Positions 1-64,000 of a stretch of 64,000 nucleotides of DNA are shown here, piece after piece. Origin of the DNA: an uncultured delta proteobacterium (GTDB lineage Bacteria; Myxococcota_A; Polyangia; Polyangiales; Polyangiaceae). Numbering within the stretch: the stretch's first letter is position 1; each line of letters starts with the position of its first letter. The position numbers were made by a program, and so were the translations under genes. The stretch covers positions 736,001 to 800,000 of the forward strand of contig CAWKKR010000008.1 in NCBI GenBank assembly GCA_963850305.1. The letters are read 5' to 3'. The notes beneath the pieces were generated by a model. It made no database searches and was not told the origin of the DNA. It saw nothing but the letters and a program-made list of their open reading frames with translations.

Positions 1-3000
1 TTGAGGCCGAAGAACGGAAGCTCCGCGCGGGAAGATGCGCGATGGATGGCTCTCGCCGCCAGTTCCTTGCCGGTGCCGCTCTCACCGGTGATGAGCACGG
101 GAACATCGGCTTCCTTGATCCGTTCGATGAGGGCGTAGACACGCCGCATGGCCGCGCTCGTGCCAACCAGGCCCTGGTAGCCGAAGTGCCCATAAAGCGT
201 GTCGCGGGCATCGCGGAGTTTCTGGCGGGCGCGCCGGAGCTGGGCCGTCCGATCGCCGAGTAACTCCTTGAGCTCGGCCTGTGCCTTCTTGAGCTCCTCA
301 TTTGCGGCGTGCAGGGCGTCGGCGCGGTCCGCATTTTCTCGTAAGAGCGTCGTGGTTTCGAGAGCGATACCGACCTGATCGGCAAATGCCTGGAGCGTCG
401 GCAGCTCGCGCTCGAAGTTGAAGCCGGCGCGGAGTCGGGTCTCCACGTATAGGGCACCGATTGCATCGCCCGCGCGCGCACGAATCGGCACGCAGGCGAC
501 GCTCTCGAGCGGAAGAACGTGCACGGACTTCGTGCCCAGAAAACGAGCATCGCCCTTGGCATTCACGGCGACGATGGGTTCCCCGCTGAGGACGACCCGC
601 TCCGCGACCGACCGAGAGAATTCGGCGTGAGCAGGGTCGCCGACGCGTGCGCGCGAGGTGTGAACGGCGAGCGCGCCGCTCGCGTCTCTGAGCAGCACGA
701 ACCCACGTTCGGCGCGTAGCATGTCGACGGCATGATCGGTCACCCTCGCCGCGAGACGGCCGAGGTCCACTTCCGTGAGAAGCTCCGCGTTGACCTCGAG
801 GATCCGCGCGAGCCGCCGCTCGAGAGGCGTCGTGGTGAGCGACGCGATTGATGACGTACCGGAGCCGAAGTCGATGCGCTCCGCCGGTGGTCCGCGCTGC
901 AGACGGGTCGGGGCAGCGCCCAGCGTCTCCGCGACGAGCGCACGTAGACGGCGGCGGCGCGGATCGTTCCAGAACACCTCGCGCAGGTCGCGCGGGAGCC
1001 GCGCCGCGATCTCCTCGAGAACGGCGAGGGCCTCCTCGCGATCGCGGCGCGCCGAGACGGGTTGCTCGGAGACGTCCGCGATCTCACTTCGTACCTCGAG
1101 TGCGCGCCAGACGAACTCTCGCTGCGTCGCTTCCCGAGCGGAATCGAGGGCGGTCGTCAGTTCCTTCCTCGCACGCTGCTCGTCACGCGACGCCCACGCG
1201 ACGCTGGCGCGCGCGAGCGCGAGCAACGGCCGGTGCGCGTGAGATCCACGGAGCTCGTTGCCGGCGCGCTCGACGAGCTTCGTCAGTGCGTCCGGGTCCG
1301 AGTCACCGGCGCGGGCTGCGACCAGAACCCCTTCGAGTCGCGCCTCGGCGGAATCGACGAAACGCCCGAGCTCGGCATACGCATCGGCGCACGCGGCGTA
1401 TGCGGATGCTGCCCGCGCGGTCTCGTCCGTCCGGCTCGCGAGCTCCGCCTCGAGACCGAGAAGCTGAGCCTGGGCGGCGCGGGGGAGATCCTGGCGTTGC
1501 GCGCCGAGCGCGTCGATGCTCGTCCTAGCGCGGGCCAGGCGGCCCAGGTAGAGGTCCGTGTTGGCGAGGTTCAAGAGCGCCTGTCGCAGCGTCGCGAGAC
1601 GTCCGGAGCGGCGCCCCATGTCGACCGCGGCCTCGAATCGCTCCATGGCGCCCGCGATGTCGCCGCTGATCTTCAACAGACACGCCAGGTTGAGGTGTGC
1701 CGTCCCGAGAACACCAGCGTCCCCTGCCTCCTCTGCCGCCGAGATGGCTCGCTCGTACGCCGCCCGCGCGCCGACAGCGTCGTCCGCTCGCTGAAGCACG
1801 GAACCGAGGCACGAGTTTGCCAGGGCTTCTATGCGCTTCGATCCCAGGGCGGCCGCGCGCGAAACGGCCTCATCGAGCGCGCCGCGAGCCGAGGCTTGGT
1901 CGCCCGTGTAGGCAAGGGCGAGTCCCCGGTATGCGAGCGCCTCCGCCGCGAAGGCGTCCGTGCCGCGACTCACGGCGTCCAGGAGTTCGAGCGCCGAGGC
2001 GTAGTCGCCTAGTCCGACCTGGGCGCGCCCGAGGCAGACGGCCCACGCCGATGCCGCGGGCGAGCCTGCCCGCGCCGACGCCAGCTCCGACACGCCGAGG
2101 AGTCGATCCCGCGCCGCCTGTGCGCTGCCGATGCCGAATTCGATGCGAGCCCAGGCGATCGCGAGCTCCAGCTCGTCCGCGTCTCGAAGGACCTCGAGCA
2201 CACATCGCGCGTCCGTGTAACGGCCGCGATCGAGGAGCGACACGGCCTGCGCCAGCGAGTCCCCGGGCAGTACCGACGCCGCCTCGTCGAAGTCGTTCAC
2301 GAGGTCCTCGAGATCCCGTTCGGATGCAACGGCGCGCCTGGCGGCACGGCGCACGAAGCGCCGGAGTTCCCCCGGCCGACCTTCGCAACGGTCGACGAGA
2401 CGGCGCGCGAGTCGATCGGTCAGGGACGGCAGAGCGCGGCGCACGAGCTCCAGCGATGCATGAACCGACAGCGGGGGAACGTCGAAGACCGGCCCCGGCC
2501 CGAGCTCCCCGACCACGACGAGGCGCGCTCCATCGGTCCGCGCGCGGAGCAACGCCGCCCGGCCCTCCGTAGCGACGCGCTCGAGGTCGTCGACCAGCAG
2601 CGTGATTCCGCGCATCGATGCGGCTCCGGAAAACTCGGCCTGCAACGCCGCGGCGTCGGGTCCCACGACATCGTCGATCCAGACGAGGGGACGTCCCTCG
2701 ACGCCGAGCGACCACGCCAGCCGGCGGAGGAGCACGCTGCGTCCCGATCCGGGCGCGCCACGGATCGAGAGCACCTGACCGTCGGCGAGGTCGCGGACCG
2801 TCGCCAGCAGGCGTTCCGCGATCGATTCGGTGCCGACGATCGGCCAGAGCTCGGCCGGCGCATTCCACGATGCTGCCGGCTCGCCCAGCTTCGCGGCGCG
2901 GCGCAGCGCGATCGCGAACTCGTCCGCGGAGGGAAAGCGGTCCTCCGCGCGAGCGGCGGTGGCGCGCGTGGCGACCGAACGCAGCTCGTCGCGCATTGCG

Positions 3001-3617
3001 TTCAGCGACGCGTCGAAAGCGTCGATCACTTCCCGGAGCGCGACGCCCAGCGCGTAGATCTCGGCCCGGACGGTCAACGGCTTTCCCTCGAACAGCTCCG
3101 GCGCAGCGTACTTCGGCGTGAGTCCCTCCGCGACGGTTCCCGCGGTTCGAAAGGGTGCCGCCAACCCGAGATCGACGAGTGTCGCTCGACCACCATCTTC
3201 GACGATGACGTTCGCGGGCTTCACGTCCCCGTGGAGCAGCCCCGCGCGATGCAGGAGCGTCAGCTGCTCCGCGGCCGCAGCGAGCGCGTCGAAGCAGCGC
3301 GCCGAGTCGGTGCGCTCGTCGATCCACTCCGCGAGGCTCCGCCCCTCGACGAGCTCGCGCACCATGAACGGACGTCCGTCACGCGGGAGGCGCCCGAACA
3401 GGAGCACGCGCGGCACGCCGAGCCCCTCGAGTCCCGAGAGCGTGACGGCTTCTCGGACCAGCGCGTTCATCTCACTCTCGGTCGCGTCCTCCGCGAGCAC
3501 CTTGAGCGCGCGAGGCTGGCCCGTGTGACGATCGCGCACCGCCCACACTTCGCCGCCGCCGCCCTTGCCCAGGCGCGACATCGGTTCGTACCGCGGCGGG
3601 AGCTCGAGCGCCGTCAC
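1..3617 (-). CDS. Ser/Thr kinase + NTPase-like + TPR-like + GAF + sigma54-interacting AAA+ fusion protein (runs off left edge)
   Basis: Manual translation from GTG 3617 gives [34 protein letters not shown] (Hanks kinase). In the same frame near the left edge: [20 protein letters not shown]...[11 protein letters not shown] (GAF), a coiled coil, and [21 protein letters not shown] (bEBP Walker A). It is absent from the ORF track because no stop codon falls in the window. I checked both ends for frame but not every internal codon. Confidence 0.85.
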
Positions 3618-3629
3618 CGTGCAAGTCGC

Positions 3630-4523
3630 TCAGAGCCCGTAATCGCCACCGAACCCGAAGAAGAAGCCGCTCGTGCCGAAGCCGAGATCCACGCGGCCCG
3701 CGAACTCCTTCGCCACCTTGAAGCGAAAGCCTGTCTGGAGCGTCAGCCAGGGGAAGACAATTGGCTTCGAGCCGCCGTTCGCCCAGCTCGGCTCGGACGA
3801 CCCGTAGTGCCCGGTGTTGTCGCAGTACGTTGGGTCAGGGTCGAACGGGCCGGCGCACTTGGAGTAGTTGTTCGGACTTTGACCCGTTGCGGTCGGGTAC
3901 GACTGAGTCCTGGTGAGATTGCCGAACACGAAGCCCAGGCCCGCACCGAGCCCGTAGTTCAGCGCAAACTCGGGGGTGAACTCATGACTCCAGAGAAAGT
4001 CCGAGGTCAGATAAAGAAGGTCGAGCTTCGAGTTGACGAGCTCCCAGGCGGTCTGGGGGTCGTTCTTCCCTTTGAACGCCGTGTCGCCCATGCTGTAGAA
4101 GGCGAGCCACGCGCTCAGGTTGTATTCGAAGCCGTCCTTGCGAATCGCAAACTCGGGGCCGATCCCGTTCACGTAGACGGTGCGCCCCCCCGACGCGAAC
4201 AGGTTCTCCATGAACTTCGGCACGACGATGCCGCGGTACCGCACGCCGACGAAGTAGTAGGTCTTCCCCGGAAGCTCGACGGCGGAATCGCCCGCCTGCG
4301 CTTCGGCGACCATCTCCTCCCTGTTCCTGTCGTCCGACTTCTTCTCGGAGGACGCCTTGGGTGCGGCGTCGCTCGCGGCTCCGGTCGCAGCAGAGTCGTC
4401 CTTCTCGGGCGCAGCGTCCGTGTCGCTACTGGAGTCCGCCGGCTCGGCGTGAACGATCGGCGCGAGTAGCGCACCCGCGACCACCAGAGACGACAACCTC
4501 GCCTTCGATATCAGACGCTCCAT
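3630..4523 (-). CDS. Secreted/outer-membrane beta-barrel-like hypothetical protein
   Basis: GGAGG RBS before ATG 4523, signal peptide (VHA-EP), alternating aromatic beta-strands, C-terminal FFFGFGGDYGL. Confidence 0.65.
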   Translation of the reverse strand: MERLISKARLSSLVVAGALLAPIVHAEPADSSSDTDAAPEKDDSAATGAASDAAPKASSEKKSDDRNREEMVAEAQAGDSAVELPGKTYYFVGVRYRGIVVPKFMENLFASGGRTVYVNGIGPEFAIRKDGFEYNLSAWLAFYSMGDTAFKGKNDPQTAWELVNSKLDLLYLTSDFLWSHEFTPEFALNYGLGAGLGFVFGNLTRTQSYPTATGQSPNNYSKCAGPFDPDPTYCDNTGHYGSSEPSWANGGSKPIVFPWLTLQTGFRFKVAKEFAGRVDLGFGTSGFFFGFGGDYGL

Positions 4524-4645
4524 GTCGATCCTCCCGTTCCCGCAGCGGTCGCCGCGTAGCTCGCGACACGGCGGGACAAAAGACTCAAGGCGGGCGCATT
4601 CTGCCATGGCCTTCCGCCGCGAGTACACGGCCAAATTGGGCGCCG

Positions 4646-4918
4646 TCAGCGACCCGACGCGGCTTCCTGGAGCTTCGCGAGCTCGCGCTCCAGGCGCTTG
4701 ACCGTTCGCTGGAGGTCTTTCATGTCCTCGGCCGTGGCGAGCCGGAGCGCACTCGCCAGGTGCTTCGCCTGCTCGCTGGTGAAGGAATTGACCTTCCCCG
4801 GGACCTGGATGGCGGTCATGAGCACCTTCGTGAACTGCGGGTTTTGCATGAGCTTCATGACACGCGGATCGCCCATCATCTGCATCCCGCGCTTCATCAT
4901 CTCGTCTTTGATGCCCAT
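4646..4918 (-). CDS. Small Met-rich helical hypothetical protein with C-terminal coiled coil
   Basis: 90-aa ORF with typical codon usage; DPRVMKLMQNPQF motif and LATAEDMKDLQRTVKRLERELAKL heptads. Confidence 0.7.
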   Translation of the reverse strand: MGIKDEMMKRGMQMMGDPRVMKLMQNPQFTKVLMTAIQVPGKVNSFTSEQAKHLASALRLATAEDMKDLQRTVKRLERELAKLQEAASGR

Positions 4919-5031
4919 ATGCTCACCTTCCCCGACAAGGGGGCCTTTCGCCGCGCGTCATAACATAGGCAAGCGTCGTCGCGAGAGATCGGACGCTCGA
5001 AAGATGCCCGCGTTCGCGATAAGCTGGAGAC

Positions 5032-5493
5032 GTGCGGGTAGCGATTCTCGCGGGTATGTGCGTGGCGAACCTCGGGATCGGGTTTGGCTGCAGCCCTTAT
5101 GTCGATCGCGGCGAGACCCTTTATCGCGAGGGCCGCTACGTGGAGGCGGCCGAGGTTTTCGAGCTGACCGAGCAGCGACTCGCATCGTCTTCGCCCAGCG
5201 TGCGGGCGGAGTATGGCCTGTTTCGCGGAATGACGTTTCTGCGGCTCGACGACCTGACCAGCGCACGACGGTGGCTCGGCTACGCCGGCGCCCTCGAACA
5301 GAATGACCCCGAGCTGTTCGAGGGGACGAAGCTCGCGCTGCTGGAGCGCGCGTGGGCGGAGCTCGACCAGCGCTCCCGCGCGGTCCCGCCCAACGTCGGC
5401 GACCCGCCGAGACTCGCGACCGAAGAACCGGCGAGCACGGGGCTCGTCGCCGGCCCGGCCGCCAACGGACGGCGCGCCGTGGCGCCGCAATAG
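5032..5493 (+). CDS. Putative lipoprotein with TPR-like helices
   Basis: Hydrophobic N-terminus ending in GFGC; GETLYREGRYVEAAEVF TPR-like helix. Confidence 0.65.
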   Translation: MRVAILAGMCVANLGIGFGCSPYVDRGETLYREGRYVEAAEVFELTEQRLASSSPSVRAEYGLFRGMTFLRLDDLTSARRWLGYAGALEQNDPELFEGTKLALLERAWAELDQRSRAVPPNVGDPPRLATEEPASTGLVAGPAANGRRAVAPQ

Positions 5494-5563
5494 TTCTCGA
5501 GCATCGGGCTCCGGCGGAGGCGCTCTGAGCCGGCAACGGTGATGCTACGATGCGACCACGCAC

Positions 5564-6181
5564 GTGGTGGACGCACGCGGAGTCGGGCCGAGAGCCGTCG
5601 TATTGGGCGCGCTCGTTTTCTTGGCGGTACCCGCGCGGGCGTCGTGCTTCGACGGGGTGAAGAACGGCCCCGAAAGCGACGTGGACTGCGGCGGAGATTG
5701 CCCGGCGTGCGAGCGCGGCCAATCGTGCGGCGTTCCCGACGATTGCTATAGCGGGCGATGCGCGGAAGGGCTCTGCGCCGAACAGGAACGTGAGCCCGGC
5801 GAAGCCGTTCCGGACGGGTATCGCGTCGAGCCGAGCGAGGCGGACAGCGCTGCCATCACGCGAACGATCGGCTGGATCTCCCTCGGGGTGGGGTACGGCG
5901 CGGCGTATGCGTCGGAGCTCTCCCTTCCGGGACAGCTCGGCTGGTTGCTCGCTCCGGTGGTCGGACCGTGGATCAAGGTGGCGGATTCCTCCCAGGAGCG
6001 GCGTGGACTGATCGCGGTCGACGGTCTCTTCCAGACGGTGGGCGCCGCGCTCGTGGTCGGAGGCATCGTCGCGAGTGGCGAGCAGCTCGTTCGCGACGCG
6101 CCGACTCGCGTGAGCTGGGACGTCACTCCGATGCTCGCCGGCAAGGACGGCTGCGGCGTGTGGGTCGTGGGGACCTTCTGA
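5564..6181 (+). CDS. Secreted Cys-rich protein (CxDGxKNGxESDVDCGG repeat) with C-terminal membrane segments
   Basis: Signal peptide ARA-S, CFDGVKNGPESDVDCGGDC motif, hydrophobic helices, terminal GTF. Confidence 0.65.
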   Translation: MVDARGVGPRAVVLGALVFLAVPARASCFDGVKNGPESDVDCGGDCPACERGQSCGVPDDCYSGRCAEGLCAEQEREPGEAVPDGYRVEPSEADSAAITRTIGWISLGVGYGAAYASELSLPGQLGWLLAPVVGPWIKVADSSQERRGLIAVDGLFQTVGAALVVGGIVASGEQLVRDAPTRVSWDVTPMLAGKDGCGVWVVGTF

Positions 6182-6216
6182 CGAGCGAATGCGCCGGTTC
6201 GGAGCGTCGTTCGCCT

Positions 6217-7326
6217 TCAGTGATAGGTCGCCGACAGGAGTAGCGCAGGGGCGTAGGCCTGGTGACTCCAACCAACGCCCCGATTGTCCGTGCCCTTGGT
6301 GGTGCCGTAAATGAAGCGCCCGAGGAGCCCCAGACTCCACTGGTCTCCAATCCACCACTCGTACCCCGTACCGAGCATGAACCCGAACCCGACCGAGGCG
6401 TTCGCCTGCGCCTGGGCTCCCTCGACGCGGGGTTCACCTACTCCGGCAACGTAGGTTGCCACACCCGGGCTGGCTTCGACGTGAAAGCCGGACTTCGGAT
6501 CGACGTACCAATCGACGAGCGGGCCCGCGACGACGAGCTGCGATACGCGAAACGCATAGTCCCCCGTACTCGGGTCCTTGACGGAGGCCACGAGCCCCGT
6601 GATCGTCGCGGTGTAGACCCCGGCGCCCAGCACGAACCCCGGTAAGGGCGTGAATCCGACGGCAACTTCCGTCACGGGGGCAAGGCCCGACCCCGATCCG
6701 TCGAGTGGCTCGGCCGCGAACGACAGCTCGCGTGTCGTCGGCAAAACCTTGTCCGATTGCATCGCGTCGCGACCGATGCCGATGCCGCCCGCGAAGCGGA
6801 AGTAAAACCCGTCGTGGCGACGGCGCGACGCATCCGCGAGGCGCACGTAGGCCGGACGCGATGCACCGGCGTTAGTGGTCGGCGTCGGAAAGGTTCGCTG
6901 ATAGGCGCCGAACGATTGCTGATAGCGACGCTGCTCCGCCGCCAGCGAACCCGGCGGCGGCGGATATCCGTACGGATATCCGGGAGGGTACGGAGAGCCG
7001 CCTTGCGGGTAGCCCTGAGTGGGTGCGGGATAGGGCGGAGGCGAGTAGGGTGCGGGTGCGGGATAGGGCGGAGGCGAGTAGGATGCGGGTGCGGGATAGG
7101 GCGGAGGCGAGTAGGGTGCGGGCGCGGGTGCAGGTGCGGGATAGGGCGGAGGTGCGAGGCGCGGCGGCGGGGACGGGGTACTGCCGGGGACGGGTGGGAA
7201 GCCCGCGGTGCTCTGGGCCGCCGCGACTGGCGCCAGCACGAGGATCACGGCGAACGAAAGAACGCGAGCGCCGCCCCTGGACAGACCCCGGATCAAGACC
7301 AGCCTTTCGCGTTTCTCACTGACCAA
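6217..7326 (-). CDS. Pro/Tyr-rich linker plus outer-membrane beta-barrel protein
   Basis: Signal peptide, (PAPYSPPPY)n repeats, HDGFYFRFAGGIG...GYEWWIGDQWSLG, terminal SATYH. Confidence 0.7.
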   Translation of the reverse strand: MVSEKRERLVLIRGLSRGGARVLSFAVILVLAPVAAAQSTAGFPPVPGSTPSPPPRLAPPPYPAPAPAPAPYSPPPYPAPASYSPPPYPAPAPYSPPPYPAPTQGYPQGGSPYPPGYPYGYPPPPGSLAAEQRRYQQSFGAYQRTFPTPTTNAGASRPAYVRLADASRRRHDGFYFRFAGGIGIGRDAMQSDKVLPTTRELSFAAEPLDGSGSGLAPVTEVAVGFTPLPGFVLGAGVYTATITGLVASVKDPSTGDYAFRVSQLVVAGPLVDWYVDPKSGFHVEASPGVATYVAGVGEPRVEGAQAQANASVGFGFMLGTGYEWWIGDQWSLGLLGRFIYGTTKGTDNRGVGWSHQAYAPALLLSATYH

Positions 7327-7384
7327 TACCGCGCCGAGCCCCGCTGGCCGCGTCAGGGACGAGGCCCTCGCGACCGACGCGAGT

Positions 7385-9478
<2,094 letters not shown>

Positions 9479-9546
9479 GCTGTTTGCTTTCCGGGTTCGA
9501 GTTTCGGTGATCGAACATGAACCATAGCTTGGATCCGGCGCTGGCG

Positions 9547-11022
9547 TCAGGGCGCGATTCCGCCCTCCGTCTCCAGCCTCAGCTTCGAGTGCTTTCGCCC
9601 GTAGCTTGCGTAGAAGACGAGCCCGAGGGCCATCCAGCCGAAGAGCCGGAACAGCGTGAACGTCGTCGCGGTGTAGAGAAGGAGGCCGGAGCTGAGCGCG
9701 CCGCAGATCGGCACGAGGTAGGTTCCGCCCGGCACCCGGAAAGCGCGCGGCACGTCGGGATGGGTGCGGCGCAGGATCATCACGCCGAGGCTAACGAGCA
9801 CGAAGGCGAACAGAGTCCCCACGGACGTCAGCTCGCCGAGGAAGTCGATCGGCAAGAGCCCGCCCGCAAGCGCGCACCCGATGCCCGCACCGATGGTCGT
9901 CACGTACGGCGTGCCGAACCGGGGGTGCACCTGCGCCGCGAACGCGGGGAAGAGCCCGTCGTGGGCCATCGAATAAAAGATGCGCGGCTGACCGAGCAAG
10001 AGCACGACCATCACCGACGAAAGTCCGGCGATGGCGCCGACCTCGACCAGCGTCGTGAGCCATCCGATCCCGGTGACCGAGATGCCGACGGCGATCGGCT
10101 GCGGCACGTTCAGCCGGGTGTACGAGACGACGCCCGTGAGAACCACCGAGACGGCGATGTAGAGCACCGTGCAGATCGCGAGCGACGCGAGAATGCCGAT
10201 GGGGAGATCTCTCTTGGGGTTGCGGGTCTCCTGCGCGGCGGTGCTCACCGCGTCGAAGCCGATGTACGCGAAGAAGACCTTCGTCGCCCCCTGGAGGATG
10301 CCCGAAGCGCCGAACTCGCCGAACGTTCCGGTGTTGGGCGGAATGAACGGATGCCAGTTCGAGCGCTTCACGAACGGCGCCGCGCACACGACGAACAAGC
10401 AGACGATGACGACCTTCACGAAGACGATCGCCGAGTTGAACCGCGCGCTCTCCTTGATCCCGACGACGAGAATGACGGTCACCGCGAGCGAGACGAAGAC
10501 CGCGGGAAGATTCAGGACGGCGCCCGTCGGGCGAAAGTCGTGCGCCGACTCCACCCAGACGATGGGGGCGCTCGTCCACGCCTTCGGGAGATCGATGCCG
10601 AGCGCGCTGTCGAAGAACGAGACGACGTACCCCGACCATCCGGCGCTCACGGTCGCGGCGCCGACCAGGTACTCGAGGATCAAGTCCCAGCCGATGATCC
10701 ACGCGACGAGCTCGCCCATGGTCGCGTAGGCGTACGTGTACGCGCTCCCGGCCACGGGAATCATCGAGGCCATCTCCGCGTAGCAGAGCCCGGCGAAGCC
10801 CGACGCGACGCCCGCGACGATGAACGAGAGAGCGACGGCGGGCCCCGCGTTCTTCGCGGCGGCCGTGCCCGTGAGCACGAAGATCCCCGTACCGATGATC
10901 GCCCCGATGCCGAGCATCGTGAGATCGAAGGCCCCGAGGGACCGCTTGAGCTGGTGGTGCGTGCCCCCCGCATCCTCGCGGAGTTGATCGACCGACTTCG
11001 TCCGAAGGAGCGGGCTGCTCAT
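9547..11022 (-). CDS. APC-family amino acid permease (cationic amino acid transporter type)
   Basis: [47 protein letters not shown]; about 12 TM helices. Confidence 0.93.
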
Positions 11023-11060
11023 CCAAGGCTCGCGTTACGAGCCCAATCTATCAAGCTTTG

Positions 11061-13175
11061 TCAGAGGCCGAGCAACTTCAGGAGCATGCCGCCGTGATGC
11101 TCGAAGAACGGGGCGAAAACGAGGCTGAGGATGGCCATGAGCTTCATGAGGATGTTGAGCGACGGACCCGACGTGTCCTTGAACGGATCGCCGACGGTAT
11201 CGCCCACGACCGCGGCCTTGTGTGTGTCCGACCCTTTTCCGCCGTGATTCCCGGATTCGATGTACTTCTTGGCGTTGTCCCACGCGCCGCCCGCGTTCGA
11301 CGAGGCAAGGGCCATGACCACGCCCGACACCATCGACCCGGCGAGCACTCCCGCCAGCGCGTCCACGCCGAACAGCGTGCCGACGAGGATCGGAGTCGCG
11401 ATGACGAGCACGGCTGGCTTCACCATTTCCTTCAGGGCCGCGATCGTCGAAATGGAAACGCAGCTCGCGTAGTCGGGGCGCCCCGTGCCGTCCATGAGAC
11501 CCGGGATCGTCCGGAACTGACGGCGCACTTCCTCGACCATGCCCAGCGCGGCCTTGCCGACGGCCTTCATGGTGTACGCCGTGAAGAGGAACGGGAGCAC
11601 ACCGCCGACGAGGAGGCCCGCGAAGACCGTCGGGGAGAGGATATCGAGGCTGTCCACGTGGGAACGCGTCAGGAAGGCCGCGAAGAGCGCGAGCGCCGTG
11701 AGCATCGCGCTGCCGATGGCAAAGCCTTTGCCGATCGCGGCCGTCGTGTTGCCCGCGGCGTCGAGCGTGTCCGTGCGCCTTCGGATCTCCGGTCCGAGGT
11801 GCGCCATCTCCGCGATGCCGCCCGCGTTGTCGGAGACCGGACCGTAGGCGTCGATGGTGAGCCCTATCGGGATTGTGGAGATCATACCGATCGCGGCCAT
11901 CGCGATACCGTACATGCCGGCGAGGTGGAACGAGACGTAGACCGTGACCGCGAGCGCGATGACCGGGATGAACGAGGATTCGTACCCGAGCGAGAGCCCG
12001 TAGATGATGTTCGTCGCGGGCCCGGTGCGGGACGCGTCCGCGACTTCGCGAACGGGCGTGTAAGCGTGGGACGTGTAGTACTCGGTCACGTAGCCGATGA
12101 GCAAACCCGACCACAGTCCGGCCAGCACCGAGACGAGCACCCCGCTGCGAGTGACGGTGCGCCCGGCGAGAGTGAACGAGTCCACCATCGCGTACTGAGT
12201 GACGAAGTAGATCGCGACGCTCATGAGGGCCGTCGACAGGACGAGCTGCTTCTTCAGCGCCGGCTCGGCCGACTTCGCGTCGTCGGCGAGGCCGGCGAAG
12301 GCCGCGGTGAGCAAACAGACGGGAATGCCGGTGGCCGTGACGAGGATGGGATAGAGGAGCGCGCTTTGCCGCCCCACGATCTCGGTCGCGCTCGCGCCGA
12401 TGAGGAGCGCCGCGCAGGTCCCCTCCGCGCAGGAACCGAAGAGATCCGCTCCCATGCCGGCAATGTCGCCGACGTTGTCCCCGACGTTGTCCGCGATGAC
12501 GGCGGGATTTCGCGGGTCGTCTTCCGGAATGCCCTGCTCGATCTTGCCGACGAGATCGGCGCCGACGTCGGCGGCCTTCGTGTAGATCCCGCCGCCGACG
12601 CGGCCGAAAAGGGCGACCGTCGACCCGCCCAGCCCGAACCCCGCGAGCATGTCCATGAGGAGCGGCGCGTCCTGGATGTAGACCGCGAACAGAAGATAGA
12701 CGCTCGTCAGCCCGATGAGCACGAGCCCGACGAGGCCGAAGCCCATGACGGCGCCCGAGTTGAACGCGACGCGGAAGGCGTCGCTCATGCTCTTCTGCGC
12801 CATGACGGTCGTGCGAACGTTGCCGGCCGTCGCGATGCGCATGCCGAGAAACGCGCAGGCGCTCGACGTCACTGCGCCGCTGAGGAACGCACCGGCGCTG
12901 AACAGCCCCTGGTTCAGCGGGCTCGCGGCGTCGTTCAGGAGGAAGAGCATCAGGAGGGCGAAGACGCCGGCGAAGATGGCGACGTACCGGTACTCCTTCG
13001 ACAAGAAGGCCATCGCCCCCTCGCTGATGGCGGTCGAAATCTCCTTCAGCTTGGCCGTCGCCTCTGCGCTCGCGCCCGAGCCCTCGATGGAAATGGCCAT
13101 GACGGCGCGCGAGTAGAAGAAGGCAGCCACGAGCGCCAGTCCGGCGCACCCGAAGATCGCGAAGATCACCAACAA
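11061..13175 (-). CDS. hppA: Membrane-bound ion-translocating pyrophosphatase, K+-dependent type
   Basis: [73 protein letters not shown]. Confidence 0.95.
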
Positions 13176-13329
13176 TACCTCCCTGGCCCTGTCCCCTGGA
13201 AACGGTGGGGAACCGGGACCAGCGGTCGGCCGTCATCTACGCGAGGCACGTCTCCGCCGTCAACGAAGATGGCGAGGGACGGGGCCCGCGATGGGCAGAT
13301 TGAGCGGGATGCGGGCCCCTGGCGCATGT

Positions 13330-14715
13330 TCAGTCCCGCGTCTCGAGCTCGGCCTTGAAAGCCTGGAGAGTCTTCTTCGCATCGCCGAGCACGACCATCG
13401 TGTTCGGTAGATAGAAGAGCTCGTTGTCGAGACCCGAGAACCCCGTGTTCATGCTCCGCTTGAGCACGATGACCGTCTTCGCCTGCTCGACGTTGAACAC
13501 GGGCATGCCGTAGATGGGGCTGCCCTTGTTGGTCTTCGCAGCGGGATTCACGACGTCGTTCGCACCGACGACCAGCACGACGTCCGTCTGCGCAAAATCG
13601 TCGTTGATGTCGTCGAGGTCGAAGAGCTGGTCGTAGGGGACGTCGGCCTCGGCGAGGAGCACGTTCATGTGGCCAGGCATGCGGCCCGCGACCGGGTGGA
13701 TCGCGTAACGAACCGTCGCCCCGCGTTTCTCGAGTATCTGCCCGAGCTCCCGGACGGCGTGCTGCGCCTGGGAAACGGCGAGCCCGTAACCCGGCACGAC
13801 GATGACCGACTGCGCCGCCTCGAGCGCGGAGCTCGCGTCCTCGACCGTTCCCTGGTTGTACTGGGCCACGCGACCGTCCGGCGCGGCGGCGGCCACGGTC
13901 CCCTCGGTGCCGAACGCGCCGAAGAGCACGTTGGCGAACGACCGGTTCATCGCCTTGCTCATCATCATGGAGAGAATGAAGCCGCTCGTGCCGTCCAGGG
14001 CGCCGGCGATGATGAGCACGTTGTTGTGAATCGCGAACCCCGTCGCGGCCGACGAGAGCCCCGCGTACGAGTTGAGGAGCGAGATCACGACGGGCATGTC
14101 CGCGCCGCCGATCGGGACGACGGCCGTGACGCCGATGACCAGGCCCACTCCGCAGATCGTGTAGAAGACCCTCGCGAACTCGGGGTGCACGATGAACACG
14201 ATGAGTCCGACGAGGCTCCCGAGGAATGCCGCGATGTTCAGGGCGTTCAGACCGGGAAAGGTGATCGGCTTGCCGGTGATGAAGCCCTGGAGCTTCCCGA
14301 AGGCGAGCATGCTCCCCGTGAACGTCAGGAAACCGAAGAACGTCTCGAACCCGAGCGCCGTGCGGGTCACCATCTCGAGCGCGTGAGGGTCGTGCCGGAC
14401 GTACTCCGAGATGCCGACGAGGGCCGCCGCGAGACCGCCGAACGCGTGCGAGAGCGCGATCCGTTCCGGCATCTTCGTCATCGGGATCCACACCGACATC
14501 GCGATGCCGATGAGCGAGCCGATGATGGCGCCGGGGATGATCCACCTGAAGTCGACGATCTCCGTCTTGAAGAGAGTCCCGATGACGGCGATGGTCATGC
14601 CGAACACGCCGATGAGCACGCCCCTGCGCGCGAGCTTCGGCGAGCTCAGAAACTGGAGCGTCAGGATGAAGCAGACGGACGCGATGAGGTAAGACGGTCC
14701 GGAGAGCTCGTCCAT
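13330..14715 (-). CDS. pntB: NAD(P) transhydrogenase beta subunit
   Basis: Start ATG 14715 overlaps the upstream stop; IGGADMPVVISLLNSY, VPGYGLAVSQAQH, IHPVAGRMPGHMNVLLAEA, GANDVVNPA. Confidence 0.95.
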   Translation of the reverse strand: MDELSGPSYLIASVCFILTLQFLSSPKLARRGVLIGVFGMTIAVIGTLFKTEIVDFRWIIPGAIIGSLIGIAMSVWIPMTKMPERIALSHAFGGLAAALVGISEYVRHDPHALEMVTRTALGFETFFGFLTFTGSMLAFGKLQGFITGKPITFPGLNALNIAAFLGSLVGLIVFIVHPEFARVFYTICGVGLVIGVTAVVPIGGADMPVVISLLNSYAGLSSAATGFAIHNNVLIIAGALDGTSGFILSMMMSKAMNRSFANVLFGAFGTEGTVAAAAPDGRVAQYNQGTVEDASSALEAAQSVIVVPGYGLAVSQAQHAVRELGQILEKRGATVRYAIHPVAGRMPGHMNVLLAEADVPYDQLFDLDDINDDFAQTDVVLVVGANDVVNPAAKTNKGSPIYGMPVFNVEQAKTVIVLKRSMNTGFSGLDNELFYLPNTMVVLGDAKKTLQAFKAELETRD

Positions 14716-15008
14716 CAGCGGCCTCCGCTCTTCTTCTTGAACATGCGGAGCATGCGATCCGTGATGAGGAATCCGCCGACCGCGTTGATGGTCGCGCACA
14801 CGACTGCAACGAAGCCGAGAATGGTGCTCGTGTGAGTGAAGTCTCCGCCGGCGGCGACGAGCGACCCGACGAGCGAGATCCCGGCGATGGCGTTCGTGCC
14901 GGCCATCAGCGGCGTGTGGAGCAAGTGCGGGACCTTGCTGATCACGTGGTGACCGAGGAACCCAGCGAGGACGAGGATGTAGAGCGAGAAGAGAAGATCG
15001 TGCGACAT
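14715..15008 (-). CDS. pntAB: NAD(P) transhydrogenase alpha subunit part 2 (membrane domain)
   Basis: LHTPLMAGTNAIAGI and INAVGGFLITDRML; GGAG-type RBS; coupled to pntB. Confidence 0.92.
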   Translation of the reverse strand: MSHDLLFSLYILVLAGFLGHHVISKVPHLLHTPLMAGTNAIAGISLVGSLVAAGGDFTHTSTILGFVAVVCATINAVGGFLITDRMLRMFKKKSGGR

Positions 15009-15248
15009 CGAGGACTCCTCTGGCGGAGCCGCGAAACGCCACGCCGTTCGACGGACGTGGTGCTCCCGCGGGCCCTTCGGGGGCCGGGAGCCTAGTACCA
15101 GTCGTTGCCGCGCTGCCCTATTTTTTTGGGTCCCACACGGGGTCGCGACGGGCTTTCCGCTGTCAACGCAAGTAGGCGGAGCGCCGCCCGGCTCCGGCTA
15201 CGGCGTGGCCGGACGGCGCGCGACGGCGCGCTCCACCGCGGAGGGCGT

Positions 15249-16679
15249 TCACCGGTGTCCGCCGCCGAAGTGACCGCCACCGCCACCGCCGAAGTGACCG
15301 CCACCGCCGCCGCCGAAGTGACCGCCACCGCCGCCGCCGAAGTGACCGCCGCCGCCACCGCCGAAGTGACCGCCACCGCCACCCGAGTGGAACGACGGGG
15401 CCGAATAGGAGTGATACGCGCCCCCGGAATAGGGGTGATACGCGGGCGCCGAATAGGAGTGATACGCGGGCGCCGAATAGGAGTGATACGCGCCGCCCGA
15501 ATACGGATGGTACACGCCACCCGAATACGAACGGTACGCAGGCGCTGAATACGAACGATACGCACCGCTCGAAAACGAGCGATACGCAGGCGCCGAATAC
15601 GAACGATACGCGGACGTCGAGTACGACCGCGGGGCTTCGATACTTCTAGGCGCGCCGACGGTTCGCGGCGTGGACGCGCGGTACGCGACGCCCGTCCGAG
15701 CGCCCGTGCCGACTCCACCGTGGAACGACGTGGCGACCATGCCGCTGCGCCCGAGGGGCACGCGAGCGACCGGATACGCCGCGCGCGGCACGCGAGCGAT
15801 CGCGAGCGGAGGGCCGCGGAACGCGAGCCCGGGCCTCCCGGCGAAGTAACGGTGCGTCGCGCCGCCGAGATACCGGATGTAGCCCGGGTTCCTCACCAGG
15901 TAGTGATACGGGAACGGTGAGAACAGATAAGCGCTCGGCAGGAACACCCAGTAGAATGGGGGCGGATACCAGACCGAGACGGCGTATCCGTCTTGCCAGA
16001 TGTAGTCCGGTGCGGCCGGCGCCCAGCCCACGTAGTCGTAGCTCGACGTCGGAACGCGCCACGTGACCCACGCGGGTGCGTAGCGGTCCCCGGGGATCCA
16101 CGACCAGCCGTAAGACGTCCACACCCAGCGCCCGTAGTGGAACACCACGTCGCCGAAGGCGAAGTCGCTCACCCAGACCCAGTCGTTGTTGGAGTCGAGC
16201 GCCCAGTGACCGTTCGTGACGTAGGGCGAGAAATTCTCACCGACGATGTTGCGATCGGGAACCCAGATGGTTCCGTACTTCGGATCGTTGACCCAGCTCC
16301 CGTACGGATCGAGCTGGGAGCGAAACTGATCGAGCGCGCGCGGGTCGGTGTCGGAGCCTTGCGTCGGATCCTCGGGCGGCGCCACCGCGGGGGGCTCCGC
16401 GGCGGAGGCGGGCTGCGTGGACGGCGGAATGCTCGGAGACGTCAGGACCGTCTCGCCGCCGGCATTCGGTGCCGTCGCGGGCGTTCCTTGCGGGGACCCC
16501 GAAGATCGGCTCCCTGCGTCGGCTTCGGCGCGGCAGGCGCGGCAGGCGGAGCGGGAGCAGCGGGCGGCGCGGCAGCGGCCGGACCCGCGGCCGCAACACC
16601 GGAAGCGGAAAGCACGAACATCATCGTCGCCGCGACGGCCCCCGCCGCGTGACGAGGTGAGCACACCAATCTCGACCAT
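15249..16679 (-). CDS. Secreted DUF6600-like Trp/Tyr-rich protein with low-complexity Tyr/Ser/His and Gly-rich tail
   Basis: LDPYGSWVNDPKYGTIWVP, PYVTNGHW, FHYGRWVW, APAWVTW; C-terminal (YxSYSAPA)n and (GGGGGGHF)5. The true start may lie slightly downstream. Confidence 0.7.
   Translation of the reverse strand: MVEIGVLTSSRGGGRRGDDDVRAFRFRCCGRGSGRCRAARCSRSACRACRAEADAGSRSSGSPQGTPATAPNAGGETVLTSPSIPPSTQPASAAEPPAVAPPEDPTQGSDTDPRALDQFRSQLDPYGSWVNDPKYGTIWVPDRNIVGENFSPYVTNGHWALDSNNDWVWVSDFAFGDVVFHYGRWVWTSYGWSWIPGDRYAPAWVTWRVPTSSYDYVGWAPAAPDYIWQDGYAVSVWYPPPFYWVFLPSAYLFSPFPYHYLVRNPGYIRYLGGATHRYFAGRPGLAFRGPPLAIARVPRAAYPVARVPLGRSGMVATSFHGGVGTGARTGVAYRASTPRTVGAPRSIEAPRSYSTSAYRSYSAPAYRSFSSGAYRSYSAPAYRSYSGGVYHPYSGGAYHSYSAPAYHSYSAPAYHPYSGGAYHSYSAPSFHSGGGGGHFGGGGGGHFGGGGGGHFGGGGGGHFGGGGGGHFGGGHR
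15255..15625 (-). repeat. Coding tandem repeats of 24-bp units (GGGGGGHF and YRSYSAPA)
   Basis: GCCGAAGTGACCGCCACCGCC-type units and GAATA(C/G)GA...ATACGC-type units are directly visible. Confidence 0.85.
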
Positions 16680-16846
16680 CCCATGCAGAGATCATGCAGC
16701 CTCGCGCGAGGCAACGCAACGGCCCGTGGAACGAGGGGAATGGCTGTCTCGATGATGCTTTCTTCAGAATCCGAGGATTCGAACGCGTGCACACTGATCA
16801 TGGGATGTCTCCGGTTGGGCGGCAGTGAGGTCTACGCTCACGGACG

Positions 16847-16961
16847 TTGCCCGCCCCCCGGGGCTTGCTTCGCAACCCCTCCCCCCGGTACTCGCTCCGC
16901 TCGCGTAGTTCCGCAGCTCTTTGATGCTTCAGGACGACGCTGCTCGTCGATGCGGAACTAC
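16847..16961. repeat. Single degenerate copy of the intergenic repeat family plus GTAG...CTAC hairpin
   Basis: GGCTTGCTTCGCAACC, CTCGCTCCGCTCGC and GTAGTTCCGCA...TGCGGAACTAC match 51541-51659. Confidence 0.85.
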
Positions 16962-17090
16962 GGTCCCTCCACGATCTCCGTTGACGCGATCCGGCGAGGA
17001 CCGCCGACGGGGGAGCGCTCGTCTGTCCGGTGTTCGTCTACCCTTCGCGAAAGGGGGCCTTGCCGACAGGCAGGGTTCGGGTAGCGACGG

Positions 17091-17513
17091 TCAGGGGTTG
17101 GGCCAACCTACCCAGTCTGCGCCGCCGGGACCATGCTCGCGCTTCCAGATGGGAACACGGGCCTTGATGCGGTCGATGAGGAGCCGACAGGCGCGGAACG
17201 CCTCGTCACGATGCTTCGCACTGGCCGCGCAGATGACCGCGACGTCCCCCACCGCCAGCCGGCCGATGCGGTGGAGCGCGGCCACCCGAACCCCCGGGAG
17301 CTCCTCGACGATCTCGGCGCCGATGCGGGCCATCTCTTTTTCGGCCATGGCAACATAGGCGTCGTACTCGAGGAGCATCACCGCGCGACCTTCGCTGTCG
17401 TCCCGGACCACGCCGACGAAGACGTCGATGCCGCCCGCGGCCGGGTGCGCGACCGCACCCACGCACTCGTCGACCGACAACGCCGATTCTCGGATCGAAA
17501 AGAGCGGGGTCAA
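17091..17513 (-). CDS. moaE: Molybdopterin synthase catalytic subunit MoaE
   Basis: TTG start overlaps the moaC stop; FVGVVRD, LEYDAY, HRIGRLAVGD, SAKHRDEAF, IKARVPIWKRE. Confidence 0.9.
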   Translation of the reverse strand: MTPLFSIRESALSVDECVGAVAHPAAGGIDVFVGVVRDDSEGRAVMLLEYDAYVAMAEKEMARIGAEIVEELPGVRVAALHRIGRLAVGDVAVICAASAKHRDEAFRACRLLIDRIKARVPIWKREHGPGGADWVGWPNP

Positions 17514-18391
17514 CGCCGGAAATCTCCGGAGCGCCCGCCGGTCTTTTCGACGAGCCGCGTCGGACCGATCGTCATCGCGCGGTCGCTGGACTTGAGCATG
17601 TCGTAGATCGTGAGTGCGGCGACGCTCGCGGCGACGAGCGCCTCCATCTCGACGCCCGTGCGGTCGACGGCCTCGACGGTCGCGACCACGCGGATGGACG
17701 CAGCAGTCGCGTCGAGCGTGAACTCGACGCTCGCGTTCGAGAGCGCGACCGAATGGCAGAGCGGGATCAGCTCGGGCGTCCGCTTCGACGCCATGATACC
17801 GGCAAGACGCGCGGCGCCGAGGACGTCCCCTTTCGCGACGTCGGCGGACCGGAGCTTGTCGAACGCGGCGCGAGTCATGGTGACGACGCTCTCGCCGACG
17901 GCGCGCCGTCGCGTCGCGACTTTTTCTCCGACGTCCACCATGCGCGCGCCGCCCGCCGCGCCGAGATGCGTCGAGATGGCACGTGCGCCGACGATCTCGG
18001 CGTGAGCGGCCTCCACGCGGGCGAGCGAGCCGCGGCCCGCCTCGGCGAGTGCAAAGCGATCGAGTGGATGGAGCGACGCCCACACGCCGTCCGAGAGCGC
18101 GAGCGCCGGAGTCAGCTTTTCCGCGACGACCGCGGGGACGCGATCCGCCGGCGGCTCGGTGCCGCGCGGGACCGTCGCGACTCCGGCCACGACCGCCCTG
18201 ACCGCCTCGCGAACCCCGTCCCCGTCGACGTCGCGCGCCGCGCCGAGCTCCACCACCTTCTCTCGCACGGGCACCGGTAGCGCCGTCCACACCTCGTCCG
18301 AGAGCCGCAATCCCGCCCGGTCGAAGGCGCGCCGCGCCGCGACGGGCGCAGGCTGGAGGCGCTCGTCTGTCCCGTCGAAGCGGTAGATCAC
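17510..18391 (-). CDS. moaC: Cyclic pyranopterin monophosphate synthase MoaC with ~140-aa N-terminal extra domain
   Basis: STHL...ARMVDVGEK, KGDVL, IPLCHSV, TGVEMEAL, LTIYDMLKS; N-terminal extension from GTG 18391. Confidence 0.9.
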   Translation of the reverse strand: MIYRFDGTDERLQPAPVAARRAFDRAGLRLSDEVWTALPVPVREKVVELGAARDVDGDGVREAVRAVVAGVATVPRGTEPPADRVPAVVAEKLTPALALSDGVWASLHPLDRFALAEAGRGSLARVEAAHAEIVGARAISTHLGAAGGARMVDVGEKVATRRRAVGESVVTMTRAAFDKLRSADVAKGDVLGAARLAGIMASKRTPELIPLCHSVALSNASVEFTLDATAASIRVVATVEAVDRTGVEMEALVAASVAALTIYDMLKSSDRAMTIGPTRLVEKTGGRSGDFRR

Positions 18392-18511
18392 CCGCGCATT
18401 GTACGGGAAACCAGGGCGGCGTGGTTCTTCACGAAACCGGGCGTGCACTGCAACGCGTCCGGTTCGGTGCTACTTCCGGGCGCGTTGTCCTCGCCGAGCT
18501 CACCCTTGCCG

Positions 18512-19517
18512 ATGGTGCGTCCCCTCGATCGTCTGGGCCGCGCACTCGAAGATCTACGGATCTCGGTGACGGACCGGTGCAACTTTCGCTGCCCTTATTG
18601 CATGCCGCGGGCCGCGTTCGGCGACGGCCATCGGTTCCTCTCGAACCCGGAGCTATTGACCATCCACGAGATCGCCCGTGTCGCCCGCGTGTTCGCCGGG
18701 CTCGGCGTCCGCAAGCTCCGGCTGACCGGGGGCGAGCCGCTGCTTCGCGCGGATTTGCCGGACCTCGTCGAGCTCCTCGCGACGATCCCGGACTGTGACC
18801 TTGCCTTGACGACGAACGGCGCGCTGCTCGAGCGGCGCGCCGCCGAGCTCGCGCGCGCGGGCCTCCGCCGCGTCACGGTGAGTCTGGACTCCCTCGACGC
18901 GCACGTCTTTCGAACCATGAGCGACTCGGACGTCCCGGTGACCGATGTCCTACGCGGCATCGACGCGGCGCTGGCCGCGGGCCTGGCGCCCGTGAAACTC
19001 AACGCCGTCGTCCGCCGCGGCGTGAACGACGCGACCGTCGTCGAGCTCGCCCGGCGCTTCCGCGGCACCGGCGTCGTGGTCCGCTTCATCGAGTACATGG
19101 ACGTCGGCACGACCAACCACTGGAGCGAACGAGACGTGGTTTCCGGCAAAGGAGATCGTCGACCGGATCGACGCGACCCTGCCGCTCGAACCCGTCGAAC
19201 CGAGCTACGCCGGAGAGGTCGCGCGCCGGTACCGATACCGCGACGGCGGCGGGGAAATCGGCATCGTGGCATCCGTCACCCAGCCGTTCTGCGGCGCTTG
19301 CACCCGCGCGCGTCTCTCCGCCGACGGCCGCCTCTACACGTGCCTCTTCGCGACGCGCGGAGTGGACCTTCGGCACCTGCTCCGGGACTCCGGGGACGAC
19401 GGCGTCGTGGAGCGCGCAATCCACCAGGCCTGGCGCGAGCGCGAAGACCGCTACTCCGAACTCCGCACCGAGCTGGCGACCGCGCCGAAGATCGAGATGA
19501 GCTACATCGGGGGATGA
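18512..19517 (+). CDS. moaA: GTP 3',8-cyclase MoaA (apparent +1 frameshift near 19140)
   Basis: LRISVTDRCNFRCPYCM, RLTGGEPLLR, RFIEYMDVG; after the shift, FCGACTRARLSADG and terminal MSYIGG. Confidence 0.9.
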
Positions 19518-19670
19518 GGGACGGCGCCGGCGGCCGACCCGTATCCGGGCTCGGATCTCGTGGCTCCGGTCTTCGGCACGCCGCCCGGGTGCGCGACTCC
19601 CGTCACCGCTCCCCGGTCGTGCGAAAATCCGCACTGGCGGGCGGTGGCGGTTCCGTTGGACAAAGGGCGG

Positions 19671-20675
19671 GTGGACGTCAACGCTCTCATCGATGCCATC
19701 GTGCGGCAAACCACGGTGCTCATCGCGCAGCTCGCGACGGCGACGGGCGGGCGCGCGCCGCTCGTCAACACCGCGAATCGGGTCTTCGTCGATCTGGTGC
19801 GGGAGCTCCGGGAGCAGGGCCTCGGTAACAAGGTGATCGCGGATATGTTCGGCCTCGCGCTCCGCACGTACCACGACCGGGTCCGGCGGCTGTCCGAGAG
19901 CACGACCTTTCGCGGGCGCTCGCTCTGGGAAGCGACGCTCGCGTACATCGAAGAGCGCGACGTGGTGCGGCAGGCGGAGGTGCTCGACAGCTTCCAAAAG
20001 GACGACGAGGCCAGCGTGCGCGGCGTGCTGGCGGATCTCGCCGATTCGGGGGTCGTGTTCCGGAGCGGGCGCGGGCCGGCCACGACGTATCGCGCGGCGC
20101 GTCCCGAAGAGCTAGCGGTCGCGAGTCACGGCGACGAGGGCGCGGCGGCGATGCACCTCGTGTGGGTGACCGTGAGCCGGCTCGGCGTCGCGACGGCTCA
20201 AACGATCGCGCAGACGGTCGCGCTGGACGACGCCGCGATCGCGACGGCGCTCGATCGACTCGTGCTCGAGGAACGCGTTGCCTGCGTGGAGCACGGGGGC
20301 GCACGCGAGTATCGAGCGGACCTCTGCGTCATCCCGTATGGCGCCGAGCACGGCTGGGAAGCCGCCGTGTTCGATCATTATCAGGCCGTCGTGACCGCCC
20401 TGTGCACGAAGCTCCGGATGGACTCGGTGTCCGCGGCGCCGGCAGATCGCGTCGGCGGCAGCACCTACGGCTTCAAGGTGTGGGAGGGCCATCCGTACTT
20501 CGACGACGTGACGGGGCTCCTCGCGCGACTGCGGGTCGACGTGAATCGGCTCCGCGAGCAAGTGACGGCGTTCAACGCGGACCATCCGGAGCCCGCGCAG
20601 ACGATCCGCGTGGTGACGTATCTCGGGCAAACGGTGCTCGACTCGGACTCGAACGACGGAAAGGAACGAACATGA
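19671..20675 (+). CDS. Putative HTH/winged-helix transcriptional regulator of an uncharacterised family
   Basis: IDAIVRQTTVLIAQLAT; HTH-like KVIADMFGLALRTYHDRVRRL; wHTH-like VRGVLADLADSGVVFRSG; stop overlaps the next ATG (ATGA). Confidence 0.6.
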   Translation: MDVNALIDAIVRQTTVLIAQLATATGGRAPLVNTANRVFVDLVRELREQGLGNKVIADMFGLALRTYHDRVRRLSESTTFRGRSLWEATLAYIEERDVVRQAEVLDSFQKDDEASVRGVLADLADSGVVFRSGRGPATTYRAARPEELAVASHGDEGAAAMHLVWVTVSRLGVATAQTIAQTVALDDAAIATALDRLVLEERVACVEHGGAREYRADLCVIPYGAEHGWEAAVFDHYQAVVTALCTKLRMDSVSAAPADRVGGSTYGFKVWEGHPYFDDVTGLLARLRVDVNRLREQVTAFNADHPEPAQTIRVVTYLGQTVLDSDSNDGKERT

Positions 20676-22183
20676 CCTGGCGTATCGGTCTGGCAGTGGC
20701 TCTGGCGGCGGCGCTCATCGGCTTCGTCGCGTGCGGGAAGAGCGACGGCGGGGGCGATAGCGAGACCCACTGGCTCAAGACGTGCGCCAGCGATCCGGAT
20801 TGCGGAGGAGACGGCACGTGCCTGTGCAACGTCTGCACGACCGCGTGCACCGTGGGCGGGGCTTGCACTGGGGGACCGCCCGGGAGCTCGTGCGTCGCCG
20901 GAGCGAGCGCGCCGGTTTGCGATGGAGTGACCCCGGTGCCATCGGGCATTTGTTGGTCCGTCGTGGAACAGAGCCGTTCTGACGGCGGAAACGCCAGGAT
21001 CCTTCGCTCGTCGCTCTCGCGCGCGACCCCCGACGACGAAGCGGGCGTGCTCGCCACGACGGTCGCCGCGAACACGACGTTTGCGTTCGACTTGTACCAG
21101 CAGCTCCGGACGACGCCGGGGAATCTCTTCTTCTCGCCGTTCAACATCTCCACGGCGATGGCCATGGCCTGGGCCGGCGCGACCGGACAGACGGCGACCG
21201 AGATCGCGAACGTCTTTCACTTCGCCTCGCCGGCGGTGGAGACGCACCGCGCCTTCAACGCGCTCGACCAATCGCTCGCGAGCGACGCTCCGCACCTCGC
21301 GCTGCACCAGGCGAACGCGGTGTGGACCGATCCGCAGTTTCCGCCGCTCGCGTCGTATCTCGACACGGTCGGGCAATATTACGGCGCGGGCGTCGGAGTC
21401 GTGAACTTCGAGGATCAGCAAAACGCGGCCGATACCATCGACGGCTGGGTATCGAGCGAGACGGAGGGCACCGTCCCGGAGCTGCTGTCCGCGTCGGACC
21501 TGCAGCCAGGGACGCAGCTCGTGCTGACGGCGGCGATTTACTTCGAGGGCTTCTGGGCGAGTCCGTTCGGCCCGAGCGGGACGTACGGCAGCCACTTCAC
21601 GCTCGCAGACGGCACGACCGTACCGGTGCAGATGATGGACCAGACGGAGACCCTCCGCTACGCGGCAACAGCGGACTACGCCGCCGCGAGCATCCCTTAC
21701 GAGACGGTCGGGCAACACCAGTACGAGATGCTCGTCGTGCTCCCGTCGGGAGACCTGGCGTCATTCGAGCCGTCGCTCGACGACTCGCGCTTGAATGCCA
21801 TCATCGCCAGCTTGTCGCCGCAGACTGTCGAGCTAGACGTGCCGCGCACCGACTTCAGGACGAAGCTCAATCTCAGGGACACGCTCAGCGCCATGGGGAT
21901 GCCTACGCCGTTCCTGGAAGGCGGCGGCTTCCTGGCAATGCTCAGCGATCCCGCGGACCTCCTCTACGACGTCGTTCACGACGGCTTTCTGTCGCTCGAT
22001 GAAACGGGGACCACGGCGTCGGGAGCCACCGCGGTCATCGTGGGCGAAGACGGGGGCATTTCGCTCGATCCGCCGCCGCCGCCGCCGTTGCTCGAGCTCG
22101 ATCGGCCGTTCCTCGTCGTGATCCGGGACACGCAGTCCGGGACGGTGCTCTTCCTGGGTCGCGTCGCTAATCCGACGGAGTGA
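20672..22183 (+). CDS. Lipoprotein: Cys-rich N-terminal module plus serpin domain
   Basis: Lipobox FVAC; SETHWLKTC...CLCNVCTTAC; serpin motifs FAFDLY, NLFFSPFNI, AIYFEGFW, VQMM, DETGTTASGATAV, LDRPFLVVIRD...LFLGRV. Confidence 0.88.
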   Translation: MTWRIGLAVALAAALIGFVACGKSDGGGDSETHWLKTCASDPDCGGDGTCLCNVCTTACTVGGACTGGPPGSSCVAGASAPVCDGVTPVPSGICWSVVEQSRSDGGNARILRSSLSRATPDDEAGVLATTVAANTTFAFDLYQQLRTTPGNLFFSPFNISTAMAMAWAGATGQTATEIANVFHFASPAVETHRAFNALDQSLASDAPHLALHQANAVWTDPQFPPLASYLDTVGQYYGAGVGVVNFEDQQNAADTIDGWVSSETEGTVPELLSASDLQPGTQLVLTAAIYFEGFWASPFGPSGTYGSHFTLADGTTVPVQMMDQTETLRYAATADYAAASIPYETVGQHQYEMLVVLPSGDLASFEPSLDDSRLNAIIASLSPQTVELDVPRTDFRTKLNLRDTLSAMGMPTPFLEGGGFLAMLSDPADLLYDVVHDGFLSLDETGTTASGATAVIVGEDGGISLDPPPPPPLLELDRPFLVVIRDTQSGTVLFLGRVANPTE

Positions 22184-22300
22184 GACGAGGAGTTGGACCG
22201 CTGTTTTTCCCGACTTCCAGGCGGGCGCGCGGCGGAAGGTCGCACCGTCCCTTGTGCACGCGCCCGCTCGCGAGGCAGCGACCTACGTCGCCTCCCACGC

Positions 22301-23980
22301 TCATTCGTGGTGCGGTCGTAAATCGACCCACACGATCGGCACGCCGTCGTTCGCGCCGATCTTGCTGGGACTCACGGTGCCGTAGTCGACCCAGATCTGG
22401 TATTCGACGCGCGCCATGTGCTGTTCGTCGTGGAGGAGCGCGACGTCCGTGGAGCTGAGGTTCAGGGAGCCGACGAGATCCGCGCGAAGGCGGCCATCGC
22501 GTTGCATCCGGTTCCAGCTATCCATCGCCGTATCGTGGATGTAGACCGAGGCGCCCACGGGTGCGCGCGCATTGATGAAGCCTTGCACCGCTCCCGTCGT
22601 GTACCCCCAGAACGACCGATTGAGGCCCAGGCTCGCCCCGCCCGGCGTACCGCCGACGATGGGCATGTAGGCGCTGAGCCCCCAGGGGTGGGCGTGCAAG
22701 GTCATCACGATGGGCCCCACGAGCACCGAAACCGCGAGCGCCAGCTCCGTGACTCGCCGCTTCCACTCGCGCGAAGCCCAGAGCGAGACGAGCTTCTGTC
22801 GCGTCCACTCGAAGCCCGTGCCGGCGAAGAGGCACATGAACGGGTACGCCGTGATCCAGTGCTTCGTGCCACCGAAGATGGGCGTCTCGGCCGATAGCCA
22901 GGGGGCATAGCTCGTGAAGAGACAGAGAATCCAGAGAGTGCGCGTCGAGAACAGCTGCTTCGCCGCGCGCCGCTCGCGGAAGGACAGGGCACGGATGCGA
23001 CGCAGAAACGGGAGCTCGAGCGCGCTCTTTCCGAGACCGAGGGCGAAGAGCAAGAGCGTGATCGTCGGCACCGTCGCCACCGTCATGACCCATGCGTAGA
23101 GTCGCGGCATGGGCGGCCGGAAGTACGTCACCCCCAGAAACTCCATGTTGTAGTATTCGTGGTTGAGGTGGAACGCGACGTAGTCGGCGAGCCGCTGGCC
23201 CGTGTCCGACCAGATCCACGGCCACCCCAGGTAGAACACGACGGGGCCGAGACTCACCATCGTGAACAGGGCGAGCGGCGCGCGTGTGCGGCCTGCTCGG
23301 AGATCGCGCAGAAGGCCTCGAGGCCCGCGCGTGATGATGAAGTGCACGACCAGCGCGAATGGTAGCAGCCAGGCGTTGTGCTTCGTGTCGAGCTCGAGAC
23401 CGTAGAGAACTCCCGTCAGCAGAGCCCACGGGAGCCCCCCGCCGTCGATGCTCCGGTAGTAGGCGTACGTGGTGACGAGCCACATCGTCATCACGGCGAC
23501 GTCGAAACACGCCAGATGCGAGTGGTAGAACATCGCGGGCTGCATCGCGAGGAGCACCGCGGCAACGAAGCCTGCGAGCCGACCGATGGTGCGACGCCCC
23601 CACAGATAGACGGTCGCGACGCCGACGCTCGATAGCACCATGCCGGGGAACCGAAACGCGGTACCCGCTTCCCGGAACACCTGATGATCGACGTGCAGGT
23701 ACTTGTACGAAAGCGCGAAGAGTGACTTCACGAACGCGGGATGTTCGTGATTGTCGCGCCAGTATCGGTCGACGAAGCTCGGCTCGAGCGCGGTCGCCGG
23801 GTGCTGGAAGAGCGTGTCGAACCAGTGCTTGTAGTCGAACGCAGCGTGGAAATAGAACCCCTCGTCTCGCGCGTATCCGAGATTGGACACGGTGTGGAGC
23901 AACAGCGCGACGTAGCCTGCCGCCAGCGCGAATGCGATCAGGGGGTCGACCAGCGACCGGAGAAAGCGAAACCGGGTCAT
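22301..23980 (-). CDS. GT-C fold glycosyltransferase (ArnT/PMT-like)
   Basis: GYARDEGFY, NHEHPAFVK, AFRFPG, multiple TM helices; ATG 23980 coupled to the upstream stop. Confidence 0.8.
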   Translation of the reverse strand: MTRFRFLRSLVDPLIAFALAAGYVALLLHTVSNLGYARDEGFYFHAAFDYKHWFDTLFQHPATALEPSFVDRYWRDNHEHPAFVKSLFALSYKYLHVDHQVFREAGTAFRFPGMVLSSVGVATVYLWGRRTIGRLAGFVAAVLLAMQPAMFYHSHLACFDVAVMTMWLVTTYAYYRSIDGGGLPWALLTGVLYGLELDTKHNAWLLPFALVVHFIITRGPRGLLRDLRAGRTRAPLALFTMVSLGPVVFYLGWPWIWSDTGQRLADYVAFHLNHEYYNMEFLGVTYFRPPMPRLYAWVMTVATVPTITLLLFALGLGKSALELPFLRRIRALSFRERRAAKQLFSTRTLWILCLFTSYAPWLSAETPIFGGTKHWITAYPFMCLFAGTGFEWTRQKLVSLWASREWKRRVTELALAVSVLVGPIVMTLHAHPWGLSAYMPIVGGTPGGASLGLNRSFWGYTTGAVQGFINARAPVGASVYIHDTAMDSWNRMQRDGRLRADLVGSLNLSSTDVALLHDEQHMARVEYQIWVDYGTVSPSKIGANDGVPIVWVDLRPHHE

Positions 23981-24891
23981 CGCGTATCCGCCTGAAAGCA
24001 GAACTCCCGATCGAACGCGCGCCTGGAGGCGATCCGGAACTCGACGCTGGTTCGGGTACCGGCGGAGGCTCCGACCGGCATCTCGAACGGTTTCCAACCG
24101 TCTCCGTCGCGGTGGATGTAGCGGCCAATCTCGCGGCCTCCCACGAGAATCGTCATGTCGACCGGCGCGCCGCGTTCTTCGCGCTCGACCCACCAAGGCA
24201 GGGTGGCGTAGCCGCGGACGACCTTGCCGACCGGAACGCCATCGAACCGCACGGACAATGCCGCGCCCGACGTGGGCTCCGCCCAGATGCATCGCCGGCC
24301 GCGCCACTTCTCATCCTCGACGACGGTCACGCCGACGAAGTGAGACTCGGCGCCCGGGCACTCGAACCGCTCGGCGGGAAACGCCGGATTGCCCAGCAAG
24401 CCGCCGGCGTCCCGTCTCGCGTGGGGATTCCACCTGCAAGGGACGGCTCGCCCACTGCGCTCGTCTGCGACGGTGGCGTCCGCGAGATGATCGACGAAGT
24501 CGTAGGCGACGTGCGCAGGCGCCGGATTCGCGAACACTCTCAGTCGAAATTTTCCGACGCGTTGCTCTCGCAACAACTTCCAGCCGGCCAGCTCCGGGGC
24601 CGACCCGCCGATGATGCTGACCTCGATCGCGCGAGCCTTCGCGGTGTCATCGGCACGAGCCACGTCGGCGAGCGGCATCAGGGCGTCACCGAAGGCATAC
24701 CGCGCATTTGGCTCAGCCCACTCGGGCGCGACCACCACGACCTCGTCGTGGGTACGCAAGGCGGCGACCGCACCCTTGACCCCGAGCCAATCTTCGGGTT
24801 TCGGGGGCCGCGAGGAGAAGTAGAAGTGACCCCCGAGCTCCAACAGTCCGACCGCCGGCACGACGAGCCACAGGAGCGCCTTCGGAACCAT
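23977..24891 (-). CDS. Membrane-anchored periplasmic hypothetical protein in the glycosylation cluster
   Basis: N-terminal TM (LLWLVVPAVGLL), RRCIWAEP, beta-rich C-terminal region; coupled to the GT-C gene. Confidence 0.6.
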   Translation of the reverse strand: MVPKALLWLVVPAVGLLELGGHFYFSSRPPKPEDWLGVKGAVAALRTHDEVVVVAPEWAEPNARYAFGDALMPLADVARADDTAKARAIEVSIIGGSAPELAGWKLLREQRVGKFRLRVFANPAPAHVAYDFVDHLADATVADERSGRAVPCRWNPHARRDAGGLLGNPAFPAERFECPGAESHFVGVTVVEDEKWRGRRCIWAEPTSGAALSVRFDGVPVGKVVRGYATLPWWVEREERGAPVDMTILVGGREIGRYIHRDGDGWKPFEMPVGASAGTRTSVEFRIASRRAFDREFCFQADTR

Positions 24892-24970
24892 CGGCCGAGC
24901 AGAGCCTAGGATCAAAGACGCCTGCGTTCGAGTCGATTTCGGCGGGAAGACGGCGTTATAAAGAGAAAGG

Positions 24971-26590
24971 ATGCCGGACGTGCCGCGCCCGGAACCGGCC
25001 ACCAACCCGTTCCATGCGACCAGGGAGACGCAGCTTGCGCTGCTCCTGGCGGTGACACTCGCCGCCGGCGCCTACGTCATCGTTTATCCGTTCACGCTCG
25101 TCCGGTATCCGCCGATCACCGATCTGCCGTTCCACGCGTCGGAGATGTCCATCCTCCGACATTACTTCGATCCGAAGTTTCATTTCCGCGAGCAGTTCTC
25201 GCTGCACCCGCTCGAGGTGCCGTACCTCTCGATGTACGTGATCGGAGCGCTCTTCGCGCTGGTGGTGCCGATCTCCGTCGCGACGAAGCTGATGGCCATC
25301 GCGATGCTCGCACTCGTGCCGGTGGGTCTCGCGGTGCTCTTCTACGGCATGAAGAAGAGTCCGCTGTGGGGGCTGACCGGCCTCGGTTTCATCTGGTGCA
25401 CGGTCACGCAATGGGGGTTCTTGAACTTCATGGGCGCGACCGGGCTCTTCGCGATGAGCATCGGGTTTGCGCTGCTGGTGGCCGACGAGCCGACGAAGCT
25501 GCGCCGCCTCGGGCTGTCGCTCTCGCTCGTGGCCATCTTCTTCACGCACGTGTACCGGTTGCCGTTCGCGCTCGTCGGAGTGCTCGTCGCGGGCGCGCTG
25601 GTGTATCCAGCCACGCGCCGCTTCGCGCCCATCGTGGAGACGCTGTGGCCTGCACTCGCTCTGTTCGTGATCTGGCTCCTGGTACGGCCGCGAGCTCTCG
25701 GTATCGGCATCCACGAGTTCGGCTTTCATCCCGAGCGCGTATCGGAAATCCTCGAGCATCTGTTCGGAGCGTACCTGCCCGTGAACGGTGCCCCGCCGAC
25801 GCCCGAAGGGATCCTCGAGCGCACTCTCGGCGAACGGGTCCTCGGGATGCAGGCGTTCGCGGTGTGCGCAGCGACGCTGCTCTTCTTCGTCGACGGACGG
25901 GCGAAGAACCGATCCCGGCGCGAGCGGCTATGGGCGATCGGCGTCACGGTTCTTCCAGTGCTCTTCGCCGGCGGCCTGTTCCTCGCGTACCTGACGTTAC
26001 CGTTCGAGAGCGGCCTCTGGTTTTACATCTACCCGCGCGAGATGGTCGCGAGCGTCATGTTTCTGGTCGCCGTGGCGCCGGATCTTCCGCGCTCGTTCGT
26101 CGGACGAGGCGCCTTCGCGCTGTTCCTGGCCGCCGCTGCGGTTCCGATGAGTCGGTTCGTGTCGGCCCGTTTTCTGGAGTTCGAAGCGGCCACCGCAGAC
26201 TTCCGAGAGATCGTGGCGGAGGTTCCCGCGGCACCGAAGCTCTTCTATCTCATGTACTGGCTGGGCGACTCGGCGAAGCGCGTTTCTCCGTTCCTGCACC
26301 TGCCGGCATGGATCCAGGCCGAGAAGGGCGGCGCGCTCGATTTCCACTTCGTCCAGTGGCGACACAGTCCAATTCGGTATCGGGTGGGGTCGCCCGACGT
26401 GCCTCCCCCTCTGCCCCAGCGCTTCGAGTGGACCCCTCAATACTTCGATGTGCTCCAGCAGGGATACTGGTTCGACACGTTCCTGGTCCGACACCGCATC
26501 GATCCGCACGAGCTCTTCGATGCGGATCCTGCAATTCACCTGGTGTCGCACCACGGCTCCTGGTGGCTTTATCGCCGGTTCGGGAAATAG
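24971..26590 (+). CDS. Polytopic membrane protein, probable GT-C glycosyltransferase
   Basis: YPPITDLPFH first-loop motif, WGFLNF, about 11 TM helices, periplasmic C-terminal domain. Confidence 0.65.
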   Translation: MPDVPRPEPATNPFHATRETQLALLLAVTLAAGAYVIVYPFTLVRYPPITDLPFHASEMSILRHYFDPKFHFREQFSLHPLEVPYLSMYVIGALFALVVPISVATKLMAIAMLALVPVGLAVLFYGMKKSPLWGLTGLGFIWCTVTQWGFLNFMGATGLFAMSIGFALLVADEPTKLRRLGLSLSLVAIFFTHVYRLPFALVGVLVAGALVYPATRRFAPIVETLWPALALFVIWLLVRPRALGIGIHEFGFHPERVSEILEHLFGAYLPVNGAPPTPEGILERTLGERVLGMQAFAVCAATLLFFVDGRAKNRSRRERLWAIGVTVLPVLFAGGLFLAYLTLPFESGLWFYIYPREMVASVMFLVAVAPDLPRSFVGRGAFALFLAAAAVPMSRFVSARFLEFEAATADFREIVAEVPAAPKLFYLMYWLGDSAKRVSPFLHLPAWIQAEKGGALDFHFVQWRHSPIRYRVGSPDVPPPLPQRFEWTPQYFDVLQQGYWFDTFLVRHRIDPHELFDADPAIHLVSHHGSWWLYRRFGK

Positions 26591-26737
26591 GGCCCCCGAG
26601 CCGGTCGGTCCAGGTCGAACCCCCCGCTTCTCGCTCTCCAGGCGGCGAATGTTTCATGGCCGTGAGCGTTCATTCCACTTCTGAACGCTGGGTTTGGGAC
26701 CTACCGGCTAACTGCGCCAACCCGCGCGGGCCGGGGC

Positions 26738-26753
26738 TGGTACGCCCCGTGCA
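26738..26753 (+). promoter_or_regulatory. sigma54 (-24/-12) promoter
   Basis: TGGTACG-CCCC-GTGCA versus consensus TGGCACG-N4-TTGCA; GG and GC exactly 10 nt apart. Confidence 0.6.
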
Positions 26754-26763
26754 GTAATCCCGC

Positions 26764-27011
26764 GCAAGAGTGCCGCGGTCCAATCGAGGATCGTCGCTCG
26801 AAAGCAAGTCATAGCGACTCGATACGTCCCCCCCTCCGTGCGGGTCGCTATGCAATTCTAGTCATACCGGTTCGACACGTCCCCCCCCTCCGTGCGGACC
26901 GGTATGCATTTATTCCCACAGCGCGGTCAGCCACCCCCTCCCCGGCGGACCGCGCTGTGAACTCGTCGAGAGACTGAACCCGACGGCCCCTCGCGGATCG
27001 GGCGGTTTTTT
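26764..27011 (+). ncRNA. Putative small RNA with three C-rich-loop hairpins
   Basis: Stems CATAGCGAC/GTCGCTATG (26810-26852), CATACCGGT/ACCGGTATG (26863-26906) and CACAGCGCGGTC/GACCGCGCTGTG (26917-26959), each with a CCCCTCC loop; promoter upstream and terminator downstream; no credible ORF. Confidence 0.65.
26977..27011 (+). terminator. Probable intrinsic terminator
   Basis: CCCGA...TCGGG stem followed by CGG and T6. Confidence 0.5.
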
Positions 27012-27133
27012 GGTGTCTGACCCGCCGTCCCGCGTGCTTTCGCGCGGCGAGGGCGATAGGTTCGCGGGCCCCCGATGAACCTAGTGAACGCCGCAGCGAC
27101 CCCCGCCGTCGGGCGAGCAGGCGTTTCTCCTCC

Positions 27134-27865
27134 ATGAGCGGAGTGGGGACACGGGCCCTGATCGTCACGCCGACCTACAACGAGCGCGACAACCTCCGCA
27201 CCTTCGTGGATGCGGTCTTCCGTCACGCTCCGGCGGCCCGGATTCTCGTCGTGGACGACGCGTCCCCGGACGGCACGGGGGCCCTCGCGGACGAGCTGGC
27301 CAGACGGGAATCGCGGCTCGCGGTGATGCATCGTCCGCGAAAACTCGGCCTGGGGACCGCCTACGTCGATGCCTTTCGACGAGGACTCTCGGACGACTAC
27401 GACTTCTTCTTCGAGATGGACACGGATCTCTCACACGATCCCAGATACCTTCCGGCATTTTTCGCGGCGCTCGAGAGAGGCGCAGACGTGGCCGTCGGCT
27501 CTCGGAACGTCGCGGGTGGCGGCGTCGAAGGATGGGGAATCGGGCGGCACGCGCTGTCGAAGGGCGGCTCGCTCTACTCACGCGTCGTCCTCGGGGTCGG
27601 AGTTCGGGATCTGACGACGGGGTACAAGGCGTTCACACGTCGAGCGCTGCAGGCCATCGAGCTCGAGCGCGTGCACTCGAGCGGCTACTCCTTCCAGATC
27701 GAAATGACCTTTCGGGCCTTGCGAGCCGGACTCCGCATCGAGGAGGTGCCGATCGTCTTCGTCGACCGGCGCGCCGGGCAGAGCAAGATGGACCGCCGCA
27801 TTTTCATGGAAGCCATCGGCGTCGTCTGGAAGCTGAAGTGGGCCGCGATGCGCGGCGCCGTGTGA
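27134..27865 (+). CDS. Polyprenol-phosphate mannose synthase (GT2, Ppm1/Dpm1-like)
   Basis: PTYNERDN, VVDDASPDGT, KLGLGTAY, EMDTDLSHDP, GYSFQIE, FVDRRAGQSKM. Confidence 0.88.
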   Translation: MSGVGTRALIVTPTYNERDNLRTFVDAVFRHAPAARILVVDDASPDGTGALADELARRESRLAVMHRPRKLGLGTAYVDAFRRGLSDDYDFFFEMDTDLSHDPRYLPAFFAALERGADVAVGSRNVAGGGVEGWGIGRHALSKGGSLYSRVVLGVGVRDLTTGYKAFTRRALQAIELERVHSSGYSFQIEMTFRALRAGLRIEEVPIVFVDRRAGQSKMDRRIFMEAIGVVWKLKWAAMRGAV

Positions 27866-27964
27866 ACTGGGTCGGCGCCAAGCGGTCGAGCGCGGCGACG
27901 ATCGGCACCGGAGATCGGATCGGCTGCTGGAGTCGACCCGGACGAGCTCCGGGCTCGGCACCGG

Positions 27965-29602
27965 TCAGCGCCGCACGTACACGTCCATATCGTCCACACT
28001 CCGGGCGAACCGATACTTCCTCAGGACCATGTCGTAGAGCGGGGGGAACGTCCTGAGCGCAGCGTGCGAATCGAGATCGTCGCCAGTGACGAAACTGAAA
28101 ACGTCGTTGTGTTGCACGACCAGGACGGCAGGCCGCGTTCGGCGAAGATCGGAGAGGAGTTCGGCGCGTGCATGCGCGCGTTGCCACGGCGCCCGCTGGG
28201 GAACGCTGTAGAGATAGCGCGAGGCAAGGGCTCGCCCCGAAAACCAGTAGATGGCCGGCTCGAATCCCCACACGAAGATCGAGTCCGTGGACTGCGTCAG
28301 CCCGTCCACGGCCCGCGCCGTGCGGCGATCGGTATCGAGGGCGTAGTCGACCACGTGATAAAGCTCGGCGTCGAGGGCCTCGCGCGAGGGGCTCCGCGTG
28401 ACGAGAAATCGCATGCGGTCCGCGCTGCGTTCCCAGAACGTGCCCGGGTTCTGACGGAGCGCGACGCGTGACGCAGCGAGCACGATGACGACCGTCGCAA
28501 AGGCCGCGGGTCCGACCATCGGCGCGCGCGTCGAGAAGCGCCACGCCTTGTAAAGACCGAGGCCTGCGACGAACGAGAGGAGCGGCAGCGTCGCGCCGTA
28601 ATGGTATTGAAAGAACTTCGCCTGAAGCGCGATGCCGATCACGTGAATGGTGACGATGCCCAGTATGAGAGCGAACCCCTCCCACTGTCGCGCCGCTCGC
28701 GGCGGAAGAGCGACCGCGCAGGCGAGCGCGACCGGCAACAGGTACGAGAACCCCGTCAGCGCTTCGACGAATCCGTAACGGAAGAGCGAAAGCGGCGCGC
28801 CATGCCAGCCGAGCGCCGTGTATCCCGGCGCGAATTCGAACAGCGTCCAGCGGAGTTCGGGCCACGCGCCGCGGAGCCAGAACCAAGCCGCGCACCCCGC
28901 CAGGGGGACGAAGCTCGCGACCGCCATCGTCAGGATCGGGACAGTCGCGGTCCACGCGCGTCGTGACCGGCCCAGCTCCTTCCACGCCACGTAAAGGGAG
29001 CAAGCAACCGCGCCGCCGCCGAGCGGCGGCTTGAAGAGAAACGCGGCGCCGAAGAGGAGCCCCGTGGCAATCCACGCAAGGGCTCGACGGCGACGGGTCG
29101 CGGCGTCGACGGCGGCTCCTGTCGTCAATACGAGCGCGAAGACCGTCAGCATGCCGCCGAACGATTCCGGCTGGGCGGTGTGCCAGAACTCGAGCTCGGC
29201 GTGGATGAGAGTCGCGAGCGCGCCGCCAAGGAGCCCGGCCGTCGGCGAGTCGAACAACGAGCGACCGAGTCTTCGAAATGCAACGACGACGGCGAGAAGC
29301 CCGGCGACTTCCACGATCCGGACGGACACCATGGCCTTCCCGAACAAGGCCTGGGCCGCCGCGTAGACGAAGAAGATGCCGGGGGGTTTGAAATCCCACG
29401 CATCGAGATACGGCATCTTCCCGGCGAGGATTGCGTCCCCGACCACCGCGTAGATCCCTTGATCGCGACCATAGCCGAACAGCAGCACCTGCAGGCATGC
29501 CAGCAGGACGACGACCCAAGCGGCGCGCGCGAGCCAGACGTCGGAAGGTGTCTTCACGACGCCGTCGGTCGCCATGGGTTCCGAGCGAACTACGGCCGCC
29601 AT
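27965..29602 (-). CDS. GT-C fold membrane glycosyltransferase
   Basis: GRDQGIY...GKMPYLDAWDFKPPGIF, AQPESF, many TM helices. Confidence 0.78.
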   Translation of the reverse strand: MAAVVRSEPMATDGVVKTPSDVWLARAAWVVVLLACLQVLLFGYGRDQGIYAVVGDAILAGKMPYLDAWDFKPPGIFFVYAAAQALFGKAMVSVRIVEVAGLLAVVVAFRRLGRSLFDSPTAGLLGGALATLIHAELEFWHTAQPESFGGMLTVFALVLTTGAAVDAATRRRRALAWIATGLLFGAAFLFKPPLGGGAVACSLYVAWKELGRSRRAWTATVPILTMAVASFVPLAGCAAWFWLRGAWPELRWTLFEFAPGYTALGWHGAPLSLFRYGFVEALTGFSYLLPVALACAVALPPRAARQWEGFALILGIVTIHVIGIALQAKFFQYHYGATLPLLSFVAGLGLYKAWRFSTRAPMVGPAAFATVVIVLAASRVALRQNPGTFWERSADRMRFLVTRSPSREALDAELYHVVDYALDTDRRTARAVDGLTQSTDSIFVWGFEPAIYWFSGRALASRYLYSVPQRAPWQRAHARAELLSDLRRTRPAVLVVQHNDVFSFVTGDDLDSHAALRTFPPLYDMVLRKYRFARSVDDMDVYVRR

Positions 29603-29705
29603 CCCCGTGTGGCTGTGCGGGCGCGCGCTCGAGTCGAGCTGACGCCTCTGCTCGAGCTCCGGTCGCCGCGATGATTTTCCGACATCGGCTCGACCGAGCT
29701 TCGCT

Positions 29706-30188
29706 TCAATCTGCTTCCAGCTGATCGACCAGGGCGGAGAGAACCTCTCGCGCAATCGTCAAGCGACGGGCTGGCTGCGACGAGAGCATCCGGACCACGG
29801 CCGCCTCCACCGTTCCGGCTCGGCTCCTGTCCAGGACGGAGCCTCGCGCCGTCAGGTGGAACGAGGTCCGACGCGCGTCGGCGCGATCCTTGTTACGAAC
29901 GAGAAGCCCGCGCGAGACCAGCCGTCCGAGCACCCCGGTGAGGGTGCTGGGATGGACGTGCAGGGCGGTCGACAGTTCGCCCGCCGAGATCCCTGGCGTC
30001 CTTCCCACCAGCCGCAGGACGAGACGCTGCGGTCCCGTGACACCGAGACGGCGAGTCATCGCCTTCGAAGTCGAGCGAAGGGCGTGATCGACCGCCCAGA
30101 CGGCCCGCATGAAGTCCAGAGCCGCACCGAAATCCGTCCCCCTGGAGCGCGCTCCTCTTCGTGCTTTTGGCGAGGCGTCTTTTTTCAC
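29706..30188 (-). CDS. MarR family transcriptional regulator
   Basis: LGVTGPQRLVL, PSTLTGVLGRLVSRGLLVR..DRADARR...LTARG. Confidence 0.88.
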   Translation of the reverse strand: MKKDASPKARRGARSRGTDFGAALDFMRAVWAVDHALRSTSKAMTRRLGVTGPQRLVLRLVGRTPGISAGELSTALHVHPSTLTGVLGRLVSRGLLVRNKDRADARRTSFHLTARGSVLDRSRAGTVEAAVVRMLSSQPARRLTIAREVLSALVDQLEAD

Positions 30189-30243
30189 GGAGCATGGCGG
30201 TTTTGCCCGATAACGTCGGCGACGTCGAGCAACAACGGCCAGC

Positions 30244-31260
30244 TCAGGGCAACCAGGCGAGCGAACCGTCGTCGAGCTTCACCGAGTAGGAGCCGCGCGC
30301 GTCGCGCTTCAACGCCACACCGCGCTGCACGAGCGACCCCGAGTCGACCATCACCTGAAGGGACTTTCCCGGCGGGTAGTGATGCGGCAGCACCCATCTC
30401 CAGAACACGCCCTTTCCGGTGTAAGCCGGCTTCAGAGCGTTGAATAACGTCTCCGCGCGCAGATACGCGCCGACGTCGACGAACGTACCGATCCACAGGT
30501 CGTCCGCGGACTTCGCATGCTCGATGATACCCGTCAGGTCTTCCCTCGAGACCCCCTCGTACCAATTCTCGGGCAGGATGCTGTGAAAGCCCATGATCAG
30601 CCACTTCGACTGGCTCTCCGTCTCGTCGATCCAGGCGTCCCAGTCCTTGAGGGTCTGCCCCCGGGACGGCGAGATGAACCGCGCGTCGACCGCGTACCAG
30701 TCGACGCCGGGTGACGCATCCACGAGGCCCCCCGAACCGGCGCGAGCCAGCAGGAACCGCTTCGACGCCACGTCCTTGTAGGCTGGGCTCGTGTCTATGT
30801 AGGGGTAGGCAAATGTATAGACTCTGCGCACGCCGAAATGAGACTCGAGATACGTGCTGCAGCGGTCGATCTCCTGCTCGGCGGGCAGGCACTCCTTGGA
30901 GCCGAGGTCGACCGCGTGGCAATGATCCACCGTGTGGTTTGCAATCTCGTGCCCGTCACGGACGGCTCGACTCCAGGCCGCGTCGTCCCGCCCCACCCTC
31001 AGATTTTTCACGGTCACGAAGAACGTGGCCTTCACTCCCTCGGCGTCGATCGCGGGCAGGACCTGCTCGACGGCCGACGGCGAGCCGTCATCGAACGTCA
31101 GGGTGAACGCCGCCCGGTGCCCGTTCCAGGGTAGGACGCGCAGGTGAGGGCCTCGCGGGAGGACTGACCGGGAAAGTCCCGGGACCCCGGCGTCGACCTG
31201 GCCGGCACTGGTGCCGAGGGCGGCTAGCAGCAGGACAGCCGACACCGTACTTTTCCGCAT
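30244..31260 (-). CDS. Secreted polysaccharide deacetylase (CE4/NodB-like)
   Basis: TLTFDDG, ATFFV, GHEIANHTVDH, FAYPY; signal peptide from ATG 31260. Confidence 0.85.
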   Translation of the reverse strand: MRKSTVSAVLLLAALGTSAGQVDAGVPGLSRSVLPRGPHLRVLPWNGHRAAFTLTFDDGSPSAVEQVLPAIDAEGVKATFFVTVKNLRVGRDDAAWSRAVRDGHEIANHTVDHCHAVDLGSKECLPAEQEIDRCSTYLESHFGVRRVYTFAYPYIDTSPAYKDVASKRFLLARAGSGGLVDASPGVDWYAVDARFISPSRGQTLKDWDAWIDETESQSKWLIMGFHSILPENWYEGVSREDLTGIIEHAKSADDLWIGTFVDVGAYLRAETLFNALKPAYTGKGVFWRWVLPHHYPPGKSLQVMVDSGSLVQRGVALKRDARGSYSVKLDDGSLAWLP

Positions 31261-31439
31261 ATTCCGCTGAACAGACAGGCTCATCGGGACATTCCCCAAA
31301 AAATAACACCGGTACTCCAATTGAGACACCCGGCTACTTTGATGTCAAACGACCGAACGAGTAGCCTAGCATTTGGAGCGTAGTACCATCGACAACACGG
31401 GGCACCGCGGGTCGGTCCCGACGTACGACGACAACCTGT

Positions 31440-32519
31440 ATGCGCCGCCTTCCGATTTTCCTCGCCGCGATCGGCCTCGTTCCGCTCGGCACCGCGGTGG
31501 CGTTCGCCCTGTCCGAGCGACGGCACCATGAGTCCGTCCCCCCGGCGTCGTCCGGGACGCGCCACTTCGATCGTCGGTTCGACGTCTCCGCGTTCCTGAA
31601 GGGGAATCTCCACACTCACACGAACCATAGCGACGGCGACTCCTCGCCGGAGGAGGTCGCGCTCTGGTACAGGAAGCACGGGTACGCGTTCCTCGCACTG
31701 ACGGATCACAATCGGCTCACGGACACCAAGCGGCTGGCCTGGCTTCAGGACGACACCTTCCGCCTCATCCCGGGCGAGGAAATCACGATGCGCGGGAACG
31801 GACGGCAAGTCCACGTGAACGCCCTCTGCGTGAACCAGCGGATCAGCGGGGGTACGTTCGTCTCGGCGGCGGAGGCTCTGGCGTGGGCTACCCGTCAAAC
31901 ACTGCTTCAAGGCGGCGTCGCCGTCGTCAACCACCCCAACTTCGATCGGGCGCTGGCCGCGTCGGACCTGCCCGCCGCCGACGGCGCGGCGCTGCTCGAG
32001 ATCATGAGCGGGCACCCTTACGTCTACTGGCGCGGGACGAGCACGCGTCCGTCCGAGGAAGCCCTTTGGGACACCGCGCTCACCTCCGGACAGCGATTCA
32101 TGGGCGTCGCCGTGGACGACATGCATCACCTCCGCGTGACCGCCGATCCACCGGCATATGCCGGGCGAGGCTGGGTTCAGATCTTCGCGACTCACAACGA
32201 TCCCGGTACTGTCTGTGATGCCTTACGGCGCGGCGCGCTCTATTCTTCCGACGGCGTGTCGCTTCGGCGTATCCGGATCACCCGCAACACCTACAGCGTG
32301 TGGCCCGCAACGTCCAACGTGGTCGTCAGTTTCATCGGCGCGCACGGAAAGATCCTGAGTCGCTCCGCGAACGTCGCGGCGGGGGAACCGGCCACCTACG
32401 CGCTGGAGGGGGACGAGTCCTACGTAAGGGCCCGTGTCACCGCGCCGGACGGGACGCAGGCCTGGACCCCCGCCGTGTTCGTCGCGCCGGAGCTGCCGAC
32501 GGCGGTCGCGAACCTCTGA
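31440..32519 (+). CDS. Secreted PHP-like metallohydrolase
   Basis: KGNLHTHTNHSDG, LTDHN, GEEIT, NHPNF, DDMH, YVRARV. Confidence 0.82.
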   Translation: MRRLPIFLAAIGLVPLGTAVAFALSERRHHESVPPASSGTRHFDRRFDVSAFLKGNLHTHTNHSDGDSSPEEVALWYRKHGYAFLALTDHNRLTDTKRLAWLQDDTFRLIPGEEITMRGNGRQVHVNALCVNQRISGGTFVSAAEALAWATRQTLLQGGVAVVNHPNFDRALAASDLPAADGAALLEIMSGHPYVYWRGTSTRPSEEALWDTALTSGQRFMGVAVDDMHHLRVTADPPAYAGRGWVQIFATHNDPGTVCDALRRGALYSSDGVSLRRIRITRNTYSVWPATSNVVVSFIGAHGKILSRSANVAAGEPATYALEGDESYVRARVTAPDGTQAWTPAVFVAPELPTAVANL

Positions 32520-32606
32520 GCAGCGCTCCTGGAATTCAGTGACTCGACGGCCGACGGGCCCCTTCTCGGTCAGGACGGGACCGGTGTCGCGTGGAACGCG
32601 AAGAGT

Positions 32607-32912
32607 CTCGGCGAGGATGCGTCCGTCCTCGGCCAGGATGCGTCCGTCCTCGGCGAGGATGCGTCCATCCTCGGCGAGGATGCGTCCGTCCTCGGCCAGG
32701 ATGCGTCCGTCCTCGGCGAGGATGCGTCCGTCCTCGGCGAGGATGCGTCCGTCCTCGGCGAGGATGCGTCCGTCCTCGGCCAGGATGCGTTCGTCCTCGG
32801 CCAGAATGCGTTCGTCCTCGGCCAGGATGCGTTCGTCCTCGGCCAGGATGCGTCCGTCCTCGGCCAGGATGCGTCCGTCCTCGGCGAGATCATGCACGTC
32901 CTCGGCGAGATC
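32607..32912. repeat. 21-bp tandem repeat, 13 copies plus degenerate ends
   Basis: Unit CTCGGC(G/C)AGGATGCGT(C/T)CGTC; internal palindrome TCCTCG-G-CGAGGA. Confidence 0.95.
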
Positions 32913-33025
32913 AGTGCCTCCCTCGCCCTCGGATCTGAGCGACCGGGTGCCTGGGTGACGGAATAGACCGGGACCCTTGGTTACAGGTCCGGCTCTGTTC
33001 AATCACAGATTCGGTGCTGTGGGGA

Positions 33026-34486
33026 CGTAAACCGGGTGCCTCTAAGACACAGACCGGGAAGCGCAACGACACGGACCGATCGCGAAGAGACAAAGCCTCA
33101 GCGAGCGAAGACGCTATCCGGGCGCAATCCGGGTTCGGGCTGACGGAGCCGGAGGCGACGGAAGCGCAGTCCGGGAGCGAGAGACGGACGCGGTAGATGG
33201 AGGGGGGCGGCTGAGCTCTGGGCTACGGCCGCTCGAGTCGCAGCTCGCCGTTGCGCAGGAGAACATGACCGAGGAGCACCGGGCCGTAGTGAAGGTCCCA
33301 CTCTTCCTCGTCGACCCGCTGAAGACCGAGCGGCTGATCGGTGAAGAGTGTGCTGACGGTCAGCTGCTTGCCCTTGAACTTCAGAACCCCGCTTGTGTTA
33401 ACTCGCCGCACGTCGAAATCGTCGCCGTAAGCGGGAGCTCGCAAACGCTCCGGCATGGGACGCAGCGACGGCTCGTAGTGTCGCGCAGGCGGCGTGAGGC
33501 CGAGCGCTTCGTGCGGACGATGGTCGTTGTAGTCGGCGCGAAAGCAATCGAAGGCGCGTTGCTGATCAATCGGCGTTGCAGCCGGTGGATTGGCGGTCTG
33601 CTCCTTGAGCGTCTTGTGCATGCGCTCGTGACGACCATTCTGTTGCGGTTGCCCTGGCTCGATGCGCTCGGGCACGATGCCGAGCTGAATCCACCACATG
33701 CTGAGGCGGGAAAGTCCGCCTAAAGCCTTGCTGGCGAACGGCGACCCGTTGTCCGAGCGAATGCGACGGGGCACTCCGAACTCGCGGAACGCGAGCTCGA
33801 ACTGCTCACGCACCGGTCCTTCTTTCTCACCGGGTAGCCCCTCGCATTTGACGAGGTACCGGCTCATCGCGTCGGTGATGGTCAACGGGTGGCAGCGGGT
33901 GCCATCGCCGCAAGCGAAGTGCCCCTTGAAGTCCGTGCACCAGACGTCGTTGGGCAGCTCGGCGTGGGCCAAGGGCTCCGTGCTCGGCGGAACACGAAGC
34001 CGCGAGCGGCGCGGACGCACGAGCCCGTAGCGATCCAGAATCTCACCGATCGTGCTCGCTGCGGGGAGAGCGAAGTCAGCACCATCGATGTCTCGGAGCC
34101 GGACGCGCAGCTTCTTGGGACCGTCGAATGGAAACCGCTTCCGCAGCGTGATGATCCGGTCGACCACGTCATCCGGCGTGCGGTGCGGGCAGCTCTTCGC
34201 GACCGACCTTTGGTCCTCGAGCCCCGCCGGGCCTAGCCGCTCGTACCGCTCCAGCCATTTGTAGCCCTTCGCCCGGCTGATGCCGAAGCTGGCGCACAGG
34301 CGGGTGAAGTTTCCCCTCGGGTCCTCCGCGACAGCCGCGATGAATCGAACTCGCTCGTCCACAATCCGGGCTTCCTTCCACGGCATGGCGGCAATTAGCC
34401 GTCAGCCCGCCGTCAGGCAGACCCGTCACCCAAAAAGTGTCACCCAGGGACCCGGTCTAAAGTGTCACCAGAGCACCCGGTTTGCA
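33026..34486 (-). mobile_element. IS481-family insertion sequence (ends approximate)
   Basis: Imperfect inverted ends CGTAAACCGGGTGC and TGCAAACCGGGTGC with repeated ACCGGG...GACAC subterminal motifs around a DDE transposase; no clear target duplication. Confidence 0.7.
33223..34386 (-). CDS. IS481-family transposase (rve integrase core)
   Basis: MPWKE...FGISRAKGYKWLERY HTH; WCTDFKG, IRSDNGSPF, PQQNGRHERMHKTLK, YNDHRPHEAL. Confidence 0.93.
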   Translation of the reverse strand: MPWKEARIVDERVRFIAAVAEDPRGNFTRLCASFGISRAKGYKWLERYERLGPAGLEDQRSVAKSCPHRTPDDVVDRIITLRKRFPFDGPKKLRVRLRDIDGADFALPAASTIGEILDRYGLVRPRRSRLRVPPSTEPLAHAELPNDVWCTDFKGHFACGDGTRCHPLTITDAMSRYLVKCEGLPGEKEGPVREQFELAFREFGVPRRIRSDNGSPFASKALGGLSRLSMWWIQLGIVPERIEPGQPQQNGRHERMHKTLKEQTANPPAATPIDQQRAFDCFRADYNDHRPHEALGLTPPARHYEPSLRPMPERLRAPAYGDDFDVRRVNTSGVLKFKGKQLTVSTLFTDQPLGLQRVDEEEWDLHYGPVLLGHVLLRNGELRLERP

Positions 34487-34511
34487 CCGACCGAGCCATC
34501 ATTCAAAAGTG

Positions 34512-36219
34512 TCACTGAAGGACGCGGTCGACCTTCAGCTCGACGGCGCCCCCTCCCACGTACTTGTCGCGACCGAGCTCGCCGAGGGCAGTGACGGGCG
34601 CGTTGCTTCCGAGGCTCTTCGCGAGACTTCCGAGCGTGGCGCCGAAGCAGCGCAGCCGATTGCCCCCGTCGATCTGGAGCTCGAGCTTCAGGTGGCCGCC
34701 GCGAACTTCACGCGCGACGAGCACGCGACCCTCCACGACGAGGCGCGGCGCGGGGTTGCCCTGGCCGCAAGGTTCGAGTCGCTCGATGTCGAGCACGACG
34801 TTCCGCGGCTCGTCGTCGGGGACCAGGCGGACGGCGTCCCGCGGATCATCTACCGAAAGGGGCGGACCTTGTGCCTCGATCGCGCGTTCGAAGGCCGAAC
34901 GCAGCTCGGCGAGGCGTTCGACGCGAACCTCGAGACCGGCGGCGGCCTGGTGACCGCCGAAGCGATCGAGCACGGGCCCGATGCTCGCGAGCGCGTCGTG
35001 AAGGCGCGCGCCTTTCGGACCGCGGACGGAGCCGCGACCCGCGCCCCGGTCGAACCCGACGACCACGACGGGTCGCGCGTAACGGTCCGAGAGACGACCC
35101 GCGACGATGCCGACGATGCCGGAGCTCCACCCCTCGCGGCCGACGACGATCGCCGGCCGCTCCGCGAAACCGTCGCGCTCGATTTCGTCGATCGCTTCGG
35201 CCGTCATGGCCTCTTGAAGCGCACGTCGTTCGACCGACAGGGCCTCGACGCGCGCGGCAATGTCCCGAGCGCCGGCGTCCGAGCGGGCCAGCAGCAACTC
35301 GAGCGCGAGATCCGGGGGCCCGAGCCGGCCCGGCGCGTTGAGCCTCGGCGCGAACCGAAACGCAACGTCCCGCGCGACGATCGGCGAAGAGCCGTCGAGC
35401 TGCACGAATTCGGCCAGCGCGCGGAGACCGGGGCGTGCCGAGGGCGCGCCGAGCGCCGCGAGACCGGCGCGAACGAGGGCGCGATTGTCGCCGTCGAGCG
35501 GCGCGACGTCCGCGATCGTTCCGATGGCGACGAGGTCGAGCCACTGTCTCGAAATCGAGATTTTTGCCGAGCGCGGTCCGGAGCGCGGCGGCGAGACTCA
35601 GCGCGAGTCCGCACGAGGCCAGCCCCTTGTACGCGAAGCCGCAGTCCGGGCGATGCGGATTCAGAAACGCGACGGCGGGCAGCGGCTCATCCGGGACCAG
35701 GTGATGATCGATGACGACCGTATCGAGACCGCGCTCCTTCAGGACAGCCAGCGACGGATGGTCGGACGAACCGCAGTCGCACGTGACCAGGACGCTCGCG
35801 CCGCTCGCGAGGATCCGGTCGCATGCAGCGGCGGAGACGCCGTAACCGCCGTCGAAGCGACTGGCGAGCAACGGCGTGACCTCGCCTCCGAGCGCCCGGA
35901 GCACCTCCGTCATTATGGCCGTGCTGGTGATGCCGTCGCAGTCGTAGTCCCCGAATACGGCGATGCGCTCGCCGGAGCGAATGGCCCGCGCGAGGCGCTC
36001 CGCGGCGATGCTTCGATCGGCCATGGCGTCGGGCGCCGACAGATGCGACAGCTTCGGGTCGAGGTAGCGACGCGTGGCATCCGAACCATCGTAGCCGCGG
36101 CGATGGAGCCACGCGGCAATGGTCGTGGTCAGGTTGAGGGATCGCCCGAGCGTACGCGCCTCGGAGCTGGCGGGCTCGGGTAACGCAGATCGAGAGAACG
36201 CGACGGTCGGGGCCACCAT
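34512..36219 (-). CDS. recJ: Single-stranded DNA exonuclease RecJ (apparent +1 frameshift near 35551)
   Basis: GDYDCDG, TCDCG, IDHH, LNP; after the shift, LDLVAIGTIADVAPL, APRLNAPGRL, GSVR, FGGHQAAAG, LEPCGQGNP. Confidence 0.9.
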
Positions 36220-36270
36220 GATGGACTCATCGAGCTAATGCTCGGACGAGTTTCCGGTGTCAATCGCGCT

Positions 36271-37503
36271 TCAGACGACCGATTCTTCCTTCTTCCGTGC
36301 CCGGGGGCGGTTGTCGCGGACACCGCGGCCACCTTTGGTCGCGAAGAAACGGCGATCCAGCCACCAGGTGATCGGGAGCGCGACGTACACCGAGGAGTAC
36401 GTGCCGAAGACGACGCCGACGATGAGGGCGAGAGCGAAATCCTTCAACGGGCCGGTGCCCCAGATGAAGAAGGCCAGGAGGCTCATGACGACGGTCGAGC
36501 TGGTGAGGATGGTCCTCCCGAGCATCTCGGAGATGCTCGTGTCGATGATCGATTCGAAGGTCGCGCCGCGCATGACCCCGAAATTCTCTCGCACGCGGTC
36601 GTACACGATGACGGTGTCGTTCACGCTGTAGCCGACGACGGTCAGGATGGCGGCGACCGTCGTCAGGTTCACCTCGCGATGGAACGCGATGAGAATGCCG
36701 AGCGTCCCGAGCGCGTCGTGCGCGAGCGAGATGACCGCGCCTGGTGCAAACCTGAGATCGAACCGGAACGCGATGTAGACCATGATGAAGACCAGCGCGA
36801 TCGCGATGCTCTTCAGCGCCGAATCGCGAAGCTGTGCCCCCGCCTTCGGACCGATCCACTCGACGCGAAGGGCCGTGTCGGGCACGCGGTCCGATCCGAG
36901 CCTCGTCCGCAGCCCGTCCAGGAGCTGGTCGCCCTTGCTCTTGAGCTGGATCTCGACGCGATTGTCGTGGGCGTTCTGGACCGTCGGATTGTTCTCTCCC
37001 TCGCGGAGAACGACGCCGGGCACCGTCGCCATGCGCTTTTTCACCCAGGCGAGGTCCGGGGTCGAACGGAACCTCAGGGCGATCTTGTCGCCGCCGGGAC
37101 TCACCTTGAGCTCCGTCGCGCGCCTGTCGTCGGGGCACGTCGCTGCCGGAGCGTCGTCACCGACGCACAGAGCGCGCGCGAGCTCGAGCTGCTTCGCCGG
37201 ACCGATCGTGGACACTTCCTGGACGCGGATCAGATAGCGGTTCTTCGCGGAGTTCTCCGCGACGCGGATCACCTCCGGCGCGGAAAAGCCGGATGCCTTC
37301 ACCGCGTCGCGGATCTCCTTCGGCCCCGTCTCCTTCTTGAACTCGACCTCGATCTCCGTGCCTCCCTTGAAGTCGGTGCCGAGGTCCGGCCCTGGCTAGA
37401 CGATGAGCACGGCGGCGGTCAGCGTCATCAGCATGCTGATGACCGCGAACATCCGTCGCTGCCCCATGAAGTCGAAGACGCGGCCAACCGGGAAAATCTG
37501 CAT
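36271..37503 (-). CDS. secF: Protein translocase subunit SecF (in-frame TAG at 37396-37398)
   Basis: MQIFPVGRVFDFMG...VLIV*PGPDLGTDFKGGT all in one frame; IGPKAGAQL, GYSVNDTVIVYDRVRE, GTYSS. Confidence 0.9.
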
Positions 37504-37506
37504 GGC

Positions 37507-39613
37507 TCAGCCCATGTCCAGTTTTGCGTTGCGGTCGATGTTGCGGACCCAGAAGTCGAACACCACCCGCGTGACCAGCACGCCGGTGAAGATGCTCGCG
37601 ATGACGCCGACGATGAGCGTCACCGCGAAGCCCTTGACCGGCCCGGTGCCGAACTGCGCGAGCACGATGCCGGAGATGAACGTCGTGACGTGGCCGTCGA
37701 TGATCGCGGACAGCGCGCGCGCATAGCCGATCTCGACCGCCGTGCGCGGACTCTTGCCGGCGCGGAGCTCATCGCGGATGCGCTCGTTGATGAGCACGTT
37801 CGCGTCGACGCTCATGCCGATGGTGAGCGCGAGGCCCGGCGATGCCGGGCAGGGTCATGGACGCATCGAACGACGCGAGCACCGCGAGCTGCAGGAACAG
37901 GTTCAGCGCGACGGCGAAGTCCGCGACGATGCCTGCACGATGGTAGTAGAGAATCATGAACGCGAGCACGAGCACGCTGCCGGCGAGCGCGCCCTGGATC
38001 GCGAGCCGGATCGCGTCGCGACCGAGCGAAGGCCCGATGTGCTGCTCGTTCGACGGCGTGATCGGCGCGGGCAGCGCGCCGGAGCGCAGCACGAGCTCGA
38101 GCTTCTTCGCTTCTTGCAGCTGCATCTCCGGGTCGCTCGCGCCCATGGTGATCGTCGCGTGACCGCCCGGAATACGCGTCTGGATGACCGGGGCGCTCTC
38201 GACTCGCTTGTCGAGGATGATCGCGAAGCGGCGCTTGATGTTCTCGCCCGTGATGCGCTCGAAGATCCGCCCACCCTGGTCGGTGAAGGTGAGCGCGACG
38301 TGCCACTGGCCGAATCCGCCGCGACTCTGGTCGGGCTGCGCGGAGGCGTCGCGGATCATGTCGCCGGTGATCTCCGCGCGGCTCTTGAGGAAGAACGTGC
38401 GCCAGCCGGCCTCCGTCTGCTTGAGCGTCACCGGATTGGTGTCGTAGACGAGCTCGTACCCGATCTCGCGATCCTGGGGGACGTCCAGCGTCGCGATCCA
38501 CTCCTTGAGGCGAGCCAGGGCTTGCTGGCTCGTCTCCTTGTCCCCGCGCTTGATGAACGCGTAGGTGTCCGTCTTCGATTTCGTTTCGCCGGAGTCGTCC
38601 TGTCCGACGGGGACGCTCTCGCGCTCGAACTTGAGACCCTCCGGGAGGCTTTCGGGCGCCGTATTCTTCGCGATGGGGCCGAAGAAATCCGTGTCGTCGT
38701 CGAGCAGCTTGAACTCCAGCCGCGCGGTCTGACTGATGATGTCGCGGATGTTCCGGAAGCTCGCCTCGTTCTCGCCGGGGACCTCGATGATGATGTCTTC
38801 GTCGCGGGTGGATACGCTGGCCTCGCGGAGGCCCATCTCGTCGATGCGGCGGTGAACGATGTCCTTCGCCTGACCGACCGCGCGCTCCCGGATCTGACTC
38901 TCGACGCCGTCCTTGATCCGGAACTCGAACGTGCGTCCGTCGGAGCTCCGGGAGAACGCGAGGTCGCCGCGAAACTGATCGAGGAAACGGGTGTCGATCT
39001 TCGACGAATCCGCGGCATCCGCGAGCGTGAGGGTGATGCGCGACACGTCGTTCCGCGGAGCGACGACCGTGACCTTGGCTCGGAGCTTTGCGTATTCCGC
39101 GTCCGTCGGCCGGCTATCGCCGGAATGGAAGCCGAAGATCTTCGCGAGCTCGACCTGCATGTCTTCGTAGTACCGGTCACGCTTGTCGCGGATCGCCTCA
39201 CCCACGTCGACCGTGTAGACGAGGCGCATGCCGCCGCGGAGATCGAGACCCGCAACGAGGCGGAACGCGACGCGCTGCTCGACCCAGCGAGGGCACGGGA
39301 TCTTCCCGTTCGTCATGACGTCGAGCGACGGCCACAGCGCAAGACACGCGAAGGCGCCGGCCGTCATCACGAGGCTGAAGCGCATCCGCCAGTTCAGATC
39401 CGCGAAGTGCAGGCCGCCGACGAAGCCCCAGAGCGACGCCACGGCGAACGACGCCATCGTCCAGAACGAGTCGTAGTGAGCGCCCAGGGCCGCCGCCGCC
39501 GCGCAGCCCGCGCCGAGCCAGAACGCGAGGCGGCGCGTTCTGTCCGCGTAGCCCCAAGCGAGCAGGATCGCCGAAAAGCCGGCGAGGATGTACTGAAGGA
39601 CGATACTGACCAC
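37507..39613 (-). CDS. secD: Protein translocase subunit SecD (apparent +1 frameshift near 37836)
   Basis: GLDLRGG, RRIDEMG, LRSGALPAP, IGPSLG, TLPGIAG then LTIGMSVDANVLINERIRDE. Confidence 0.92.
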
Positions 39614-39634
39614 GGGAGTGCGCGACCCCGTCCC

Positions 39635-40054
39635 TTACGTCTTCTTCTCGGACGCGGGCTCGTCCTTTTTACCGTCGTCGGTGTCGCGGCCCGTGAGGCT
39701 CGTCCGGAGAATCTGGACCTTCACGCCCGGGGCAATCTCGAGCTTCGCGTACCGCGGCTCGATGTCGACCAGGCGCCCGACGAGCCCGCTCTGAGTGATC
39801 ACCCGATCGCCCTTCTTCAAGTCTGCAACCGCCGCATCCTGCTTTTTCTGCTGGGAACGGCTGGACCAGAAGATGAAGACGAGCATCCCGACCAGAAGGA
39901 GCGGAAACAGCATCCCGAAGGGACCCGCGCCAGGAGCAGGTGGCGGGTTGTCACCGGCGGGTGGGGATTTATCCGGGACCTGCGTCGTGATGGGAGTGCC
40001 CGCCCGACCGGGCGCGGGCGGTACGGCCTGAAATGCAAAAACCGCGAAATCCAA
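39635..40054 (-). CDS. yajC: Preprotein translocase subunit YajC
   Basis: GGAGG-TTG start, one TM helix, LKKGDRVITQSGLVG, LEIAPGVKV; upstream of secD. Confidence 0.88.
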   Translation of the reverse strand: MDFAVFAFQAVPPAPGRAGTPITTQVPDKSPPAGDNPPPAPGAGPFGMLFPLLLVGMLVFIFWSSRSQQKKQDAAVADLKKGDRVITQSGLVGRLVDIEPRYAKLEIAPGVKVQILRTSLTGRDTDDGKKDEPASEKKT

Positions 40055-40230
40055 GGCGCCTCCGAGGGGCGGGCTATTACCGGGTTTCCGGTGACCGCGC
40101 AAGCTGAGGCTCCGATGGAGCCGGTGGGCCCCCGCGAGACCGCTCGTCGATGGCTCCACCATCGCGCGGGTCGGATTGACAGGCAGGTAACCGGGAGGTA
40201 GACGGGTCGCCCTGTTTGTCGAATCGATTC

Positions 40231-40302
<72 letters not shown>

Positions 40303-40396
40303 CAAGAATGGCCTCCCTCGACATGCTTTTACGCGGTCTTTCTTCGTCGTCTGTACCGTACTGCCCGCGTTCCGACGTGTCCCGCATGTCGTTCCT

Positions 40397-42412
40397 TTGG
40401 CAATGAGCGGCGCGCTTCGGACGCCACGTGAGCTGCTGGCGGAGCGCCGTCAGCTCGACGACGCCGTGATTGCGGTGAAGACGGGCCAGGGGCTCGTGGA
40501 TCTGTTCACGCCGATCGATCCCGAGGCGCCCTTCGAAATCGTCCGCGACGGCGACGCAAACGCCCTCGAGATCGTCCGGCACTCGACGTCCCACGTCATG
40601 GCGCAGGCCGTGCAGCGCCTCTTCCCGGGTACCCAGGTGACGATCGGTCCCGCGATCGAGAACGGCTTTTACTACGACTTCGACAAGGCCGACGGCGCGT
40701 TCACCGATCAGGATCTCCTCAAGATCGAAAAGGAGATGAAGCGACTCATCGCGCTGAATCTGCCCTTTCACCGGAAGGTCGTGAGCCGCGACGAAGCCCG
40801 GCGGCTCTTCGACGGCATGGGCGAGAAGTACAAGCTCGAGCTCATCGACGCGATCCCCGAAGGGGAGGAGATCAGTCTCTACTGGCACGGTAAGGACGAC
40901 GAACCGACCACGCAGTGGACGGATCTCTGCAGCGGGCCTCACGTTCCCTCGACTAAGCACCTCGGCGTGGTGAAGCTCACGAGCGTCGCGGGCGCGTACT
41001 GGCGCGGCGACGAGCGGAACCCGATGCTCCAGCGCATCTACGGCACCGCTTTCACGACCCAGGCGGACCTCGACCTGCATCTGAAGATGCTCGAGGAGGC
41101 GCGAGCCCGGGATCACCGGAAGCTCGGCAAAGAGCTCGAGCTCTTCACGTTCCACGAGTGGGCGCCGGCGATGCCGTTCTTCTTGCCGCGCGGCGCGTTC
41201 GTCTACAACCAGCTCGTCGCGTTCACGCGGCAGCTCTACGCCGAATACGGGTACGAGGAGGTCATCAGCCCGCAGATCTTCGATCGCCGGCTGTTCGAGA
41301 CCAGCGGACATCTGCCGAACTACCGCGAGAACATGTATTTCCCGGCCACGCCGGATGATCTGGACGACCTGGGGTTCCTCGCGAATCCGTCCGAGGGGAT
41401 GAAGGCCGAAGATGTCCCGAAGGCGCGCGAGCTCTCGAGGAGTGCCGTCGCCAAGCTCGAATCCCTCGTCCAGAAGCCGATGAATTGCCCGGGGCACTGC
41501 TTGCTCTTCGGGCAGCGACGGCGGAGTTATCGCGAGCTTCCGTGGCGCGTCGCGGATTTCGGACGGCTTCACCGGTACGAGCGCGGCGGCGTCGTGCACG
41601 GCCTGACGCGCGTGCGCAGCTTCTCGCAGGACGACGCGCACATCTTCTGCACGCCCGAACAGGCGAAGGGAGAAATCGCGTCGTTCAACCGCTTGCTCTT
41701 CGACGTGTACGAGGCGTTCGGGTTCACGGACCTGTCGATCAAGCTCGCGCTCCGCCCCGAAAAGCGCATCGGGTCCGACGAGCAGTGGGACGTGGCGGAA
41801 AAGACGCTCGCCGACGTCCTGCGGGAATCGAATCTCGAGTTCGAGTCATTGCCGAACGAAGGCGCCATCTACGGTCCGAAGATCGAATTCCACGTGAAGG
41901 ATGCAATCCGGCGAAGCTGGCAGCTCGGTACCATCCAGCTCGACACCGCTCTGCCCGAGCGCTTCCGCCTGGAGTACGTGGGGCAAGACGGCGCGGCGCA
42001 CACCCCGGTGATGCTTCATCGTGCCATCCTGGGAAGTCTCGAGCGGTTCTTCGGAATTTACATCGAACACGTCGCAGGAAAGTTCCCGGTCTGGATTGCG
42101 CCGGAGCAGGCCGTGCTCGTGACGGTGAGCGAGAGGCAAACCGAGTACGCTCGCCGGATGCACGCAGACCTTCGAGCGCGCGGCCTACGCGTCACCATCG
42201 ACGACGGCGCCGACAAGCTCGGCGCGAAGATCCGAAACGCACGACTCTCGCGGGTGCCGTACATCGCCGTCATCGGCGAGAAAGAAGTCGAGGCGAACGC
42301 CGTGGCTCCGAAGACGAGCGATGGCACCGACCTCGGCACGATGCCGGTGAGCGTCTTCACGGAACGCCTTCTCGCCGAAGCGCGTCCACCCCGACTCAAG
42401 CATCCCCAATGA
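40397..42412 (+). CDS. thrS: Threonine--tRNA ligase
   Basis: RHSTSHVMAQAV, DLCSGPHV, RDHRKLG, KPMNCPGH, HRAILGSLERF. Confidence 0.96.
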   Translation: MAMSGALRTPRELLAERRQLDDAVIAVKTGQGLVDLFTPIDPEAPFEIVRDGDANALEIVRHSTSHVMAQAVQRLFPGTQVTIGPAIENGFYYDFDKADGAFTDQDLLKIEKEMKRLIALNLPFHRKVVSRDEARRLFDGMGEKYKLELIDAIPEGEEISLYWHGKDDEPTTQWTDLCSGPHVPSTKHLGVVKLTSVAGAYWRGDERNPMLQRIYGTAFTTQADLDLHLKMLEEARARDHRKLGKELELFTFHEWAPAMPFFLPRGAFVYNQLVAFTRQLYAEYGYEEVISPQIFDRRLFETSGHLPNYRENMYFPATPDDLDDLGFLANPSEGMKAEDVPKARELSRSAVAKLESLVQKPMNCPGHCLLFGQRRRSYRELPWRVADFGRLHRYERGGVVHGLTRVRSFSQDDAHIFCTPEQAKGEIASFNRLLFDVYEAFGFTDLSIKLALRPEKRIGSDEQWDVAEKTLADVLRESNLEFESLPNEGAIYGPKIEFHVKDAIRRSWQLGTIQLDTALPERFRLEYVGQDGAAHTPVMLHRAILGSLERFFGIYIEHVAGKFPVWIAPEQAVLVTVSERQTEYARRMHADLRARGLRVTIDDGADKLGAKIRNARLSRVPYIAVIGEKEVEANAVAPKTSDGTDLGTMPVSVFTERLLAEARPPRLKHPQ

Positions 42413-42459
42413 GCTGGGGCCGACTGCCCCGGAGAAAGAACAGGTAAGAGAGAGCACGC

Positions 42460-43170
42460 ATGGCGACCGATCGACGGAATTTCCGCGACACGAGGGCCCC
42501 CCAGATCCGAGTCAATCACCGCATCCGCGTTCCCGAAGTCCGGGTCGTGTTGGAAGAAGGCGGTGTGATGCTCGGAGTCATGTCGACGCAGCAGGCGCTG
42601 CGCGAAGCCGAACAGCGCGGGCTCGACCTCGTCGAGGTGAACCCCAAAGCCGCGCCGCCAGTCTGCAAGATTCTCGACTTCGGTAAGTTCAAGTACGAGG
42701 AGAAGAAGCGAGCCCGGGACGCGAAGCGAAAGCAGACCGTCGTCGAAGTGAAGGAGCTCAAGCTCCGTCCGAAGACGGACGACCACGACCTCGACGTGAA
42801 GCTCCGCGCGGCGCGCCGCTTCATCGAGGCGGGCAACAAGGTCAAATTCACGGTGCGCTTCCGCGGACGCGAGATCGCGCACCCCCAGCGTGCCCAGATG
42901 CAGCTCGACTGGCTGCGCGCCAAAGCGGACGATCTGGCGACGGTCGAACAACCACCGAGCATGGAGGCCCGTGCCATGAGCTTGATCCTGGCACCGCGGC
43001 CGCAGGTGCTGCAGAAGCTCGCCAGCGATCGTCAGAAGGAGCGGCAGGCGAAGCGCGAGCGCGGCGAGGATCACGACGAGCACGAGGACGAGATCGACGA
43101 GGATATCGACACCGGCGACGACGCGGACGACGACGACGATGACGCGGACGACGGCGCCGCGGAAGGATGA
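42460..43170 (+). CDS. infC: Translation initiation factor IF-3 with acidic C-terminal extension
   Basis: LDLVEVNPKAAPPVCKILDFGKFKYE, KELKLRP, FRGRE; follows thrS. Confidence 0.95.
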   Translation: MATDRRNFRDTRAPQIRVNHRIRVPEVRVVLEEGGVMLGVMSTQQALREAEQRGLDLVEVNPKAAPPVCKILDFGKFKYEEKKRARDAKRKQTVVEVKELKLRPKTDDHDLDVKLRAARRFIEAGNKVKFTVRFRGREIAHPQRAQMQLDWLRAKADDLATVEQPPSMEARAMSLILAPRPQVLQKLASDRQKERQAKRERGEDHDEHEDEIDEDIDTGDDADDDDDDADDGAAEG

Positions 43171-43201
43171 GCCCGGCCTTACGGCGGCTCTGCCGGGCGG
43201 C

Positions 43202-44630
43202 TCAGTGGAAGAGGCCGCCGAAATAAGCGCCCACGGCACCCGCAGCGGCGACGACGACGACGACGACCGCGATCATCGCTCCCGAGCCTCCGCTCTTTGC
43301 GGGCGGGGCCGGGGTCGGCGGCGGTAGCGGTGCCCGCGATGTGACCGCCGGTGCCGGCGGGGGGACGGCGGAGTCGGCTGAAGAAGAGGACCCGGTCGAG
43401 GAAGGCGGCTCGTCGTCCCCCTCGAGGGCGGCGAGATTGCCGGCTTCGTAAGACGCTCTCGGTAGCGACGGCCGGCTGTCGTCCTTGGCTGGAGCGACGT
43501 CGAGGTCCTTCGCCCAATCTTGCATGTCCTCGAACGAACCGAGGTTGAGCGGCGAAGCCCCGCCTGGCGCCTCCTTCGGCGCGGAGACGGTGCTGCCGTC
43601 ACTGCGCTTCACGGGGGCGTCGAGCGACGTGAATTCGACCATCGCCTCGTCGATGAGCGAGCCGATGATCGAGACCTTGTCGTCCTTCTGTTTCTTGTGC
43701 CGTTCTCCCTCGCGCGCGAGCATCGCTTCGCGCACGAGCGTCGCGATGTCGAACGACGACACGGCGTGCCCGACGCGATAGAGATGTACGTTGAGATCGC
43801 GGCCGAGATCTCGCGCCGACTGGTATCGACGCGCGGACTCGCTTCGCGAGCGCCTTCTGCACGATGCGCTCGAGCTCCGGCGTCACCTCCGGGTTCATCT
43901 GCGAGAGCGCCGGAATCCGCGCCGCTTGAACCTGGCGCACGGTATCGATGTCCGACTCCCCGAGGAACAGCTTCCGCCCGGCGAGCATCTCCCACAGCAT
44001 GATGCCGATGGCGAAGATGTCCGTGCGATGGTCCACGCTTTCGCCCATCGCCGCTTCCGGCGAGAGGTAGCTGAACTTTCCCTTGATGATACCGGGTTCG
44101 CTCCGCTCGAGCTGGCTGTTGGCCTTGGCGAGCCCGAAGTCCGCGATCTTGACCTCGCCGTGCCGCGTGATGAGGACGTTCGGCGGCGACATATCCCGGT
44201 GGACGATCCCGAGCTTCCGGCCTTTCGTGTCGGTGACTTCGTGCGCGTACGCGAGACCTTCGCAGATCTTCAGACAGATCAGGCACGCGGCTTCGAGCGG
44301 CACGCGCTGACCGCGCGATCTCCGATGTTCGATGATGGCTTTGAGGTCGGAGCCATCGACGAACTCCATGACGATGAAGTAGGTGTTGTCGCCCACTCCG
44401 ATGTCGAAGACCTGAACGCAGTTCGAATGCGACAAGTGCGCGCTCGTCCGCGCCTCGTCGAGGAACATGCCGATGAACTGCTTTTTTTCCGCGAGGTGCG
44501 GCAGCACCCGCTTGATCGCGACGATCTTCTTGAACCCCTCGAGCCCCGCGCTCTCGGCGCGATACACCTCGGCCATTCCGCCGGCGGCGATCCGTTCGAT
44601 GATCCGGTAGCGCTGTTGCTGCTGTGCCAT
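43202..44630 (-). CDS. Membrane-anchored Ser/Thr protein kinase (apparent +1 frameshift near 43841)
   Basis: IAAGGMAEVY, AIKR, HRDMSPPN, DFGLA, GKFSYLSPE; after the shift, RRYQSARDLG, a Pro-rich linker and a C-terminal TM. Confidence 0.88.
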
Positions 44631-44797
44631 CCGAGCTGGTGCCGACTCGAGTCAGGGTATGGTTCCGGCCGAGCGCAGGTCAAGGAACGTGCCGACGTCA
44701 TCGAGGCTAGCACGCCCGGCGTCCCGGCTTCCGGAGCGACGGAACGGAAGGCGCCGTCAACCGGTGCAGACCCACGCTCGAAACGAGCGGCCTTTCG

Positions 44798-44870
44798 TGG
44801 AGCCGAGGGGGATCGAACCCCTGACCTCTAGCATGCCATGCTAGCGCTCTCCCAGCTGAGCTACGGCCCC
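44798..44870 (-). tRNA. tRNA-Ala(GGC)
   Basis: Minus strand GGGGCCG/CGGCTCC-A acceptor with G3:U70; CTAGC-ATGGCAT-GCTAG anticodon arm; GGTTCGATCC. Confidence 0.95.
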
Positions 44871-44933
44871 GAACGGGCGCGCGGACCTTAGACGACGGTC
44901 AGGCTCGAAGCAAGCGGGCGGTCCCGGTGGACC

Positions 44934-45929
44934 TCAGTTCGCCGCCGCCTCCAGCAATCGCTCCGCCAGGCGCATGGCCGCGACCATACCCTCGGGATCG
45001 GCCTTGCCCGACCAGGCGATGTCATACGCGGTTCCGTGGTCGACGCTGGTGCGAACGACGCCGAGACCCATGGTGACGTTCACCGCCTCGCCGAACGCGA
45101 CGAGCTTCAGGGGGATCGTCGCCTGGTCGTGGTACATCGCGACGACGCCGTCGTATCGGCCGGCAAACGCCAGGCGATACGCCGTCTCGGCGCCGACCGG
45201 ACAGACGAAGCGCGCCTTTCGTCCGACGATCTTCTGCGCGAGGCGCGCGCCGGGAACGATCGCACGCGACTCTTCCAGACCGAGGAGCTCGCTCTCCCCG
45301 GCGTGCGGGTTGAGCGACGCGATCGCGATGAGCGGCCGTGGCTTGCCGAGCGCGTGAAGAAGAGCGACGAGCTCCACGGCGGCGTCGCGTACACCGGCAG
45401 CAGTCAGCGCCCGAGGGACGCGGCCGAGCGGCAGGTGCGTCGTCACGAGGCTCGTGACGAGTGCGGGCGACGCGAAGCACATGATCGCGTGTTTCGCGCC
45501 GTCGCGATCGCGCAGCCACTCGGTGTGGCCGCGAAAACTCGCCGCTCCCTTCACTCCCGACCGGGCGATCGCCGCCTTGCTCACGGGGCCGCTCACGAGG
45601 GCGGCACCGGGGTTCGCCTTCACGAAACGATACGCCGCGTCCACGTACGCGAGCTGCGCCGCCCCCGCGAGTTTCGACGGCTTCCCGGGACGCCGGTCAC
45701 GGGCACCGAGCACTGGGCCCGCCGGAAGGATCGCTATCGTCGTCCGATCCGGCGGCCTTCGAGCGAGCCGGACGAGACGCTCCTGCGGCACGCGGACGCG
45801 GTCAGCCGCAGCGCGCAACGTCGCCTCGTCCCCGACGAGCACGGTGGTGGTGCCGCGCAGCTTGGCAGCGGCGAGCACGGAAACCTCAGGGCCCACTCCT
45901 GCGGGGCAGCCGGTCGAGACGACGATCAT
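44934..45929 (-). CDS. pdxA: 4-hydroxythreonine-4-phosphate dehydrogenase
   Basis: GCPAGVGPE, GHTE, LNPHAGE, AMYHDQ, RTSVDHGTAYDIA; ATG overlaps the upstream stop. Confidence 0.92.
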   Translation of the reverse strand: MIVVSTGCPAGVGPEVSVLAAAKLRGTTTVLVGDEATLRAAADRVRVPQERLVRLARRPPDRTTIAILPAGPVLGARDRRPGKPSKLAGAAQLAYVDAAYRFVKANPGAALVSGPVSKAAIARSGVKGAASFRGHTEWLRDRDGAKHAIMCFASPALVTSLVTTHLPLGRVPRALTAAGVRDAAVELVALLHALGKPRPLIAIASLNPHAGESELLGLEESRAIVPGARLAQKIVGRKARFVCPVGAETAYRLAFAGRYDGVVAMYHDQATIPLKLVAFGEAVNVTMGLGVVRTSVDHGTAYDIAWSGKADPEGMVAAMRLAERLLEAAAN

Positions 45930-46723
45930 TCTTCTTCGGAGGCCGGCGCGTCCGGCACCCGAAGCTTGTATCCGGACCCTCTGAGGGTGTCGAGCGGGAG
46001 CGCTTCTCCCAGCTTCGCCCGCAGCCGTCGAACGTGGATGTCCACCGTACGGGGCCCGCCGTCGTAACGATTCCCCCACACCCGCGCGAGCAGGTGGTCG
46101 CGAGACAGCACCTTCCCCCGCCGGTCGCACAGGTACGCCAGCAGAGCGAACTCCTTGGCGGTGAGCTGGACGTGACGGCCGTCGACACTCACTTCCTGCG
46201 CGGCCTTGTCGACCATGATGCCGCCGATCTTGTGGCGCTCCTCGGTCGCGAACTCGCTCTTCCGCCACTCGACGGCTCGGATGCGCGCGTAGAGCTCTTC
46301 CGGAACATAAGGATGGAGGACGAAATCATCGAAGCCGCTCGATGGCTCGATGCGCGCCATCTGCCCGACCGTCACGGCGACGATCGCCCCGACGTTGTCG
46401 AACGTGGATTCCTTCCGAACCGCCCGGAGCGCCGCAATCGCGAGGTCCGGACGATCGAGCGCCTCGAACAGCAACGCGCGAGGCCGTGCCTCATCGTCCG
46501 GGTCGTCGTCCGCGAAGAGATTGATCGGATCGTCCCAGAGATCGAGCGTGCGGACGGTCGCCCCCAGCTGCCGCAGCGTCGACGTGGCGCCGTCGTCGCG
46601 CTCGAGGAGCGGACCATGCCCGATGACCGCCACGAACGAGCGGGCGCGAGCAGACTTTTGTTCAGGCGATTTCGGTACCACCGATTGTAATTCGCGAGAT
46701 CTTGATGGTTGGACAGCCCACAC
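45926..46723 (-). CDS. OmpR/PhoB-type winged-helix regulator with degenerate receiver domain
   Basis: LTAKEFALL, VLSRDHLL, RTVDIHVRRLRAKL, TLRGSGY; receiver remnant GFDDFVLHPY has His where the conserved Lys is expected. Start uncertain. Confidence 0.85.
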   Translation of the reverse strand: MWAVQPSRSRELQSVVPKSPEQKSARARSFVAVIGHGPLLERDDGATSTLRQLGATVRTLDLWDDPINLFADDDPDDEARPRALLFEALDRPDLAIAALRAVRKESTFDNVGAIVAVTVGQMARIEPSSGFDDFVLHPYVPEELYARIRAVEWRKSEFATEERHKIGGIMVDKAAQEVSVDGRHVQLTAKEFALLAYLCDRRGKVLSRDHLLARVWGNRYDGGPRTVDIHVRRLRAKLGEALPLDTLRGSGYKLRVPDAPASEEE

Positions 46724-48110
46724 CTACCGGCACGCTCTGGCCGTCTTTTCCGCACGTCCAGATGCCGTCCGAGACGGCTACATCGGTACCCAGCATGGAT
46801 ACTTCGCGCAATGTTTCTGGACCATTGCCGATGAGATTCACGCCCTTCAAGGGCGCCGTTATTTTTCCATCTTCTATCAGGTAGCTCTCGGTGAGGGAAA
46901 AGACGAAGTCGCCGTTCGAGATATCGACCTGTCCCCCCCCGAAAGTCTTCGCAAAAACGCCCTTCTTCACGCTCCGCACGATTTCCTCGGGGTCGTGCGG
47001 CCCGGCCAGGAGCACCGTGTTGGTCATACGGGGCATCGGGACGCTCGCGAAGGTCTCACGCCGGCCATTGCCGGTCGGCTCGGTCCGGAAGTGTCGCGCC
47101 GAGAGGCGATCGTGCATGTAACCGCGCAGCGTCCCCTCCTCGATGAGCACGTTCTTCCGCGGCTCGGCGCCTTCGTCATCCACGTTGATGGACCCGCGGG
47201 ACTGGAAGAGCGTCGGATCGTCGACCACGGTGCACAGCGCGCTCGCAACGCGCTTGCCGACCTGGCCAGTGTAGTTGCTCGTGCCCTTGCGGTTGAAATC
47301 CGCCTCGAGCCCGTGCCCGACGGCTTCGTGCAGCAGGATGCCGCTGTCACCCGGCGCGAGCACGACCTCCATCTGCCCCGCCGGTGCCTCCCGTGCGTCG
47401 AGCAGCACCAGAGCCTGCCGCACCGCTTCCTTCGCATGCTTCTCGGGCGACGCGGCGTCGAAGTACCCGAGCGTCATGCGTCCGCCGCCGCCGCTCCGTC
47501 CCGACTCGCGCCGCCCGTTCTGTTCCACGATGACGCGCATGCCGAATCGAAACAGAGGTTGAACGTCGTGCGCGAAGCTTCCCGAGCTCGTGGCGACGAG
47601 CACTTCCCGGACTTCCTCGACGAACGACGCTTCTACCTTGTGGACGCGCGAGTCCTCGGCCATCGCCGCGCGGCTGGCCCGTTCGAGCAGCATCCGCTTC
47701 TCGCGACCGTCGACGTCGAGCGTGAGCTTGCCGCGGGCGTAGCGCTCCGGAAGCACCGAGGGCGAGAGACCCACGACGCCACCGGCAGACCCGCCCGCGA
47801 TCCTCGCCGCCGTCTCCGCCGCACGCTTCATGGCGTCCCAGGAAAGATCCTCCACATGAGCGTAACCCGTGGCGTCTCCTCTCTGGACGCGCACGCCGAG
47901 CCCGAGGCCGGTGCCGCGCGACGCGCTCCGGGTGATCCCCTCTTCGAAGGTGAGGCTGCCGCTAGCCCGATATTCGAAGAACAGATCCGCGTAATCCCCC
48001 CCCCGGGAGAGGGCGATTTCGAGCAGCCGGCGGCACGTGTCCTGGTCGATCGCATTCGGGCCCCCAGGGGCGAAAGGCGCGCGGTAGCTCTCGCTGGTCG
48101 TCATGGGCAT
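46662..48110 (-). CDS. tldD: TldD metalloprotease
   Basis: GILLHEAVGHGLEADFNRKG, DDEG, TGNGRRE, PRMTNT, CGKDGQSVPVGVG. Confidence 0.93.
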   Translation of the reverse strand: MPMTTSESYRAPFAPGGPNAIDQDTCRRLLEIALSRGGDYADLFFEYRASGSLTFEEGITRSASRGTGLGLGVRVQRGDATGYAHVEDLSWDAMKRAAETAARIAGGSAGGVVGLSPSVLPERYARGKLTLDVDGREKRMLLERASRAAMAEDSRVHKVEASFVEEVREVLVATSSGSFAHDVQPLFRFGMRVIVEQNGRRESGRSGGGGRMTLGYFDAASPEKHAKEAVRQALVLLDAREAPAGQMEVVLAPGDSGILLHEAVGHGLEADFNRKGTSNYTGQVGKRVASALCTVVDDPTLFQSRGSINVDDEGAEPRKNVLIEEGTLRGYMHDRLSARHFRTEPTGNGRRETFASVPMPRMTNTVLLAGPHDPEEIVRSVKKGVFAKTFGGGQVDISNGDFVFSLTESYLIEDGKITAPLKGVNLIGNGPETLREVSMLGTDVAVSDGIWTCGKDGQSVPVGVGCPTIKISRITIGGTEIA

Positions 48111-48382
48111 CGGTAGGGAGTGATACCACCACGCAGACCGCCGAGCAGACGCCACTCCGCGATGTATGGCCTGGCGTTCGTTGTCCTTTTCGACCTCGAG
48201 CTGCGGCAGCCGCGGCGTCCTCGTTGTTAGCGAAGCCGCTAGGAGACACACCGTGAACGGGACGATCGCCGAGCTAACGCGCGGCAGCAACCCGCGGCGC
48301 CTGCGCCTTGACCCCTCGCCAAGCCTGGAGGTACGCTTTATGACTTCGGAAAACGCCAGCGATTTCCGAATAGAAGAGTACT

Positions 48383-51080
48383 TTGGCCCTCGATCGCGAG
48401 AAGATACTCCAGGCCGCCCAGAAGCATGTCGACAAGAAGAAGTTCGACAAGGCGATCCAGGAATACCAAAAGATCATCCAGCAGGATCCGACCGACGCAC
48501 GGACTCTGCTGAAGATCGGTGATCTGCAAGCGCGGATGGACGCGTACGCGGAGGCGATCGCCACCTATGACCGTGTCGGCCAGCACTACTCGGCGCAGGG
48601 CTTCGCCCTCAAGGCCATCGCCGTTTACAAGCAGATCCGCGAGCTGATCAAGAAGCACGTCCCTCAACTGGAGGACCGGTACGGGCACATCGTTCCGAAG
48701 CTCGCGACGATCTACACGGAGCTCGGGCTCACCACGGACGCCCTCGCCGCGTACGACGAGGTCGCGACCCGGCTACAGCGGGCCGGACGCGACCGCGACG
48801 CGATCGACGTGTTCCGCAAGATGGTGTCGCTCGACGCCACGAACCCGCTTCCTCATCTCCGCCTCGCGGAAGCCTGCTGCCGAGTTCAGGCGGTCGACGA
48901 AGCCATCGATTCGTTCTGGACGGCCGCCGAGCTGTTGATCCGTCTGAAACGGCGCGACGACGCTCTCAAGGTCGTCGAGCGGATCTTGCACTTTCGCGCG
49001 GAAGCCAAGTACGCGCGCGTCGCGGCTCAACTCTATCTGGAACGCGGCGGGCAACAGGACGGCCTGCAAGCGCTCGCGAAGCTGCAGCTCTGCTTCCAGG
49101 CCGATCCGAAGAACATCGAGGTCCTCGATCTCCTGTCCCGCGCCTTCGTCGCGATCGGACAAGCGCCGAAGGCCCTCGAAGTCAAAAAGGAGATCGCTCG
49201 ACTCGCGCAGGAGCAAGGGCGCGCTGACGTGTTCGATGAGGTGATGGCGTTCCTCCGGAACGCGGCCCCGGACGACGAACAGGTGCTTGCGCTGCTGCGC
49301 GGGCCGATGTCCGTGCGGCCCGGGGCAACCTCCCAGCGCCCCGAAGCCAGCTACGACGACGTCGAGTTGATCGACTCATCCGTACACCCGCAACCGAGCT
49401 CGCGGGCGGCCGTATCGATCGTTCCCGATACGTCGGATTTCGACTTCGACGACGAGCCGGTGTCGCGCGGTGCACTCGCGAGCTCCGTGCGGATAGACGA
49501 CGCGGAGCGGGACGTCCGCGCGGCGCGGCCGTTCATGGCGAGCTCCCCGGATGTCGTCGTCGTGGACGAGGACATCGAGGCCGCCGAGGAAATCGTCGGC
49601 GCGGACTCGGCCGATGCGCACGCACATGCCCGGAAAGCGGTCGTGGATGCCGAGTCGTTCCGCGGCCTCCGCCTCTACAGCAAGGCCATCGAGACCTTGC
49701 ACATCGCGCTCGAGATCGAGCCGCAGTCGCTCGAGATTCGCGAAAAGCTCCGCGACGTCTTGCTCGAAGCGGGCGATCGTGACGGCGCGATCGGCGAGAT
49801 GATTTCGCTCGCCGCGATCCACATCGACCGGGGGGCATTCGGAGACGCCGAGGCCGAGCTCTATCAGGTGCTCGAGGCCGAACCAGGACATCCGACGGCC
49901 TTCGAGATGCTCGAGCAACTCGCGGCGTATCGGTGGCGAGGTCGCGCCGTACACCGACGAGCACAATGACACGACCACCGCAGAAGTCGCCGAGCCGGAG
50001 CTCATCCGCGAGCCTTACGACCCCGAGGCGCCGCTGCCCTCGTACGACTTCGAAGAGATCCCGGCGGCCGCTGCGATTCGCGAAGACCCTGCGCACGGTC
50101 GGCGCGCGCTCGAGCAGGCGGATGATCCGTTCGAGACCATGGCCCGCGAGGCGCCGGCACAGGCGTTCCTGCGCAAGGTCGAGGACCTGGATGATTTCAT
50201 CGAAGAGCCAGAGCCCGCCGCGCCTCCGCCCCGGGCGTCACTCGCGCCGTCGGGCGTGGAAGGCATCGAAGAGGCGCTCGAGGAGGCCGAGTTCTTCACG
50301 CTGCGCGGTCTGGTGGACGACGCGCGTGCGATCCTCGTGGACGCGCTCGCGCGGGCACCGGGGCACCCGCTGCTCGTCGAGCGGCTGCGAGAGCTCGACG
50401 GCAACCCGGACACCGCCCAGAGCGGCACGCACGAACGGACCGACCCCGAGCAGGCGCCTCAGGAAGACCGCGTCTTCGACATCGCCGCGTCGCTCGACGC
50501 TCTCGACGAGCTCGAACAAGCCACCCGATCGTCGCGCCCGCCGACGTCACTGCGTCCCGTCGACGAGGTCGACGTCGACCAGGTCTTCGCGAAGTTCAAG
50601 GAAGGCGTCCGCGCGCAGATCTCCGACTCCGACAGCTCGACGCACTACGATCTGGGCGTCGCTTACAAGGAGATGGGCCTCTTGCCCGACGCCATCAACG
50701 AATTCGGCGTCGCCGCCCGGGATCCGAAGTTCGAGTGCACCTGCTACGCCATGATCGGGATGATTCAGCTGGAGCAGGGCCAGTTCGACGATGCCGCCGA
50801 GTCTTACATTCGTGGCCTCGGGGCGGCGCAGAAGACCATCGATCAGGAGATGAGCCTCTATTACGACGTCGGAAACGTGTACGAGCTGAAGGGGAACAAC
50901 CCCGAGGCCCTCTATTACTTTCAGAAGATCGCGCGCCGCGATCCCGGCTACCGCGACGTCAAGGACCGTGTCGACGCCCTGACCCCCGCCTCGGCGGCAA
51001 AGCCGACCGCCGCCAAGCGTCAGCTCCAGAGCGACGACGAGCTCGAAGCCGCCTTCGACGATCTATTCGAATCCAAGTGA
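48383..51080 (+). CDS. Large TPR protein, SgmX-like architecture (apparent +1 frameshift near 49930)
   Basis: N-terminal TPRs (KKFDKAIQEY, LKIGDL, GFALKAIAVYKQI), acidic linker, C-terminal THYDLGVAYKEMGL...YRDV TPRs. Confidence 0.75.
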
Positions 51081-51100
51081 ATGTCCGCGTGCCTACTGGG

Positions 51101-51601
51101 AAAGGGGGCCTTGCCCTTGCCCCCGCGGCTCGCTGCGCGACCGCTCCCCCGCCGCCTTCGGCGGGCTCGTGTTCGCAAGGGGGTCTTGACCCCCGCGGCT
51201 CGCTCCGCGACCGCTCCCCCGCCGCCTTCGGCGCGCTCGTGTTCGCAAGGGGGTCTTGACCCCCGCGGCTCGCTTCGCGACCGCTCCCCCGCCGCCTTCG
51301 GCGCGCTCGTGTTCGCAAGGGGGTCTTGACCCCCGCGGCTCGCTCCGCGACCGCTCCCCCGCCGCCTTCGGCGCGCTCGTGTTCGCAAGGGGGTCTTGAC
51401 CCCCGCGGCTTGCTTCGCAACCGCTCCCCCCGCCGCCTTCGGCGCGCTCGTGTTCGCAAGGGGGTCTTGACCCCCGCGGCTCGCTTCGCGACCGCTCCCC
51501 CGCCGCCTTCGGCGGGCTCGTGTTCGCAAGGGGGTCTTGACCCCCGCGGCTTGCTTCGCAACCGCTCCCCCCGCCGCCTTCGGCGCGCTCGCTGCGCTCG
51601 C
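51101..51601. repeat. 70-bp structured tandem array 1 (6 full units plus 1 partial)
   Basis: Units start at 51120, 51190, 51260, 51330, 51400, 51471 and 51541; consensus CCCCCGCGGCTCGCTCCGCGACCGCTCCCCCGCCGCCTTCGGCG(C/G)GCTCGTGTTCGCAAGGGGGTCTTGA. Confidence 0.95.
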
Positions 51602-51659
51602 GTAGTGCCGCGGCTCTTTGATCCCTCGGGGACGACGCTGCTCGTCGATGCGGAACTAC
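51602..51659. repeat. GTAG...CTAC hairpin element, homologous to 16905-16961
   Basis: GTAGTGCCGC...GACGACGCTGCTCGTCGATGCGGAACTAC. Confidence 0.85.
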
Positions 51660-51668
51660 TAGGAAGCT

Positions 51669-52901
51669 CTACGCCGCATGAGGTTTGATCTCGACTTCGC
51701 AGCCGAGGTCGGTCAAGCGGCGGACGAGGCGTTTGATGGTCTTGCTCTGGTCGCGGCGGTCGAAGTGATGGGGTCCGAGGTCGCGGTAGGGAGTGCCGTC
51801 GCGGAGCATGTAGAAGGCGGCGGTGAGCATCGATGCGGCGACGGCCAAGATCGCCTTCTTTGCTCCACGGCGGGACTTGAGCCGGAGAAACTGGGCTCGA
51901 AGGTAGCTTTCCTTCGTGCGCACCGCGGCCCAGGCGGATGTGACGAGCGTCGTCTTGAGCCAGTTGGCGCTCTTGCGGACGCGCGTCGAGCGACGCTTGC
52001 CGGCGCTCTCGTCGTTGCGGGGGCAGAGGCCGGCCCAGGACACGAGGTGTCCCGCAGACGGGAAGCGCGACATGTCGACGCCGATCTCCGCCACGATCAC
52101 GTTCGCGACGATGTCACTCACTCCCGGCATCGTCGTCAGGATCTCGGCGTGCGCCCGGATCGGCTCCAGCGCTTTTCCCGCAGCTGCATCGATCTCGGCC
52201 AGGGCCCCTTCGAGCGAGCCGATGACGCCGAGATGCAGCTTCAGCATGGCTCGGTGATGAGGGGTAACCCGCCCGCGCAGCGCTTCGATCAAGTCGGCCC
52301 TCTTCTTGCGCGCGGTACCGACCGCGAGATCGGCAAGGCGCTCGGGGTCATCTTCTCCGGCGATGAGAGCGGCGAGCATCGCCCGGCCGCTGGTCCCGAG
52401 CACGCTGGACAGGACGCTCGCGACCTTGATGTTCGAGTCCTCGAGCGTTTTCTGTATGCGCAGCGTGTGCTGGGCGATTTCTCGCACGAGCTGCGCGCGC
52501 GTTCGAGTGAGATCGCGCAGCTCCTGGATTCGCGCAGGAGGCACGAAACTGCTGCGGATCAGCCCGTGCGCGAGCAGATCGGCGATCCACGTCGCGTCGT
52601 TCACGTCGGTCTTGCGCCCTGGCACGTTGCGAATGTGCTGGGCGTTCGCGAGCACGAGTTCGAAGCTCCCTTCGAGCATGTGCCAGACCGGCTTCCAGTA
52701 CACGCCGGTGGCCTCCATCGCCACGTGGGTCACGCCGTGCTCCTCGAGCCATTCCGCCAGCTCGAAGAGGCTACGTGTGGTCGTGCCGAACGTTCGGACC
52801 TCGCGCCGCGTTGGTTCGCTGACGCAGCGCACGCAGGCAACGACGCTATCCTTGTGGACGTCGAGGCCCGCGCAACGGGGATACATGACTTCCATGACCA
52901 T
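51669..52901 (-). CDS. IS110-family DEDD recombinase/transposase
   Basis: GLDVHK, MEATGVYW, KTDVNDA, LCPRNDESAGK; AGGAGG RBS. Confidence 0.96.
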   Translation of the reverse strand: MVMEVMYPRCAGLDVHKDSVVACVRCVSEPTRREVRTFGTTTRSLFELAEWLEEHGVTHVAMEATGVYWKPVWHMLEGSFELVLANAQHIRNVPGRKTDVNDATWIADLLAHGLIRSSFVPPARIQELRDLTRTRAQLVREIAQHTLRIQKTLEDSNIKVASVLSSVLGTSGRAMLAALIAGEDDPERLADLAVGTARKKRADLIEALRGRVTPHHRAMLKLHLGVIGSLEGALAEIDAAAGKALEPIRAHAEILTTMPGVSDIVANVIVAEIGVDMSRFPSAGHLVSWAGLCPRNDESAGKRRSTRVRKSANWLKTTLVTSAWAAVRTKESYLRAQFLRLKSRRGAKKAILAVAASMLTAAFYMLRDGTPYRDLGPHHFDRRDQSKTIKRLVRRLTDLGCEVEIKPHAA

Positions 52902-52904
52902 CTC

Positions 52905-53100
52905 CTCCTTTCGGCGCGTCGAGAGGAGCCCTCGTCATCGAAGTCTACTAGGCGTGCTCCCGGATCTTTCGACCCGCGGTCACAATTCGGGGTGCTCGCA
53001 GGGCTCCGGGTCCATCTACTGAACGGGTTCTTGGCACCAAGTCACGGCCGACCTCGTTCCCGACGCCGCGGCAGGATACACTCGACTCCACCGTCCACGC
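52905..53100 (-). ncRNA. Putative bridge RNA of the IS110 element (boundaries approximate)
   Basis: Non-coding end contains TCAGTAG (53016-53022), matching the upstream flank plus core, and CCTAGTAG (52945-52952), matching the distal element end plus core. Confidence 0.6.
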
Positions 53101-53149
53101 GACGACCCGAGCTTCATGCTTCGGGGACGGCGCTCTCGCCGATGGGCAT

Positions 53150-54520
53150 CTACTGACATTCGTATGGACCGCACAGGATCAGCAAACAGGACTGCTTGCA
53201 AGAGCCGCTCGTGCAGTCCGTGCCCGTCGAGCAGCCTTTGCCTTTTGCACACTTGGCGCAGAGCGCACCGCCGCAGTCGGTGTCCGTCTCGTCGCCGTCT
53301 TTCTTGCCGTCGGTGCAATGCGTCCCGCACTGATTCGCGACGCCCCCGCCAGCGCAGGTCGCCGGCGCCGTGCAGCCCGGGCAAGTCAGCGTGCCGCCGC
53401 ACTTGTCGGAGATGGAACCGCACTCGTTGGCGATGCACTGGGTGAGCGGCGTGCAGCCGCAGATCCCCTCGTTACAAGGTCCGCTCGAGCAATCCGACGT
53501 CGCGGAGCACTTCTTCCCGGGTGCGCAAGTGGCGCCGCAGTTGCCGCCGCAATCCACGTCCGTCTCCGCGGCATTCTGCACGCCGTCCGAGCACGTCGCG
53601 GACTGACACGTGGACTTGGCATTAAAACCCGTCCCCTTCTTGCAGACGTCGCTCGCGCAATCGGTCCCAGCGCCGCAATCCTTGCCGTCCGAGCATTTGC
53701 TACAGACGCCTCCGCCGCAATCCACGTCGGTCTCCGAGCCATCCTTCGTGCCGTCCGAGCAGGTGCTCGGAGGGCCGCCGCCTGCGCCCGTCGTGCCGCC
53801 TGAACCCGTCGTGCCGCCTGAACCCGTCGTGCCGCCTGAACCCGTCGTGCCGCCTGAACCCGTCGTGCCGCCTGCGCCCGTCGTGCCGCCTGCGCTTGTC
53901 GTGCCGCCCGTCGCTGTCGCACCACCTGCGCCCGTCGCGCCGCCTGCGCTTGCCGTGCCCCCCGTGGCTGTAGTACCGCCCGCGCCCGTCGTGATCTCGA
54001 CGCACGTGGACCCCGATGGTTCGTATCCCGAATAACAACCGAACCCGCAAACGCCGCCCGCGCACTCCGGGTAACCGTTTTCGACCGTCGGACACGCGAC
54101 GCAGTGTCCGAGATCGCATCCGTTCGCTGGGCTCGGCGCCACGCACTCTCCCTGGCACTGCTTCTGCGTGGGGTCTGCGCACTCTCCGGCGACGGACCCG
54201 TCGGGCCCGGCGTCCCGAGCTCCCGCGGTGCCCGCTTCCAGACTCTGCAACGCACCGCCCGACGACGCGTCGCTGACGCCGCCCGCTTCGGTTCCTCCCC
54301 CGCCCTGCGTACCTTCGCCGCCCGCGCCCCCACTCGCGCCTACACCGGATCCACCCGTCGCTCCGGAAGCACCGCCCGAAATCACGCCGCCCTCGTCATG
54401 GCGCGCGCCGACGCCGGCATCGCCAAGAGCGCTGATCTTGCCTCCCACCGTCTCCCCGGTCGCGCACCCGACATACGGGGCGACGACGAAGAGCGCAAGA
54501 AACAAGCGTGATCTACGCAT
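53150..54520 (-). CDS. Cys-rich lipoprotein with GGTTGS linker and three CxDGxxxxxETDxDCGG repeats
   Basis: Lipobox YVGC; 18-bp coding repeats at about 53780-53990; stop codon TAG coincides with the IS110 junction. Confidence 0.8.
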   Translation of the reverse strand: MRRSRLFLALFVVAPYVGCATGETVGGKISALGDAGVGARHDEGGVISGGASGATGGSGVGASGGAGGEGTQGGGGTEAGGVSDASSGGALQSLEAGTAGARDAGPDGSVAGECADPTQKQCQGECVAPSPANGCDLGHCVACPTVENGYPECAGGVCGFGCYSGYEPSGSTCVEITTGAGGTTATGGTASAGGATGAGGATATGGTTSAGGTTGAGGTTGSGGTTGSGGTTGSGGTTGSGGTTGAGGGPPSTCSDGTKDGSETDVDCGGGVCSKCSDGKDCGAGTDCASDVCKKGTGFNAKSTCQSATCSDGVQNAAETDVDCGGNCGATCAPGKKCSATSDCSSGPCNEGICGCTPLTQCIANECGSISDKCGGTLTCPGCTAPATCAGGGVANQCGTHCTDGKKDGDETDTDCGGALCAKCAKGKGCSTGTDCTSGSCKQSCLLILCGPYECQ

Positions 54521-54665
54521 GAACCTTTACGATATCACAGGGGGGCGCGGGTGCGCCGCTCGGTTCGAGGACGCGACGTCGCGTCACTCCTCCATGGTCC
54601 ATGGTCCATGGTCACCGACCAGCTCCGAGATCAGGCAGCCGCCCGCGATCCTCGGGTTCGTTCGT

Positions 54666-55433
54666 TCAGGGTCGGACCTCGACGCGAGCGCGCGTCGCGA
54701 CGAGGGCACCGTCTTTGACGAGCGCGAAATCGAGACTGCGCTCGCGCCCGGGCGTTCGCCACGTACGCGCGGCCACTGCGTCTCCCGTTCGCAACTCGTG
54801 AGAGTACTCCACGGTGAACCGGCGCACGGTGCCGTCCCACGTGCCCTTACCGTAGACGCCCGCGCGCGCCGAGAGCAGCCGAGCATCTTCGACGAAGTCG
54901 GCGTAGCGCGCGTGGTTCACGTGCTGCTGCAAGTCGTGATCGCTCGGCCGCACGTGGACGGGCGACTCCGACGCGAAGGCGGGTACGTCGCCGTCGAGAC
55001 GCTCGACGGCCAGAGCTTCTCGTTCGAGGAGGTACGCAGCAGCGCCGTCCTTGATCGCAGCGGGACGTCGCGCGTCGTCGAGGGCCACGATCGTCGCCGC
55101 ACTCTTTGCGACTACATCGCCGTCGCGGGTGCGCACGATGTCGTGCGAGAAGCTCATGCTCGTTCGCCCGAGGCGGCTCATCCACATGGAGAGCTCGAGC
55201 TCTTCGTCGAAGCCGACGTATTCGTAAACTTCGAGCGTCTGGGACCGCACGACCCCCATGGCCCAGAACTGACGAAGCGGCAGCTTTTGCGAGGTCGAAA
55301 TGGTCCGCCACCGGATGTGTTCCAGATACTTCAGGTACTGCGACGGCGGTATGGAGCCCGACGCCGACAGCTCGTAGCCGCGTGTCACCAGGCGAAGGCG
55401 CTCGATCTTGTCGTCATCCATTGGATCCGGCAA
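54666..55433 (-). CDS. Double hot-dog acyl-ACP/acyl-CoA thioesterase
   Basis: VRPSDHDLQQHVNHARYADFVEDAR in the second domain; RLGRTSMSFSH in the first. Confidence 0.75.
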   Translation of the reverse strand: MPDPMDDDKIERLRLVTRGYELSASGSIPPSQYLKYLEHIRWRTISTSQKLPLRQFWAMGVVRSQTLEVYEYVGFDEELELSMWMSRLGRTSMSFSHDIVRTRDGDVVAKSAATIVALDDARRPAAIKDGAAAYLLEREALAVERLDGDVPAFASESPVHVRPSDHDLQQHVNHARYADFVEDARLLSARAGVYGKGTWDGTVRRFTVEYSHELRTGDAVAARTWRTPGRERSLDFALVKDGALVATRARVEVRP

Positions 55434-55535
55434 GCGCCTGTCCTACCACGTGGCGTTACCCCGTTCCCAGGGGTCCCATCGATAAGCCCCGAGCATGGCC
55501 CGTCGAGGGTCGCGTGCTACGTTACTCAGTTCAGA

Positions 55536-56183
55536 ATGGCGCTCCCTTCGCAGAAAGGCACTTCGTTTCTCCCGGTGGTGGAGGCGCTCAAGCAACGGCC
55601 GGACTGCCGCAAGCTCGTTCCGGAACCCCTCTGGAAGTACTTCGACCAGCACATGCTGGTCTCGGGCTGGTATCCCGAGCGCGACTACTGGGTCTTCATC
55701 GAGGCACTGGTGAAGGTGCTCGAGCGAGAGACGCGGAGCGACGTCTGGCGTTACTTCGCCAAGTTCAGCGCCGAGCGGGACATCGGCGGCAAGGCAACCA
55801 CGGGCGCCGGGAGCAAGGCGACCGTCGGGGTCTACAAGACGTACGCGACCGGGGACGCGAGCGATCCCGAGAAGTTCTTCCGTCGGGCGCAGAAACTCTG
55901 GAGCCAGTATCACGACACGGGAACGATGGAGCTCGCAGGCGGCCGCATCGCCACGAACAGCGTATTTCTACGCCTCGTCGCCTTCCAGATCCCGATCGAT
56001 GGATTCGTGCGCCTGCAGGGTTACTACCTCGAAGAGTTCGGAAAGCTCATCGGGCTCGACGTGGACAGCAAGGTGCTTCGCAGCACGGCGCAGGGCCATC
56101 CATTTTGCGAATGGGAATGCATCCTCGGCCGCAGCGAACAGACAGAAGCGTTCGTGGCGTCCCTGCCCCAGCTCACGCGCTGA
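55536..56183 (+). CDS. Myxobacterial hypothetical protein (DUF2378/V4R-like)
   Basis: KGTSF, LVSGWYP, LWSQYHDTG, GHPFCEW. Confidence 0.6.
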   Translation: MALPSQKGTSFLPVVEALKQRPDCRKLVPEPLWKYFDQHMLVSGWYPERDYWVFIEALVKVLERETRSDVWRYFAKFSAERDIGGKATTGAGSKATVGVYKTYATGDASDPEKFFRRAQKLWSQYHDTGTMELAGGRIATNSVFLRLVAFQIPIDGFVRLQGYYLEEFGKLIGLDVDSKVLRSTAQGHPFCEWECILGRSEQTEAFVASLPQLTR

Positions 56184-56204
56184 CCCGCATCCGGCACGTG
56201 CCCC

Positions 56205-58151
56205 TCACACGCTCGACGAGAGCCGGTCGAGAAGAGCGATGCGACCTCGGAGGCGCGCGCCGTCCTCCGTGTCGCCGACGCGACGGGGCGACTCCCAGCG
56301 ACGGATCACGCTGACCGCCGGAATGATATCGACCCCGTCGCGGACCGCCGCTTCCACGGAATCGAAGTGGTGATGCATCGCGAGCGACGTCCCGTCGGCG
56401 TCGATGACCAGCGTGTAACCATGGTCGCCGTACGCTTCCGAGAACGCGCCGTCGATCGTCACGGCCTTGCCGCTCCTCTTGACCGGACTCTCGCCCTTCT
56501 CGATCTTCACCGGGACGTGCCCGTTGACGATGAGCCCATGCTCGGGGTCCACGCCGAACTCCGCCAGGATCCGGTCGCAAAAGGGCGCGTCGTGAATCAG
56601 GGTGAAGTACGCGTTCTTGTGCTCCTCGTATGTCTGCGTGTCGGCAACGAAATCGCGCTCGAACGTCGTGATCCGGTCCTTGCCGAAGAGCGGCGAGCGG
56701 GGTCCGCACCAGAGATACCAGAGCAGATCGAGCCTCGCTTCGGTCGGGTGCTCCAGGCTCTGCGCGACCTCGCCCTTCAGTGCGTCGAACAGCGCGCGTC
56801 CCGAGAGCGCGACGCCGCCCACGGGCATCGACAGAAATTCTCCACCGTCGTCGACCGGCACGCACCCGTGAAACACGAGGTGCCGATCGCGGACGAGGTG
56901 AAGCCCTCCGTTTCGAACCATGAACCGGATGTGTTCCCAGAGCTTGCTGCTTCCGAGGAACGAGCGGCGGATGCGCTCCATGCACGCCTCCTCCGCGGCC
57001 GAGAGGCGATACGGCTCGGAAGGGTCCAGCGTCGGAAGGTGCGAGTCCTTCAGCGAGCGGACCGTCCCGTCAATCTCCACGGTGCCCGCGCGCAGATCCA
57101 TTCGACCGAGCAGCCGCCGATGCTCGAGCTCGTACTCCGGGTGGCGCTGGATGAGCTGTCCCTCGAGCTTGTGCTGAAGGATCGCGGCGGCCTTGTGCAT
57201 GCGCGCCATCTGCAAGTCGTCTCGGAGCCCCTTGCCCCGCGTGTGAAAGTGCTCCGCCGGGTCGTTCGCATAGACGTCGCGCGCCAGCTTCTCGAGCGGC
57301 TGGAGCGTGATGCCGTAACCCTCCTCGAGCTGAGAGAGGCGCCGGTAGCGCAGCGAGATCCGGAGCACGTGCGCGATCAGCGCCGGACACCCGAGCGCGG
57401 CGCCGATCCAGGCGACGTCGTGGTTCCCCCACGTGAACGCGACCTTCGGCTGCTGGAGCAAATACTCCACCACGCGATCGCCGCGCGGTCCCCGGTCCCA
57501 GCAATCTCCTGCAATGACGATCTCCGTCACGGCAAGGTTGCGTAGCGCGCGCGCAACCACGCGGATGACTCGCCCATCGTGACCGGATCTCGACAGCGAC
57601 CCGACGATTGCGTCCACGTACTCGCCCCCCCGCTCGGCCGTCGCATCGGAGAGAAGCTCGCGCAGGAGTCCCCGGTACTCGTCCGGCAAGACGCGCTCGA
57701 CGTGTTCGAAGGATGAGTGCCGCGCGAGTGCGCGCGTGACCTCCAGCAGATCGAGGAGCACCTTACGAAACCAGGCCGCCCGCTGCGCCGGGTCCGGGCG
57801 CGCGACCAGACCGCGCTCGAGCGACTCATGCGGATAGAAGATCAGCGTGAGTAACTCGCGCAGCTCCGCCGGCGTCCGGCGCGCCGCGAACAGCCGCTCG
57901 ACGACGGGGCGGAGCGTGCCCGAGGCGTTGTTGATGACGTGGCGCAGCTTGCCGTCCTCGCCGTGAATGTCGCTGAGCACGTGGACCGCGCCCTTCCGCC
58001 GCGCGAGCTCGCCCCGGAGCCGCGCGGCCTCGGCGGCGGCGTATTCCGTGCCCGGGTAGTGTTCTCGCAGGAGCTCGAGGGCGACGGTTTCGGCGTCGGA
58101 GCCGGACGTGTGAGAGGTCGAGCGTGCCTCGGGCGGGGAAGACTCGCTCAT
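56205..58151 (-). CDS. fbp: Fructose-1,6-bisphosphatase class III
   Basis: LSDIHGE, NNASG, GDCWDRGP, WGNHD, LEEGYGI, FHGCVP, SPLFGKDRITTFER, IVNGHVPVK, IDGAFSEAY. Confidence 0.88.
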   Translation of the reverse strand: MSESSPPEARSTSHTSGSDAETVALELLREHYPGTEYAAAEAARLRGELARRKGAVHVLSDIHGEDGKLRHVINNASGTLRPVVERLFAARRTPAELRELLTLIFYPHESLERGLVARPDPAQRAAWFRKVLLDLLEVTRALARHSSFEHVERVLPDEYRGLLRELLSDATAERGGEYVDAIVGSLSRSGHDGRVIRVVARALRNLAVTEIVIAGDCWDRGPRGDRVVEYLLQQPKVAFTWGNHDVAWIGAALGCPALIAHVLRISLRYRRLSQLEEGYGITLQPLEKLARDVYANDPAEHFHTRGKGLRDDLQMARMHKAAAILQHKLEGQLIQRHPEYELEHRRLLGRMDLRAGTVEIDGTVRSLKDSHLPTLDPSEPYRLSAAEEACMERIRRSFLGSSKLWEHIRFMVRNGGLHLVRDRHLVFHGCVPVDDGGEFLSMPVGGVALSGRALFDALKGEVAQSLEHPTEARLDLLWYLWCGPRSPLFGKDRITTFERDFVADTQTYEEHKNAYFTLIHDAPFCDRILAEFGVDPEHGLIVNGHVPVKIEKGESPVKRSGKAVTIDGAFSEAYGDHGYTLVIDADGTSLAMHHHFDSVEAAVRDGVDIIPAVSVIRRWESPRRVGDTEDGARLRGRIALLDRLSSSV

Positions 58152-58293
58152 GGTGGACACATCATCTCCGGCGCTGAGACCAGTCGCAAGGAGGTGAGCC
58201 GGGGGTGCCCCCTCCTCGCACGGACGGGGAGCGGGAGTGTATCCAGTCTGGAGAGTCATAATTCCGGGCTTCCGGCCCCACCAACTCTTCACG

Positions 58294-59238
58294 ATGAAGC
58301 TCATTTTCGGTCTTGGTGACGTGCGCCGCGCGCTCGGCGTCGGCCTGCGCTTGGCTCTGACGATTCCAGTGCTCGCCGGCGCGTCGTGCTCCTCGTCGAG
58401 CACGGGTTCGGGGATAGCCGGCGGAACCGGCCCCTGCTCCGCGGCGAGCTGCCCGCTCGGGTGCACCGCGACGCTCGGCTGCCTCGAGTGCGTCTCGAAT
58501 ACGCAGTGCGTCGGGAAGCGCGGCGCGGTCTGCTTTCAAGGTCAGTGTGATGGCTGCGGCACGAACGCCGATTGCTCGACGGGCCAAGCCTGCTTCCCGA
58601 GCGATCGCCAGTGCCACCCGCAGTGCCAGGCGGATTCGAACTGTACGCCGGGCGCGCCCTTCTGCGACCCGACCACCAATGCCTGCGTGGGGTGTCGCAC
58701 TGCGGCCGATTGCGGCGGCGCGCAGCCCGTCTGTGAGCCGACCTTCGGGCGCTGCTCGCAATGCGCCGTGAACACGGACTGCGGCGCCGCTGCTCCGGTC
58801 TGCGCCGTGCAGCTCGCCGCGTGCGTCCAGTGCCTCGCGGACGTGAGCTGCCCCGCGGGCTCCACGTGCGGCGGCGATCATCGCTGTCACGCGGGCTGCC
58901 ACTCGAACCTGGACTGCCACGACGGCGACACGCCCGTCTGCAACGTGGTGACGGGCGAGTGCATCGGTTGTGCGAGCGCCGCGGATTGTCATGCGCCGAA
59001 TGCCCTCTGTGACCAGGACGGCCAGTGCGTCGAGTGCATCACCGACGCCAACTGCGCAACCACTCCGAGCACGCCCGTCTGCGGCGGGGGCCAGTGCGTC
59101 GAGTGCACGTCCGACGCCAACTGCACCATCGATCCCTTGCGCACGATGTGCCGCGGGCAAGTGTGCATTCAATGCAAGAACGACCACGACTGCAGCGGCG
59201 CGACGCCGCGGTGCCAGGCCGGCGTCTGCGGCGCGTGA
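58294..59238 (+). CDS. Cys-rich repeat lipoprotein/secreted protein
   Basis: Lipobox-like GASC; about ten CVxCxxDxDC...PVC repeats. Confidence 0.75.
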   Translation: MKLIFGLGDVRRALGVGLRLALTIPVLAGASCSSSSTGSGIAGGTGPCSAASCPLGCTATLGCLECVSNTQCVGKRGAVCFQGQCDGCGTNADCSTGQACFPSDRQCHPQCQADSNCTPGAPFCDPTTNACVGCRTAADCGGAQPVCEPTFGRCSQCAVNTDCGAAAPVCAVQLAACVQCLADVSCPAGSTCGGDHRCHAGCHSNLDCHDGDTPVCNVVTGECIGCASAADCHAPNALCDQDGQCVECITDANCATTPSTPVCGGGQCVECTSDANCTIDPLRTMCRGQVCIQCKNDHDCSGATPRCQAGVCGA

Positions 59239-59341
59239 TCGGTGCGAAACACGTTCTGCCCACGCCTCGTTCGGCCTGGAAGCCACCCGGACTCGCCCTC
59301 GCCCTTCCGCCCGCCAACGTCGCGGCCGCATACTCCCCCGC

Positions 59342-59920
59342 ATGAGCGACCTCCCCTGCGCCTGGGCTCCCGCCGATGACATCCTTTATCGTGGCTATCA
59401 CGACGAGGAGTGGGGCGTTCCCGAGCGAAACTCGCGGGCCCTCTGGGAGAAGTTCCAGCTCGACGGCTTCCAGGCCGGCCTTTCGTGGATCATCGTGCTC
59501 CGCAAGCGCGCGGCCATGCGCAAGGAATTCGACGCCTTCGACCCCGAGACGATCGCGCGCTGGAACGAGCGACGCATCGCTAAGGCTCTGGGCAACGCAG
59601 CCATCATCCGCAGCCCGACGAAGATCCGCGCGATGATCGGCAATGCGCGCGTGTACCTCGACATGAAGTCATCCGGAGTCGACTTCGCCGAGTACCTCTG
59701 GGACTTCGTGGACGGCATCCCCGTCGTCTCGAGGCTCGACAGCTGGAGAAAGGTGAAACCCAAAACTCTGCTCTCCGAAACCATCTCCAAGGACATGAAG
59801 AAGCGCGGCTTCAAATTCTGCGGCCCGACCATCGTCTACGCGACGATGCAGGCCGTGGGGCTCGTGAACGATCACGAGGTCCGCTGTCCACGCTTCAAGG
59901 CGGTGCAAAAGCTCGTTTGA
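59342..59920 (+). CDS. tag: DNA-3-methyladenine glycosylase I
   Basis: CAW, YHDEEWGVP, FQAGLSW, KKRGFKFCGPT, MQAVGLVNDH...C. Confidence 0.93.
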   Translation: MSDLPCAWAPADDILYRGYHDEEWGVPERNSRALWEKFQLDGFQAGLSWIIVLRKRAAMRKEFDAFDPETIARWNERRIAKALGNAAIIRSPTKIRAMIGNARVYLDMKSSGVDFAEYLWDFVDGIPVVSRLDSWRKVKPKTLLSETISKDMKKRGFKFCGPTIVYATMQAVGLVNDHEVRCPRFKAVQKLV

Positions 59921-59962
59921 GCCGCGCCGAAAGCTCACTGCAGGCCGTGCTACAGACACCCC

Positions 59963-61312
59963 ATGCAGTCAGATGCGTTCGTCTTCTTCGGTGCCACGGG
60001 CGATCTCGCCTACAAGAAGATCTTCCCAGCCCTCGAGTCGATGGTCCGGCGCGGTCGTCTCGACATACCGATCATCGGCGTCGCCAAGCAGGGCTGGAAC
60101 CTGGACCAGCTTCGAGAGCGCGCCCGCGCCAGCGTGAACGAACACGGCGGCATCGACGAAGCCGTATTTGCGAAGTTGAGCGGGCTCTTGCGCTACGTCG
60201 ATGGAGACTACAACGACCGCGCCACGTTCGACCAGCTCCGGCGCGCGATGGGTGACGCGCACGCGCCCATTCATTACCTGGCCATTCCGCCCGCGATGTT
60301 TCCGGTGGTCGTGGAGCACCTCGCTGGCTCGGGCTGCGCAAAAGGGGCCCGGGTGATCGTCGAGAAGCCGTTCGGACGAGACCTGGCGTCCGCCAAGGCC
60401 CTCAACAAGACGCTCCACGCCGTGTTCGAGGAACCGAGCATCTTTCGCATCGACCACTATCTCGGCAAGGAGGCCGTGCTGAATCTGGAGTTCTTTCGGT
60501 TCGCGAACGCGTTCCTCGAGCCCATCTGGAACCGCCACTACGTCAAGAGCGTCCAGATCACGATGGCAGAACAGTTCGGCATCAAAGGGCGCGGGGCGTT
60601 CTACGAGCAGGCCGGCGCCATCCGGGACGTGATCCAGAACCACATGATGCAAGTCGTCGGCATGCTGGCCATGGAGCCACCGGCTGTCGCCTACCGGGAA
60701 TCCATTCGCGACGAGCAGACCAAGGTGCTCCGTCAGATCAAGCCACTCGAGCCGAGCGACGTCGTGCGGGGACAGTTCACGGGGTACCGGCACGAGCCCG
60801 GCGTCGCCGCCGCGTCTCAGGTCGAGACGTTCGCGGCCCTCAAGCTCGAGGTCGATTCATGGCGCTGGGACGGGGTCCCGTTCTTCATCCGCGCCGGCAA
60901 GTGTCTGCCGACCACGGCCACCGAGGTCGTCGTGCAGCTGAAGCGCCCGCCGCTGGCCGCCATCTCCGCAGGCCTGACGAACTACGTGCGCTTTCGTCTG
61001 ACCCCCGACGTGGCCATCGCCCTCGGGGTTCACGTCAAAAAGCCGGGAGAAGAGATGCTCGGTGAACAGACGGAGCTCGCGTTCGCACACTACCCCGCTG
61101 CCGGCGAGATGGACGCTTACGAACGCCTCCTGGGTGACGCCATGAACGGCGACGCCACCCTGTTCGCGCGCGAAGACACCGTCGAAGCCGCCTGGGCCAT
61201 CATGGACCCGATTCTCGGCAACGTCGTCCCCGTTCACGAATACGAGCCGGGAACCTGGGGCCCCGTCGAAGCCGAGCGTCTCACCGACGACCTGGTCCGT
61301 CCCGTCCATTGA
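59963..61312 (+). CDS. zwf: Glucose-6-phosphate 1-dehydrogenase
   Basis: [47 protein letters not shown]. Confidence 0.96.
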
Positions 61313-61326
61313 GACGGCCGTCACCT

Positions 61327-61400
61327 GCTCTCGTTCGACGGACGCATCGCGCAACGGGAACCGTGTCGACGCCTGGCCGCAGCTGCAACAGGGCCATCCC
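61327..61400 (-). repeat. Diverged copy of the 5' region (upstream sequence plus first codons) of the gene starting at 62971
   Basis: GCTCT.G.TCGACGGACGCATCGCG.AAC...GT.TCGAC...CTGCAAC.GGGC shared with 62951-63022. Confidence 0.75.
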
Positions 61401-61505
61401 GACGGCCGGCAGCAGGGGCCGCGCGACTGAGCAACGTCCGGCTCACGCCGAGCAACGTCCGGCTCTGAGCGACCAAGAGACGTGCGTTGATGGGTCGGTG
61501 GCGCC

Positions 61506-61945
61506 CTAGGCAAGGGGCCTTGCCTGCCTTGACCCCCGCGGCTCGCTCCGCGACCGCTCCCCCGCCGCCTTCGGCGGGCTCGTGCTCGCAAGGGGGTCTT
61601 GACCCCCGCGGCTCGCTCCGCGACCGCTCCCCCGCCGCCTTCGGCGGGCTCGTGCTCGCAAGGGGGTCTTGACCCCCGCGGCTCGCTCCGCGACCGCTCC
61701 CCCGCCGCCTTCGGCGGGCTCGTGCTCGCAAGGGGGTCTTGACCCCCGCGGCTCGCTCCGCGACCGCTCCCCCGCCGCCTTCGGCGGGCTCGTGCTCGCA
61801 AGGGGGTCTTGACCCCCGCGGCTCGCTCCGCGACCGCTCCCCCGCCGCCTTCGGCGGGCTCGTGCTCGCAAGGGGGTCTTGACCCCCGCGGCTCGCTCCG
61901 CGACCGCTCCCCCGCCGCCTTCGGCGGGCTCGCTGCGCTCGCTAG
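61506..61945. repeat. 70-bp structured tandem array 2 (5 full units plus 1 partial)
   Basis: Units start at 61533, 61603, 61673, 61743, 61813 and 61883; identical units; CTAG at both ends. Confidence 0.95.
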
Positions 61946-62971
61946 AAACCGATGTCGCCGAAGAAGGAGCCGCCGAAGGCGACGGTCGGCGTTTCGTTGC
62001 CGATGACGTAGAGAAGCGACGTCGAAAACTCGAGGCCGGTCGTCCAGGCGTCGGAGCGGGCATCGTACTTCGGCGATGGGGGCGGCGGCGGTAGGAGCAA
62101 GAAGCGCAGGCCAGCTCGCGGGCCATGAACGGTGGCTTCGACCGCCTCGTTCGTGCTTGGATCGGTCCCGAAGGTCCAGGCCTCGAGCTCATAGCCAAGC
62201 TCGAGCCCCGTCGCGAAACGCCGGATGACGAGCAACGGCGAGTCCACCCGCGCACCGATTTCCAGGACGCCCCCGGATTCGGCTCCCGTGGTCGGGTTAC
62301 GCGGACCGGCGGCGACCCCGGCGCCAAACTCGAGCCCGAGTCGCACGGGCCCGGCAAAGCCTCCGAATCGAAATCGGAGCGACGACGGTCGCACCGACAT
62401 TCTCGAGGCGATGTTTCGGCACCTCGACCCGGACCTCGGCACCAAACCACCAACCGGGTCGCTGGCGCCATTCGACCGTGTCGCCGCCCGCAACGAGCAG
62501 GGGAAGCCGCAGGCAAGAGCTCGTCGCGGGACTCGTGCCCGCGAATCTCGCGACCGGGACGTCGAGCACCGTCGGGCGCACGAGCAGCAGACCCTCGCGA
62601 TCGATGTTCGCGTTGGTGAACGACGCCGTCAGGACACCGTGCGTGCCGGGATCGAGCCGGGTGAGACGATCCGTCAACCCCGTGGCCCACCCGTTCGCTC
62701 CTTCGCCGCTCGAGCATTCCGGTTGCTCGGGACTCGTCAGACGCGGGCGCCCGAACGCGACGTCGAGGTCGCGCGCGTGGACGTCGGCACTGGTGACGGT
62801 GAACATCAGCGCGCGCGAGATAGCCTTCGCCTGGAGCTCGGCGCCGGCTGTCTTCGCCTTCAACGGACTGACCGGCTCGTACCAGCGAGCGCTCGGGATG
62901 CAGCCAGCAAACAGGAGCGATACGAGCGCCGCGAGGAACCGAGATGCATTGCTCTTGCTCGACGGACGCAT
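61942..62971 (-). CDS. Lipoprotein with C-terminal beta-strand-rich domain (apparent +1 frameshift near 62373)
   Basis: Lipobox FAGC in ORF 62297-62971; removing one T gives APIRFGGFAGPVRLG, continuing to GGSFFGDIGF in the 61942 frame. Confidence 0.6.
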
Positions 62972-63114
62972 CGCGAAACCGCGACGGTATCGACACCCCG
63001 CAGCGACTGCAACGGGGCACCGCCACCGCTAAGCCCGCCCGTGCAGCGCGCCGCGCATGGGACCACCACTCGTTTTTCGTGATCCGTCCGGAGCTTCGAA
63101 GGCATTAACCAGGA

Positions 63115-64000
63115 ATGGTCGTTCTTCGCACGCTGGCGTTCGTGGTGGTTGCCGGGTTGGCTGTGGGCTTGCCGAGCAAGGTTGTGTACGGTGACGAAGG
63201 GACGTCGCTGAGCTATGCGGCGCCGGACGGATGTCCGTCGCGCGCGGACTTCGTTGCCAGCGTCGAGGCGCGGGGGGCGCGGTTCGACGCGGCGGCTCCG
63301 CTCGCGCGACGGCTCGAGGTGTCGATCGCGAAAGGGAGCGATGGGTTCACGGGGTCGCTCCGCGTGGACGGTGCAGATGGCGGCTCGGGTACGCGTGAGG
63401 TGCACGCTGCCGGGTGCGGAGAGGTGGCAGACGGGCTGTCGGTGGTCGCGGCGATCGCGCTCGGGGCGCACCCCGAGGATGCGAAGCCTCCCGCGGCAAG
63501 CGAGACGAAGCCGTCCGCCCCAGCACCGGCTCCGGCCGTTCCGGAAAGTCCTGGTCGACCGACGTCACCGCCGCGTTCGATGCCCCCCCCAACCGAAGAA
63601 GGCCGTCTGCGCGGAACCAATTTTGGAACGCCCAAGACGTTGGAGGTTCCGGCGGGGACACTGCGCTTCGAGCGCGCACGGAGCTATCAGCTGGCGGCCG
63701 GCGCCACGTACGGCGTGCTGCCCACGGTGATGCCGCGGTTCGATCTGACGCTCTCGATCGCAAACTTCGTCCAGACGCCTTCGCGAGTGAGCACCCTCGT
63801 CGGCAACGTGCTTCAGGTGGCGTGGAGTTTCCTCGGCCCCACGACGTACGAGACAGGCGGGTACTCGACGCGCGCGCTCGGCATCCTCGCGGGGGTGAAC
63901 TCGTGCTCGTCGCCACTCTACGACACGGGAGGGGCAATCATCATGATCTGCGCGGAGTTCCGGGTCGGTGCCGTGGGCCTGGAAACCCACGATGCCAGCG
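63115..64000 (+). CDS. Secreted protein with YAAPDGCP domain, Pro-rich linker and beta-rich region (runs off right edge)
   Basis: Manual translation: MVVLRTLAFVVVAGLAVG...SYAAPDGCPSRADFVASV...REVHAAGCGEVADGLSVVAAIAL; I saw no stop before the edge. Confidence 0.7.
   Translation, partial: MVVLRTLAFVVVAGLAVGLPSKVVYGDEGTSLSYAAPDGCPSRADFVASVEARGARFDAAAPLARRLEVSIAKGSDGFTGSLRVDGADGGSGTREVHAAGCGEVADGLSVVAAIALGAHPEDAKPPAASETKPSAPAPAPAVPESPGRPTSPPRSMPPPTEEGRLRGTNFGTPKTLEVPAGTLRFERARSYQLAAGATYGVLPTVMPRFDLTLSIANFVQTPSRVSTLVGNVLQVAWSFLGPTTYETGGYSTRALGILAGVNSCSSPLYDTGGAIIMICAEFRVGAVGLETHDAS

Follow-up and report, generated by a model that had tools for sequence, protein, structure and literature searches.

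A putative sigma54-dependent small RNA gene with C-rich hairpin loops in a Polyangiales myxobacterium, Pxr-like in its control and loop

The question raised by this locus is what is encoded in the 543 bp that separate a 539-aa ORF, ending at position 26590, from a GT2 ORF, starting at 27134, within the 64,000-nucleotide stretch of DNA that was analysed (the window). The first gene (24971-26590, plus strand) encodes a membrane protein without Pfam family, lies outside the RNA and served as a synteny marker, and the second (27134-27865, plus strand) encodes a GT2 glycosyltransferase and is a downstream neighbour that varies among relatives. A membrane glycosyltransferase-like gene cluster (22301-29755), containing two PMT_2 genes, one GT2 gene and unannotated membrane proteins, surrounds the gap. 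The first-pass annotation had described a gap of about 540 bp with a correctly spaced -24/-12 motif, and this was borne out by a sigma54 box at 26738-26753 on the plus strand (TGGTACG-CCCC-GTGCA, GG-N10-GC spacing). From the usual geometry of sigma54 promoters, the +1 would be expected near 26764. The genome also encodes the sigma54 gene.

The region downstream of the box, on the same strand, was predicted to fold into a series of hairpins. The predicted 5' end and a leader hairpin, SL0, occupy 26764-26806 (core 26768-26799); SL0 has no C-run, and its counterpart keeps a C-run loop in some relatives. It is followed by module 1 (26807-26854), a 17-bp hairpin with the loop U-C7-U-C (-22.9 kcal/mol), by module 2 (26860-26908), a tandem duplicate of module 1 with a 17-bp hairpin and the loop U-C8-U-C (-24.9 kcal/mol), and by hairpin 3 (26917-26959), which also has a C-rich loop (-30.6 kcal/mol) and corresponds to the terminator hairpin of the congeners. 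The three long hairpins had been seen from the first; the leader hairpin is an addition. Modules 1 and 2, rightly taken for paralogues with three compensated differences, also differ by one U-G to C-G change. The CCCCTCC loop said to be shared with hairpin 3 was confirmed, C4-U-CC being present in all three loops, with the correction that in modules 1 and 2 the predicted fold uses the final C of CCUCC as part of the closing pair of the stem. The fold of the entire 256-nt region had a z-score of -6.2, and none of 200 shuffles was equally low. Module 1, the source of model R1, scored 74 bits against it.

The 3' end was less clearly delimited. A weak fourth hairpin (26979-27002) and a T6 run (27006-27011) form a possible non-canonical terminator at 26979-27011 (plus strand): the T6 is where it had been reported, preceded by a hairpin of -11.1 kcal/mol and a 3-nt spacer, but it is able to pair itself and was not reported by the terminator scan, so that the terminator must be called weak. 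The congeners have a U-rich tract directly 3' of hairpin 3 (shortest in L005), and the RNA may therefore end either near 26965 or near 27011.

A DNA search of 40 relatives matched all six congeners and gave two weak matches in other genera. The sigma54 box and C-loop hairpins were present in 6/6 congeners, and the number of C-loop hairpins across the seven genus loci was 2, 2, 3, 3, 3, 4 and 6. The TGG-ACG and GCA columns of the box were invariant in 7/7 genus loci while the flanks diverged, and an upstream ATT-CA motif stayed constant between diverging spacers. When the 14 modules of the genus were aligned, 98.6% of cells paired and double changes were found in 5 of 16 stem pairs, a value that none of 500 shuffles reached; among 70 distinct family modules, in an alignment that was fitted to the covariance model, double changes were found in 16/16 stem pairs. 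The claim of a modular RNA with a sigma54-type promoter thus found support in an invariant box, conserved loops, covarying stems and a stand-alone position. A small peptide was rejected as the product, since the C-run lengths differ by any number of bases. The locus is very likely a real, conserved small regulatory RNA gene with three C-rich hairpin loops.

No Rfam family reached the gathering or E-value threshold in the window apart from two tRNAs elsewhere (40231-40302 and 44798-44870), in agreement with the earlier statement that no described family was recognised; the best matches below threshold were ar14 (24 of 58.8 bits), the HDV ribozyme, ar7 and 6C. A literature search, covering part of the relevant papers, returned no description of such poly-C RNAs in Polyangiales. 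The locus is a member of an apparently undescribed RNA family of Polyangiales myxobacteria.

A model of the module only, with 40 candidates scored per genome, gave matches in at least 25 of 151 genomes of the bacterial family, including a second locus in the same genome as the window. This second member (L056; G000:C2:168624-168790, minus strand, scored hairpin C2:168624-168663) consists of a single poly-C hairpin with a U-tract and has a sigma54 box of its own some 30 nt upstream, an enhancer palindrome one base shorter and an adjoining L,D-transpeptidase gene. BLAST and nhmmer searches of the genome gave no further copy of the window locus, the C2 paralogue being recovered by the model only. 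Each of the two loci is syntenic across several genera. The module-model matches, together with three congener loci, made up a set of 42 loci in 28 genomes.

Searches starting from the promoter, which ought to lead back to the RNA if the two are truly linked, widened this range. With a loose pattern, 101/151 genomes yielded 215 matches, but the pattern was noisy: a hand count of the controls came to about 80 matches, spread over about 63 genomes. Of 150 listed matches, 60 regions were chosen by eye; they contained 68 promoters, and 52 of these preceded a strong C-loop hairpin. A stricter pattern gave 47 matches in 301 genomes vs 5 control matches, and among 30 tool-picked loci, judged by eye, poly-C hairpins followed the promoter in 14/17 inside Polyangiales vs 0/13 outside. 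Some PxrR-type promoters drive protein genes instead of RNA. Three further families within the order have members, and so does one genome of 1.8 Mb. Locus L099 (1432-3437) contains six tandem cassettes with a period of about 385 bp, each with an enhancer, a sigma54 box and a two-hairpin poly-C RNA, and cassette clusters were also seen in L104 and L108. Outside the order, matches to a sigma54-plus-C7 pattern were near control level, and of 10 loci fetched 8 did not resemble the family; one match to this pattern inside the order (L178) was also rejected as not family-like.

All 42 loci found through the hairpin have a sigma54-like box, located by script in 37 and by inspection in 5, where chance would give 0.04 per 110-nt window. 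The box precedes the first scored hairpin by 25-89 nt, with the distances forming two groups, near 30 and 63-89 nt. Five of eight metagenome matches (111-127 bits with RF01812) were kept as true pxr loci; the other three were dropped, not being pxr. Each of the five carried 2-4 upstream copies of TT[TG]CA-N4-TG[AC]AA, and a matrix was made from the 16 sites of these loci alone. With this pxr-only matrix the best site lay at -65 to -69 in 41 of the 42 Polyangiaceae loci, with p<=0.02 against shuffles in 39/42, and scores of at least 10 bits were reached in 38/42 loci vs 1/148 sigma54-like boxes of the window's own genome. The window's predicted PxrR-type enhancer-binding-protein palindrome (26672-26687, no strand assigned) lies at -66 from the -24 box; although none of 100 shuffles scored as high, it is degenerate and, with 8.6 bits vs a family median of 15.8, among the weakest. 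A putative distal half-site (26650-26665, plus strand), also degenerate, precedes the main site by roughly two turns of the helix, and a TTTC/TTGC half-site resembling it was seen by eye at equal spacing in relatives. The LuxO site, TTGCA-W3-TGCAA, resembles the family palindrome, whose spacer is 4.

An IHF-like element, scored against the IHF consensus, was found with three mismatches or fewer at offsets -29/-30 in 29/42 loci, vs 0-2 loci at other offsets, and is also present in pxr loci. The corresponding position of the window (26707-26721, no strand assigned) matches poorly, with 5-6 mismatches. With its weak enhancer site, poor IHF match and weak terminator, the window copy looks partly eroded. 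Two other sigma54-like boxes of the genome, G000:C8:1944826 (+) and C7:907842 (+), have palindromes of 9.6-11.3 at the atypical distances of -42 and -30; they are possibly further regulon members, or chance.

The genome also encodes one clear counterpart of PxrR (G000:C1:301251-302732), with 52-54% identity to PxrR from true pxr loci and 439-471 bits vs 357-382 for the next paralogue. The recognition helices of PxrR and the orthologue are nearly identical (ISPTTLWRKM vs ISSTTLWRKM). In a quick tree, PxrR and 15 Polyangiaceae proteins (12 fetched orthologues, those of L102 and L103 and that of the window's genome) grouped together, apart from 30 other enhancer-binding proteins of the genome, with an SH-aLRT support of 99, the tree being drawn without Myxococcaceae paralogues. 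The C-terminal region of PxrR was single copy in 139/151 family genomes, and its helix region gave matches in 41/48 other genomes of the order and, weakly, in 25/252 outside it. The co-occurrence of regulator and palindrome suggests that the orthologue may bind the latter. A queA-like ORF follows the orthologue in the window's genome, and up to 700 nt downstream of 60 regulator loci no C7 run with an enhancer site was found on the sense strand. The adjoining kinase is a PAS hybrid kinase, unlike the GAF-type PxrK, so the input signal may differ from that of PxrK; a PxrK query of the genome gave kinase-domain matches only (35-41%). In L252, L102 and L103, a PxrR-type palindrome and a sigma54-like box beside the regulator gene drive a single receiver-domain gene, not an RNA; this promoter is at the position of pxr in Myxococcaceae in L252 and L102, and convergent in L103.

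No RNA switch in bacterial multicellularity has been studied better than Pxr, which controls entry into fruiting-body development in Myxococcus, and the first-pass annotation had named it, together with cuckoo/CcsR, as a lead. Of the two leads, that to Pxr is by far the stronger, given the shared palindrome and the PxrR orthologue. Pxr and the window family have in common a sigma54 box (putative in the window, from sequence match and conservation), the upstream palindrome, an orthologous activator, an IHF-like element and hosts without Hfq. The SL1 loop of Pxr is U-C7, and a promoter-proximal hairpin with a U-C7 type loop occurs in the family, a C-run there being recorded for 61 unique family hairpins; in the window itself the first hairpin is without the run and hairpins 2-4 are with it. 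Tandem paralogues, each with its own promoter, are described for Pxr (PMC5568312) and occur in L099. In contrast, Pxr has one C-loop and the window RNA several, the enhancer is at -92/-101 in pxr and at -66 in the window, pxr lies directly downstream of pxrK-pxrR whereas the window RNA is not adjacent to pxrR/pxrK, and the host of Pxr belongs to another order.

The RNA stems showed no significant similarity to Pxr. RF01812, whose membership threshold is 80 bits, had no match at E<=10 in the region or among the 150 of 1361 genome candidates that were scored, and pairwise alignment of the window RNA with Pxr was not significant (p 0.82-0.94). The stem flanks of Pxr were no closer to the family than shuffles were (p 0.10-0.35), model R1 gave a non-significant 9-11 bits for SL3 and 8 bits for SL1 of pxr loci, and, when the C-run was fixed in the alignment, the RNAs of L067 and L167 came out as no more than marginal against Pxr (p 0.11 and 0.03, respectively). 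The essential 8-bp stem of Pxr's last hairpin, deduced from primers to be GCGGCCCG/CGGGCCGC (PMC5684412, Table 1), was absent from hairpin 3, and module 1 departs from it by 1-2 changes in each arm; near-matches to this SL3 core were found in 6/90 promoter-selected hairpins vs 2/202 control terminators, a modest enrichment. RF01812 and a Pxr motif had no matches in phylum samples of 151 and 301 genomes, nor did controls give a signal; these samples seemingly include no pxr carriers and are uninformative on absence. The motif had no match in viral contigs. By the defining tests, the window RNA falls outside Pxr, cuckoo and 6C, yet by sequence comparison it is Pxr-like in control and loop.

Common ancestry with Pxr therefore rests on regulator, enhancer, promoter and loop, not on stems that can be aligned, and C-loop RNAs may instead have been recruited independently into a single old regulon. 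The origin of pxr has been placed in Cystobacterineae, and the RNA is described as having arisen recently within a single suborder, its direct targets being given as unknown (PMC5684412, PMC8538405, PMC11928866). This view is challenged by a family that shares enhancer motif and activator with pxr but belongs to a second order of myxobacteria, the window being the multi-module end of its range. Tentatively, and with more doubt than confidence, we propose that Pxr, instead of having originated de novo in Myxococcales, would be a single branch of an ancient family of poly-C RNAs driven by PxrR and sigma54, which came by descent or by transfer together with the regulator; the Polyangiales members, kept even in the reduced genome of 1.8 Mb, would then be functional counterparts with a conserved target or ligand of the C-run, able to replace pxr in Myxococcus xanthus. 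The family also supplies a testable PxrR binding sequence; none for the pxr enhancer is given in the consulted portions of PMC5684412, PMC10217877, PMC5568312, PMC11928866, PMC8538405, PMC12288465 and PMC8034643. Outside Polyangiales, two genomes of one genus carry an RNA similar to Pxr (L168:3052-3220, plus strand; L169, minus strand, near 1370-1520), with pairwise p values of 0.002-0.004 when the C-run was held fixed. This RNA lies upstream of rho and is divergent from an RNase E/G gene, has no PxrR-type palindrome and is a candidate distant homologue of Pxr.

What the RNA does was approached through its loop. In 159 unique hairpins from 105 units, a set enriched for the window's clade, the longest C-run measured 4-11 (mode 7-8), showing that what has been retained in evolution is the C-run loop and not the stem sequence; the expected conservation of the loop in relatives was thus observed for the C-run. 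CCUCC, which had been put forward as an anti-Shine-Dalgarno signature, was present in 75/159 hairpins and absent in 84/159, and is not supported as the defining feature. Nor was GGAGGGG, the proposed pairing site, enriched in the genome, where this motif occurred 8 times at predicted starts vs 9 and 5 in control windows. A G6 run at -20 to -4 was found for 15/4847 predicted genes vs 8 and 11 in the controls, and G7 for none; these start-site counts rest on home-made gene calls. Thirty of 104 congener matches to GGAGGGGG-ATG were examined, none having an orthologue with the same site in the window's genome, and no conserved candidate emerged when targets were sought by their G-runs in this genome, the congeners and the reduced genome. 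In Pxr, replacing C by A in the SL1 loop abolishes function while the RNA still accumulates (PMC5684412). In a published TargetRNA3 list for Pxr, 23/25 sites use positions 49-87 (PMC11928866, Table S6), which apparently leave out the SL1 C-run loop, and the family therefore redirects the target search to G-runs.

We consider it probable that the locus encodes a PxrR/sigma54-driven, Hfq-independent RNA whose C-runs pair with G-rich mRNA. In the scheme that we infer, a stand-alone small RNA gene would give a sigma54-dependent transcript of about 200-250 nt when the phosphorylated PxrR orthologue binds the -66 palindrome and activates sigma54 polymerase at 26738-26753. The transcript would fold into the leader hairpin and tandem rigid hairpins, each presenting a single-stranded C-run, and may be cleaved at A/U-rich linkers into single-hairpin units, by analogy with CcsR and with Pxr, the latter being known for its long and short processed forms and for blocking fruiting-body development. 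The C-runs would pair, without Hfq, with G-rich stretches near the translation starts of several mRNAs and repress them, and additional modules would mean a higher dose. The working model for this mechanism is the 6C RNA of Actinobacteria (RF01066), which shares with the window RNA its C-run loops, G+C-rich stems and a chaperone-lacking high-GC host, and which pairs via C-rich loops without chaperones (PMC6486639). The 6C model gave 20.4 of 47 bits on the window, and 6C belongs to another phylum and is without sigma54 control. Against mRNA pairing, a homopolymer loop of variable length would have little pairing specificity.

A different function for the same PxrR/sigma54-driven RNA would be that of a decoy, in which the C-loops would titrate a poly(C)-binding protein in the manner of CsrB, with no mRNA pairing. 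Up to six near-identical loops per transcript, up to six tandem cassettes, freely varying loop length and the lack of a conserved mRNA target among the searches above are in its favour. However, 56/105 units have a single C-loop hairpin, which fits a decoy poorly, and Hfq and CsrA, like DUF1127, were not found in the window's genome, which is 94.8% complete. Rho is the best-known poly(C) binder; it was not found in this genome or in 42/61 family genomes, RNA carriers such as G006 included, and with Rho in only 19/61 a Rho decoy was rejected as the general mechanism. We regard a protein decoy as unlikely, if the first alternative to be kept in mind. The same count points to an apparent wide loss of Rho in Polyangiaceae.

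Less likely still is a specific anti-Shine-Dalgarno RNA of the cuckoo/CcsR kind, whose CCUCC would pair with GGAGG ribosome-binding sites. The C4-U-CC of all three window loops, the 16S tail of the genome (CACCUCCUUU), the enrichment of GGAGG at predicted starts (231 vs 95 and 102) and the position of ar14 and ar7 among the top sub-threshold Rfam matches speak for it. The cuckoo/CcsR/ar14 RNAs of Alphaproteobacteria (RF02344, RF02791) likewise consist of adjacent modular hairpins, variable in number, with a repeated C-rich loop (PMC4615179), and the window has the 2-4 adjacent hairpins by which they are recognised. Their loop, in contrast, is CCUCCUCCC, which is absent from the C-run loops of the window; ar14 scored below the Rfam cut-off; and their RpoH promoter, DUF1127 partner and alphaproteobacterial host are all lacking, the RpoH promoter being replaced by that of sigma54. 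Because the shared loop is a C-run, with CCUCC in fewer than half of the hairpins and its last C paired in the stem, the anti-Shine-Dalgarno reading is only partly supported; such pairing may be a clade-specific refinement of C-run pairing with G-rich mRNA.

That the window locus is a relic, a genuine family member no longer expressed in this genome, would agree with an enhancer, IHF-like site and terminator all weaker than in the congeners, but its stems are fully paired with compensated changes, its promoter box is intact and the genome holds a second intact paralogue and the regulator, making this very improbable. The tandem palindromic units, the same-strand GT2 gene and the weak terminator could also suggest a DNA repeat of the REP kind, or else that the GT2 gene has here its 5' leader or an attenuator. 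Both readings are largely refuted and hardly credible: just two loci were found in the genome, both with a promoter, loop direction and promoter are strand-specific, and a leader is disfavoured because the genes downstream are not the same among loci and in L003, L005 and L020 are convergent.

The proposed control has parallels elsewhere. In the Vibrio Qrr RNAs under LuxO, a sigma54 enhancer-binding protein also drives small RNAs; these need Hfq, and the likeness is one of design. The Desulfovibrio DVU0679 sRNA, too, is a small RNA under a sigma54 enhancer-binding protein (PMC3333781).

Other features of the window were a serpin-domain protein with an N-terminal extension (20162-22183) and a 21-bp tandem repeat of 14.4 copies (32607-32925), just before an ORF (33223-34386) that by eye looks transposase-like. 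REP-like arrays of a 70-bp palindromic tandem repeat were found at 51116-51591 and 61528-61932; this repeat has 200 copies in 67 arrays genome-wide, and in L002 the RNA is followed by a copy resembling it. In L031, a tRNA lies just downstream of the family member.

Follow-up and report, generated by a model that had tools for sequence, protein, structure and literature searches.

An IS110 element, probably a recently spread bridge recombinase, and its non-autonomous companion

The closest precedent for an IS110 element accompanied by a short non-autonomous module is ISPpu9 with MITEPpu9 (ssr9) of Pseudomonas putida KT2440, where the text of PMC12288879 places the module downstream of five of the seven IS copies; we found no guide assignment for ISPpu9 in that text. 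Among dispersed bacterial repeats, GTAG REPs are described in the text of PMC3733652 as carrying an unpaired tag beside a palindrome. We analysed a window of 64,000 nucleotides, the whole stretch of DNA presented here, which contains an IS110 element next to a repeated non-autonomous element (MITE) (Table 1). The overall best explanation, which we hold with reasonable confidence, is that a bridge recombinase element has recently spread in this genome and is accompanied by a non-autonomous parasite.

Table 1. Features of the IS110 locus, in positions of the window
Feature	Positions	Strand	Remark
IS110 element	51656..53149	-	1,494 bp counting one AG core; 8 copies, same ends
Recombinase gene	51669..52901	-	410 aa; D14, E63, D99, D102, S299 present
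GAAGCTC, inner arm of short asymmetric inverted repeat	53109..53115	-	arm agreement in parsed elements
GAGCTTC, partner arm, beside donor CTAGT-AG (51662-51656)	51663..51669	-	arm agreement
Predicted bridge RNA core	52916..53066	-	outer stem around target loop and donor loop
First target guide CCGTGA-CT (predicted)	53040..53047	-	complementary to core and right flank
Second target guide TCAGT-AG (predicted)	53016..53022	-	matches left flank; covariation in relatives
Handshake-like dinucleotide AT	53014..53015	-	matches left-end bases 1 and 2
First donor-loop guide GAA-TT (predicted)	52984..52988	-	proposed earlier as target guide
Second donor guide CTAGT-AG (predicted)	52945..52951	-	covaries with right end
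TATCCT, conserved -10-like hexamer, candidate internal promoter	53073..53078	-	TAnnnT conservation
Host target half TCAGT-AG	53150..53156	-	TAG is stop of upstream gene
456-aa Cys/Gly/Thr-rich ORF	53150..54520	-	lipoprotein-like from reading of N-terminus
MITE, 563 bp	51093..51655	-	left-end-like head, hairpin array, tail TTTCCCAGTAG
70-bp hairpin-rich unit, 6.8 tandem copies inside MITE	51116..51591	-	TRF, 95% matches
Host DNA right of MITE	51078..51092	+	holds stop (51078-51080) of convergent TPR gene

An earlier note on this DNA had proposed an IS110 element with defined ends, and both proposals were borne out. The recombinase matches PF01548 and PF02371, has the catalytic residues of the family, scores 282.8 bits against NF033542 (cut-off 140) and aligns to IS621 in PDB 8wt6 (E 1.4e-12); the genome contains eight PF01548 genes, all of them in copies of this element that are 99.6–100% identical to one another. 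All eight have the same ends, one left flank being TCAGTAGTAG. The recombinase apparently is intact and accompanied by a readable predicted bridge RNA; non-coding DNA amounts to 248 bp upstream of the gene and 13 bp after its stop. The junctions read TGTCAGTAG/ATGCCC upstream and TTCCTAGTAG/TTCCGC downstream, and the letters of the AGTAG said to be shared by them were correct. As a core, however, AGTAG did not stand: in relatives the core alone, AG, is common to both ends, without target duplication beyond it. AGT is shared here because target and donor of this subclade both end in AGT. The arms of the short inverted repeat agree on G/A at position 4 in 37 of 40 parsed elements, a count in which three elements were mis-parsed and four more lacked the motif.

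Relatives were collected as 133 loci, which gave 87 aligned sequences including this element (at least 55% identity and enough upstream DNA). Three of these were unparsed; 70 distinct guide sets resulted, with 43 left-guide and 32 donor-guide 5-mers among them, and 53–56, including kin that are not independent of one another, had the flank needed for covariation counts. Five relatives with ambiguous right ends were left out, while mis-called right ends (L081, L098, L078) were kept in the main counts and removed in a re-check. Since a fold of the single sequence (52900–53100), a check that the note had suggested, was no better than shuffles (z 0.61), the predicted RNA structure rests on covariation. 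It has 35 pairs, with 95.3% of cells paired and 23 pairs showing two-sided change in 45 of the 68 available sequences, picked for similar length, the structure itself being drawn partly from this element; slid controls gave 30–52% paired. A search of Rfam returned no match. The -10-like position reads TAnnnT in 52 of 63 elements, compared with none in the next upstream window and a shuffle mean of 9.7; a strict promoter scan found no promoter.

Target and donor specificity had been declared readable from the sequence, which proved half right: two of the four guides had been found correctly and the right-target guide had been misassigned. The claim for TCAGTAG (53022–53016) was upheld by covariation, TCAGT matching the left flank at 51, 53, 51, 50 and 48 of 53 relatives over its five positions (shuffle means 15–22). 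The same is true of CCTAGTAG (CCTAGTAGA at 52952–52944), where CTAGT matches the right end at 51, 54, 54, 55 and 45 of 56 relatives. Left-guide and donor-guide sequences are themselves correlated across relatives, so that cross controls exceed shuffles. Pairing with the right flank is found for CCGTGA, with Watson-Crick pairs at +1, +2 and +3 in 35, 27 and 26 of 53 relatives against 14.0, 12.9 and 12.9 after shuffling, a level reached by 0 of 20000 shuffles; the signal persists when each left-guide class is represented once (n = 33). Register +1 was not significant and register –1 was weaker, though above most shuffles (25/20000), and the standard register was retained. GAATT, the right-target guide proposed earlier, stays at chance level there (11, 8 and 17 of 53 against 11.0, 13.7 and 15.0), and covarying stems put it in the donor loop. 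In 49 of 53 relatives its A, which is invariant, pairs with position +1 of the left end, and this invariance leaves no measurable covariation. The AT dinucleotide agrees with the left end at 103 of 106 positions (shuffle 86.9) and tracks it fully in 8 of 11 non-TT cases; by comparison with the IS621/IS622 papers it may act as a handshake. A donor-loop handshake with the right flank gave no signal in relatives (29/106 versus 27.4).

Comparison of relatives thus shows that, in both predicted loops, the top-strand-complementary guide precedes the top-strand-identical one. CCGTGA-CT lies 5′ of TCAGTAG, contrary to the note's statement that the loops follow the established order. The predicted target is TCAGT-AG-(TCA...) and the predicted donor CTAGT-AG-(left end). 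The IS621-type order, in which the 5′ side pairs the bottom strand and the 3′ side the top strand, is inverted here. Read on the opposite strand, the predicted loops have the geometry of IS621/IS622, with a CT core, a second guide of 5 nt plus core and a 2-nt handshake. The predicted RNA is therefore of IS621 geometry with an inverted substrate: AG core, IS1111-type order, upstream location. We found no description of such mirror polarity in left-end RNAs in open-access text, although published figures or supplements may show it.

On the host side, TAG at 53152–53150 closes the 456-aa ORF (458 open codons, GC3 0.81), for which no Pfam or NCBIfam match was found. Insertion exactly at a host stop codon, with the stop kept, had been reported and is correct here; it does not extend to a general rule, as the target's TAG ends a gene in only 4 of 8 IS copies under a uniform open-frame/GC3 rule that takes in Cys/Gly-rich genes. 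Gene-end sites retain the stop because the target ends in TAG. Insertion at stop codons follows from the TAG within the target, probably together with selection, and need not reflect a dedicated mechanism. The right end of the element as a replacement stop for opposite-strand genes was rejected as a general feature (3/30 with crude calls, 1/29 under the uniform rule). Downstream, TTCCGC had been taken for ordinary host flank and turned out to be the head of the MITE. The immediate pre-IS site was thus probably TGTCAGTAG/TTCCGC, itself a MITE junction, and the original host site would have been TGTCAGTAG/GCACGC. The host empty site was not found: in three congeners the DNA after the TPR gene is different, and in congener G188 one of 40 MITE loci was syntenic, but too diverged.

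The genome contains 64 MITE heads: 50 solo, 5 in tandem, 2 in guide DNA and 7 after an IS. The MITE has no transposase and both its ends resemble those of the IS, the head its left end and the tail its right end, with one mismatch to the IS donor in the tail at this locus. Alignments of the head with IS left ends are best for this element and L054 (recombinase 95% aa); for 24 of 53 left ends, no more than 2 of 200 shuffles scored as high. GAATT pairs the head at four of five positions and the IS's own left end at one of five. Left flanks of the 50 solo copies follow the TCAGTAG consensus of the IS target (T28 C26 A41 G47 T40 A48 G46), and G188 shows the same consensus (T26 C23 A26 G31 T30 in 40 heads of 101 fetched, AG being fixed by the search pattern). 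Right flanks made 46 Watson-Crick pairs with the present right-flank guide, where about 46 were expected (n = 28). They start with A in 13 of 29 cases. Copies of the inner unit are also found with different ends. In three MITE-carrying congeners a close recombinase was absent (best 37%, or none; fragmented assemblies). A second MITE family ending in TTTCTGGATAG was considered and dropped, as its four ends genome-wide lie within the permutation range.

A MITE head abuts seven of the eight IS copies, the lone copy having a non-MITE flank; L054 likewise is followed by a MITE head, which its guide pairs at 2/6 positions in the standard register and at 8/9 if shifted by one base. The IS occupies 7 of 15 perfect MITE junctions but, among TCAGTAG sites elsewhere, 1 of 45 (Fisher 1.2e-4), or 1 of 19 when crude CDS calls are excluded (p 0.011 versus MITE junctions). 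The adjoining heads are 90–100% alike (mean 93.7%), the MITEs vary in length from 112 to 637 bp, and of their seven tails one is exact, two have one mismatch and four were not found, much as in solo MITEs. These MITEs have diverged further than the IS, and few of them retain an intact tail, so they were probably already resident when the IS inserted at their junctions. In two IS copies other than this one, the guide DNA is interrupted at its AG core by a 130-bp MITE, the same in both and exact at its ends; the remaining six copies have this site empty, the boundary falling at the core. The two filled sites are probably one insertion event, for which the guide DNA TCAGT-AG was the half-target. 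In contigs of four runs the circle joint was not seen; contig pieces X1 and X4 span the IS–MITE junction and may come from the source campaign.

Under our preferred explanation, MITEs would have been spread by earlier recombinases of this clade with TCAGT/CTAGT guides like the present ones and different right-flank guides. Such earlier helpers are a needed extra step, because MITE right flanks misfit the present right-flank guide. Each MITE insertion would leave TCAGT-AG-TTCCG; TTCCG pairs the first target guide at four of its first five positions, with one G–T. Because this sequence pairs both target guides, the present IS would prefer MITE left junctions as landing sites, which already tolerate an insertion. 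The RNA could be supplied by read-through of the upstream gene or from the internal -10 element. Excision of the IS, the MITE and possibly IS+MITE as circles is assumed by analogy with IS621 and ISPpu9. A further-reaching combination is conceivable, though as a whole we rate it below even chances, in which helper and parasite are tied into a targeting loop through a guide RNA: the MITE left end would make half-sites full targets; this IS lineage would have reprogrammed its right-flank guide to its own parasite, with MITE-proven sites as safe harbours; the MITE would suit the donor loop better than the IS itself and would attack the half-target built into guide DNA, splitting the target loop; and the element would belong to an IS110 clade that is widespread, has bridge RNAs of mirror polarity and comprises 43 or more natural left-guide 5-mers.

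The order of events could also differ. IS and MITE may move as one unit, as an A-B′ type circle of the kind demonstrated for ISPpu9 in the text of PMC12288879, or donor half-match recombination may add MITEs to the right junction of the IS; the text of 10.64898/2026.08.14.744561 reports IS110s that have tandem non-coding units beside them, matching the donor only. The junction of a composite circle would equal that of the IS alone, and at this locus positions +2 to +5 of the host flank past the MITE (GCACG) pair with the guide, which fits one-unit insertion. The divergence and the 112–637 bp length range of IS-adjacent MITEs argue against it, as does the exact donor end in only one of the seven, whereas both young MITEs in guide DNA have exact ends; we consider this order of events unlikely but worth keeping in view.

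Even less probable is a separate history for the repeat, as an ordinary GTAG-tagged REP/BIME family that the IS merely targets in the way IS621 and ISPpu9 target REPs. It does start after GTAG and is hairpin-rich and often extragenic; its 11-bp inverted repeat includes GTAG in 59 of 64 heads, and the inner unit is not tied to one set of ends. That repeat is long-range, however, unlike the unpaired tag in the GTAG REPs of PMC3733652 as its text presents them. Homology links the head to IS left ends, the tail is the same as the donor end of the IS, insertion at the AG core of guide DNA is precise, and no Y1/RAYT transposase (PF01797) was found in this 94.8% complete genome. Least credible of all is the note's arrangement of guides, with TCAGTAG then GAATT as target loop and CCTAGTAG opening the donor loop. 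It is the order of IS621 as given in the text of PMC11208160, and GAATT is able to pair AGTTC. Yet GAATT is unrelated to right flanks in 53 relatives, whereas CCGTGA is related, and covarying stems join GAATT with CCTAGTAG in one loop and CCGTGA with TCAGTAG in the other, so that covariation already contradicts it.

The locus offers a predicted bridge-RNA scaffold that is fully mapped, far removed from IS621 and rich in natural guide variants; in this clade, an IS621-order reading of guides misassigns the loops. The 130-bp MITE is a natural cargo that defines minimal ends. Two questions can now be put to the test: by what route IS110s acquire dispersed repeats as targets, the repeat here resembling the element's own derivative, and whether guide DNA is a self-target. 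Taken by its known parts alone, the locus repeats the ISPpu9/MITEPpu9 arrangement, as a second case on a larger scale.

With ISPpu9/MITEPpu9, as far as the text describes it, the locus shares an IS110 with an AG core and a non-autonomous module, both of whose ends are near-copies of the IS ends, located downstream of most IS copies, solo elsewhere and in tandem copies, with an internal promoter (a candidate here). End sequences differ. ISPpu9 targets a host REP and its module is an sRNA gene in eight copies (PMC12288879, text), whereas the MITE here has 64 heads and consists of a hairpin array that varies; the IS apparently targets the MITE's own junction, and the MITE has invaded guide DNA. 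IS621 and IS622 (ISCro4), according to the texts of PMC11208160, PMC13626964 and 10.1101/2025.05.14.653916, likewise have a DEDD + Ser recombinase, a left-end RNA with target loop then donor loop, a 2-nt core and a handshake dinucleotide that pairs the donor after exchange. The IS621 protein is distant (E 1.4e-12), guide polarity here is inverted relative to the element, the core reads AG, and most of the specificity lies in the 5 nt plus core of the second guide, with about 3 nt of signal coming from the first. The order of guides within loops is that of IS1111-type seekRNAs, but the RNA lies upstream of the gene and not in a long downstream non-coding region (PMC11187229, text). IS1111 subterminal inverted repeats are 7–17 bp, those here asymmetric and 5–7 bp with the left arm about 33 nt inside, and the length of the recombinase fits the 395–455 aa IS110 subgroup in the text of PMC11187229, outside the 330–350 aa IS1111 range; ISEc21, the sole IS110 member there, is reported with the reverse order. 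Expanded IS110 loci also have non-coding repeat units with donor-end matches beside IS110s (10.64898/2026.08.14.744561, text), and half-match recombination describes insertion on half a guide match (10.64898/2026.08.31.748434, text). Unlike the units of expanded loci, the unit here has both ends, is dispersed genome-wide, and by its insertion apparently creates a better target.

The junction and guide letters quoted for this IS110 element in an earlier note are present in the window sequence. To assign guides by covariation, upstream regions of 87 relatives were aligned, of which 84 were parsed, giving 70 distinct guide sets; element ends were placed by motifs independent of the guides. Both guides proposed there for the flank and the circle junction were borne out, with AG as the core. 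Outward from the core, the TCAGT guide is identical to the left flank at 51, 53, 51, 50 and 48 of 53 (15–22 in shuffles), identity ending at the sixth base (4/53), and the two RNA bases after TCAGT-AG agree with the opening dinucleotide of the left end at 103/106 (shuffle 86.9). The CTAGT guide matches the right end at 51, 54, 54, 55 and 45 of 56 relatives. GAATT, previously suggested to guide the right target flank, does not behave as such (11, 8 and 17 versus 11.0, 13.7 and 15.0 in shuffles). A CCGTGA segment located 5′ of the TCAGT guide pairs with the right flank at 35, 27, 26, 17, 14 and 15 of 53 (shuffle about 12–14; 0/20000), and the signal persists with one element per left-guide class (54/99 pairs, n = 33). 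The first A of GAATT is invariant among relatives and pairs with left-end position +1 in 49/53; by position and pairing rather than covariation, this segment was assigned to the donor loop. Cross controls were also modestly above shuffles (121 versus 100 and 120 versus 102), so kinship inflates all guide tests somewhat. We consider the assignment, read from these sequence comparisons, very probably correct. In one low-depth contig of sequencing run X4 the first target guide carries a variant base, which may be an error.

Folding the single sequence, a check put forward with the original proposal, gave nothing better than shuffles. In the covariation model of 45 sequences, an outer stem encloses two loops, the target loop holding CCGTGA-CT, a hairpin and TCAGT-AG-AT, and the donor loop holding GAA-TT, a hairpin and CTAGT-AG-AC; 95.3% of cells are paired (slid controls 30–52%), and two-sided changes occur in 23 of 35 pairs. 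RNAalifold independently finds the outer stem, the stem that closes each loop and the hairpin in each; the two short donor-loop helices were not recovered by it. Also conserved are a –10-like hexamer preceding the RNA (52/63 elements) and an inverted repeat, short and asymmetric, with concerted changes in its two arms (21 G-G, 16 A-A, 3 mis-parsed; n = 40).

The open reading frame is an IS110 recombinase, as claimed (Pfam; NCBIfam NF033542 above cut-off), with D14, E63, D99, D102 and S299 all present. Residues 230–333 weakly match NCBIfam TIGR-Tas (23.7 bits versus a cut-off of 100), presumably through an RNA-binding domain common to both. The genome holds eight copies, and no other PF01548 genes were found there. 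Copies are 1,494–1,495 bp long and 99.6–100% identical with an internal insert set aside; in one of them the reading frame is shifted by one base close to the 3′ end, which may be an assembly error. All eight start with ATGCCC, following TCAGTAG in all but one and TCAGTAGTAG in that one, and all end in CTTCCTAGTAG.

Insertion at a host stop codon held in part: TAG lies within the target and is retained, but it closes a long GC3-rich frame at only 4/8 IS sites. Under a uniform rule, this applies to 3/44 free sites, 7/36 solo-MITE junctions ending in TAG, and 176/2,886 background AGTAG sites. The simplest explanation of the enrichment would be selection against insertions within genes. Read-through from upstream genes aids IS621 excision, according to the available text of PMC13626964, and by analogy could do so here. 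The neighbouring TPR gene is split into two frames, probably by a frameshift or assembly error; in congeners it is a single frame of 927–942 aa.

Features and their coordinates (G000, source genome; G188, congener)
Feature	Location	Strand	Remark
TPR gene	window 48383-49969 + 50139-51080	+	528 and 313 aa
Recombinase ORF	window 52901-51669	-	410 aa
Variant base	window 53040		core-pairing part of first target guide
Tandem repeat	window 53777-53993		18 bp, 12 copies, Gly/Thr linker; gene upstream of IS
MITE insertions in IS copies	G000 C8:718271-718400; C5:149215-149344		CTAGT-AG directly before target-loop closing stem
MITE-MITE tandem junctions	G000 C7:290986-291397; C1:546053-546322; others		five in all; equal predicted MITE circle junction
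Second repeat family, heads	G000 e.g. C1:409717; C4:429510		25 in all
MITE tail	G000 C7:987272-987384		adjoins opposite-strand sequence resembling tRNA end (by eye)
Hairpin-unit array (locus L148)	G188:C47		right after TPR orthologue; same unit, other ends, equivalent gene end

The TTCCGC to the right of the IS opens a 563-bp repeat in which a 70-bp hairpin unit recurs 6.8 times and which ends in TTTCCCAGTAG. Of its 64 heads in the genome, 50 are solo and 5 follow the tail of another copy, while an IS precedes 7 and contains 2; lengths range from about 70 to 750 bp. The head can be aligned to IS left ends, best to those of this element and of L054, a 95% relative, and tails that are intact have the sequence of the IS donor end. 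Left flanks of solo copies show a TCAGTAG consensus both here and in G188, where head matches number 101 versus 4 for the control. In two IS copies the AG core within the TCAGT-AG guide DNA is occupied by the repeat in an identical 130-bp version, its ends exact, probably one event copied once; this site is empty in the other six. No Y1 transposase was found in the genome. We call the repeat an IS110-dependent MITE and consider its mobilisation by a recombinase of this clade likely. Speculatively, the interrupted copies might express a guide of altered specificity. In 59/64 heads an 11-bp inverted repeat has one arm at the left junction, covering the GTAG, and the other 42–43 nt inside; it shows no compensatory changes, and in our reading the IS left end lacks it. 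The second family shares the 70-bp unit but has a different head, which includes TCACGG, the sequence that the present guide would ideally meet on the right flank; TGGATAG was tried as its end and failed.

TCAGTAG sites genome-wide comprise 44 that are free, 10 before a MITE, 8 before an IS and 6 intact guides. An IS is present at 7/15 MITE junctions (the 2 inside guides left out) versus 1/45 other TCAGTAG sites (P = 1.2e-4), or 1/19 other sites outside crude CDS calls (P = 0.011). Of the first 5 positions of the MITE head, 4 pair with the right-flank guide, a score equalled by 1/44 free sites. MITEs behind IS copies are 90–100% alike, and their tails (1 exact, 2 near, 4 missing) are similar to those of solo copies. 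These observations favour insertion of the IS at junctions of MITEs already resident. Several findings speak against such homing: the guide pairs with positions +2 to +5 of the host flank beyond the window's MITE, it does not suit MITE right flanks as a whole, the L054 guide matches the head only after a register shift, and no close recombinase was found in congeners carrying the MITE. On balance, homing of the IS into resident MITEs seems the more plausible order.

A 51% identical Dehalococcoidia element at five loci (L006-L009, L031; excluded from covariation counts), in tandem at L007 and L009, has the same RNA layout and junctions ending in AAT instead of AG. In the literature text searched, we found no description of mirror-order guides in a left-end RNA (figures or supplements may show them), of a MITE junction as its helper's target, or of insertion into a guide's own DNA. 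As far as the accessible portions of the sources go, IS1111 elements are reported to have the guide order seen here, and the tested IS110 member the opposite one (PMC11187229); unlike IS1111 elements, ours has an upstream RNA and an IS110-subgroup protein length. Flipped, the guide RNA fits the available description of IS622, in which a substrate of 14 nt includes a CT core and handshake bases. Half-match insertion by IS110s, described in a preprint (10.64898/2026.08.31.748434), would by analogy explain MITE entry into guide DNA. Repeat units with donor-end matches adjoining IS110s appear in the available text of a 2026 preprint (10.64898/2026.08.14.744561), and ISPpu9/MITEPpu9, as presented in the accessible text of PMC12288879, offers a precedent: an IS110 with an AG core is accompanied there by a hitchhiking module that bears its ends, and several circles form.

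Follow-up and report, generated by a model that had tools for sequence, protein, structure and literature searches.

The window analysed here, a stretch of 64,000 nucleotides, contains an IS110-family element whose left end resembles a hairpin that lies directly behind the element's right end and recurs at a distance from it, which raises the question of why an insertion sequence (IS) and a dispersed non-coding repeat should look alike. The initial annotation had offered two answers: either the dispersed GTAG...CTAC hairpins are non-autonomous derivatives of IS110 ends, or the IS end mimics its target so that the 3′ UTR of the host gene is regenerated upon insertion. Our analysis supports the former, and more strongly than that annotation had put it, because the element to which the hairpin belongs has both IS ends and shows precise insertion with empty alleles in the source genome. 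The likeness of hairpin and IS end is explained by the hairpin forming the head of a miniature that lacks genes and has both IS-type ends. We consider it very probable that this miniature is a non-autonomous, MITE-like element without terminal inverted repeats, derived from both ends of an IS110 subfamily around GC-rich units, and moved by the recombinase and its RNA. The features concerned are collected in Table 1.

Table 1. Features of the IS110 element, its predicted guide RNA and the miniature family in the window.
Feature	Position	Strand	Remarks
IS110-family element	51656..53149	-	1494 bp including the right AG core; the genome has eight such copies, nearly identical
IS left end (A-type box)	53109..53152	-	Stretch flagged in the initial annotation
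IS right end (B-type box)	51656..51669	-	Terminates in CCTAGTAG; same in 8/8 copies
DEDD recombinase gene	51669..52901	-	410 aa; assigned by Pfam, NF033542 and motif residues
Predicted bridge RNA	52916..53066	-	Limits are those of the outer stem, with inferred transcript ends; a TAnnnT hexamer (53078-53073) lies before it
Short target guide (predicted)	53040..53047	-	Complements the top strand, core AG and right flank
Long target guide (predicted)	53014..53023	-	Letters equal the left junction plus two handshake-like bases, which equal the first two IS bases
Candidate short donor guide	52984..52992	-	Read by eye
Long donor guide (predicted)	52943..52952	-	Letters equal the IS right end
Upstream host gene	53150..54520	-	456 aa; stop codon is the TAG of the IS left junction
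Non-autonomous element	51093..51655	-	563 bp; made up of a head, seven GC-rich units of 70 bp and a right end
Head hairpin GTAG...CTAC	51602..51659	-	A'-type box plus a closing arm absent from the IS end
Miniature right end (B'-type box)	51093..51106	-	One mismatch to the family consensus
Stand-alone copy	16832..16960	-	Intact head, one unit, degenerate right end
Headless copy	61503..61941	-	Six units and a worn right end; begins directly after a TAG stop

The likeness itself is secure. The three minus-strand strings from which it was first proposed are letter-perfect in the window (53152-53111, 51658-51616 and 16960-16919), and the IS end agrees with either hairpin copy in 32 of 43 columns. 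The observed scores of 50 and 47 were not attained in any of 5000 dinucleotide shuffles (shuffle means 10.7 and 9.6); among 20000 random windows of contig C8, a matching score was found once for the first alignment, which may be a family member, and never for the second. A profile built from the hairpins alone recovers all eight IS left ends genome-wide (E 0.004-0.047). The hairpin makes up only the opening ~57 bp of a longer element (51655-51093). Nor has the IS displaced it, as the initial annotation had it: the hairpin is intact and directly follows the IS right end.

The recombinase matches PF01548 and PF02371, both above the Pfam cut-off, as well as NF033542 with 282.8 bits (cut-off 140) and the solved IS621 protein at E 1.4e-12. 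Its motif positions are occupied by D14, E63, D99, D102 and S299, pointing to a RuvC-like DEDD enzyme with a catalytic serine. The gene is flanked within the IS by 248 bp of non-coding DNA at the left and by 13 bp after the stop codon at the right. From the left, the order is core AG, a short stem-loop, CCCCGA and GAAGCTC, to which GAGCTTC near the other end of the IS, the right one, is the inverted partner. The source genome (G000; 6.26 Mb, 11 contigs, 95% complete) holds eight copies of this resident IS, and no other IS110 gene was found in it. The copies vary at ten alignment columns, one insert aside; all eight start after AGTAG, finish in CCTAGTAG and have the AG core at both junctions, with no terminal inverted repeats. 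A hairpin head lies directly behind seven of the eight.

Several further observations were made on the IS copies and their surroundings. A 2-base marker at element position 654-655 divides the copies by contig, with four on C8 and four elsewhere, for which local hopping, conversion or an assembly effect are options. The protein of the upstream host gene is Cys-rich and Gly/Thr-rich and has no Pfam match, and the DNA repeats of its domains form arrays elsewhere in the genome. Tandem repeats at 32523-32963 and 15259-15626 of the window, with 21-bp and 24-bp periods, are unrelated to the IS or the hairpin.

A profile search of G000 for the head gave 92 matches, of which 75 heads were kept after dropping the eight IS ends, matches below 19.5 bits and three without an intact left end. 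These correspond to 74 loci or fewer, as two matches on C11 (256319-256348) are the arms of one perfect palindrome, formed by two heads joined head to head. A right end resembling that of the IS110 itself closes 44 of the 75, taking the form CCCTTTCCTAGTAG (its CCC imposed by the search pattern) against GAGCTTCCTAGTAG in the IS. Core position -2 is A in 33 of these 44 right ends and position -1 is G in 33; the final A or G is missing in 11, and the other 31 heads have no recognisable right end. The elements are 95-630 bp long with 0-9 internal units, and G000 contains 218 GC-rich units spread over 83 loci, of which 28 lack a full head. Heads differ from one another by ~10 of 72 bases on average, while their identity with the IS end has a median of 27/39 over the 75 heads and reaches 31/39 in the best head of this genome. 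The two ends of the miniature are unlike each other, and neither the terminal inverted repeats nor the target duplication of a classical MITE was found. In the commonest subtype the sub-terminal inverted pair is imperfect (CAAAG with CTTTC in 18/37), and the boundaries of the 70-bp units do not retain the donor motif.

Seven heads stand behind the IS, 58 have an unrelated left flank and 10 follow another right-end-like sequence; the junction in these head-to-tail tandems is the same as that between IS and miniature. The left flanks of the 58 non-tandem copies (T33 C30 A47 G50 T48 A55 G54, each of 58) have the consensus TCAGTAG, following the target guide of the predicted RNA. The flanks beyond 16 intact right ends start with A (nine), C (five) or G (two) and never with T, the base that the short guide predicts, so most miniatures misfit the resident RNA on this side. 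Since the empty allele reads TCAGTAG and the new right junction CCTAGTAG, the AGTAG shared by both junctions comes from donor and target. A core at the first AG of AGTAG had been considered, as right junctions vary in the last three bases, and was rejected: homologues share the last AG only. Several copies have the same AGTAG variant (AGCAG, GGTAG, AGTAC or AGGAG) at both junctions, for example C6:104327(-), C5:367794(+), C8:1022309(+) and C1:546052-546195(+), and others have it on one side only; exchange or repair may span the five bases shared by donor and target, beyond the 2-base core.

Outside the source genome, three of six congeners carry the family at 80-93% identity, and 6 of 34 other relatives gave single weak matches. 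Many heads are present in congener G002 (88% complete), where the search for an IS110 gave none; a head of congener G004 has a perfect run of 27 nt with the IS end of the window (32/39 overall). At the orthologous site, the downstream gene was found in five of the six congeners and a motif search located the stop in L058 only. That locus was rejected as an empty allele: no element lies within 170 bases after the stop, but the neighbourhood differs. No chromosomal empty allele for the miniature was found in the data examined. The element region (51000-53300) gave no Rfam match for a small RNA at E 0.1, and a sigma-70-type promoter scan found 0 sites. A terminator scan gave two sites, both on the plus strand and as in shuffles, with none on the minus strand of 51000-53250.

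Another type of head (GGTCCAGCCGATTCACGG-like) was also noted: in ~9 of 15 matches to its motif it is followed by these GC-rich units and then by a different tail, at sites including C1:409727(+), C4:424800(+), C4:429520(+), C7:1082156(+) and C11:64617(+). Perhaps this is a second miniature family that shares the GC-rich unit.

The best evidence for mobility comes from inside the IS itself. An identical 130-bp miniature, complete from head to right end, lies in the left region of the IS copies at C8:718137 and C5:149081, behind TCAGTAG at the AG core. Two of the eight IS copies are thus filled and six empty, with precise insertion at the core, and the filled/empty pair defines both ends of the miniature. 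As this copy sits in young IS DNA with exact core junctions, at least one miniature insertion postdates the resident IS. The first 60 bases of the nested copy occur nowhere else in the genome, for which reason a single insertion event appears likelier than two, despite the hosts differing at the 2-base marker.

The left non-coding region of the IS, in which the nested copy lies, holds a predicted bridge RNA with guides that covary with both junctions. The consensus fold of 20 homologues has an outer stem and two loops, with 27 pairs, 16 of them showing compensatory changes; in the RNA of the window folded alone, the closing stem of the target loop did not form (pair probability 0.01). Guides were parsed at 29 of 43 loci, leaving 13 rows per test after L004 (mis-anchored), partial junctions and duplicates were dropped. 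In loop 1 the long guide agrees with the left flank in 63 of 65 non-core bases (19.8 expected), and in loop 2 the long guide agrees with the right end of the IS in 63 of 65 bases (30.7 expected), with 0/20000 permutations in either case, although permutation P values, here and below, are overstated because the homologues are related and not independent. The two bases after the first guide equal the first two IS bases in 26 of 26 cases (20.6 expected; 14/20000), with 3 of the 13 rows not being TT. Handshake guides of this kind occur in IS621, according to the available text of PMC11208158.

The short guide lies 5′ of the loop 1 hairpin, and its pairing with the right flank holds in 24, 19 and 18 of 37 loci at positions +1 to +3, with about 10.5 expected (10.8 at +1). 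For this test 46 of 122 loci were parsed, 37 remaining after de-duplication; of the three registers tried, one was positive (10/20000) and two negative, and the chosen register was reused on a set containing those loci. A 5-base inverted pair between the ends also covaries, in 94 of 95 cases (79.6 expected; 19 loci). The miniature starts with TT and the resident IS with AT, so the handshake-like AT of the resident RNA fits the IS and not the miniature. By eye, the candidate short donor guide pairs better with AG-TT-C, as in the miniature head, than with AG-AT-G, the end of the IS itself.

The site of the nested copy is the long target guide (53023-53014 in the window), after the AG at 53016. 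Since this guide would pair with the bottom strand it carries the letters of the target, and its own DNA is therefore a potential target. The right flank base at the site is A, and donor-like letters precede the closing stem of the target loop after the insertion. An apparent second case of insertion into an IS110's own guide gene is seen on one contig (L099:1-130, 1 of the 122 homologous loci), where an IS110 of the subfamily begins directly after the long target guide of a like copy. An RNA so interrupted need not be inert: in IS621 the DBL alone can drive excision and insertion, as described in the accessible portions of PMC13626964 and 10.64898/2026.08.31.748434, and we conjecture that a donor-only RNA could still drive circles and tandem insertion here.

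The direction of the likeness was addressed with 122 homologous loci (41 from genomes, 80 from metagenomes and one from a congener). In an alignment of 20, the left ends of related IS110s read AG, TT, three bases, CAT, a stem-loop, a CCCCGA-like stretch and ATGAA(A/G)C. The corresponding profile matches 64 of the 122 loci, having been built from 19 sequences of the same alignment and with many contigs ending early; named carriers are Alpha- and Betaproteobacteria, Eisenbacteria and Vulcanimicrobiota. A head behind the IS occurs at one of the 122 (L062), an independent contig with a 95% identical recombinase that repeats the same junction of IS and head. Elsewhere, a different short module with a like right end follows the IS in L074, and a like right end precedes it in L107. 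Because the motif heads related IS110s of other phyla that lack the repeat, the likeness would run from IS to miniature and not by mimicry; the motif belongs in the first place to IS ends, and host-UTR mimicry need not be assumed.

When the profile was built from IS ends of other organisms, one miniature head ranked first, followed by the eight IS ends, and 4 of the 75 heads were recovered in all, at E 0.04 and worse. The heads start with TT, like most homologues, and are far more diverged than the IS copies, from which the miniature family appears to predate the resident IS copies and probably owes most of its spread to an earlier relative with a TT left end.

Some homologous loci merit separate mention. 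In the Dehalococcoidia records L006-L009, L025 and L031, related IS110s with an AA(T) core are located within a host repeat that is palindromic and conserved, and two of these IS110s form a tandem; their guides match these junctions. In L019 (1446-1540), an IS110 left-end motif nearly abuts the recombinase gene, with no RNA region.

How the miniatures relate to the distribution of the IS was considered next to the genomic target sites. TCAGTAG occurs 68 times in the genome: 45 times empty, ten times before a head (two of them nested), seven times before an IS and six times in intact guides. Only two of the 45 empty sites are followed by TT or TC and so pairable with the resident short guide, TT by one wobble as judged by eye. 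The left junction of the miniature (TCAGT-AG-TT) matches both target guides and would thus offer a full target at which the IS lands, in keeping with the seven of eight copies found there. The seven IS-adjacent heads differ by 0-9 of 72 bases, far more than the IS copies do, which favours insertion at existing heads. They are also more alike than random heads (mean 4.4 vs 10.0, P 0.00015) or well-kept copies (6.8, P 0.007) and share two private variants in mosaic, so that composite moves or conversion are indicated as well.

By a crude test (at least 100 codons, GC3 of at least 0.78), a gene-like frame uses the junction TAG as its stop at 17 of 50 left junctions, compared with 3 of 45 empty TCAGTAG (Fisher P 0.001) and 50 of 611 empty sites; among the IS copies it is so at four of eight. 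This tie to gene ends may arise because TAG is part of the target and such insertions leave the gene whole, in which case the excess would reflect selection for harmless sites.

REPs start with GTAG, REPINs are dispersed intergenic hairpins in arrays, and IS621, ISPpu9 and ISPpu10 target REPs. The repeat might accordingly be a host family of the REP/REPIN type, with a GTAG hairpin and BIME-like arrays, moved by a RAYT or by recombination and merely targeted by the IS110. The GTAG...CTAC hairpin, the intergenic arrays with their headless loci and the position of seven of eight IS copies at a head would all suit such a family, as would the second head type, whose presence before the same units at some loci indicates that the GC-rich unit may be an older host repeat. 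Yet no match to PF01797 (RAYT, Y1 HUH) was found in the 95% complete G000, with 6 of 14 genomes positive in the control. The element also terminates in the right-end motif of the IS and has inserted precisely into IS DNA, unlike a passive target, and its head is the left-end motif of distant IS110s. We therefore hold a host origin of the whole repeat to be very unlikely. The converse idea, that the IS left end evolved to mimic the host 3′ UTR hairpin and so keep the terminator or stability element of the upstream gene, draws on the excess of TAG stops at the junctions and on ISPpu9, whose A-box palindrome is like that in its REP target in the accessible text of PMC12288879. Against this, the same text describes the palindrome as dispensable for circles, the long hairpin has a closing arm that is missing from the IS end, no terminator-like site lies on the minus strand of 51000-53250, and the motif is present in 64 of the 122 homologous loci, only one of which has this head behind the IS. 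Regeneration of a host UTR by a target mimic, as the initial annotation had alternatively envisaged, is in our estimation extremely improbable, the motif being common to related IS110s of several phyla without such a flanking repeat.

An origin from IS110 could also be accepted and present mobility denied, in that the miniatures would be immobile relics and the nested and IS-adjacent likenesses products of homologous recombination or gene conversion. The divergence of the heads, the misfit of their right flanks to the resident short guide, the mosaic of private variants next to the IS and the occurrence of the nested copy on two IS haplotypes can be read in this way. The nested insertion speaks against it, as it has exact core junctions in an IS that is otherwise young (ten variable columns besides the insert), and the assembly holds no other IS110 gene; we judge a wholly relic family to be unlikely. 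The right-flank misfit, the missing right ends and the state of G002 fit a lost relative or one-sided matches, and also leave room for a mostly relic family.

Our preferred reading thus remains that of a miniature with both IS110 ends that is mobilised by an IS110 recombinase. From the observed ends, core, copy numbers, filled/empty pair and covariation of guides with junctions, we infer an RNA, circles, a responsible recombinase and an order of events. By analogy with IS621 and ISPpu9, the recombinase and bridge RNA would join the miniature's right end with its left end at the AG core into a circle, which would then be inserted at sites of the TCAGT-AG type. IS end and hairpin would be alike by common descent and by a shared donor function, IS and miniature may also move or recombine as one unit, and in the nested case the miniature would have landed in guide DNA that is itself a target. 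In public reads, no circles, transcript or population-level empty site were seen. A search for sequencing runs gave at least five, none of them with half of the query words, and no RNA run among those listed, and four runs examined as contigs gave patchy cover and no joint of IS right and left ends; one contig of X5 has a junction of right end and head, compatible with a circle or a tandem.

A more far-reaching possibility, which we put forward tentatively and rather doubt, is that the miniature is a hyperparasite that steers its bridge recombinase doubly. By inserting at TCAGTAG it would each time create a full match for the resident target loop and draw the IS to the miniature as to a landing pad, and insertion into the guide gene would break or rewire the target loop and leave the donor loop whole, giving short-target IS110s a built-in brake. 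If true, natural bridge systems attack their own guide DNA and hitch-hikers can regenerate targets, which would bear on the limits to IS110 copy number and on a class of off-targets in bridge editing, namely the guide-expression cassette. In any case, the family supplies minimal donor ends of natural origin, together with 75 insertion sites, for a subfamily of bridge recombinases in which the guide order is reversed.

The closest known system is ISPpu9/MITEPpu9 of Pseudomonas putida KT2440, in which the ssr9 module is registered as MITEPpu9 and circles have been detected, according to the available text of PMC12288879. Judged by layout and by the same portion of that source, both systems have the arrangement A-tnp-B followed by A'-module-B' with an AG core at both ends, an inverted repeat in the A box and a short B box, and in both the IS is found on its own or with a module, and modules are found singly or in tandem. 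MITEPpu9 comprises eight modules around a small-RNA gene in REP targets, whereas here there are 75 heads, a variable tandem-array cargo and no REP target. The divergence between A and A' is also larger here, the family extends to three of six congeners, and a module lies inside the bridge RNA gene. The MITEPpu9 type is thereby extended from eight copies in one Pseudomonas lineage to a family of ~75 copies in several species of one genus. In a literature search over titles and the starts of abstracts, with most subscription papers and ISfinder outside its scope, PMC12288879 was the one research paper found on an IS110 with such a miniature (supplements may hold more), and no fitting paper was found on myxobacterial IS110 miniatures or on insertion of an IS110 into its own guide. 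The parts seen of 10.64898/2026.03.19.712850 and 10.1101/2025.10.25.684509 contain nothing decisive for the miniature. A gene-less IS110 hitch-hiker with both ends is therefore known, and what is added here are the landing sites that the miniature would offer to the IS and its insertion into the DNA of that IS's guide RNA.

Among other systems, the dispersed intergenic hairpin arrays targeted by an IS110 recall REP/REPIN with RAYT and the REP-targeting ISPpu10, as far as the available text of 10.64898/2026.03.19.712850 goes, but no RAYT was found here and the repeat bears IS110 donor ends. Tandem non-coding units beside IS110 genes are described in the accessible part of 10.64898/2026.08.14.744561, where insertion is said not to regenerate the target. 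Recombination at half-matches and in-place expansion of IS110 loci, as presented in the parts seen of that work and of 10.64898/2026.08.31.748434, could explain the tandems and the misfit right flanks. With IS621, as described in the available portions of PMC11208160, PMC11208158 and PMC13626964, the resident IS shares a DEDD recombinase, an upstream non-coding RNA region with a target loop followed by a donor loop, a 2-bp core and two handshake-like bases that match the partner DNA. The position of the RNA upstream of the gene is likewise that of the IS110 group (PMC11208160, in the part available). The order of the guides is different: the guide for the top strand comes first in each loop, which matches the IS1111 seekRNAs in the accessible text of PMC11187229, and to obtain the IS621-type order, with the left guide 5′ of the right on the gene strand, one would have to read the DNA sites on the opposite strand. 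Unlike in IS621, as far as those portions go, the core is AG on the gene strand (CT on the other), and the right-end motif has its inverted partner within the left end, ~30 bases in.
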